Of a DNA stretch of 64,000 nucleotides, positions 1 to 64,000 are shown in pieces. Below the pieces are notes generated by a model, which saw only the letters and a program-made list of their open reading frames with translations, searched no databases and was not told the origin of the DNA. Position numbers and translations under genes: made by a program. The DNA is from an uncultured Myxococcales bacterium (GTDB lineage: Bacteria > Myxococcota > UBA727 > JABDBI01), in contig CAYJDW010000004.1 in assembly GCA_964368985.1 (NCBI GenBank), positions 3,046 to 67,045 on the forward strand. The letters are read 5' to 3'. Every line of letters begins with the position of its first letter. The stretch's first letter is position 1.

Positions 1-458
1 ACTACACTTATTTTTTGGCAGCTTAGCTCGTAAATAAAGGCTTCTTCAATGGTTGTTAAGTGATAGAAAAATGCCACGTGGGGTCTGAAATTTTTATACT
101 GAAATTCACTTAACTTTTCTGCCCAAGCACAGTCAGGTTGGTTATGGCACAGATTTCTTAACTGAATATAAGGCAGCTTGATAAGCGGTTCATTACTAAA
201 TCGCTCGGACAATACCGAATATTGTGCGCGGTCTGAAATTTTCTTGAAATCAATAGCTGAAATAGTGGCTCGAGCGGGAACGCTCAGGGCAAAAATACCC
301 GTCTCTATCTCTTGAAGCAGGTTTTTATATATTTGACATGATGTCTCCACTTGTGAGGAAATTAATGAATCAATACCCAGGCCTTTTTGATCGGTAGTAC
401 TGGTAGTGATCCACTCAATAGTGGAGGGCAAAGTATCTATGGTTTTTTTCGTAGACAT
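1..458 (-). CDS. hypothetical protein, N-terminal part (3' end runs off the window)
   Basis: Open frame from ATG (reverse complement of 456-458) to the window edge, reading MSTKKTIDTLPSTIEWITTSTTDQKGLG... It is absent from the ORF track because no stop lies in the window. No recognisable motif. Confidence 0.4.
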   Translation of the reverse strand, partial: MSTKKTIDTLPSTIEWITTSTTDQKGLGIDSLISSQVETSCQIYKNLLQEIETGIFALSVPARATISAIDFKKISDRAQYSVLSERFSNEPLIKLPYIQLRNLCHNQPDCAWAEKLSEFQYKNFRPHVAFFYHLTTIEEAFIYELSCQKISV

Positions 459-559
459 GAGAGAAATATAGCATAGTGAAATCTGCTGAAATGATTAGAA
501 ATGCATTATATAAAAAAGCTCTTGTTATCGCGTTATTTGGGGGATTAATTGTCATCTTC

Positions 560-2890
560 TCAAAGAGAAGCTTGCCCCATCCAATACTCAATCCTCGCCA
601 AAGCATCATTAACGGAAATAATAATCGCCGCCTGATTGGTAGTATTAAGTATGTTTAAGTAGCTTTCTTTAGCCTGAAGATAGTTTTTTAATTGATAATG
701 TGTTTGCGCTAACATTAACGTGGTTTCTTCCATTAAAGAACTCGGGAGTAAACTGTTAGATGCCATAAGCTCATTAATAATCATCAACGCTAACGCATAA
801 TTTTTATCTCTCATAAGCATGCGCGCATAGAGATAAGACCCAGTATAATAAGCTTGATTCTTAGTGCTACTATTTTGTCCTATATTCACGCCCAAGATAG
901 CGGCTTTGGACACGATTTCATCCGCTTTAGCAAAAGTAAAGCCAAGGATAGCCTGGGATTGTGCATTGAGATTTTTGTCGGCGAGCAGCAGTTTGGCAAT
1001 CGACAGGGCTCTTTTGACCGGCTTTGTGAGATAATTGGCATCAATACTATTGAGGGTTTCTAAGGCCAAAGCCGCTTGATTTTGGTGAATCAGGCAATCG
1101 CTGAGATTAAGCTTCAAGTTATTGAGGCGAGGATCATGGGCAGGCAACATGTCTTCTAAAACTCTCATTATTTCAGCTGCAAGCTCATAACGCGGCTTTT
1201 CTAGAAGGCTTTCTTGGGCTGCAAAAAGTAAAGATATTTGTGCATCTTTGGGCAAGGTGGCGATGCTTGCCAGTGCCGAGGTGTGGTTATCGTTCTGCAA
1301 GTTGCGGCTGAATGCGGCTTTTTCGCGGCGATATTTGTCCTTGCAATTATTGCCTAAGATACTGTGGCCTAAGAAATTTCTTTGGGCCCATAAAATAGCG
1401 TAGCCCTGCACCGGGTGTGACATTTTTTTATTAAATTCTAGAAAGGCCGTATCTCGATCTGCTGGCGTGGCAAAGAGGCTATCAATAGTGCCATGCTCAA
1501 TTAGGCTTTTAAGACGCTCGGTTTTTTCCGGCGCGAGAGGATTGTTCAACACAAATTCCAAAAAAGCACCGGCAAAAATATAGGAAGAGCGCGGGTGGGT
1601 TAAGGCAAAGGCCGTGGGGTTTATGCTAAAGAGTTTCGCTAAATCGACACTGGCACCGGCTTGGTGGATAGCCTGCGCTTGCTCGAGCATGGTTAAATCA
1701 TTTTCTATGGCCAGTTCTGGCGTCAGGTACATGGCGAGGCCTTCAGTAAGCGCCATGTTGGGGATAATGCCGAAACGCCCCGGCACTCCGAAGAGAGTGT
1801 TCGCATATTCTCCCACGTAGATATGGGCGAGCTCATGACCAAGAACTGAGTGTGGCACACGCATTTCAGAGATATGAATTTCTCGGTGCGCAGGGAGCGC
1901 GAAATGAACATTTGCGGCTCCGGTATAAGCAAGTTTCAACTCATCGCTGGGATGGAGCCAAATAGTGATAGGTGTGGCAAGGCGGGGAGGGAGAATATTT
2001 TTTATGCGACCTTGGTAAAATAAGGCTTCATCAAGTAAATCCTTCGCTTGTTGTTCAGATACTAATTGCGGATCAGCCCGTACGGTGATGCCATTTTTTG
2101 ACAATGCCAAGGAATAATCATTTTTAAGATCGGCATGGTTTTTGCCGATACTTTTTAGGCTTTGCCAGTGGATTACGCTCGCCGAGATCAGCAAAAGCAA
2201 AATCAACATTGAGTTTGCAATAGGCGATTTGATCACGTTTTTAAATAAATTATTGCGGGCGGAAGTTTGAAAGGTCATGCCAAAGAGAATGAAAGCCGCC
2301 GCAAATAAAAGTGTCGCAATGCGGAAAGCCACCATCCCTAAAGATAATGCGCTGCCTGTTAAAAGGTCAGTGCTCAGCATGATGGATGCATGCGATAATA
2401 TACGAAAAGTCGTCTCTTGCCACCAAGAAAATAATATCCATGAAAAATAGGCAGCATAGCCCACCAAAAATACGGTTATACGCAGCCAATAGGGCCTAAT
2501 TATGGTGGCAATAAGAGAGCCGATAGCGATATTTAGAATGATGGGCGGAACGAGGCTAATAAAAAAAGGAATGAAGCCCGCGCCTGGACTACAGCTGTCG
2601 CTGAAAATACCGTTGTAACAGAGCAACAAGGTGAAAAAAGTTAGCGTCGCGATGGCCCATAAAGATTGGTGGATAAAAACGTGACGAAAGTTGACGATAC
2701 CTTTAGCGGTTTTATGTAAGACGCTTGCCAAACATAAGACGGGCGCGAAAAAGAGGACAAATAAATTGGCCGCTTCAAAACCCACCGTGCTTACCAAGGG
2801 CATGTGGTTGGTGAAAAGAAAGTGGAGCAGCACGAGGATAAAAATTATCCCGTGCACAAATAGGAAATTCACCTTTGGCCATTGAAACAC
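560..2890 (-). CDS. polytopic membrane protein fused to an HEXXH (gluzincin-like) metallopeptidase domain and a TPR-like helical C-terminus
   Basis: 776-aa ORF. The N-terminal ~240 aa are strongly hydrophobic (multiple TM helices). It carries GHELAHIYVGE...ALTEGLAMY (HEXXH plus a downstream Glu). The C-terminal third has TPR-like amphipathic repeats. Confidence 0.7.
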   Translation of the reverse strand: MFQWPKVNFLFVHGIIFILVLLHFLFTNHMPLVSTVGFEAANLFVLFFAPVLCLASVLHKTAKGIVNFRHVFIHQSLWAIATLTFFTLLLCYNGIFSDSCSPGAGFIPFFISLVPPIILNIAIGSLIATIIRPYWLRITVFLVGYAAYFSWILFSWWQETTFRILSHASIMLSTDLLTGSALSLGMVAFRIATLLFAAAFILFGMTFQTSARNNLFKNVIKSPIANSMLILLLLISASVIHWQSLKSIGKNHADLKNDYSLALSKNGITVRADPQLVSEQQAKDLLDEALFYQGRIKNILPPRLATPITIWLHPSDELKLAYTGAANVHFALPAHREIHISEMRVPHSVLGHELAHIYVGEYANTLFGVPGRFGIIPNMALTEGLAMYLTPELAIENDLTMLEQAQAIHQAGASVDLAKLFSINPTAFALTHPRSSYIFAGAFLEFVLNNPLAPEKTERLKSLIEHGTIDSLFATPADRDTAFLEFNKKMSHPVQGYAILWAQRNFLGHSILGNNCKDKYRREKAAFSRNLQNDNHTSALASIATLPKDAQISLLFAAQESLLEKPRYELAAEIMRVLEDMLPAHDPRLNNLKLNLSDCLIHQNQAALALETLNSIDANYLTKPVKRALSIAKLLLADKNLNAQSQAILGFTFAKADEIVSKAAILGVNIGQNSSTKNQAYYTGSYLYARMLMRDKNYALALMIINELMASNSLLPSSLMEETTLMLAQTHYQLKNYLQAKESYLNILNTTNQAAIIISVNDALARIEYWMGQASL

Positions 2891-2922
2891 GGGCTTTTAC
2901 CTCGAGAAAACAAGCTTGCTTG

Positions 2923-4488
2923 CTAACGTTTTTTATTTTTTTTGCGAGCTTGCTTTTGTTGTTTACGTTTGTCTTTCTTTTGTTTGACGACCACTTTCGG
3001 CATGGCTGTCATGGTGGGCATGGCGCCTGGCGGCGGCATCATGCCCATCCCTCCTGCGCCAAATAAATCCATGGGATTTTTACCAGGGGATTGGCCATAA
3101 TTTTTGGCAATTTCTCCCATCCGACCCATGTTTTTAAACATAGGAAGTTGCGCCATGGCCTTAGGATTTTTGCCCATCATTTGCATCATCTGGCGCATCA
3201 TCATGAAGCGCTCGATTAGGGCCTCGAGATCCGCGAGTTTATGACCGCTGCCCTTGGCCACTCGTTCGCGCCGGCGCTTAACCTTGACCAATAATTCCGG
3301 GAAATTCCTTTCATCCTTGGTCATCGAGAAAATCATCGATTCAAATTTGGTGAACTCGCGCTCGTCTATTTTAGCGCCACCGCTGAGCATTTCCTGCATA
3401 CCGGGCAATCGCTCGATAATCGATTGGAAGGAACCGAGCTTTCGCATCATACCGAGCTGTTTAATGAAATCGTTGAAAGAAAATGATCCGCGCATGAGAC
3501 GCTTTACATCTTCTTCGGCCTCTTTCTCGTCGACGTGTTTCTCAAAATCTTTTACCAAGGAAACCACATCGCCCATGCCTAAAATGCGGCTAGCCAAACC
3601 TTGGGGGCGGAAAGGCTCAAGACTATTTAAATCCTCACCCATACCCAAAAATTTGATGGGCTTTTTAGTAATTTCCTTGATGGAAATAGCCGCACCACCG
3701 CGAGCGTCACCGTCGAGCTTGGTGAGAACAAAGCCGCTGATATCAAGACGATTATTAAACTGTGAGGCAGTAGTGACGGCATCTTGTCCAATCATGGCAT
3801 CGATAACGAGGAAAATGTGCTGGGGCTTGACCAACGCCTTAATGTCGTCGAGTTCGGCCATTAATTTGTCATCAATTGCCAAACGACCTGCGGTATCGAA
3901 AATAACCACATCGCATTTGAGCTCTTTGGCTTTTTTGAGACCTTCGCGGCAAATATCTTGTGCCGAGGCATTTTCGATGTGAAAGACCGCAACGCCGAGG
4001 CGCTCCCCCAAAACTTGCAGCTGATGAGCAGCACCGGGGCGGTAAATATCGGCGGCGACCAAAAGTACTTTCTTTTTCTTTTCTTCTTTGAGTAGGCGCG
4101 CAAGCTTCGCGCTGGTGGTCGTTTTACCACTTCCCTGCAAACCCACCATCATGAAGGTTGAGATAGGCTGTGCGAAGCTAAGTTCTTCGCATTCTGGCCC
4201 CATCAGCGCTTCAAGTTCTTCGTAGCAAATCCCAATAAAATGTTCGCTCGGGGAAAGCTTATGGGTTTGGCCTTTTTTATCTTTAACGGCTGTTTTTACC
4301 TGGGCGCCAAGGCTGCGCTCTTTCACCCGGTTAATAAAAGCTTTAACGACCGAATATTCAACATCGGCTTCGAGCAAAGACAAGCGCACTTCTTGCAAAG
4401 CGCTGGCTATATTATCTTCATTGATGGTGGTTTCTTTTCTGAGCAGGCTTTTGGCCGCACTAAAACCTTTAGAAATTGTTTCAAGCAT
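2923..4488 (-). CDS. ffh: signal recognition particle protein Ffh
   Basis: GLQGSGKTTTSAKLA P-loop, DTAGR and TKLDGD GTPase motifs, and a Met-rich M domain. The ATG at 4488 (MLETISKGF...) is preferred over the upstream TTG at 4509. The C-terminus has a Lys-rich tail. Confidence 0.95.
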   Translation of the reverse strand: MLETISKGFSAAKSLLRKETTINEDNIASALQEVRLSLLEADVEYSVVKAFINRVKERSLGAQVKTAVKDKKGQTHKLSPSEHFIGICYEELEALMGPECEELSFAQPISTFMMVGLQGSGKTTTSAKLARLLKEEKKKKVLLVAADIYRPGAAHQLQVLGERLGVAVFHIENASAQDICREGLKKAKELKCDVVIFDTAGRLAIDDKLMAELDDIKALVKPQHIFLVIDAMIGQDAVTTASQFNNRLDISGFVLTKLDGDARGGAAISIKEITKKPIKFLGMGEDLNSLEPFRPQGLASRILGMGDVVSLVKDFEKHVDEKEAEEDVKRLMRGSFSFNDFIKQLGMMRKLGSFQSIIERLPGMQEMLSGGAKIDEREFTKFESMIFSMTKDERNFPELLVKVKRRRERVAKGSGHKLADLEALIERFMMMRQMMQMMGKNPKAMAQLPMFKNMGRMGEIAKNYGQSPGKNPMDLFGAGGMGMMPPPGAMPTMTAMPKVVVKQKKDKRKQQKQARKKNKKR

Positions 4489-4747
4489 GCACGCAGGCTC
4501 CCGCGCCAATAGAATTAAAAGAAGTGAGTTGCGCGGTCACGCTAGTGGAAACTTCGTTCTTATTCAAGCGGGCAAGAATTTGTCTCAATAAAACAATCGA
4601 ATAGCTTATTAGAGCGCCTTTCAATGCTATAAATTCGCCTTTCAAATCAACAACCGATAGGATTAACAAATGTTGGCTGCTCAATCATTTCTTTGATTTG
4701 AGTGAGTTTTGATTTTTTTTCCACCCCCAGGGTGAGCGGGTATACTA

Positions 4748-5077
4748 GTGACGAAGAGTGAGTTGATTGACGATATTGCCTTACAGACACCCGAAATTCA
4801 ACGGCGTGATGTGGAGCTCGTAGTCAATACCATTTTACAAACCATGACTGATGCCTTATCCGAAGGGCAGCGCATTGAAATTCGCGGCTTTGGATCCTTT
4901 GTGCCGAAGCTCAGACGCTCTCGGGCTGCTCGCAATCCGCGAACAGGTGCAGAAGTGAAGGTGCCGGAAAAATATGTGCCGTTTTTTACCGTCGGTAAAG
5001 AACTAAGGGAACGCATTAACCAGGAGCCGACGAGAGAAAGTCTTTACGGTAAAGATAAATCTCCTTGGCGCGAATAA
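4748..5077 (+). CDS. ihfB: integration host factor subunit beta (HU/IHF family)
   Basis: MTKSELIDDIA...RIEIRGFGSF...RNPRTGAEVKVPEKYVPFFTVGKELRERIN lines up closely with E. coli IHF-beta. GTG start. Confidence 0.85.
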   Translation: MTKSELIDDIALQTPEIQRRDVELVVNTILQTMTDALSEGQRIEIRGFGSFVPKLRRSRAARNPRTGAEVKVPEKYVPFFTVGKELRERINQEPTRESLYGKDKSPWRE

Positions 5078-5087
5078 AGAACTACTC

Positions 5088-5819
5088 GTGAAAAATGCAG
5101 CTTTAATTGTCATCGGCGATGAAATTCTTACTGGCAAGGTCAAAGATGAAAATAGCTTTGTCTTCGCCTCAACCATGTTTGAACGTGGTGTTAGAGTGGA
5201 GCGGATTGAAGTTATCCCCGACAAAATCGACACCATCGCAGATTCGGTGAGAAACTTCAGTACGAGATTTGATTATGTCTGCACTTCAGGGGGCGTCGGT
5301 CCCACCCATGATGATCGGACCCTTGAAGGCATTGCGCAGGCATTTTCACTGCCTCTGGTGGAATATGAAGAGGCCTTTCGCTATTTTAAGAACGCCCAAG
5401 AAAAAGCCGGCCGCGGGCCCAATGTAAGTGATGCCCAAAGAAAAATGCTCGCCTTTCCCGAGAATTCTCAATTATATTTTGTCGAGCCCCTGTGGTTGCC
5501 TCTCGTGCAATGCAAAAATGTTTATATTTTTCCAGGGGTGCCCTTTTTATTTAATCGGCTCATGGCAAGTTTTTCCCCTTTATTTAAGGGCGGCAAATTC
5601 TTTCGTGAAACGATTTTCACCAATAAATCGGAAAGCAAAATTGCCCACGATCTAAGCCTCGTGCAAGCGAAATTCGATGGCGTGAATATTGGCTCCTACC
5701 CACAAATGCCCGGCAAAGGTTTTAACGTGATGGTCACCATTGAAGGTGAGGATCATGAACAAGTAGCGACGGTGACGGAGCTTTTGTTACCGGTGATTGA
5801 GGGCAGAAGGGAAGTTTAG
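5088..5819 (+). CDS. MoCF-binding (MoaB/Mog/CinA N-terminal type) domain protein
   Basis: AALIVIGDEILTGKVKDEN...TSGGVGPTHDDRT is the typical CinA/molybdopterin-binding domain signature. 243 aa. Confidence 0.6.
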   Translation: MKNAALIVIGDEILTGKVKDENSFVFASTMFERGVRVERIEVIPDKIDTIADSVRNFSTRFDYVCTSGGVGPTHDDRTLEGIAQAFSLPLVEYEEAFRYFKNAQEKAGRGPNVSDAQRKMLAFPENSQLYFVEPLWLPLVQCKNVYIFPGVPFLFNRLMASFSPLFKGGKFFRETIFTNKSESKIAHDLSLVQAKFDGVNIGSYPQMPGKGFNVMVTIEGEDHEQVATVTELLLPVIEGRREV

Positions 5820-5860
5820 GCTAGGTTAAAAGGTTTCTTTAGCCTTCCGATTTGGCGCCA

Positions 5861-6003
5861 CAACTCCTCTCCCGCTTGCGGGAGAGGCTAGGGAGAGGGT
5901 GGAGAGCTATAAACCCACGATTTTGTCGACGATAATTTCCTTCGTATGCGTTTCTCCACCCTCTCCCCAGCCCTCTCCCGCAAGCGGGCGAGGGGGTTGT
6001 AGT
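5861..6003. repeat. MITE-like palindromic element, family I, copy 1
   Basis: ~45-nt terminal inverted repeats (aactcctctcccgcttgcgggagaggctagggagagggtggagag ... ctccaccctctccccagccctctcccgcaagcgggcgaggg). A second copy lies at 56238-56392. Confidence 0.85.
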
Positions 6004-6025
6004 GCTTAAAAGCCGCGACCTAATT

Positions 6026-6697
6026 CTAGTAATAATCATGCTCAATATCAGCCACTTCCTCATCGCTTCGTTTGATCGACGAAATTAAACCCGAATTTCT
6101 TCGTGTTCTGCCCGCACTTTGCTTAAAAAGTGGGCCCGATTCTGTCTCATCGCACTGAAGGCACTTATTAAGCGAACCATCCGGCAAATTGCTCGCTTCG
6201 TTGATTAAAAAAGAACCCATACAAGTCCAGAAGCATTTTTTTGCCGTGTTGCGAGCATTATAAAACCACGTGTGGGCGCAGGGCTCACTAAAGCCAATTT
6301 TCTTAAAACAAAGAATGCTCGCGGACTTGAGCCAGGAGAGCATGGCGCATTTTTTACCTGGCTTGGTGAGATCAGGCTTTTCTAAATAGACAGCGAGATC
6401 CTGCAGCGAAGAACAAGTACCACAAGGGCCAAAATGGGTTATTATTGCGTTATCACGTTTGGCTGCATCTTTATTTAGGTAACTTTTTGTCTCATAAGAT
6501 TTTTTATTTTCTTTGTATAAAATAGCGCATACTGAGGTCTGGCTAGTTGCTGGGCTAGGCGTGTTTAAATATGGGTCGGGGCCAGCTTTCGGCGGATTTA
6601 AATGTGTTTTTTGCCGAAATAAAGCGGCGCTTTCTTGCAAGCCAGCTTTACTGAGCAAAAGGTTTGCGAAAAACAATATTGTGAAAAATAGTTTCAT
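6026..6697 (-). CDS. secreted cysteine-rich protein of unknown function
   Basis: 223-aa ORF with an N-terminal signal peptide (MKLFFTILFFANLLLSKAG) and 13 Cys residues. No recognised family. Confidence 0.6.
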   Translation of the reverse strand: MKLFFTILFFANLLLSKAGLQESAALFRQKTHLNPPKAGPDPYLNTPSPATSQTSVCAILYKENKKSYETKSYLNKDAAKRDNAIITHFGPCGTCSSLQDLAVYLEKPDLTKPGKKCAMLSWLKSASILCFKKIGFSEPCAHTWFYNARNTAKKCFWTCMGSFLINEASNLPDGSLNKCLQCDETESGPLFKQSAGRTRRNSGLISSIKRSDEEVADIEHDYY

Positions 6698-6824
6698 GAG
6701 ATGTTTTTAGCACTAAAATGCTTCAGATAAACGAGGTGCCCAAATAAAATTATCAAGTCCCCAAAAAATGGTCATTGCCTTAGGCGGCACGCGCGCATAA
6801 AAGATGCCTTAAACCGAGGCTATT

Positions 6825-8963
6825 ATGAAAAATCACGAACATTCGGATGCATTACTTCGATGGCAAAGATTAGCTGAGCGTGAACTTGAAGACGCGAGCC
6901 TGGAAAGCATCCATAAAAAGACTTTGGAAAACATTGATTTAAAGCCAGTTTATAGTGCCGCCGATTTGCCCGAAGGGCTCGATTCTTTGCCCGGGCTTTT
7001 TCCCTATACTCGCGGCATACGGGCGAGCATGTACACCCATCGCCCTTGGACGATTCGGCAATATGCCGGTTTTTCCAGTGCGCGGGCGTCCAATGCTTTT
7101 TATCGGAATGGTTTAAAGAAAGGTCAAAAGGGTTTGTCGGTTGCTTTTGATCTGCCCACGCATCGTGGCTATGATTCCGATGAGCCCCTGGTGGCGGCTG
7201 ATGTTGGCATGGCGGGCGTAGCCATCGATTCAGTATTGGACATGCATGAGCTTTTTGACGGCATTGATTTATCTAGTGTCAGCGTGTCGATGACTATGAA
7301 CGGGGCTGTATTACCGGTGTTGGCGGCTTTTATTGTTGCTGCTGAAGAAAATGGTTGCCCGCGGGAAAAAATTTCAGGCACCATTCAAAACGATATTCTT
7401 AAAGAGTTTTTAGTACGCAATACCTTCATTTATCCGCCTGAGCCGTCCATGCGCATCGTGGCGGACGTGATTGAATATTGCACCAATCAAATGCCGAAGT
7501 TTAATTCTATCAGTATCAGCGGTTATCACATCCACGAGGCCGGCGCGGATTTAGCGCTCGAGTTGGGCCTGACCCTTGCTGATGGTATTGAATATGTAAA
7601 AACCGCCTGTGCTCGCGGTATCCCGATAGACAAGTTTGCCCCGCGCCTATCGTTTTTCTTTGCCACCGGCATGAACTTTTTCATGGAAATCGCAAAACTT
7701 CGAGCGGCCCGCCAGCTCTGGGCCACCACCATGAAAGAGCTCGGTGCTAAAGACGAAAAATCATGGCTTTTAAGAACTCATTGCCAAACCTCAGGCTGGA
7801 GTCTTGCGGCCAAAGATCCTCTCAACAATGTGGTGCGCACCACCATTGAAGCGATGGCAGCCGTTTTAGGAGGTACCCAGTCCCTTCATACTAACTCTTA
7901 TGACGAAGCTATTTCTCTGCCCACCGCCACTTCTTCGCGCATTGCCCGCAATACTCAGCTAATTTTGCAACACGAAAGCCGCATCACCGATGTGGTGGAT
8001 CCTTTGGGTGGATCTTATTATGTCGAGCGTTTGACGCAAGATCTGGTTCTTGGTGCCTCCCACATTATGAACGAGATCGCCAAAGTCGGTGGCATGACGA
8101 AGGCGCTCATTTCAGGCCTCCCTGCGCGCTGGATTGAAGAAGCTTCGCTGAAGCGCCAAGCATTGATCGACAGTCAGCAAGAAGTGTTGGTGGGCGTTAA
8201 TAAATATCAATTGGAAAAAGAAGAGCCGGTGGAAATATTATCTATTGATAACCACCAAGTGATCAAAGAACAAAAAGAAAAGCTCGCTGTGCTCAGACAG
8301 AATCGTAATCAGGCCCAATGCGAAGGGGCGCTTTTGGCTCTACAAAAAGGGGCAGCGGGCCAGGCAAATCTCTTGGAGCTCACTATCGATGCCATGCGCA
8401 AACGAGCTACTTTAGGAGAGGTTTCCCATGCGCTCGAAAAAGTATTTAAGCGCTTTGAAGCGCCGGTTTCAACCTCTTCGGGAGTCTATAAAAACGTGTA
8501 TGCCAATGATCAAGAAATGGCTGAACTGATCGCCGAAGTAAAAAACTTCGCCCAAAAAGAAGGGCGTCAGCCTCGTATGCTCGTTGCTAAACTTGGTCAG
8601 GATGGCCATGACCGGGGGGCGAAAGTGATTGCCAGTGCTTTTGCCGACCTTGGCTTTGATGTTGATCTATCGCCACTTTTTCAAAGCCCCAAAAGCATAG
8701 CGCAGCAAGCGGTGGATAACGACGTGCATGTGATTGGTGTGAGCACGCTAGCAGCGGGTCACAACACCCTTATTCCTGAGTTAATGCGAGAACTAAAACG
8801 ACTCGAAGCTTTGGATATTTTAGTGGTAGTTGGGGGCGTGGTGCCCGAGCAGGATCACGCCAAACTGAAAAGTTTGGGGGTTTTGGATATTTTTGGCCCC
8901 GGCACCAGCGTGATGGTGGCGGCCCGTCGGGTGCTTCAACGCTTAGGCGGAGTAAAATCGTGA
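6825..8963 (+). CDS. scpA: methylmalonyl-CoA mutase, single-chain (catalytic barrel plus C-terminal B12-binding domain)
   Basis: 712 aa. [21 protein letters not shown] and the C-terminal B12 motif [13 protein letters not shown] (DxHxxG). Followed by meaB. Confidence 0.9.
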
Positions 8964-9901
8964 AGGCGGCTCAATTAGCAGCGGGATTTCTCGCCGGTGA
9001 CCGACGAGCACTCTCCCAGGCCATTACCTTGATTGAATCAGATCTCGAGAGCGATCAGGTGCAAGCTATCAAGCTGCTCGACACCCTCAAAAAGCCCGGG
9101 CTAACTCTTCGTATTGCCATTTCAGGACCGCCTGGAGTGGGCAAAAGTACGCTCATTAATCTTTTGGGACAAAAGCTGTGCGAACAAAAATATCAGGTGG
9201 CGATTTTACCTATCGACCCCGCCAGTGAAATTCACGGCGGCAGCATATTGGCCGACAAAACCCGCATGGGTACTTTGTTAAGCGACGAGCGCGTCTACAT
9301 TCGCCCCTCCTCTTCGAGAGCAGTCTTAGGTGGCGTGACGGTGGCCGCTCACGATGTTATTTTTGCAGTGGAATCTTTTGGTTTTAACGCCGTTATTATT
9401 GAGACAGTTGGAGTGGGGCAATCAGAAAGTATTGCCTATTCTTTGAGCGATCATTTTGTTCTCTTAGTGCAACCAGGCGCCGGCGATCAGCTCCAGGCAC
9501 TGAAAAAAGGTATTCTTGAGCGGGCGGATTATATCGTGGTGAATAAATGGGACGAGGCCCAAAAATCCTTAGCAGAAAGTAGTTTCAATGGACTAAAAGC
9601 AAGTCTTCACACGCCGCTTTTTTTGGTCAGCGCTCTTGAAGATCAAGGCGTTGATGAGCTGCTCGTCGCCATCGTTAAAGCGCATCAAGAAAAAGTTGAA
9701 AGTGGTGCCCTGAGCACAAGTCGAGCGCAACGCTTGCAGGGCTTTTTTCGCTTTGCCTTTGAGCAACGCTTAATGGCCAAACTCTATAAACGAAATGATA
9801 TCGCGCAGCAATGTCAGGATATGACGCTTAAGATGGTGGAGGAGCATGGGGCCTTAGCGCCGTGCATCGATGGGTTGGTTGATCAAATTATTAAGGATTA
9901 G
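8960..9901 (+). CDS. meaB: methylmalonyl-CoA mutase-associated GTPase MeaB/ArgK
   Basis: [10 protein letters not shown]-loop, ETVGVGQSE and VVNKWD motifs. The GTG start overlaps the mutase stop (GTGA). Confidence 0.9.
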
Positions 9902-10550
9902 CCACGGTTCCCGGACTATTAGGCAGAAATACCAACAAGTCATTGCTCTCACAACGAAGGTGAGCCTCATCACTGGTGATTTTATTGAGCGTACCAATGC
10001 GGTCATGCAGCGATAATAGTTCGTTATGAAGGGGATATTGCACGCCAGTTGTCGTGATGGGTCCAACCTGCAAAGCCAGGGGAAATAAGGAAAAAAAGCT
10101 GTCACGATGATTTAAAATCTGCACGTTTTTCTGAGCAGGACATATAAAGGCTATTTGCTGATCGTCGACAAAAACCATATTTATACGTGCTGCATATTTT
10201 TTGAGTACGTAAATATTGGTGAGAAAGTGGTCGGCTCTTAAACCAAAAGCACCCATTACCAGCAGGTTCCTAAGACCATCATCGAGAGCATGGACGATGG
10301 CTTTTTCAAAATCGTTGCTATTTTGATCCGGCACATGTTTTTGTTGGCAGGGAGGACTTTGGTTAATAAAACTATCTAAATCGCCGATGATAAGTTTAGG
10401 CATAAAGCCATTTTCAATGGCCCAAAAAGCGGCCCCATCGACAGCCACCAGGGCACGCGCATTGGCTCGATGGGTGTCAACAAGAGCTAAGCTCGGCTTG
10501 GCGCCATCAAGCAAAACTAAATCAAAGCTTTGGGGCTGAAAGGGAAACAT
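9891..10550 (-). CDS. thiN: thiamine pyrophosphokinase
   Basis: IIGDLDS, DQNSNDFEKA, GLRADHFLTNI and a GVQYPL thiamine-binding-domain pattern, as in B. subtilis ThiN. Its 3' end overlaps meaB by 11 nt, convergently. Confidence 0.7.
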   Translation of the reverse strand: MFPFQPQSFDLVLLDGAKPSLALVDTHRANARALVAVDGAAFWAIENGFMPKLIIGDLDSFINQSPPCQQKHVPDQNSNDFEKAIVHALDDGLRNLLVMGAFGLRADHFLTNIYVLKKYAARINMVFVDDQQIAFICPAQKNVQILNHRDSFFSLFPLALQVGPITTTGVQYPLHNELLSLHDRIGTLNKITSDEAHLRCESNDLLVFLPNSPGTVANP

Positions 10551-11485
10551 TAGTTGCCATCAACTTGGCAATCAATCTTTTCTCTCAATTGCTCCATCTC
10601 AAGGCGAAGTTTTAAGCCATTCTCAGTCAGGGTCAAATTATAAGGGCGGCCATTGAACAAAAAGGCAGGCGTGCCGAGGAGTTTTAGATCGTTCATGGCA
10701 TGGTCACGATGACCTTTAACTTTTTTGGCGATGTCATCACGCTTGAGGTCTTTTTCAAACTGCGCCATTTTCTGTACATCAAACAGCTTTTGAGCAAGCT
10801 CTTTAATGGCGGCATCGCTTAAAGGACCCTCATGGGTGAACAATAAATCGTGCATCTCCCAAAACTTTCCTTGCAAGCCTGCAGCCTCAGCAGCAATAGC
10901 AGCCCTTTCAGCGTTCGGATGAGCGCTGAGGGGAAAATGCATAAAATAAAGTTGGACTTTTTGGTCGTTATTTTTCACTAGATTGGAGATCGCAAGGTGC
11001 GCAACACGGCAAGCCGGGCATTCAAAATCAGCAAATTCGATAATAGTTAAGGGTGCATTTTTATTGCCTTTTTGATAGGCACCATCGGTTTTTACCTGAA
11101 GCGGTGTCGCGAGGTAGCCACTGCTTATTTCCTCTGTCAAACCCTGAAAAACATAGCGTTCAGGATGCCCCAATTTAAGTTGATCCGCGGCCCATTGGGC
11201 CAGCATAATCCCTGGCTTACAGCCTTTTTCCATGAGAAGGCATTGAGCAAAAGTTTTTGGGCAAGCGCAGGGACAAATCTCATCATTGAAAAGTTTTGTG
11301 AGCCCACCGAGCTGCTCTTTACTTAAATCGGCGAGATTGAGCGTAGGAAATTCAGTGATTTGGTTTTTCACTGCGGGCACTTCGCTCGGGGCTTCGTGCA
11401 AAACTGGTTTTTCTTCTTTTTTATTGCAGCCTTTATTGGTGCAGGAGACAAGGCATAGGCTGAGGGCTAAATAATATAAGTTCAT
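10550..11485 (-). CDS. DsbA-family thiol:disulfide oxidoreductase lipoprotein
   Basis: Lipobox LVSC at the N-terminus and a thioredoxin-fold active site FECPACR. 311 aa. Confidence 0.8.
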   Translation of the reverse strand: MNLYYLALSLCLVSCTNKGCNKKEEKPVLHEAPSEVPAVKNQITEFPTLNLADLSKEQLGGLTKLFNDEICPCACPKTFAQCLLMEKGCKPGIMLAQWAADQLKLGHPERYVFQGLTEEISSGYLATPLQVKTDGAYQKGNKNAPLTIIEFADFECPACRVAHLAISNLVKNNDQKVQLYFMHFPLSAHPNAERAAIAAEAAGLQGKFWEMHDLLFTHEGPLSDAAIKELAQKLFDVQKMAQFEKDLKRDDIAKKVKGHRDHAMNDLKLLGTPAFLFNGRPYNLTLTENGLKLRLEMEQLREKIDCQVDGN

Positions 11486-11657
11486 GCTGTAAATTCCTTA
11501 TCGCCAGGGGTGAAACACCAGGCTTGCACCATCTAAAAAGGCTTACCATGACAGTATCGGTGCTTTTTTTAAAGATGTTGTGGCAAGGAAAAATTCGGGG
11601 TGGCCTGGGTTTATAGGAGCTTGTCAACTCCAATTGAGCGCATTAGAAAGCCCTATA

Positions 11658-12683
11658 ATGAGAAAAATTTTAGCATTTGAAAGCAGTTGTGATGACACCG
11701 CCGTGGCCATAATCGATGAGCAGGGCCGCATTCTAAGTGATGTAGTTCATAGTCAAGTGATCGAATATGCCCCTTATGGCGGCGTCGTGCCTGAGGTAGG
11801 CTCGCGTGCCCATATCGAACAAATTTTAGCGACGACGAAGAGGGCGTTGGCAGATGCTCAGCTTAAAGTAGAGGATATCGACGTAGTGGCGGTGACCCTA
11901 GCTCCTGGTTTAATCGGTCCTTTGTTGGTGGGAGCAAACTTCGCCAAAGCATTTGCTCTTGCGCGCGGCATCCCTTTGATTGGGGTGCACCATATCGCAG
12001 GCCATGTTTTAGCTGGTTTTAGCGAGCCTGGCTTTCCAAAAAGTCCTTTTATGGCCTTGATTGCTTCGGGGGGGCATAGTGCTATTTATCATTGTCACGA
12101 GGATTATCGCATTAGCCTCGTGGGCGAAACGCTTGACGATGCGGCGGGTGAAGCTTTCGATAAAATAGGAAGAGCTTTAGGCTTAGGTTATCCTGCCGGC
12201 AAAAAGATGGATCAATTGGCACGGGGTGGGGATCCTACCCGTTTTTCTTTTCCTATCGCCATGCGCAAAGAGGCACATTTTAACTTCTCATTTTCCGGAT
12301 TAAAAACTCAAGCCATTCAGTGTATTCGAGAACAATCTCCCTTTAGCGAGGCAACGCTTGCAGATATTTGTGCTGGGGTGGAAGCCGCCATCGCACAAGC
12401 CTTGACGGAACGAACTCTGCGCGCACTTTTAGCCTCAGGTCTCAAGCGCTTGGTTATTGGCGGCGGGGTAGCGGCCAATACCGGCTTACGCACCTTATTT
12501 GAAAAAGAATGCGCTAAAGCAGGTTTTGAACTTTATTTGCCGCCCAAGCGTTTATGTACCGATAACGCCGTAATGATTGCTCGAGCAGCTCTCCTAGATC
12601 TTAAACATGGCCGTTCAAGTCCACTGACCACTGATGTTAGAGCAAACCTTCCGGTCGATCAGGCACGGGTGCTTACGGAATAA
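11658..12683 (+). CDS. tsaD: tRNA N6-adenosine threonylcarbamoyltransferase TsaD
   Basis: MRKILAFESSCDDTAVA..., GVHHIAGH and GGVAAN motifs. The ATG at 11658 is preferred over the upstream alternative start at 11580. Confidence 0.93.
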   Translation: MRKILAFESSCDDTAVAIIDEQGRILSDVVHSQVIEYAPYGGVVPEVGSRAHIEQILATTKRALADAQLKVEDIDVVAVTLAPGLIGPLLVGANFAKAFALARGIPLIGVHHIAGHVLAGFSEPGFPKSPFMALIASGGHSAIYHCHEDYRISLVGETLDDAAGEAFDKIGRALGLGYPAGKKMDQLARGGDPTRFSFPIAMRKEAHFNFSFSGLKTQAIQCIREQSPFSEATLADICAGVEAAIAQALTERTLRALLASGLKRLVIGGGVAANTGLRTLFEKECAKAGFELYLPPKRLCTDNAVMIARAALLDLKHGRSSPLTTDVRANLPVDQARVLTE

Positions 12684-12685
12684 TT

Positions 12686-12805
12686 CGCTCAGGTTTGGCT
12701 ATCGCCCAGGCCAATGGAAAGAAGTTAGGGCGCCAAGCCGGGGATAAACCAAAATCGGATAAGTTAGCGTCAGGGGAAAGTTTCGGGGCAAATAACAGTA
12801 TCTAA
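12686..12805 (+). pseudogene. serine recombinase (resolvase/invertase) fragment
   Basis: The frame reads RSGLAIAQANGKKLGRQAGDKPKSDKLASGESFGANNSI*. It resembles the resolvase E-helix/linker (xGLxxAxAxGKxLGRPxG). There is no catalytic domain upstream (tsaD ends at 12683) and no HTH downstream. Confidence 0.5.
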
Positions 12806-13017
12806 TAATGTGATCAAATCTAATCTTAGCTGCTCAAATCTAATCCTTTCTTGCAGGCCAAAGAATTTGAAAACACCTTACGTTCGTAAGAAATATTATT
12901 TTTCCAAGTGTCAATTTTATAACTTTGGTATTAATTTCTCTATATTTGATCCAAAAATCATAAAATAAAAGCGATAAAGCTGTAGTTTTGTTATGACAAA
13001 TAAGGGAGATTATCATT

Positions 13018-13518
13018 ATGAATAAAAGAAATATTATATCCTTATTTGTTGGTGGGTTATCTTTGGTTGCATTGAGCATTGATGCGCACGCAGATAGCAT
13101 TAAAATTAACGTTCCGCCGGCTGATCAGTCCATGTACAGCGAAGGAAGAGAAAGCCGCTGGGTATATTGTGGTGTGGTTGATGGGAAAAAACGTGATGAC
13201 GAAAATCGACCACTTTTTGTTCAAGTTGTTAAAGTCGAGGTGCCCAGGGAACAAGTGTCTGTAGAGATCGAACGAGACAAAATTCCCGCGGGCCCTATTG
13301 TATACCCTATTCCTCAAGCAGATGGAACTATAGCTCCAGGCGCTATGGGACAAAATAGTCGTGGTAGGCTTGAAAAAGGTGAAGGATTTTTTTGTTTATA
13401 TAATAGACAATGGGAAGGAAGATCAATATCTTTCATAGGATTAAGCGTAGAACAGAATGTGAAAGAAATAACTTTTAAAAGTGTTGATAATAGAGATGTG
13501 AAACAAGTGATCTATTAA
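13018..13518 (+). CDS. secreted hypothetical protein
   Basis: 166-aa ORF with AAGGGAG 8 nt upstream of the ATG and a signal peptide (...LVALSIDAHA|DS). AT-rich context. Confidence 0.6.
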   Translation: MNKRNIISLFVGGLSLVALSIDAHADSIKINVPPADQSMYSEGRESRWVYCGVVDGKKRDDENRPLFVQVVKVEVPREQVSVEIERDKIPAGPIVYPIPQADGTIAPGAMGQNSRGRLEKGEGFFCLYNRQWEGRSISFIGLSVEQNVKEITFKSVDNRDVKQVIY

Positions 13519-13774
13519 TAGTTAGTGTTTAATAAATATGTCACGCGTAGGGCTTTGCCAATAGGCATTTTACTGGATGGCCACGCCCTACGGGCTCGCC
13601 ATGATGAAAGGAATCATGGATCCAAGAAAAATGCCCGCTGGGCAGTAGCTTCGGGCAATCCTGCGCAAGGAACTCCCATAGTCGGTTAGGATTTTTTGAA
13701 ACTAGAAGGGCAATAAATATAATAAATAAAGCAACTGCTATATAATCAGTAAATGCTATGCGGGGGGCATTTAC

Positions 13775-14626
13775 ATGAAAAAATATTTGCTTTTAATGAT
13801 ATCTTTATTGGTTCTTTTATTTATTGGGGGAGCCTGCTCCAAAAAAAATGAAATCGGTCCCGACTGTAACATAAATGGGGCCTGCAGTGAAAATGAAGCC
13901 CCTATTGATTCGGCAAATATCGTGCCTGGCATAGGTGCCTCCGACAAATTCGTCGATTGCGAGCCAGGAAAAGTTTGTAGTTGCCAAGGAGCGGGCTGCG
14001 CCCTTTTATGTGAGAAAGCTGGAACCTGTTCGTGCGCCAGCCAGAATTGTAAAATCCTTTGTGCCGATCAATCACATTGCTCATGTAGTGGTGAGCGCTG
14101 TTCCATCGATTGTGTCGAGGGCGCCGGCTCTTGCAAATGTACCGGCAAAGACTGCCAAGTGATCAAACACGATACCTGTGCGCCAGGGCAAAAATGCAGT
14201 TGTAGCGAGGAGGATTGCTCAGTGGAGTGCGGGGTCGGTGGCGATTGCACTTGCTCAGGTGCTGGTTGCACCACAATCTGTGCCGCGGAAGCCTCTTGCA
14301 ATTGCACCGGAGAAAATTGCGGAGTTTTGTGCGTCGAAGGTGGCAAATGCAAATGCGAAGGTCCGAGGTGCCTAAATATGCCAATTGGAACCTGCAAGGA
14401 TGGTCAAAAAAGTTGTACTTGCGATAAGGCGACTTGTTTAGTTAGCTGCATCCCAGGAGCGGCGTGCTCGTGTTCAGGGGAAAAATGTTCAATTATTTGT
14501 GACAGCGCTTCTACCTCATGCTCATGCACCGGCAAAGAATGCATCGTTGGCGGCTGTCCTGCCAACGACAAACGCTGCTCTTGCACAGGTCCTGGCTGCT
14601 TAGTGGTGGACGGCTTGAGCCCTTAG
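13775..14626 (+). CDS. cysteine-ladder repeat lipoprotein (CxCxGxxCxxxC units)
   Basis: 283 aa. Signal peptide with a GGAC lipobox-like site, followed by about 13 units of a 17-21 aa repeat (e.g. CSCQGAGCALLCEKAGT, CSCSGERCSIDCVEGAGS). Roughly one residue in five is Cys. Confidence 0.75.
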   Translation: MKKYLLLMISLLVLLFIGGACSKKNEIGPDCNINGACSENEAPIDSANIVPGIGASDKFVDCEPGKVCSCQGAGCALLCEKAGTCSCASQNCKILCADQSHCSCSGERCSIDCVEGAGSCKCTGKDCQVIKHDTCAPGQKCSCSEEDCSVECGVGGDCTCSGAGCTTICAAEASCNCTGENCGVLCVEGGKCKCEGPRCLNMPIGTCKDGQKSCTCDKATCLVSCIPGAACSCSGEKCSIICDSASTSCSCTGKECIVGGCPANDKRCSCTGPGCLVVDGLSP

Positions 14627-14640
14627 CCCCGAGGAAAAAG

Positions 14641-14672
14641 GCTCGTGCCAAAAATTTTCTCAAGGCACGAGC
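14641..14672. terminator. bidirectional hairpin between convergent genes
   Basis: gctcgtgcc-N14-ggcacgagc, a 9-bp stem between the stops at 14626 (+) and 14682 (-). Confidence 0.5.
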
Positions 14673-14681
14673 TCTCCAAAA

Positions 14682-15332
14682 TTATATATTTAAACGAACA
14701 TAAAATGCGCCATCAGCCCCATGAACTCCATGGGCATAAGATATTTCTTTAATGTATTTTTGAAATAGATTTTCTTGTGTCCAAAGAAGAAAATGATACT
14801 TAATTAAACCAACTTCTGTTCCGTCACTTAAGTATTCAACATTTTTACTGTGCTGACCTTTTCCGGTAATAATTAAAACAAATTTCTTCCCTAATTTGGA
14901 GGCATCTTCTAAAAATGCAGTGATTAGTTCTTTGGCTCGATTTACTCTTTTACCATGTAGATCAAGCTCATCCTCTGGTGAAAACTTGTAATCTGTAGGC
15001 AGCAAAGGGCTGTTGCTTAGATTTTTAACAGCAGTGGTTGATGATGCAGGTTTCGAATCATCAGAGGGATGAGCAGGTCGGCGAAGGTTAGCTGAAAGCT
15101 TCTCAATGCACTGTTTAATCCATTCATTTTTTAAAAGACCGTCAGCTTTCAGCGCAGAACTTCGCCCTGTATTTATTTCAGTCTTGCGAGCTTTTTCCCA
15201 TTGCACATCGCACCCAGTGCGAGGGGCAGAGGCCTTGTTTTCCAAGCTTGATAAGTCAGGATTTTCACACGCTAGTATCGCATGGGGAATTACCAGAGTG
15301 AAGAAGAGGTTAAATAATAATATTTTATGCAT
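14682..15332 (-). CDS. Smr (small MutS-related) domain lipoprotein
   Basis: C-terminal LDLHGKRVNRAKELITAFLEDA...LIITGKGQHS...GADGAFYVRL matches the Smr pattern (LDLHG...IIHGKG...GGxGA). N-terminal signal with lipobox ILAC. Confidence 0.7.
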   Translation of the reverse strand: MHKILLFNLFFTLVIPHAILACENPDLSSLENKASAPRTGCDVQWEKARKTEINTGRSSALKADGLLKNEWIKQCIEKLSANLRRPAHPSDDSKPASSTTAVKNLSNSPLLPTDYKFSPEDELDLHGKRVNRAKELITAFLEDASKLGKKFVLIITGKGQHSKNVEYLSDGTEVGLIKYHFLLWTQENLFQKYIKEISYAHGVHGADGAFYVRLNI

Positions 15333-15495
15333 AGATACTTTCCTGAATAAATTAGTTAACTCATGGATAAAAGTGAATTTTATCTGTTAAATTATGTATT
15401 ATATTAGCTTGGATCAAGCATTGGTTAATATTAGATAAGCTGAAGCCCCATTCGGTAGCTAAAATTCTAAGCGGCCAGAAGGTAAATCCAGGATC

Positions 15496-16683
15496 TTACT
15501 TATCAATTTCCTCAGCACTAATGCCAAGAGAAGTCAGGATCACCGGCAGATCGTTTAGATCCAAATACAGAAGTAAATGGGGAATAGCCTGGGCGATGAA
15601 ATAGGCGGGGCTTCGTAGGTGAAAGGTGATAGCTTGTTCTTCGTCGACGAAGAGGGCCGCTTTAATATCCCCTTCGGGCCCCTCAATTTCTCCGAAAGCA
15701 AATTTTTTTGAGCTGTTTTTGAGAATAATCTCTTTCTCTTCCCTCAGGGGTTTAGGCTCAAGGCCTTCGGTTTTAAAGCGGTTCAGGGTATCTTTCAGCC
15801 ATAGAGCGCTCGATTGAATGTCGCGAATTCTTAAACTTAGGCGGGCCAAAGCGTCGCCGCCTTCAGCAATATTTATTTTAGGCAAAGGACCGTAGTCAAT
15901 GGAGGAGTTGGCGCTCCCTCTTAAATCATAAAAATTTCGATTAGCTCGTATGAATGCGCCGCTTAAGCCTAATGAGCTTGCGAGAGTGAGGTTAATAATA
16001 GCTTTTTTTCTTAGCTGACCCTGAATAGTTTCATATTCAGAACTGATATCCATGTCGTCGATGATTTGTATAATAGCTTCACTTATTTCTAGAAGATCTC
16101 GTGTAGCTAAAGTGCTAAGAGAATTTTGTGGGGTATTATTATTGACAGTACCGAGCATGAGAGCTTCACTTTTTATTAGATTTTTTCCGCTCCGCGCTAG
16201 GTCGAATAAATTATCTGCATTAAGGCTCATAAAAATATCTTTGAGGACGCAAAAATGGTGATATATCCGCGCCACCTCCAAGGCCAGTGCTCTCATTTGT
16301 TTTATTTCTAAACTGGCATCGTAATCTAATAAATTTTCATAAGCCGAGACGAGGGCCAACTGATAAAAAATTGGTGTGCGATGGTTAATTCTTGCAATGC
16401 TATTTATACCTTCAATAAAACTATTCTCAGCAATAATCTGTTCAAGGTCGTGACAGAAATAGCCGCGACTAACCTGACTGTTGATAATCCTCGAGCCAAG
16501 CAATTTAAGTTCCAAACCAATTTTAATAGCCAGGCGATCAAAAAATGGATTTAACGCGTGACTGGCGAGCTGAGTCATGGTGGGGGAGACATTGCTGGTG
16601 CTTGGCGCGGATTGATAAAGTTCTTTCTGCTGAAAGCGCGAAATCAATAAAGTGTTGTCTACGGGAAGAGCTGATCTTTTCAC
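15496..16683 (-). CDS. highly divergent NuoD / [NiFe]-hydrogenase large-subunit-like protein
   Basis: By-eye motif matches to NuoD/Nqo4: RGYFCHDLEQI (cf. IGYLHxGxEK), MRALALEVARIYHHF (cf. IRVIxxELxRIxxHL), GLSGAFIRANRNFYDLR (cf. GLTGxxLRASGVxYDxR), GDALARLSLRIRDIQSS (cf. GDxxxRxxVRxxEMxxS), and the C-terminus LRSPAYFIAQAIP...LTSLGISAEEIDK (cf. RAPSFxNL...SLDxVxGEVDR). The GPQHP motif is absent. GTG start with AGGAG 6 nt upstream. Confidence 0.65.
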   Translation of the reverse strand: MKRSALPVDNTLLISRFQQKELYQSAPSTSNVSPTMTQLASHALNPFFDRLAIKIGLELKLLGSRIINSQVSRGYFCHDLEQIIAENSFIEGINSIARINHRTPIFYQLALVSAYENLLDYDASLEIKQMRALALEVARIYHHFCVLKDIFMSLNADNLFDLARSGKNLIKSEALMLGTVNNNTPQNSLSTLATRDLLEISEAIIQIIDDMDISSEYETIQGQLRKKAIINLTLASSLGLSGAFIRANRNFYDLRGSANSSIDYGPLPKINIAEGGDALARLSLRIRDIQSSALWLKDTLNRFKTEGLEPKPLREEKEIILKNSSKKFAFGEIEGPEGDIKAALFVDEEQAITFHLRSPAYFIAQAIPHLLLYLDLNDLPVILTSLGISAEEIDK

Positions 16684-16692
16684 CTGTCACTC

Positions 16693-17100
16693 CTAGCTTT
16701 CATCTATATCAAATTTAAATTTCTTGCTTATATCGCTTTCAAGCCATCGCGCGCCCGCAAATAGCGAAGCAATACTAGGTATTAAACTTGCGCCTTGATT
16801 ACTTTCGATCACTATATTGACGCGATAAGGCAATTTTAAGCTTTTTAGTTGATAAATTATTTCATGAGTTGATTGGGGATCGATAACGTCATTCTTCCAC
16901 GGTAATAATTTTGTTTTTATAACAATAATTTGATCCAGAAGCGTCAAGCGTGTATCAGGATCATGCTTTAAAAAATAACTCGCGGCATTCAAATGGCTCG
17001 GATCTACTTTTATAAAATAACCCTCAGCCAAGGCAAGATCATCTTGAACAATGAGACTTCCTAGACGCTGGTCAAGAAGAGATTTTAGGCTTTTAAACAT
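16693..17100 (-). CDS. divergent NuoC (30-kDa subunit)-like protein
   Basis: EIIYQLKSLKLPYRVNIVIES..IPSIASLFAGARWLESDISKKFKF parallels the NuoC core (vvYxLxS...rirvkv...PSvxxiwxxAnWxEREvxDmFGixF). 135 aa. It overlaps the upstream ORF by 16 nt. Confidence 0.6.
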   Translation of the reverse strand: MFKSLKSLLDQRLGSLIVQDDLALAEGYFIKVDPSHLNAASYFLKHDPDTRLTLLDQIIVIKTKLLPWKNDVIDPQSTHEIIYQLKSLKLPYRVNIVIESNQGASLIPSIASLFAGARWLESDISKKFKFDIDES

Positions 17101-17480
17101 CGACGAGCCTCAAAAATTAATTGTGCGAGATCAGTTTTATCAAGCAGGCATTGAGAAAGAGTTTTATTGATTTTAAAATTAGTAATAGTGGATGTTGATG
17201 TTTTGTTGTGAATACGATTATCACAGCCATTTATATGCAGTAAAAAACTATTTTTTGGCAAATAAGTTAAATAGGTAGTGATATCGACGGATAATTTGCT
17301 CGAAAGGCTTCCCCAAATCACCAGCATATTCGCTTCAAAAATAGAGGTTGCATCATAACAAAGATGATGTTTGCTCAAATTTTTTCGCGCAAATTCACGA
17401 GCCATATTTGAACAACACGTCGTGCCAAGGATTTGAAAAATATTAACGGGGATAGCCCAAGGAGGCATGAGACTCTTCAT
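17085..17480 (-). CDS. divergent NuoB (PSST / hydrogenase small-subunit)-like protein
   Basis: TTCCSNM, ANMLVIWGSLSSKL, INGCDN and SQCL line up with NuoB CCxxEM, ADxMxVAGTxxxKM, GxCAxxGG and PGCPP. All four N2-cluster Cys positions appear retained. The ATG at 17480 forms an ATGA overlap with the upstream stop. Confidence 0.6.
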   Translation of the reverse strand: MKSLMPPWAIPVNIFQILGTTCCSNMAREFARKNLSKHHLCYDATSIFEANMLVIWGSLSSKLSVDITTYLTYLPKNSFLLHINGCDNRIHNKTSTSTITNFKINKTLSQCLLDKTDLAQLIFEARRCLKA

Positions 17481-17779
17481 ATTTTTCTGCCCGATTTTTT
17501 TCTCCACCACCAAAACAAGAAAGGCGTGAATAGAGCGGAGATTATTATGGTGTTTTGTTTGTCATGAAGAGATAAATTTTGTGATATTAACAGAAATAAT
17601 AAAGACACCCAAAGGTTAAAAAATAACATGATGGTTAGCAAAAAATCGTCGGGTAAAATCATGGGTGCAAGAATTTTTTTTAAGGGCATTTCTTTAGATA
17701 GCCATAATCCTCTGAACAAGGCCGCCAGGACAATTAAAATTATTATGATGACGAGACTTAAGATTATTTTTTGTAACAT
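17477..17779 (-). CDS. small three-TM membrane protein in the NuoA position (NuoA-like)
   Basis: ~100 aa with three hydrophobic helices, first gene of the A-B-C-D ordered cluster. Sequence similarity to NuoA is weak. The start is uncertain (ATG at 17779, or TTG at 17815 as in the ORF track). Confidence 0.45.
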   Translation of the reverse strand: MLQKIILSLVIIIILIVLAALFRGLWLSKEMPLKKILAPMILPDDFLLTIMLFFNLWVSLLFLLISQNLSLHDKQNTIIISALFTPFLFWWWRKKSGRKI

Positions 17780-17901
17780 TGATTGACCCGGGATTTGGCA
17801 AATATCGTTACCCAAAATGGTGATAAGATTAATATAACAGGCTCTGGCTTAGCTGATAGTGGCTCTTCGTGATTTTTTTATTTTATTACCCGGGAGGGGC
17901 G

Positions 17902-19134
17902 ATGTTTCGAAATGAAGATGTAGAGGCAGCATACTCGCGAATTAAAAATGATATTATTTTAAGTCCATGCCTTTTTTCGCCATGGCTCTCTAAGGCCACG
18001 GGGGCGCAAGTATTTCTCAAATTGGAAAACATGCAGCAAACCGGCTCGTTTAAAGAACGGGGGGCTCTTAACTTTTTACTCTCTCGGCCTCGTGGATCGA
18101 TCAAGCAGGTGGTGGCGGCATCAGCCGGCAATCATGCGCAGGCGGTGGCATTGCATGCGCGTAAACTGGGAATTCCTGCCGCTATTTTTATGCCACTTGG
18201 AACATCGAATACTAAAATTCTTCAAACTGAAAAATATGAGGCGCAGGTAAAATTAGTAGGACAAAATTACGACGAGGCTTATGCCTGTGCCAAGGAATTT
18301 AGTAAGGAGCATGACGCGGATTATTTACATGCCTATAATGATCTCGACGTCATTATTGGCCAAGCGACGATTGGACTTGAAATTAATGCGGCCATTGGCG
18401 TACCCGATTTTATTTTTGCGCCTATTGGCGGCGGTGGATTATTTTCTGGTATTGCCCAATATTTCGCCAACAATAAAGCCAAAGGTCCCAAAATGATCGG
18501 TGTCGAGGCTTTGGCATTTCAATCAATGGCGCAGGCTCTGGATAAAGGTCGACCTTTTTCTTTGAACGGTGAAAAAACCATTGCCGACGGCATTGCGGTG
18601 CGAAAGGTGGGCAGTTTGACCCATGAGATTTGTGCCAAACTAAACCCAACTTTAATAAGTGTCGATGATGACTGCATTCAACATGCGATTATGGTGTTAT
18701 TGGAAAGACAAAAAATTGTCACTGAGGGAGCAGGGGCCGCTGCTACCGCCGGACTTTTACTCGATACATTTAAAAATGAATTGGTGAATAGAAAAGTTGT
18801 GGTTGTTGTTTCGGGTGGAAATATTGATATCAGCCTTTTGTCGAGGTTGACTGGGCAGGAGTTGATCAAATCAGGTCGTTTGTGTCGTATGTCGCTGGTC
18901 ATCAAGGATACGCCTGGATCTTTGTCCCGTTTACTCTCGAGTATTACGCGGGCATTTGGCAATATTGTTGATATTCAGCATGAACGTTCATTTGCTGTAT
19001 TGAGATGGAATGAAGTTTTAGTTCATGTGACGGTAGAAACTAAAGATGAAATTCATGAAAAAAATATGCTATCTCTACTCATGGAAGAAGGATATCAAAT
19101 CAAAACTCTGATGGGGAATAATTTTGTTTCGTGA
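17902..19134 (+). CDS. ilvA: threonine ammonia-lyase (threonine dehydratase) with a C-terminal ACT-like domain
   Basis: The PLP lysine motif TGSFKERGA and GGGGL. GGGAGGGG lies upstream of the ATG at 17902. ~410 aa. Confidence 0.85.
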   Translation: MFRNEDVEAAYSRIKNDIILSPCLFSPWLSKATGAQVFLKLENMQQTGSFKERGALNFLLSRPRGSIKQVVAASAGNHAQAVALHARKLGIPAAIFMPLGTSNTKILQTEKYEAQVKLVGQNYDEAYACAKEFSKEHDADYLHAYNDLDVIIGQATIGLEINAAIGVPDFIFAPIGGGGLFSGIAQYFANNKAKGPKMIGVEALAFQSMAQALDKGRPFSLNGEKTIADGIAVRKVGSLTHEICAKLNPTLISVDDDCIQHAIMVLLERQKIVTEGAGAAATAGLLLDTFKNELVNRKVVVVVSGGNIDISLLSRLTGQELIKSGRLCRMSLVIKDTPGSLSRLLSSITRAFGNIVDIQHERSFAVLRWNEVLVHVTVETKDEIHEKNMLSLLMEEGYQIKTLMGNNFVS

Positions 19135-21022
19135 TGGCGAAAAAACACCACTTCAAAGCCGAAAAAGTTTGCCCATTAGCTGGCGCCTTTCATTGCATAT
19201 CGCCGCCATGGGAAGCCTTCTTTGTCTGAGCGTGCTTTTGTCGCTTTTGCCTTTTCAATATGGTCGCGTGGAGCAAGAGGCCATCACCGAGGCACGCATA
19301 CTTGCTGAAGCCGTGTCGGCGATTTATCAGCGCCTAGGTCCCGGCGAGCCCAAAGATTTTGCGCGAAAACTTCTTCTTCGCGTGGCGCGTACGCCGCATA
19401 TTTCCGTCGTAAATGTTTATGATGAGCGAGGTATCGTTCGCTACAGCACTGATTCGCGGGAGCTTGGTAAACATTATGCCTTTCGTCTCGGCGTCATTCG
19501 CGAGGAAAATACCCTTACCGTGAGCCATGTTGCCATTGATTCAAGCTCTGGGATCGGCAGTGTTTCAGTACTCATTGATCGCGATTTGATGCTTTTAAGC
19601 ACGCACCGTTTATTCGCGCAAGTTGGCATGGGTTTGTTAGGCGTAATTTGCATTTTGTCCTTCCTCGTTAAAGGTTTAGCGGAAAGGCTGGTAAGTTCCC
19701 GTTTGGGGCGCTTAATGAATTTCATTGAAGATGCCGAAAAAGGTTCTTTTTTGATTCGCGCAGAAGTGGATCGTAACGATGAGATTGGCCACGTTATCGT
19801 GGGTTTTAATCAGCTCTTAGGGGTGATTACCCAAATTGAAGCTCGTGCTTTAGAAAAAGAACATAATTTGCAGGATGCCGAGGCGCAAAAACATATGCGC
19901 TTGAAACTCGAAGAGACTCTTTTTAAGCTGGAGCGTTCCAATGAACGTTTAAATGGCAAAGTCCAAGCGCAAGAATTGCTCATGGAAGCGGCCCACCGTC
20001 TTGGCGGTACCTTGCAACGTGAATCAGTAGTGGAAAGGCTTGCCAATCTGGTGCAGGAAAAACTTGCCTGGCCTCAATTTGCCGTTTTTTTAATGGAGAC
20101 CAAAAATCAGGATCGATTCGCGCTCAAATTGGTCGCCGCCATTGGCATTAGCAAGGACATTATTTCGCTCCACAGCCAAGTGCTGATTGGCGAGGGAATT
20201 ACTGGCATTGTGGCACAAACGGGTGCTCCTTTAATCATCGCTAATCTTGAAAAAGAGAAGAGTTTGAAATTGTGGGAGCCGCAAAATCGTGAGGCGGATT
20301 CTCAGGAATTTGGCAAAACCGGATCGCTGATGGCGGTGCCGATGATTCATAAAGGACGTGTCTTAGGGGTTTTTGTATTTTTGCATCCTAAGATCAATAT
20401 TTTTGATAAAGAGCATGTTGATTTGATCTCCGCTCTGGGTGCTCAAACAGCATTGGCAATAATCAATGCTGAATTATATGAAACAACATTAGAACTTGCT
20501 ACCTCAGATCCTTTAACAGGGATAATGAATAGACGAGCAATGGTGCGACAAATAGAATATGAACTTACTCGCACACAGAGATTTAATACTGATTTAGCAT
20601 TGTTGTTGGTAGATGTGGATCACTTTAAAGCTTATAACGACCGCATGGGCCACGTTCTCGGCGATGTGGCTTTGAAAGAAATAGCTAATGCGCTGAAAGA
20701 AAGTATTCGAAAAGTAGATACGGTCGCCCGTTTCGGCGGCGAAGAATTTTGCGTCATCTTGCCACAAACCAGTGAAAAGGCCGCTTGCGAGGTGGCCAAT
20801 AAACTTTGCGAATCGGTACGGGCTTTAAAATTACGCGGCGCGGAAAAACAAGAACTCGGTCATTTATCCGTTTCGGTGGGGATTGCGGTCATTCCTGGCA
20901 ATGCGGACATTTTGGATCGAGAAGATATCTTGACGGATCTGATTGCCGCTGCCGACCAGGCACTTTACGAAGCCAAGGGCCTAGGGCGAGATCGCTTTAT
21001 GGTGAATCGGCACTTTATTTGA
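19124..21022 (+). CDS. membrane sensor diguanylate cyclase (HAMP-coiled coil-GAF-GGDEF)
   Basis: GGEEF active site with RKVD (RxxD I-site) 5 aa upstream, a GAF-like region and an N-terminal TM segment. The TTG start is uncertain. Confidence 0.85.
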   Translation: MFRDGEKTPLQSRKSLPISWRLSLHIAAMGSLLCLSVLLSLLPFQYGRVEQEAITEARILAEAVSAIYQRLGPGEPKDFARKLLLRVARTPHISVVNVYDERGIVRYSTDSRELGKHYAFRLGVIREENTLTVSHVAIDSSSGIGSVSVLIDRDLMLLSTHRLFAQVGMGLLGVICILSFLVKGLAERLVSSRLGRLMNFIEDAEKGSFLIRAEVDRNDEIGHVIVGFNQLLGVITQIEARALEKEHNLQDAEAQKHMRLKLEETLFKLERSNERLNGKVQAQELLMEAAHRLGGTLQRESVVERLANLVQEKLAWPQFAVFLMETKNQDRFALKLVAAIGISKDIISLHSQVLIGEGITGIVAQTGAPLIIANLEKEKSLKLWEPQNREADSQEFGKTGSLMAVPMIHKGRVLGVFVFLHPKINIFDKEHVDLISALGAQTALAIINAELYETTLELATSDPLTGIMNRRAMVRQIEYELTRTQRFNTDLALLLVDVDHFKAYNDRMGHVLGDVALKEIANALKESIRKVDTVARFGGEEFCVILPQTSEKAACEVANKLCESVRALKLRGAEKQELGHLSVSVGIAVIPGNADILDREDILTDLIAAADQALYEAKGLGRDRFMVNRHFI

Positions 21023-21185
21023 GTGGAAACGAACCTAAACCTTACAATGATTTTGCTAAGGTTTAGGACTTTGTTTGCCGTGAAGATTGCGAACGTAGCG
21101 CGGCAATCCATGCCTAACTTTGGATGGTCACTCTAGGTCAGTAATTGATTAAAAACTGATACGAAATTTTTTTGGAGTATATATT

Positions 21186-22403
21186 GTGGCGCTTATAAAT
21201 GATGAGCAAAGAGAAGTAGCGGAAATAATTTCCTTTCAAGTTTCTTATAGCCGGCAGCATATTAAAGCTACGTGGGGCCTAGCTATTGTCATTGCGCTTA
21301 CGTTCCTTTTGGAAGAGTTATTTGGCGGCAGTACGAGCACTTCTGTACTGGTCCGGATGGGGGCCAATGTTAAGGAATTGGTGAGTGAAGGTCAGTATTT
21401 TCGATTGATGTCGTCGGTATTTTTGCATTCTGGATATATGCACGTATTTTTTAATACCTATGTATTATTTGCCTTAGGTGGATTTTTTAATCGTATTCTT
21501 GGTGAAGCTAAATATCTGACGGTATTTTTTGTGTCTGGAATTGCAGGTTCCTTAGCGAGTTTTTATTTGGGAAAAGCTGCGATCAGTGTTGGCGCCTCCG
21601 GCGCGATTTGGGGATTATTTGGCGCGAGCCTTGCCTTGGCTTTCTTTAAAACTCGCCTCATTCCCGAGGCTATTCGCTTACGTTTAAGAAAAGTTACTTT
21701 GATAAACCTTGCCATCAATCTGGGCGTGTCGTTTTTGCCTATGGTAGACATGTGGGCTCATATTGGCGGTGGCGTTGCTGGATTTTTATGTAGTTTGTTG
21801 ATGATATTCCATAGCAATAGCCAGGCTATCAATCGTCTTAAAACCCATCTCTTTCAATTTTTGGCGACATTTTTATTTTTGACTTATTTAGTAAGCATGG
21901 TTTTTGTTATTGCTAGTTATCGTCCTTGGCAAGATCAATTTAGTGCTGATTTAGTCGAAGTCCCCCTCGTAGGAGTGCCCTTTTCGGTCGAGATACCCAA
22001 AGGCTTGGCACTAAAAAAGAGTGAGGAAGGGCAGGCGCCAATTTTTCTCTTTGGTGACCTGACTTTTGATCAAATGGTTATTGAGTTGCAGTTTTATAAG
22101 GATCAAGTGCCAAGCCAACAAGCTCAAGAATGGTTAAGCAGCCAACAAAAACAACTTCTCCAAGATCCCACGGTGGGAAGCGATATTAAGAGATCCCTAG
22201 ATTTAAGAAATCCTGCTGGCGGACCTGAACTTTTTTATAAACTTGAACCAAAGGGTGATTTTGTCGCCTTCACTTTTGTGATTGTGCGGGAAGGCTATGC
22301 CATTAAAATGATTTTTGTGAGTGAAAAATCAACGCCACAGGCGCAGGTGGAGAAGCTGGCGCGACAGGTGATTGATAGTATTAAGAGCACGTCCAATAGT
22401 TAA
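21186..22403 (+). CDS. rhomboid-family intramembrane serine protease with a C-terminal extra domain
   Basis: HSGYMH, GASGAIWGLFGA (GxSG) and AHIGGG motifs. About 170 aa of non-membrane C-terminal extension. Confidence 0.8.
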   Translation: MALINDEQREVAEIISFQVSYSRQHIKATWGLAIVIALTFLLEELFGGSTSTSVLVRMGANVKELVSEGQYFRLMSSVFLHSGYMHVFFNTYVLFALGGFFNRILGEAKYLTVFFVSGIAGSLASFYLGKAAISVGASGAIWGLFGASLALAFFKTRLIPEAIRLRLRKVTLINLAINLGVSFLPMVDMWAHIGGGVAGFLCSLLMIFHSNSQAINRLKTHLFQFLATFLFLTYLVSMVFVIASYRPWQDQFSADLVEVPLVGVPFSVEIPKGLALKKSEEGQAPIFLFGDLTFDQMVIELQFYKDQVPSQQAQEWLSSQQKQLLQDPTVGSDIKRSLDLRNPAGGPELFYKLEPKGDFVAFTFVIVREGYAIKMIFVSEKSTPQAQVEKLARQVIDSIKSTSNS

Positions 22404-22460
22404 TAGAGCTTCTCTGGCACACCCCTCGCCATCTTCATGCCCCCTTCTCAAACGTGACCC

Positions 22461-22492
22461 AAAAAAAACCTCGCAACAAGTGCGAGGTTTTT
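22461..22492. terminator. bidirectional rho-independent terminator
   Basis: aaaaaaaacctcgcaacaagtgcgaggttttt between the convergent rhomboid and ppiD genes. Confidence 0.8.
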
Positions 22493-22513
22493 AATCAACC
22501 AGTTTCTTAAAAC

Positions 22514-24073
22514 TTAGAGATTAGCCTCAGCATCACCCGTGAGCGATTTATTGTAGGTAATTTTCGCTTTAGACTTTAGATGAGCAAGATATTGCTGCAT
22601 AAAAGCTCGTCGACGTGGATAGGTCAAGTTTTGCTTTAGACTCTCTTTTTCCGCATCGAATTTACTTAAGTCTGCTTCTTCTCTGCTCTTAAGTCTAATA
22701 GCAAATAATTGCCCATTGGATTCAATTACTTCGTTGGCAGTTGGATTAGCTAGATCCAGCTTAAATGCTATATTGCTTATTTCATCGGCTTTGCCAATTT
22801 TTTGAATATAGGTTGAAGCGCGGTTGAAGCTGCCGCTTTCGTCAGCGACGGGCGCAAGTGATGCAGTTTGAGTTGCACCGGTCTTCATATTAACCAGGCC
22901 ATCGATTGCTATTTTTTCCAATGGCACGCCGCTTTTCAGCTGAGCAAGTGCTTGATCTGCCAAAACCCGGGCTTTGCTTTTTTGTTCATCGGTTCTGATA
23001 AGGATTTCAGCAATTTCATTGGAAGCAGCATCCTGGGTTGTAGTAGTAGCATCCATTTTATCGGTCAGCTTAATGATGTGAAAACCAAAAGGAGTTTCCA
23101 CTATTTCAGAGACGTCGTTGATGTTGAGCGCAAACGCCGCTTTAGCGAATTCTGCCACCATCATGCCTTGATTGAAAAAGCCTAAGTCACCACCTTTTTC
23201 TTTGGAGCCAAGATCTTCTGATTCTTTTTGCGCAACTTCAGCAAAGTTTTCACCTTTCTTAATGCGTTCAAGCAAAGCCTGGGCCTTAGCTTTCAGTTGA
23301 TCTTTTTCCTCAGCAGTTGCAGTGGGAGCAACTTTCACCAAAATGTGGCTGGCTTTTACTTCCTTGTCTTTCACAAACTGGCTGAGATTTTCGTTGTAAT
23401 ACGTAGCAATTCTCGCACGATTTTTCTCAATAAAAGCCCCAATTTCTTGAGGAGGAACCTTGCGCTCTGACTTGTAGAGTGCAGGATTTACTTTTATAAA
23501 TTCGATGGCCACTTTGGTATTTTTGTCGATGAAACCTTGTTTAACTTCTTCGTCCGAAATAAATACAGCGGTACTTAAAATGTCCGCCATTTGTTGAGCG
23601 ACAAGTTCTTTTTCAACAAGCGTCTCAAAGCCTGCGATAGTTGTCCCAAAGAAACTTGGTACGATTCGTTGATATTCTTCCTTATTAAACTCTTTATCCG
23701 GACCAAACACTCGTTCTTTGATCTCTTCAGCTAAAGTACGAGCTCCAACCGCCAGCTTTTGTTGACGCCCGAGTTGGGTGAGGAGTTCTCGAGAAATAAG
23801 TTGTTCCAAAATAAGATTTTTCAATCCATCTTTGTTTGCCTGATCTTCAGTATAGTCCGTCCTGAATTGTTTAATTCGTGCAAATTGGTTGGTGTAAGCC
23901 GATCGAAACTCCGCCATAGTAATGGTTTGGTTGTTTACGATGGCTGCATAGGGTGTTTCCTTGGAACTTTCACCGGCCCAGGGGCCAAAGTTAATGGCGA
24001 ACACAAAAATAATGATGCCAAAGAGAAAAATCATTACCCAGGAATTGGCGTTTCGCCGCATAAAATCAAGCAT
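22514..24073 (-). CDS. ppiD: periplasmic chaperone / peptidyl-prolyl isomerase PpiD-like
   Basis: N-terminal TM anchor, SurA-N-like region and a parvulin domain (ASHILVK...GGDLGFF...FGFHIIK). Confidence 0.8.
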   Translation of the reverse strand: MLDFMRRNANSWVMIFLFGIIIFVFAINFGPWAGESSKETPYAAIVNNQTITMAEFRSAYTNQFARIKQFRTDYTEDQANKDGLKNLILEQLISRELLTQLGRQQKLAVGARTLAEEIKERVFGPDKEFNKEEYQRIVPSFFGTTIAGFETLVEKELVAQQMADILSTAVFISDEEVKQGFIDKNTKVAIEFIKVNPALYKSERKVPPQEIGAFIEKNRARIATYYNENLSQFVKDKEVKASHILVKVAPTATAEEKDQLKAKAQALLERIKKGENFAEVAQKESEDLGSKEKGGDLGFFNQGMMVAEFAKAAFALNINDVSEIVETPFGFHIIKLTDKMDATTTTQDAASNEIAEILIRTDEQKSKARVLADQALAQLKSGVPLEKIAIDGLVNMKTGATQTASLAPVADESGSFNRASTYIQKIGKADEISNIAFKLDLANPTANEVIESNGQLFAIRLKSREEADLSKFDAEKESLKQNLTYPRRRAFMQQYLAHLKSKAKITYNKSLTGDAEANL

Positions 24074-24277
24074 GAGAATCTGTCCTTTTTAACAAGCCTC
24101 TAGTTAAAGCCTCAGAATTAGCTTATACCACTAGCATTTTGGCACAATGTCTGTGTGCCGCAAGCGATTTTTAATATGATTGAGTAATAGAGGCAAGAGC
24201 GCATTTGAAAAGCTCCGAGACTTTTTGTATAGAGTGAGAGCTAAGCGGCTAACATTTGGTTTTTAATTTAGGGTGAG

Positions 24278-25312
24278 ATGATGGCGAATTTTTTGCATTC
24301 TTGGCTGTCGAATGACATAGCCATCGATTTGGGAACTTCCAACACGCTGTTTTTTGTGCGTGGAAAAGGCATTGTGGTGAACGAACCATCGGTGGTGGCG
24401 GTTCATCAAGATCCTTATAAAAAAGATCGGGTTGTGGCGGTTGGCAGGGAAGCAAAAGAAATGCTTGGACGCACTCCCCATAATATTTCGGCTATCAGAC
24501 CCATTCAAAAAGGCGTTATTGCCGATTTCGATGCAACCGTGGCAATGCTTCGTCATTTCCTTACACGCGTTCATGGAAAAATGAATTTTATGAAGCCTAG
24601 CGCAGTCATTGGGGTGCCTGTTGGTATTACGGAAGTAGAAAAAAGAGCGGTGCGTGAATCGGCCGAATCCGCTAGTGCGGGTGAAGTATTCTTGATCGAA
24701 GAGCCCATGGCGGCCGCCATTGGTGCGGGTATGCCCATCACTGAGCCCTTTGGGAATATGATTGTCGATATTGGCGGCGGAACTACTGAAGTTGCAGTTA
24801 TTTCCCTGGGTGGTATTGTATATAGTCATTCCATTCGCATCGGTGGTGATAATATGGATAAAGCCATCATCAACCACGTTAAAAAACATTATTCTTTATT
24901 GGTGGGCGAACGAACTGCCGAAGAGATTAAAAAGAAACTTGGTAGTGCTATGTTTGATGATAGTGAAGAAACTATGATCATTAGAGGACGCGATGTGATG
25001 GCAGGTGTGCCGCGAAATGTTGAGATTCGGGCTCGTGAAGTAGTGGAAGCTTTGCAGGTGCCGGTGGCGTCAATTGTGGAAGCGGTGCGTATGAGTTTAG
25101 AAAGGACGCCCCCAGAGCTTGCATCAGACATCGTTGATCGGGGTATCATGTTGTCAGGCGGTGGATCCTTGCTGAAAAATATTGATGCGTTGGTTCAAAA
25201 AGAAACTGGCGTGCCGGTTCACTTAGCAGCTGATCCAATAAGTGGCACTGTTTTGGGGGCAGGGAAAGTTCTGGAAGAAATTGACCGACTCCGGCAGGTC
25301 TTAAGAAGTTAA
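24278..25312 (+). CDS. mreB: rod shape-determining protein MreB
   Basis: DLGTSNT, IEEPMAAAIGAG and DIGGGTTE actin-fold motifs. Confidence 0.97.
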   Translation: MMANFLHSWLSNDIAIDLGTSNTLFFVRGKGIVVNEPSVVAVHQDPYKKDRVVAVGREAKEMLGRTPHNISAIRPIQKGVIADFDATVAMLRHFLTRVHGKMNFMKPSAVIGVPVGITEVEKRAVRESAESASAGEVFLIEEPMAAAIGAGMPITEPFGNMIVDIGGGTTEVAVISLGGIVYSHSIRIGGDNMDKAIINHVKKHYSLLVGERTAEEIKKKLGSAMFDDSEETMIIRGRDVMAGVPRNVEIRAREVVEALQVPVASIVEAVRMSLERTPPELASDIVDRGIMLSGGGSLLKNIDALVQKETGVPVHLAADPISGTVLGAGKVLEEIDRLRQVLRS

Positions 25313-25338
25313 CGAAAAATATAAATGGCGGTTGGCCA

Positions 25339-26217
25339 ATGTGGTCATTGTTAGAACGCGCAAAGCGAGTGATATTTGCCCTGGTGCTCAGTGTCATTCC
25401 TTTGGTTTTGCTTTATGTGCAAAGCAAAGATACTCAAGTAAGATCGATATTTGCCTGGCCAGTAGTTCAGGCAGCAGGCGCTTTGGAAAGTGGCGCCTTA
25501 ACTATTACCGGTGCTATATCGGATTTATTATATCGTTATTTATTTATTGTTGGTCGTAATGACGAGGTATTGAGCCTCAGAGCGGAAGTGCTTGAGACCA
25601 GAGCGCTGAAGGTAAAAATTCAGGAATTAATCAATGAGCAGGCATCGATTCTGCAACTTTATTTTCATAGCCCTGCTCAAGAATCGAGCAAACGTGAATT
25701 TGCTCGGGTGATTGCTCGGGCGGGCGCGCCTATGGCTCGGATGATTCGTATCGATAAAGGCAGCAGTCAAGGCGTGAAACCCAGTTACCCGGTTTTAAGT
25801 CATGAAGGGGTAGTGGGGCAGGTTTTAAGTGTTGCGCCGAATTTTGCCGATGTTTTACTGATCACTGATGCATCGAGCGCTATCGAGGCGAAGATTGTGG
25901 GTTCAGGGGCTCGGGGCCTTTTGCGAGGAATTACGAGCAGTAGCGAATATCTCATGGAAATCCGCGACATTGATGGTTTGGTTCAGGTCCAAATAGGGGA
26001 TGTCGTGATAACTAGCGGCCAAAATTCATTTTTCCCAAACGGTATTCCTATTGGAAAAATTATTGATGCAGCTGCCAGCCGTGATGGGCTTTATGTATCG
26101 GCACGCATAAGACCTTTTGTGTTGATGGATCAGGTTGAGCACGTGGTGGTATTGTTGGATGATGTTCAAGCGAAGAACCAATCTTCCTCGGCCGCTTGGC
26201 CACTCTCGGTTCGATAA
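25339..26217 (+). CDS. mreC: rod shape-determining protein MreC
   Basis: Position after mreB, N-terminal TM plus coiled coil, then VVGQV...VITSG beta-domain motifs. Confidence 0.85.
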   Translation: MWSLLERAKRVIFALVLSVIPLVLLYVQSKDTQVRSIFAWPVVQAAGALESGALTITGAISDLLYRYLFIVGRNDEVLSLRAEVLETRALKVKIQELINEQASILQLYFHSPAQESSKREFARVIARAGAPMARMIRIDKGSSQGVKPSYPVLSHEGVVGQVLSVAPNFADVLLITDASSAIEAKIVGSGARGLLRGITSSSEYLMEIRDIDGLVQVQIGDVVITSGQNSFFPNGIPIGKIIDAAASRDGLYVSARIRPFVLMDQVEHVVVLLDDVQAKNQSSSAAWPLSVR

Positions 26218-26744
26218 TGAAAAAAGTATTTTTTACGGCACTGTTGGTATTTTTGTTTGGCGCTTTGTGGCCAACACTGGCCAAATCTTTGCCTTTGTGG
26301 CTTAATGTCATGTTTTTGCCGCCGATTATTTTATGTTTTGGGATGCAGTATTTTCGCTCTTTTGAAAAAATATTTTTATGTCTTATAACTGGATTTATTG
26401 TAGACACTTTAGGCGGTTTTCCTGTGGGCCTAAACATGCTCATCATGCTGGGATTTTCTTTTTTATTGGGCATCAGCAATATGTTTTCGGGGCGTATTTC
26501 CCGGCTCGAACTTAGTTATTATGTAGTGGCGGTTTCTTTCTTTTATCGCTTAGCTTTATTGGCGCTTGAATCTACTTTGATTGGCGAGAAAAATAATATT
26601 TTTATTAGTCATTTTATTCTAGGTCCTTTAGTTGATGGATTATTGAGCATTGTCTTCTACTTCCTATTGGTAAAAATATTATCAGTAGCAAAAGCGATGG
26701 AACATACTGATTCCCTACGACCTGGCTATGGAGCCTATTCATGA
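26217..26744 (+). CDS. mreD: rod shape-determining protein MreD
   Basis: Small polytopic membrane protein directly after mreC. TAATG overlap, with the ATG at 26217 (MKKVFFTALL...). Confidence 0.75.
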   Translation: MKKVFFTALLVFLFGALWPTLAKSLPLWLNVMFLPPIILCFGMQYFRSFEKIFLCLITGFIVDTLGGFPVGLNMLIMLGFSFLLGISNMFSGRISRLELSYYVVAVSFFYRLALLALESTLIGEKNNIFISHFILGPLVDGLLSIVFYFLLVKILSVAKAMEHTDSLRPGYGAYS

Positions 26745-28909
26745 GTAGAGCTGTGGACAGTAAAATCACCATTTTTGTCATTGCTATGGCTGGTGCTTTT
26801 TTGATCCTCTTTGGTCGGCTTTATTTTTTGCAGGTTATTAATGGGCAGTCTTATGTTGAGCGCAGCGAAAGTAATTTTATTCAGGAGCGCCTGATCAAGC
26901 ATAGTCGCGGCAAAATTCTTGATAGCGACGGTGGCGTTTTAGCGGATAACCGTTTGTCCTATGATCTTTACGTCACTTTTGCCATGTTGCCCGATAGTCT
27001 TAAATATTTGCGCGCCTTAGGCACGCCGCTTAAAATACCCAGATCTGAGCTGGTTCTTATGGATCATGAAATTTTAGAACGGGCCGAGCAGGGAATGAAC
27101 GAGCCGGTTTTATTCTCCAATCGCCTAGGGCAGAAGGATTGTCAAGAAATAGAAGAGCTGGTGCGAACGCAGCTGGTTTCTGGTGTGGAAATTATTCATG
27201 AGACGAGCCAATCCTGTTCGTTGAAAATTAATAGTGTTGATTTTCCAAGTCAAAAGCAGTCATTTAATCGCTTGAGGGACATACTTGGGCAAGAAAGTCA
27301 GGCCTTCAGTGGAATATGGCAGCGGGCCCAGAAAAAATCTCAGGGTCTGGCTCGTTTTAAGCCGAGTTTGTTGATGCCAGATATTGGTTTCGATGCCTAT
27401 GCCCGCATCGAAAATGCTATTTCCCTGGGAATGTTGGCAGGGGTCACCGTCGTTCCCTCCAAACGTCGTCGCTATGTGCACGGTGATACGGCAACTCATG
27501 TGATCGGCTTTTTAAATCAAATTTCTCAAGATGAGTTGAAGCAGTCCGGGGGAAAATATCGCTCCGGTGATTTTGTGGGGCGCCGTGGGGTGGAGGCAAC
27601 TTATGAGAATGAACTACGAGGACAAGATGGCGTTGAGCGCGTAATTGTTGATGCGAAGGGCAGGCGTTTTAATGAGGCGTGGGAGCAGGAATTGCTTGGC
27701 TCCGACCGCATCGTTGAGCCAAAGCCGGGCGTCAGTGTCAAACTCAGCATCGATGTGGAACTACAAAAGGCGGCTCAGGAAAATTTCTTGGGTATTTCTG
27801 GATCGGTCGTGGTGATGGAAGCAAAGACCGGTTTTATCAAGGCCCTGGCTAGTTTTCCCGCTTTTGACCCTAACATCATGGTCAGCGCCGATAACAACGA
27901 AGTTATTAGAGCGCTGATGACTAATAAAGAGCGGCCCTTTCGTAACAAAGCTTTGCAAGATCACTATTCTCCCGGCAGCACTTTTAAGCCGGTGACCGCT
28001 ATTGCTGGGCTTAGTAAGCAGTTGATCACCTCCAGCTCAGAATATTATTGCTCGGGTTCTTTCAAAATTCATCGCACTGCATGGCGTTGCTTTAAGCGTG
28101 AGGGCCACGGACCCATTAACATGTTCAATGCTCTTAGAGTTTCTTGTGACAGCTTCTTTTACGATCTTGGCTATAGAATGGGCATCGATAATCTTGCTAA
28201 CGTGGCGACCGTGATGGGTTTTGGACAAAAGACGGGGATTGCGCTCGTCGGTGAGACACCCGGTATTTTGCCGAGCCGCGAATATTACAAAAAACGTCTT
28301 GGTTTCGTTCCGCCGGGGGCTGTGGTCAATATGTCAATTGGTCAGGGTGATTTGAATGTTACCCCGCTTCAATTGGCTGTGGCTTATAGTGCCATAGCGA
28401 ACGGTGGAACAGTTTTTCAACCCCAGCTGGTGAGCCAGCTGCTCGATGATCAGGGTTTTGTGGTGCAGGAATTTCCTCCTATAATAAAATCAAAAATTGC
28501 CGATAGCTCTTATAATCTCGAGGAAATATTAAGCTCCTTGGCCTTTGTGGCGGAACCAGGCGGCTCAGCATCGGGTTTACGTTATAATCCGAAGTTTGCG
28601 GACATAGCTAAATGGTTAAAGGCAAATAATTTTCAAGTCGTAGGAAAAACGGGTACGGCTCAAGTTGTTAAATTAGCCAAAAATATTGATCACTTGTATG
28701 ACGTGGAAAAAGTTCCCTATGAGCAGCGGGATCATGCGTGGTTTGTCGGGCTTTTTCCTCGAGAAAATCCTGAAATAGTGATTATCGTGATGACTGAACA
28801 TGGTGGTTTTGCTAGCCAAGCGTCAGCTCCGGTAGCAGTTCGTTTAATGAAAAAATACCATGAGATGGCCCAGTTAAAAATGAACTCAGCCTTGGAGGCG
28901 GTGCAATGA
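26741..28909 (+). CDS. mrdA: penicillin-binding protein 2 (elongasome transpeptidase)
   Basis: SPGSTFKP (SxxK) and KTGTAQ (KTG) motifs, with an N-terminal TM. At 722 aa it is about 90 aa longer than E. coli PBP2 in the pedestal region. Confidence 0.92.
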   Translation: MSRAVDSKITIFVIAMAGAFLILFGRLYFLQVINGQSYVERSESNFIQERLIKHSRGKILDSDGGVLADNRLSYDLYVTFAMLPDSLKYLRALGTPLKIPRSELVLMDHEILERAEQGMNEPVLFSNRLGQKDCQEIEELVRTQLVSGVEIIHETSQSCSLKINSVDFPSQKQSFNRLRDILGQESQAFSGIWQRAQKKSQGLARFKPSLLMPDIGFDAYARIENAISLGMLAGVTVVPSKRRRYVHGDTATHVIGFLNQISQDELKQSGGKYRSGDFVGRRGVEATYENELRGQDGVERVIVDAKGRRFNEAWEQELLGSDRIVEPKPGVSVKLSIDVELQKAAQENFLGISGSVVVMEAKTGFIKALASFPAFDPNIMVSADNNEVIRALMTNKERPFRNKALQDHYSPGSTFKPVTAIAGLSKQLITSSSEYYCSGSFKIHRTAWRCFKREGHGPINMFNALRVSCDSFFYDLGYRMGIDNLANVATVMGFGQKTGIALVGETPGILPSREYYKKRLGFVPPGAVVNMSIGQGDLNVTPLQLAVAYSAIANGGTVFQPQLVSQLLDDQGFVVQEFPPIIKSKIADSSYNLEEILSSLAFVAEPGGSASGLRYNPKFADIAKWLKANNFQVVGKTGTAQVVKLAKNIDHLYDVEKVPYEQRDHAWFVGLFPRENPEIVIIVMTEHGGFASQASAPVAVRLMKKYHEMAQLKMNSALEAVQ

Positions 28910-37505: not shown

Positions 37506-39212
37506 ATGTCAGAAAGTGGCGCCATCGAGCGCATAATGAATGAGAGACGTGAAAAAGGGCAAGAGCTTAAAAAACTCGGCCAACATCCTTATAAAAATGG
37601 TTTTAAACCTGACATCACTGCCGAAGAGCTCGCTAAAAAATATGTGCATTTGTCGAAGGAAGAGCTCGAATCTTGCCAAGATGCCTATATAATGGCTGGC
37701 CGATTAATGGCCGTTCGTAGCATGGGCAAAGCGGCCTTTTTGATCATCCAGGACCCCAGCGGTCAAATGCAGCTTTTCTTACAGAAAGAAGCGATTGGCG
37801 AAGATAATTTTGCCGCTTTTAAATTGAGCGACGTGGGCGACTTTATTGGTGTTCGTGGCACGCCCATGAAAACTAAAACAGGCGAGCTGTCCTTAAAAAT
37901 TTCAAACTTCACGATGTTGACCAAATCACTCAAACCTTTGCCGGAAAAATGGCATGGATTAAGTAACGTGGAGCATCGCTATCGCCAACGTTATGTCGAT
38001 CTCATCGTTAACGAAAAAACACGTAGCATTTTTAAAGCCCGCTCGAAGATAATTCGCGGCATTCAACATTTCTTAGACGAACGCGGTTTCATGGAAGTTG
38101 AAACACCGATTTTGATGGATATTGCCGGTGGCGCTGAAGCAAAACCATTCATTACTCACCACAATGCGCTCGGGGAAGATTTGTCCCTGCGTATCGCGAC
38201 TGAACTTCACCTGAAACGTTTAATCGTGGGTGGCATTGAGCGGGTTTATGAAATTGGCCGTTTGTTTCGTAACGAAGGGGTCAGTACTCGCCATAATCCA
38301 GAGTTCACCACCATCGAGTTTTATCAGGCCTATGCCACCTACCAAGATCTCATGGATTTGACGGAAGAACTTTTTCGTAAATTAGCATCGAGTGTCAATG
38401 AAAGTCCCGTCGTGAAATACCAAGAACACGAAATTGATTTTTCAAAGCCTTTTAGACGAGTGCCCATAGCTCAATTGGTGGCTGAGCACTTAGGCTTTGA
38501 TGCTAAAAAGACGGAAGAGTTGATCAATATTTCTTCGGTTGAAAAGGCATTAGCGACGGTAAGAGGACATTTAGCGAGTGAAGAAGAGGCGGTGCTGATT
38601 TGTCTCAAAGAGTTGAGCTTCGATGAGATGAATGCCATTTTGCCCTTTTGTTTTAAAGATGAGCCAGCGGTAGAAGGCACCGATGCCATCGTTATGGCCA
38701 AGAAAATCGTTAAAAATTTGGGGCACGATGTGATTGCCATTGGGCGGGCTGTTGATAAAGCTTTTGCCAATGAAAGCCATCGTTGTCGACGTTTGGCCTT
38801 GCATTTACTTTATGGCGTTTTTGATCACGAGGTTGAGGAAAAGATTATTCAACCTACTTTCATCACCGATTTTAGCGTCTCAGTTTCGCCGCTTGCGCGT
38901 AAACGCGATGGCGATGAAGCTGTGGTGGATCGATTTGAGTTGATCATCGCCAAAATGGAAGTTGCCAATGCTTTTTCTGAGCTCACTGATGCCGATGATC
39001 AGCGCGAGCGTTTTCAAAAGCAAGTGCAACAAAAATCCATGGGTGACGACGAGGCTCCTGATTTGGATGAGGATTTTCTCAATGCCTTGGAAATTGGAAT
39101 GCCGCCGACCGCGGGCCAGGGAATCGGGATCGATCGATTGGTGATGATCTTGACCGATAGTCCTTCCATTAGAGAAGTCATTCTCTTCCCAAAGATGCGA
39201 AAGAAAAGCTAA
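37506..39212 (+). CDS. lysS: lysine--tRNA ligase, class II
   Basis: [23 protein letters not shown] and GIGIDRLVM class II motifs. AGGAG lies 5 nt upstream of the ATG at 37506. The variable domain is enlarged by about 60 aa. Confidence 0.93.
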
Positions 39213-39241
39213 TTAAAGAAATTATGTGAGCGGTTAAAAAA

Positions 39242-41167
39242 ATGAGTGTCAGCGAACTTTTCTATCAGTCAGCGGTGGTTAATTCACTCGTGTTTTTGTG
39301 GTTGGCCTCGGCGGTGAGTGCGACGCGTATTTTTTTGCGCTGCGAGAGAAAAATCTCTGAATCGCTCCTTTTGGGCGTATTTTTCGGGCCGCTCGCTTTT
39401 ATTGCGGCCTGGCTTTTTGAAGCTTATTTTTTAAATAAAAAATCTTTGCCTGGGGCAGATAAAAGCCCGCTCAACATTCGACCCCAAATCGCCATTTTGC
39501 TCAATGCGGGCCTAACTCTCGCTTTATTCCACTGGCTCTTTGTTTATGAGTTTGCTCGTTCCACCACCTCGAGTGAGGTGCTTATTTTACGCATTGGGCT
39601 TTTTTTAGTGCTTGCGGGCTTTGTAGTGGGCGTGACTCTGGCCCAAATAACCAAGCGCGTGGCTTTTTTTGAGAGTTGCTGGACGACATTTATCCTCAGT
39701 TTCTACATGACAACTCTCGGCGATTGGGCCAATGATGTGTTTTCCTACGGCACTTCTATGGCTTATTTTTCCACGCTGATTCTAACGGGCAGTTTTTTGT
39801 TTCTGATTTTCGCGACCCTAGGCGGTTCTTTAGGATATTTGTTATTTGGCGAGGGACGGCTCAATCTTCGCAGCGGTTATGAGTTTTTTATTGGCGTGCG
39901 TTTTTTAATGACTAAACGCAGTAGTCAGGTGGTATCGCTTATTACCGTGATATCCGTCATTGCCGTCATGATCGCCTGCGGCGGCATGATTGTGGTGATG
40001 AGTGTGATGAATGGTTTTTCGTCGGATCTTCGCTCAAAGATTTTAGGGGCTAATCCTCATCTCATGGTGCTGAAATATGGCAAAGATTTTTCCGAGTACG
40101 CCGACATTGTTAAAAAGACCAAAGAGATCCCCGGGGTAGTAGGAGCAAGTCCTTTTATTATTAACGAAGGAATGGTCTCCAAAAATAAAAATTTATCGAG
40201 TGCGCTGGTAACAGGAATTGCTGATTTTCTCGAGAATAAAAACCAACTCCTGAAATATGTGAGTGAGCAAAGTCTTGGGTTTTTAAATGCTCCTGAAACC
40301 ATTCCCGTTATCAATGAAGTCGAGAGAGGGGCCGACCTGAATGAAGCGCTTGATGCGAAGCCCCAGGTTAATGATTTGCCAGCAGTGATCATCGGCAAAG
40401 AAATGTCCAAAGATTTACAAGTTTTTGTCGGCGATACGGTGAATATTATTAGCCCCGTAGGGGAGCTCGGCCCTACAGGCCCTATTCCTAAAGCTAAGGC
40501 CTTCCGGGTGGCAGGATTTTTTGATTCCGGCATGTATGAATACGATTCAAAATTTGTCTACATGAAGCTTAACGACGCGCAAGATTTTTTTAATCTGAAG
40601 GGCATGGTGACGGGTATTGAGTATCGCCTTGATGACATCGAGAAAACGCGCCAAGTCGCGCAGATTATCGAAGAAAAAATCGGCGCATATCCCTTTTATA
40701 CCCGAGACTGGATGCAGATGAACCGCAATATGTTCTCAGCCTTGCAGCTAGAGAAAATTGCCATGCTGATTATTTTGGGCACTATGATTTTTATGGCGAG
40801 CTTGTTGATTCTCGTGACGCTGATAATGGTGGTGATGGAAAAAGGTAAAGAGATTGCCATTCTTAAGAGCATGGGTGCAACCGATGCCTCCATCATGAAA
40901 ATATTTGTCACCTATGGCCTCTTCGTAGGCGGTTTGGGAGCCCTCTTAGGGGGGAGCCTGGGCGTAGGTATCTGCGTATTGATCGATAAGATTGGTATCA
41001 AGCTTGATTCAGATGTTTATTATTTCTCCAAAGTTCCGGTAAAGCTTGATAGCACTGAAATCTTGCTAGTTGTCGCGTCCGCCATAATCATCAGCTTTTT
41101 GGCAACCGTTCCACCCTCATTATTTGCCGCGCGATTAAAACCGGTAGAAGGATTGCGCTATGAGTAG
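39242..41167 (+). CDS. LolC/E-family lipoprotein-release permease with a ~220-aa polytopic N-terminal extension
   Basis: From residue ~222, FFIGVRFLMTKRSS...MNGFSSDLRSKILG matches the LolC/E N-terminus, and the C-terminus is an FtsX-type 4-TM domain. The preceding 220 aa are hydrophobic helices in the same frame. Confidence 0.8.
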   Translation: MSVSELFYQSAVVNSLVFLWLASAVSATRIFLRCERKISESLLLGVFFGPLAFIAAWLFEAYFLNKKSLPGADKSPLNIRPQIAILLNAGLTLALFHWLFVYEFARSTTSSEVLILRIGLFLVLAGFVVGVTLAQITKRVAFFESCWTTFILSFYMTTLGDWANDVFSYGTSMAYFSTLILTGSFLFLIFATLGGSLGYLLFGEGRLNLRSGYEFFIGVRFLMTKRSSQVVSLITVISVIAVMIACGGMIVVMSVMNGFSSDLRSKILGANPHLMVLKYGKDFSEYADIVKKTKEIPGVVGASPFIINEGMVSKNKNLSSALVTGIADFLENKNQLLKYVSEQSLGFLNAPETIPVINEVERGADLNEALDAKPQVNDLPAVIIGKEMSKDLQVFVGDTVNIISPVGELGPTGPIPKAKAFRVAGFFDSGMYEYDSKFVYMKLNDAQDFFNLKGMVTGIEYRLDDIEKTRQVAQIIEEKIGAYPFYTRDWMQMNRNMFSALQLEKIAMLIILGTMIFMASLLILVTLIMVVMEKGKEIAILKSMGATDASIMKIFVTYGLFVGGLGALLGGSLGVGICVLIDKIGIKLDSDVYYFSKVPVKLDSTEILLVVASAIIISFLATVPPSLFAARLKPVEGLRYE

Positions 41168-41173
41168 TTATCT

Positions 41174-41845
41174 ATGAATGTCGATATACGTGGGCTTTCA
41201 AAATCATATTATTTAAACGGCCAAAAAATACCGGTTTTGCATGATATTAATCTCACCATTAGGCGTGGAGATATGATTTCTCTGACCGGCCCATCAGGCG
41301 TAGGCAAGAGCACTTTTTTGCATGTGGTTGGAACCCTCGATAGCCCTTCAGAGGGCTTGATAACCTATGATTATTGCAATTTGCAAAAATGGTCTGAGGC
41401 TCGGGTTGCTGAGTTTAGAAACAAAAATATCGGCTATGTTTTTCAGTTCCACCATTTGATGAGCGAGTTTAGCGCTGCAGAAAATGTCATGATGCCTTTG
41501 ATTATGCGCCGCATCCCGAAAACTGAGGCCCATGCCAAAGCTTGTGCGGTACTTGAATTTGTCGGTTTAGGCTCGAGGCTTGGCCACAAACCCGGAGAAC
41601 TTTCTGGCGGCGAGCAACAACGGGTAGCCTTGGCGAGGGCTTTGGCGCAGGAACCGGCTTTATTATTAGCTGATGAACCAACCGGCAATCTCGACGAGAA
41701 AACCGGGCAGGATATTATTGACCTCATTCGAAACTACAATACAAAAAATGAAGTCACAGTGCTGTTGGTGACGCACAATAAAAATATTAGCGATTCGTTT
41801 GAGCGTAGGTTGGTGCTGGATCGGGATGGGTTGAGGGAGAGTTAA
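41174..41845 (+). CDS. lolD: lipoprotein-release ABC ATPase LolD
   Basis: [23 protein letters not shown] and [11 protein letters not shown] motifs. Confidence 0.9.
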
Positions 41846-41919
41846 GGTTCTCGTAATAATTCTGCTGCCTGATCGTCATTCCGGGTTTGACTGACATTGT
41901 TTCATAAGTGCGGACCGTT

Positions 41920-42936
41920 TTACCTGCTTGCTTCGCTCTCGACTCCATAAAATTTTGCGCGCCGCTCTTCATCCAAAGTATTTTGTTTTTTCTTGTATAC
42001 CCGCACTGCACACATGGCATCGGCAATTTCAGCCTTAATCGAAAGTTCAAGCGCAATATAAAACGCCATGCTCCCATGGGGAACCACGAAATGGGGTTGA
42101 TCCCCGACCATTACTATTTCCGGATCGCGTCCAATAACGTCGGGAATGGCAAGAATATCAGTATCAGAAATCCCAATATTTTCTTGTAGCTCTTCAAATC
42201 CCTCGGAATCAGGGGCAATATCCAAAGCCCAAAGTCCCTCATAGCGAGGGGGAACACCTTTACTGCGAGCAAAGCCTCTTAAATAGCCATCAGCGACCAA
42301 ATCTCGCTCAGCATCTTTAGCGGCGAGCTCGTCATCGGTTATTTTTTTAGTAGTGTAATAAATTTTATAATTTGGTGAGGAAACATTCAAAGTGTTTTTG
42401 GTTACCAGCAAGCCTATATTCTTAATGAAAAGCTTCTTTTTTTCTGGGTCAATCAGATTCTTTGAGCATTCTTCTGATGCAATAGCGTTGCGGAATTCTT
42501 CTAGATCAAAGCGCCACGCACTCTTTTGGCTGTTGTTTGATTCGACAGCCTCGCGAGCGGACTCGGTATATTCCACATTAAAATCCACAGATTTGCATGA
42601 GAGGATTTGCGGGTATGTACTATCTTTGGCGTATTCCGCGGCACTAACAAGTTTTTTGGGAACACGAAACTCAGCAAAACGTGCACCAAGCCATTTTTTA
42701 TATTCCAAAGAACAGTGCTCGGGATCAACCATTCCTTTTCCCGGTGCATAACCCGGCGGAGCTAAGTTGATTGCCGCCAAACGCTTGTGAATATCTTTGA
42801 CAATTTTTTCTATGTCTTTCTCGTTGAGAACAATGGGTTTATCGAGGGTGACTTCAACCGGAACTTTTACGCAAGACAAGTGGCTAATCAGCGAGAGAAC
42901 TATAGTGAGCTTTAGGGCGAAATTAAGAGCAGTCAT
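41920..42936 (-). CDS. secreted hypothetical protein
   Basis: 338-aa ORF with a hydrophobic N-terminal signal (MTALNFALKLTIVLSLISHLSC). No recognised domain. Confidence 0.6.
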   Translation of the reverse strand: MTALNFALKLTIVLSLISHLSCVKVPVEVTLDKPIVLNEKDIEKIVKDIHKRLAAINLAPPGYAPGKGMVDPEHCSLEYKKWLGARFAEFRVPKKLVSAAEYAKDSTYPQILSCKSVDFNVEYTESAREAVESNNSQKSAWRFDLEEFRNAIASEECSKNLIDPEKKKLFIKNIGLLVTKNTLNVSSPNYKIYYTTKKITDDELAAKDAERDLVADGYLRGFARSKGVPPRYEGLWALDIAPDSEGFEELQENIGISDTDILAIPDVIGRDPEIVMVGDQPHFVVPHGSMAFYIALELSIKAEIADAMCAVRVYKKKQNTLDEERRAKFYGVESEASR

Positions 42937-43241
42937 CTATAAAATCCCTCAAAAAAATTCATCTAGTAGAATGATATCAATAATACAGTCTTTTTATAAA
43001 TGTTTTATTTCAACAAGCACAGTCTGTTCAATTTATTTCCCAATAATCTTTGCTAGGGCCCGCTTTGCCAAGTACTTATTTTATGTCACAAGGCTTAAGG
43101 TCAACTTTTGCTGTATCCGGTCAGGGTTAATTTGGCAAGTCATTTCCAAGGAGCCCGGGCAGCTGCTCACTTGCCCGTCGGCAAACATAAAAGCATAGGC
43201 AGATGGCTCAATAATTTATTCAACTTACTGTGGGAGTTTTT

Positions 43242-44654
43242 ATGGCCTCAGTCGCATCGCTTCCTGTATTGGCTGATTTTGGGGTGATTTCTACCCTTAT
43301 CCTGTTTTCCCACTTGCTGCGTAATAAGATAAAAATATTGCAAAATACTTATATTCCGAGCGCTATTATTGCAGGAATTCTCGCCCTCATGGGGGGGCCG
43401 CAATTCCTCGACATTATCCCTTTTAGTGAGAGCGATGGCTTGCAAAATATTGCGACTTATCCATCATTTTTGGTCGTTCTTTTATTTGCAACGCTATTTT
43501 TGGGAAAGCGAAAAAAGAAGATCTCCATCAAGAGAACTATTGAGCATGCTGGCGATACGTTTTTTTTCAATCTGGCCTCGATCTTAGGCCAATATGGTTT
43601 CGCTTTATTATTCGGTCTTCTGCTTCTGCACCCCCTCTTCCCTTATCTACCCCAGGGCTTCTCGTTGTTGCTGCCCGCCGGCTTTGTGGGCGGTCATGGA
43701 ACCGCTGCAGCCATCGGCACAGTGCTTGAATCATATGGCCTAGAGGGAGCGATGAGCATTGGTTATGCATCCGCGACCATCGGAATTTTGGTGGGGGTTT
43801 TAGGGGGCATGATTTTGATTAATATCGCCACGCGCATGGGATGGACCAGAATGGTGCAGTCGATTCAGGAAATGCCCATCAGCATGAAAACGGGATTTGT
43901 TCCTGAAGAAGAGCAGCCCTCCATGGGCAAAGAAACAGTGAGCCCCATCGCGCTTGATCCGCTCACGTGGCATATCGCTATTGTTTTTTCCACGGCGGTT
44001 TTTGCTTATAAAATTAGCAGTGGCCTAGATTCTTTGCTTGGTATCAGCGTACCAGTTTTTTGTGTGGCACTTTTGACCGGTGCTTTAGTACAAAAAATCA
44101 TGAATATTATGAAAATCGGTCGCTATGTTGATCGCCAAATAATTCATCGCATCGGCTCCATGGTGACCGATTTTTTGGTGGCTTTTGGGATCGCGTCCAT
44201 TTCGGTAAAAATCGTTCTCAACTTCGCCTTTCCGTTGATTCTGATGTTTGCTTTTGGCACGCTTTTTACGCTCGCCTTGGTGTGGTTTATTGGGCGACGC
44301 ATTTGCCGAAATTTTTGGTTTGAACGGTCCATGATCATGTTTGGTTGGAATACCGGTTCAGTGGCCATGTCTATGGTGCTGGTGCGTGTACTCGATCCCA
44401 ATATGCAGTCGGGAGTGTTGGAAGATTTTGGTATTTCTTATTTCGGCGTAGCTTTTGTGGAAATCGCGATTATCAGCCTGGTTCCTCATTTGATTATGCA
44501 GGGAATAGTAGGGTGGCCCATCTTTGTTCTCATAAGTGGATTTTTTGCGTGCTTATTGCTGTCGCGTTTGATCGTCGGATGGTTTAATCCGTCGCCCACC
44601 GCCTTACGTGATGGTGAAGCCGAGATTATGGGCGGCGCTTTTGCCGACGAATAG
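43242..44654 (+). CDS. gltS: sodium/glutamate symporter GltS family
   Basis: LLPAGFVGGHGTAAAIGTVLESYG... aligns with E. coli GltS SITLSGGHGTGAAWSKLF. About 12 TM. GGGAG lies 6 nt upstream of the ATG at 43242. Confidence 0.75.
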   Translation: MASVASLPVLADFGVISTLILFSHLLRNKIKILQNTYIPSAIIAGILALMGGPQFLDIIPFSESDGLQNIATYPSFLVVLLFATLFLGKRKKKISIKRTIEHAGDTFFFNLASILGQYGFALLFGLLLLHPLFPYLPQGFSLLLPAGFVGGHGTAAAIGTVLESYGLEGAMSIGYASATIGILVGVLGGMILINIATRMGWTRMVQSIQEMPISMKTGFVPEEEQPSMGKETVSPIALDPLTWHIAIVFSTAVFAYKISSGLDSLLGISVPVFCVALLTGALVQKIMNIMKIGRYVDRQIIHRIGSMVTDFLVAFGIASISVKIVLNFAFPLILMFAFGTLFTLALVWFIGRRICRNFWFERSMIMFGWNTGSVAMSMVLVRVLDPNMQSGVLEDFGISYFGVAFVEIAIISLVPHLIMQGIVGWPIFVLISGFFACLLLSRLIVGWFNPSPTALRDGEAEIMGGAFADE

Positions 44655-44663
44655 GAGATATTT

Positions 44664-45170
44664 ATGGCCACAAGTTTTTCCCTTGAGCATGACTTTCCTC
44701 AAATTCCTTTAGAGAAATTTGAGGCCTATCTCAATGATCCCACTCTCAATCGGATGCTTGAGGTTGGTTTAGCCTTCGATGAAAGAAAAATGATTGAAAA
44801 GACCGACGCTAAAAATGGCGACGTCATTTGGACTTTTCGAGTAAAAAAGCAAGGTCATTGGCCTTCAGCCGTTAAGAAAATTATGCAGGGCGACGCTTTT
44901 TCTTGGCAAGAAATTTCGCGTTATGTGCCGAAAGAGCATTGTGTTCACTGGGAAATTATTCCGGAACTAAAGACCCTCAAGTTTCATGGCCAAGGGGTTT
45001 GGAAACTCAGTCCCGCAGGCAAAGGATGCAAGCGAGTTATTGAAGGAAAGATTAGCGTCGAGATTCCTCTTTTAGGGAAAGTGGTGGAATCGTTTATCGT
45101 CAATGAACTGAAAAATACCTACGAAATTGAGCCGGGTATTCAAGAGAAATTTTATTCTTCGGTGAGCTAA
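44664..45170 (+). CDS. hypothetical protein (possibly SRPBCC/START-like)
   Basis: 168-aa ORF. The TAATG stop/start overlap with lipA suggests translational coupling. The family assignment is only a guess from size and pattern. Confidence 0.5.
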   Translation: MATSFSLEHDFPQIPLEKFEAYLNDPTLNRMLEVGLAFDERKMIEKTDAKNGDVIWTFRVKKQGHWPSAVKKIMQGDAFSWQEISRYVPKEHCVHWEIIPELKTLKFHGQGVWKLSPAGKGCKRVIEGKISVEIPLLGKVVESFIVNELKNTYEIEPGIQEKFYSSVS

Positions 45171-46042
45171 TGCCTGCCTCATCGAGCGCCCTGCGATTGC
45201 CACCGGCCTTTCAAGCCGGTTTAAGAAGTGCTGCGGCGTTGCGTCCCGTAAAGCGCATCATGCGTGAAGGTCGTTTGTCCACGGTGTGTGAGGAAGCTCG
45301 GTGTCCCAATATCGGCGAGTGTTTTTCAGCCCACAGTGCAACTTTTATGATCATGGGTGATCGTTGCACCCGTCGCTGTCATTTTTGTTCGGTAACTACT
45401 AAAAAACCCTTGCCCCTCGACGACAATGAGCCCGAAGCCGTTGCGAACGCGGTGAAGAAAATGGGGCTTGATTTTGTCGTTATCACCAGCGTCGATCGCG
45501 ATGAACTTCCCGATCTGGGCGCAGGACACTTCATTCGAGTAATTGACGCCGTAAAAACGAGTAATCCTCACGCTAAAATAGAGTTATTGACCCCAGATTT
45601 TCGTGGCCGGCTTGATTTAATCGATCAAATAACCTCGTCGCCAATCGAGGTATTTGGTCACAATATCGAAAGTGTCGGCAGGCTTTATAAACTGCTTCGG
45701 CCTCAATCAAATTTTTTAACCACAACTAAGGTTCTTGCCCACGCTGCCACCAAAAATGTCACGGTGAAAAGCGGCATGATGGTAGGGGTGGGCGAGAATG
45801 ACAACGAAGTTTTGGATAATTTGAGTTTGCTTCGTGATTTGGGAGTGAATATTGTCACGATCGGACAATATTTGCGGCCATCACTCAAGCATTGGCCGGT
45901 TGAAAGATATGTGGGGAACGACAGCTATGAAAAATTTGTCACCCACGGACAAAAAATCGGCATTGCTCATGTTTTTGCGGGGCCCTTGGTGCGAAGTTCC
46001 TATCACGCCAAAGAGGCCTTGGCGCAGGCTCGGCTCAACTGA
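45170..46042 (+). CDS. lipA: lipoyl synthase
   Basis: CEEARCPNIGEC and radical-SAM CTRRCHFC motifs. Confidence 0.95.
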   Translation: MPASSSALRLPPAFQAGLRSAAALRPVKRIMREGRLSTVCEEARCPNIGECFSAHSATFMIMGDRCTRRCHFCSVTTKKPLPLDDNEPEAVANAVKKMGLDFVVITSVDRDELPDLGAGHFIRVIDAVKTSNPHAKIELLTPDFRGRLDLIDQITSSPIEVFGHNIESVGRLYKLLRPQSNFLTTTKVLAHAATKNVTVKSGMMVGVGENDNEVLDNLSLLRDLGVNIVTIGQYLRPSLKHWPVERYVGNDSYEKFVTHGQKIGIAHVFAGPLVRSSYHAKEALAQARLN

Positions 46043-46139
46043 TAGATATGGAAATAATCTCGACAGATGGGTCAATCACCCGATTTGTTCTTATTAGAAA
46101 CTGGACAAAATCCTCAATCATCTGGATCGAGGATAGTCC

Positions 46140-47039
46140 ATGTACATATATATTTTGCTTGTTTTTCTCATCGCTGTTAAGGGTTTTGGCGAAGATTTTA
46201 TTATCAGTGAAATTTTCGCTAACCCCAAAGGTTCCTCCTCCAATCAGGGCAAGTCTTGGCTGGAGTTAAGCGTGCTCGGTGCGCCAATAATCGTTCATCA
46301 CCTAAAAGTGACGGTCTATCGCTCTAAAAATAGTGAGCCTGAGATTATTGTTGAAAAAACGCTCAGTGAAAAAATCCTTTTCGATGACAAATTATTGCTG
46401 GCAGAAGACAAAAACCTTGGCTCAAAACAGTGCCTGCGCTCGCAGGTGCCGCTCATTGAAATAGCGCCTTTAAAACTTAAAAATGCTAAATGGCAAAAGA
46501 TTTGTATCGAGCTTAACCATCAGGAAACTTGCGCCGTTATTGGGAGCTTAAATAAATTTGCCGACGGGGTTTCCCTTTTTCGCTCGCCAACCGATTTAAG
46601 CCTGCAGCCGATTTGGCTTCATGAGCCTTGCTATTTAGGTGAGGGGATTTTTGCGTCGCCCGGTTTGGATGCTCGATTTTGTGCTTTGGGCTCTGTCCAG
46701 ATTTTTGGTAATTGTCCGAAAAAGGGCGGAGAGCTCAAATCTTTCACGAGTGAATCCGGCGCGGCTGCGAAAATTATAGAAGGCCGCCGGGACCAATCGG
46801 AGGTCATATTTAGGCTGAATGGCGATTATACCAATAATCCGACGCGCACTAGTTTTTGTGTCTCTTTAACGCCTGAATCAAAACTTTGTCATGAACTTGA
46901 AGCGGTCAGAAGTTTTGCGGTAGGCCCAGAACACCGTTTGGCAGTGCCCACTTGGCCTAAAGCCATGGGCTCTTATTTGGTACTGGAAGTTCGGAATATA
47001 GTAGGGAAAAGCGATAGGATTATCCTAAGCAAAAGCTGA
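46140..47039 (+). CDS. secreted hypothetical protein (possible lamin-tail-like domain)
   Basis: Signal-like N-terminus. IISEIFANPKGSSSNQGKSWLELSV resembles the LTD start motif (INEixxNPxGxDxxxEWxEL). Confidence 0.5.
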   Translation: MYIYILLVFLIAVKGFGEDFIISEIFANPKGSSSNQGKSWLELSVLGAPIIVHHLKVTVYRSKNSEPEIIVEKTLSEKILFDDKLLLAEDKNLGSKQCLRSQVPLIEIAPLKLKNAKWQKICIELNHQETCAVIGSLNKFADGVSLFRSPTDLSLQPIWLHEPCYLGEGIFASPGLDARFCALGSVQIFGNCPKKGGELKSFTSESGAAAKIIEGRRDQSEVIFRLNGDYTNNPTRTSFCVSLTPESKLCHELEAVRSFAVGPEHRLAVPTWPKAMGSYLVLEVRNIVGKSDRIILSKS

Positions 47040-47080
47040 GCTGCTCTCTTGTTGAATAGGCTTGATGGGCTAAGTAACTA

Positions 47081-47143
47081 AGCCAAGTTGCGCCACCTTG
47101 TCGTCCGCGCGATGGCGGGGACAACAAAGTGGCGCAACTTGGG
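47081..47143. repeat. long imperfect hairpin (about 26/30 bp paired)
   Basis: agccaagttgcgccaccttgtcgtccgcgc gatg gcggggacaacaaagtggcgcaacttgggt. Confidence 0.7.
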
Positions 47144-47207
47144 TGAATTAGAGAGCCACAAATAAGGCTGGACTTAGCGCTATATTTATAGTTTTTATGG
47201 AGTTTTT

Positions 47208-64000: not shown

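Follow-up and report, generated by a model that had tools for sequence, protein, structure and literature searches.

The 64,000-nucleotide stretch of DNA analysed here (hereafter the window) carries a module of four minus-strand genes at positions 15496-17779, arranged in the order A-B-C-D as in nuoA-B-C-D. The features of the locus are as follows.

17477-17779, minus strand: A, a membrane protein of 100 aa that occupies the nuoA position and has three hydrophobic segments, ATG start.
17085-17480, minus strand: B, 131 aa, a minimal NuoB/PSST-like protein in which five Cys are conserved, ATG start.
16693-17100, minus strand: C, a 135-aa NuoC/30-kDa-like protein, the N-terminal part of the domain.
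15496-16683, minus strand: D, a 395-aa NuoD/49-kDa-like protein, GTG start.
17780-17901, no strand: divergent intergenic region of ~120 bp separating A from the PALP-GGDEF-rhomboid genes, the presumed promoter region.

The original prediction described four coupled minus-strand reading frames, and each of the junctions it named is present: the TGA of A overlaps the start of B (ATGA, 4 nt), the start of C overlaps the stop of B by 16 nt, and an AGGAG lies across the stop of C, 6 nt ahead of the GTG of D. A mechanically assigned TTG start for A at 17815 adds 12 residues that are not found in its homologues of 98-101 aa. Every one of the five relatives checked also has the 4-nt A/B overlap; the B/C overlap is again 16 nt in those of the first tier and measures 4 nt in the further loci L016 and L059. 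A consensus scan for promoters and terminators returned nothing better than chance, and an Rfam scan of the whole window detected no RNA family. The evidence supports a single translationally coupled operon descended from nuoA-B-C-D.

D matches PF00346 with 46.4 bits where 24 are required (E=3.5e-12), and C matches PF00329 with 32.9 bits where 22.5 are required (E=1.1e-7), the latter over profile positions 1-85 of 124 only. B has no match in Pfam, including PF01058, and reaches E=0.017 with TIGR01957; of the similarities to the NuoB, NuoC and NuoD families that had been proposed, those of D and C thus pass the Pfam thresholds while the B protein of the window falls below them. When a profile of seven B sequences was compared with the PDB, 39 of the 40 matches were to PSST/NuoB/NdhK chains (best E=3.4e-4) and the 40th was to a glutaredoxin (E=0.65). 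AF2 gives B a model of medium confidence (pLDDT 79), built from a shallow alignment, since word-indexed protein searches with B gave only five proteins; Foldseek matches this model mainly to PSST/NuoB/NdhK/MbhJ chains at a TM of about 0.6 and 8-16% identity. The corresponding model of D (pLDDT 84.6) is matched to NuoD (E about 1e-17, TM 0.76), with 14-21% identity to the matched chains. Against the NuoD equivalog models D scores only 75 bits, the cut-offs being 360-580, in agreement with the earlier claim that these proteins are far more divergent than genuine complex I subunits. A search for defence systems with PADLOC gave only a 20-bit partial match of B to DzbB, which we take to be compositional or due to chance.

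The assignment of A is less direct. It has no match in Pfam (including PF00507) or the PDB, and its alignment to NuoA by hhalign, although in register over TM2-TM3, reaches only E=0.25, so that direct sequence proof of its identity as NuoA failed. The A proteins of a sister clade align to NuoA with a probability of 77% and E=2e-5, and to the family of window-type A proteins with E=0.09. The YECG loop and FDxE motif of NuoA are missing from A, which reads FNLW where FDVE is expected, and the A proteins share a C-terminal WW(W)-R/K motif. The idea of a small NuoA-like membrane anchor is consequently upheld by position, size, the three hydrophobic segments, this shared motif and the link through the sister clade, but not by direct sequence similarity. 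The sister-clade C proteins are longer (160-230 aa) and retain the C-terminal GHPLR(K/R)xYP part, and in one lineage (P0009) C and D occur as a natural fusion.

A profile of the D family finds NdhH/Nqo4 chains in the PDB at 1e-25 to 1e-22 and the large subunits of MBH and FHL (MbhL/HycE) at 1e-9 to 1e-10, and the sister-clade B proteins match PSST/NuoB at 1e-16 and MbhJ at 1e-6. Because of these differences the module can be shown, at the level of sequence comparison, to derive from complex I proper rather than from hydrogenases of the Mbh/Ech type; its B and D proteins lie nearer to complex I than to Mbh and FHL. The N- and C-terminal CxxC NiFe ligands of group 4 [NiFe] hydrogenases are absent from the D protein of the window, which contains only two Cys (RGYFCHD and HHFCVLK), neither of them at the NiFe ligand motifs.

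In the profile alignment of B, GTTCC stands against GLACC and HINGC against SMGSC, which places CC22/23 and C86 on the first three ligands of cluster N2. C111 corresponds to the fourth by spacing (CC-x62-C-x24-C, compared with CC-x64-C-x28-C in Nqo6). All four N2 ligand positions (CC...C...C) of B are therefore filled at near-canonical spacing, as had been predicted, and this holds for all first-tier B proteins. The first three ligand Cys and C128 are invariant in 7/7 aligned B proteins, and the fourth ligand Cys is present in all seven with a shift of one column in one of them (two in A5); the four ligand Cys are also found in the second-tier B protein of L059. On the strength of the alignment and model, B most probably still carries a single [4Fe-4S] cluster equivalent to N2. 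The high-GC sister lineages L016 and L020 keep the operon with a B protein that lacks any cysteine; these Cys-less proteins are NuoB-like and lie above the Pfam cut-off.

The quinone site of D is extensively altered. The segment at the position of GPxHPxxHG reads xxPFFDxLP, with loss of the quinone ligand His38, and RMDY is replaced by RINH, with loss of the second quinone ligand, Tyr87; the absence of the first motif and the substitution at the Tyr had both been noted previously and are confirmed by the family alignment. Across the D family the Tyr87 position is occupied by H, Q, L, K, R, N, M, F or P, and the D401 position of NuoD is also replaced in D. The His that lies beside N2 in NuoD (RIxxHL motif, H143 in the D protein of the window) is invariant throughout the family. 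The alignment of D contains 24 invariant and 36 near-invariant columns, with HH142-143, RANR, EGGDA and EGPEG among the invariant residues specific to the family. D also has a conserved peptide, LIISRLQQKE, at its N-terminus.

The same A-B-C-D operon, flanked by rhomboid-GGDEF on one side and TsaD-DsbA on the other, is found in every sufficiently long related locus, about a dozen in all, over a range of D identity from 100% to 27%. These loci comprise a first tier (L001-L011 and L014) and the further loci L016, L020 and L059, with L057 and L058 cut at C-D by the end of the contig; a scan of GTDB genomes with first-tier patterns only found two species representatives. ABCD-only clusters thus recur in all related loci, and among the reading frames present there we found no frameshifts or stops of the kind that would indicate decay of the orthologues: the ORFs are intact and their lengths conserved. 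Identity to the window across relatives falls from 59 to 27% for D, from 50 to 26% for B and from 62 to 29% for A, compared with 72 to 47% for TsaD and 78 to 40% for GGDEF, so the module diverges faster than its housekeeping neighbours. The AT-richness of the cluster that had been remarked upon is real (38.8% G+C where the window has 45.3%, which ranks the module in the bottom 1% of stretches of its size), but it does not mark an island; because synteny is conserved in all relatives, low G+C is no marker of foreign DNA here and a foreign origin is ruled out. The GC3 of the module is likewise low. A new observation is that the module is part of a syntenic core-genome block, and the comparison shows it to be native to the genome and passed on vertically, always at one locus, within a deep uncultured lineage. 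The named MAGs that carry the module are labelled Myxococcales or Myxococcota.

The predicted absence of NuoH, NuoE-G, NuoI and antiporter genes next to the module holds in the window and in the flanks of its relatives. No Nuo, Mrp or hydrogenase genes occur among the annotated genes of the window or in the 10 kb adjoining it on the left, and no other complex I genes, including NuoH, NuoI and NuoL/M/N, were found within 8-10 kb of the module in about a dozen relatives. In L016 the operon is followed by extra genes with overlapping stops (MscS-like, a 10-TM protein and a PF00999 Na+/H+ exchanger), which we considered as a possible ion-translocating partner and rejected as non-core because none of them follows D in L020, L059, L057 or any first-tier locus. 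Unlinked NuoH, I and J-N, or a second canonical nuoA-D, could lie elsewhere in these genomes, and either would alter our reading. Nothing in the literature searched, on modules of nuoABCD only, on endosymbionts among the Myxococcota and on the MAG accessions, describes the module.

We think it fairly probable that the module is a repurposed, membrane-tethered relic of the Q-module of complex I, with a role that is probably non-catalytic. A would form a three-helix anchor, B a minimal NuoB-like protein, C a truncated NuoC-like scaffold and D a full-length NuoD-like protein. Because the quinone ligands are gone from D and no NuoH or NuoI lies nearby, we infer that quinone reductase function of the complex I type would be impossible, and because the orthologous B proteins of the high-GC lineages lack the cluster cysteines, the conserved role is probably independent of electron transfer. 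Across the clade this role would most likely be non-catalytic, that of a membrane scaffold, regulator or sensor made from a 'dead' enzyme module, and the Fe-S cluster retained in the lineage of the window would be structural or redox-sensing. What had been proposed as a stand-alone Q-module-like Fe-S complex accordingly survives as an ABCD-only unit that keeps the N2 cysteines, but the Cys-less orthologues speak against the Fe-S cluster as its conserved function. Counting against a purely non-catalytic role, the low-GC lineages have kept the four Cys and an invariant fifth under long-term selection; the cluster presumably matters there, and the function could be redox-catalytic in the lineage of the window and different in the Cys-less one. 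Candidate partners would be the only consistent neighbours, a membrane GAF-GGDEF cyclase and a rhomboid protease, both divergently transcribed, although this adjacency may merely reflect a generally syntenic region. A bolder version of the same idea, possible but in our view doubtful, is that these bacteria are without any complex I and that NuoABCD is a free-standing, membrane-tethered pseudo-enzyme, the first known autonomous descendant of the Q-module, serving for Fe-S-based redox sensing or as a scaffold, perhaps in communication with the GAF-GGDEF cyclase and the rhomboid, its cluster having later become dispensable in some lineages.

The first alternative is that the four genes encode part of a genuine but split complex I, with no other nuoA-D in the genome, nuoH-N (with or without E-G) elsewhere, and fast-evolving A-D proteins that assemble with them. 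The gene order is that of the first four genes of the nuo operon, and split nuo clusters have a precedent in the former Deltaproteobacteria, for example in Bdellovibrio. In cultured antibiotic-producing Myxococcales, moreover, NuoD and NuoA are already altered in places, with H38S, D86N and D401N in the former and C39A in the latter (Degli Esposti 2015, PMC4758237). These proteins are described as parts of a complete complex I, and the reported changes do not include Tyr87 (PMC4758237). Compared by description and not by sequence, the module resembles these atypical NuoD proteins in its substitutions of the quinone chamber at His38 and of the D86N type, the D family having Asn at the D86 position, but it differs from them in having other residues at the positions of Tyr87, the HPxxHG segment and D401, and in an operon that ends after D. 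The equivalog scores and the low identities of D and B to their matched chains count against a split complex I, as do the loss of both His38 and Tyr87, the lack of constraint at the Tyr position, the disappearance of the NuoA motifs and the truncation of C. Few bacterial proteins evolve as slowly as genuine subunits that touch NuoH and NuoI, whereas the proteins of the module evolve faster than TsaD. In the sister lineages the B protein without Fe-S ligands excludes electron delivery to quinone. We regard a split complex I as unlikely.

A second alternative, which we hold to be decidedly unlikely, is a stand-alone redox enzyme, a membrane-anchored Fe-S oxidoreductase in which an N2-like cluster would pass electrons from a soluble donor such as ferredoxin to an acceptor in the remodelled NuoD pocket. 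Conservation of the four ligand Cys and a fifth across the low-GC lineages, with the four extending to L059, is in its favour, together with the invariant N2-adjacent His of D and the family-specific invariant residues of D, which indicate a conserved site. Against an enzyme of this kind, a single [4Fe-4S] cluster without a second redox centre would be a poor catalyst on its own, no donor-docking subunit (NuoI or NdhS-like) is present, and the whole operon is kept by the Cys-less orthologues. Decay of the four ORFs into pseudogenes after loss of complex I from a reduced genome would accord with the fast evolution, low G+C and GC3 and weak database scores of the module and with the small closed genome of a relative (about 2.5 Mb, encoding USN50506.1; P0007), but this reading is already contradicted by intact, length-conserved ORFs at the same locus over the full range of D divergence, by strongly conserved D motifs and by conserved translational coupling, and is highly improbable.

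The repurposed relic that we favour is most readily compared with the Q-module of complex I itself (Nqo4, Nqo5 and Nqo6 with the Nqo7 loop in T. thermophilus; NuoB, NuoCD and NuoA in E. coli; the 49-kDa, 30-kDa, PSST and ND3 subunits in mitochondria), with which it shares gene order and, as far as the models go, apparently also the four folds. The tandem-CC signature of NuoB, the four N2 positions and the N2-adjacent His of NuoD are present in both, the best PDB profile and fold matches of the module are complex I chains, and the C-D fusion of P0009 resembles the NuoCD of E. coli. The module differs from complex I in that neither the operon nor its surroundings contain NuoH, I, J-N or E-G, in lacking His38/Tyr87 and the NuoA YECG/FDxE motifs, in its shortened B and C, in scores far under the equivalog cut-offs and in sister lineages without Fe-S ligands. 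Like the 11-subunit enzymes (cyanobacterial and plastid NDH-1, archaeal Fpo and 'NUO11'), it is a reduced complex I without the NADH module, and the D family finds its best sequence match in the PDB in NdhH (6e-25); those enzymes, however, retain NuoH, NuoI, the antiporter-like subunits and the substrate pocket, whereas the module has only A-D. Ehr, Mbx and MBS complexes also contain NuoD- and NuoB-type subunits without the ancestral catalytic ligands, their function being largely unknown, and the definition of Ehr complexes includes Mrp antiporter-like membrane subunits (PMC6349859). The NuoD-like chain of MBS (6u8y_L) is matched by the D-family profile at 2e-20, but in contrast to Ehr the module has no adjacent Mrp antiporter-like or NuoH-like membrane subunits.

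Subunits of complex I normally occur only within respiratory or hydrogenase-type assemblies, which are large and evolve slowly. A conserved operon of NuoA-D only, selected over deep divergence without a quinone site and sometimes without an Fe-S cluster, would be unusual. The source annotations of the relatives include 'hypothetical protein', 'NADH-quinone oxidoreductase subunit D' and 'Ni,Fe-hydrogenase III large subunit', and such labels could falsely credit genomes with complex I or hydrogenase activity. The module is real and conserved; it is unlikely to be a working NADH dehydrogenase and looks instead like a repurposed fragment of one. If confirmed, it would be a natural case of an enzyme module turned to another use, and would offer a natural minimal Q-module in which to follow the folding of NuoB, C and D with an ND3-like anchor and the binding of N2.

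The four minus-strand ORFs that the original prediction read as a stand-alone, very divergent NuoA-B-C-D-like Fe-S complex are all present as it gave them. Its translational coupling also holds: in a base-by-base reading of the junctions ATGA is common to the A stop and the B start, and the ATG of C sits 16 nt within B, while an AGGAG runs across the C stop TAG, 6 nt ahead of the D GTG. The mechanical ORF for A opens at TTG 17815, but since all homologues are 98-101 aa long, with starts matching ATG 17779, we place the gene as follows:

17477-17779, minus strand: A, from the ORF and homologue lengths, with three hydrophobic segments
17085-17480, minus strand: B, NuoB/PSST-like by profile search against the PDB and by AF2 model
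16693-17100, minus strand: C, NuoC-like by PF00329
15496-16683, minus strand: D, start GTG 16683, NuoD-like by PF00346

The module is AT-rich, as proposed (38.8% G+C vs 45.3% for the window); in G+C it ranks lowest among window stretches of equal length (bottom 1%), with GC3 of ∼0.30 in B and C.

The module descends from complex I nuoA-D. With 46 bits, D clears the cut-off of 24 for Pfam's NuoD model PF00346, and against the NCBIfam NuoD equivalogs it reaches only 75 bits vs cut-offs of 360-580. A 23-sequence family profile matched NdhH, Nqo4 and 49-kDa chains in the PDB at 1e-25 to 1e-15 and an MBS chain at 2e-20, vs only 1e-9 to 1e-10 for the hydrogenase subunits MbhL and HycE, and the AF2 model of D (pLDDT 84.6) superposes on NuoD chains with a TM of ∼0.76 at 14-21% identity. 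C passes PF00329 over the first two-thirds of the domain only. Window B had no match in a Pfam search, and its proposed NuoB likeness stands instead on a seven-sequence profile, for which 39 of 40 PDB matches were PSST/NuoB/NdhK chains (best 3.4e-4; GTTCC paired with GLACC, HINGC with SMGSC), and on an AF2 model (pLDDT 79) whose structural matches are mostly PSST/NuoB/NdhK/MbhJ chains. Against PADLOC, B (17085-17480, minus strand) also showed a weak, partial match (E=8.7e-5, 20 bits, 75 residues) to DzbB, a component of the Dazbog defence system; this match is probably compositional. A has three hydrophobic segments placed comparably to Nqo7. Its similarity to NuoA was not detectable in Pfam and PDB searches, and the YECG loop and TM2 FDxE carboxylates are not present, with FNLW at that place. 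By hhalign A aligns with NuoA at E=0.25, the best alignment being in register across TM2-TM3 and ending FWWWRK vs YEWWKG.

Relatives strengthen this assignment. A word-indexed search found D relatives in 34 clusters that span 100% to 35% identity, and an HMM search run exhaustively over 1.84 billion representatives separated ∼27 core-family representatives (first tier), sister lineages at 125-180 bits (second tier) and, scoring below these, canonical NuoD proteins. Second-tier proteins have diverged less. Their B proteins exceed the Pfam NuoB threshold (that of locus L016 matches PSST/NuoB along its entire length, at 1e-16), their C is full-length, and their A matches NuoA by hhalign (probability 77%, E=2e-5), which ties the whole operon to nuoA-D. 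Second-tier and first-tier A are weakly linked in sequence (E=0.09), and the tie rests on operon position.

The ABCD-only organisation recurs, with the same neighbours, in first-tier loci L001-L011 and L014 and second-tier loci L016, L020, L059 and L057/L058. All loci with enough context share one order, in which divergent rhomboid and GAF-GGDEF genes precede A-B-C-D and convergent TsaD and DsbA follow it. In the first tier PALP joins the divergent side and an MreB...SRP54 block is syntenic throughout. The module is native and has been vertically inherited. In relatives A and B again overlap by 4 nt, short overlaps recur at B/C and C/D, and in a wastewater-metagenome lineage the C-like and D-like genes are naturally fused (P0009, 527 aa; L003 10001-11584), paralleling E. 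coli NuoCD. First-tier D occurs in just 2 of 185,579 GTDB species representatives, both MAGs labelled Myxococcota or Myxococcales. A relative's D, P0007 (USN50506.1), is encoded on a 2.5-Mb contig, which suggests small genomes.

Two features of these proteins bear on function. The quinone ligands have been lost: the stretch of D aligned with GPxHPxxHG reads xxPFFDxLP, and Tyr87 of RMDY is His (RINH), in line with the missing GPQHPxxHG motif and the RINH of the original prediction. The Tyr87 position varies freely over the family, and all second-tier D proteins likewise have neither His38 nor Tyr87 (FGPxxxALPF, R(V/L)NP). The N2-adjacent His (RIxxHL, H143 in the window protein) is invariant, and D carries no NiFe cysteine motifs. 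The N2 ligands, in contrast, are retained in the window's lineage. Seven aligned B proteins share C22, C23, C86 and C128 without exception, and all seven also have C111, one column off in one; because this conservation accompanies a spacing (CC-x62-C-x24-C) that mirrors that of Nqo6 (CC-x64-C-x28-C), the four positions are occupied, by C22/C23/C86/C111, as had been claimed. In the high-GC second-tier members L016, L018 and L020, B is without any Cys and carries LP, S and D where CC, C and C are canonical, whereas low-GC L059 retains CC...GC...QC. From this pattern the predicted N2-type cluster was ancestral, one branch having lost the ligands but not the operon.

We propose that the products make a NuoB-C-D-like subcomplex, membrane-tethered through A, which would carry one [4Fe-4S] cluster in the window's lineage and would not be capable of complex I-style quinone reduction. 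The persistence of Cys-less orthologues makes a non-catalytic role, for example that of a scaffold or sensor, probable across the clade. The chief alternative, that nuoH-N are encoded elsewhere and these genes are the organism's sole, aberrant A-D subunits, is unlikely but deserves serious attention, because unusual residues in NuoD and NuoA are already known from cultured Myxococcales, and split nuo clusters from related groups (PMC4758237). Somewhat less likely still is a self-sufficient redox enzyme. Decay is very improbable: no locus has a broken reading frame, the genes have been selected to stay intact, and their identity to the window proteins, which drops quicker between the nearest and the farthest locus (from 59 to 27% in D, from 50 to 26% in B and from 62 to 29% in A) than that of neighbours (from 72 to 47% in TsaD and from 78 to 40% in GGDEF), fits relaxed or altered selection, which speaks against it.

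The surroundings offer several further observations. Outside the module, no Nuo, Nqr, Mrp or hydrogenase genes are among the annotated genes of the window and 10 kb past its left end. The membrane GAF-GGDEF cyclase and rhomboid protease (19124-21022 and 21186-22403, plus strand) share the divergent side of ABCD in almost every locus, of either tier, that reaches that far, and within the first tier the cyclase is better conserved than TsaD (78-64% vs 72-54%); a functional link with the operon is possible. In 71%-GC L016 (11332-15700, plus strand), D is followed, with overlapping stop and start codons, by an MscS-like channel (PF00924) and two cation/proton-exchanger-like genes (one a 10-TM protein, the other a PF00999 Na+/H+ exchanger); as these are missing from other loci, we rejected them as module parts. 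Convergent with D lies an Smr-domain protein with an N-terminal signal/lipobox-like sequence (14682-15332, minus strand; PF01713, E=2e-15); at this position relatives encode a protein of 273-279 aa for which no Pfam match is recorded. Beyond it, a 283-aa predicted lipoprotein (13775-14626, plus strand), nearly the whole of which is made up of short Cys-rich repeats (...C.C.G..C...C...), had no match in a Pfam search and is missing from that position in more distant loci. Past the window's left end, L013, a contig encoding a protein identical to that at window 560-2890, carries a small mobile-element-like patch (17526-22151; tyrosine integrase, Prim-Pol/DUF3987 primase, HTH protein, Y1 transposase). 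No Rfam family reached its gathering threshold in window 1-64000, and the 64 kb thus hold no tRNA, rRNA or riboswitch. A 1063-aa protein (30427-33618, plus strand) ends in a HECT ubiquitin-ligase domain of eukaryotic type (residues 794-1062; PF00632, E=6.4e-31). Such domains are uncommon in bacteria and typically belong to effectors of host-associated ones, and this one hints at association with eukaryotic hosts.

Among known entities, the Q-module of complex I comes nearest to the ABCD module. Ehr/Mbx complexes have similarly lost catalytic ligands, but Mrp-like membrane subunits are part of their definition (PMC6349859). The literature searched, which reached few subscription journals, yielded no account of a module limited to ABCD. 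The module is of interest, and the weight it carries hinges on the gene content of the rest of the genome.
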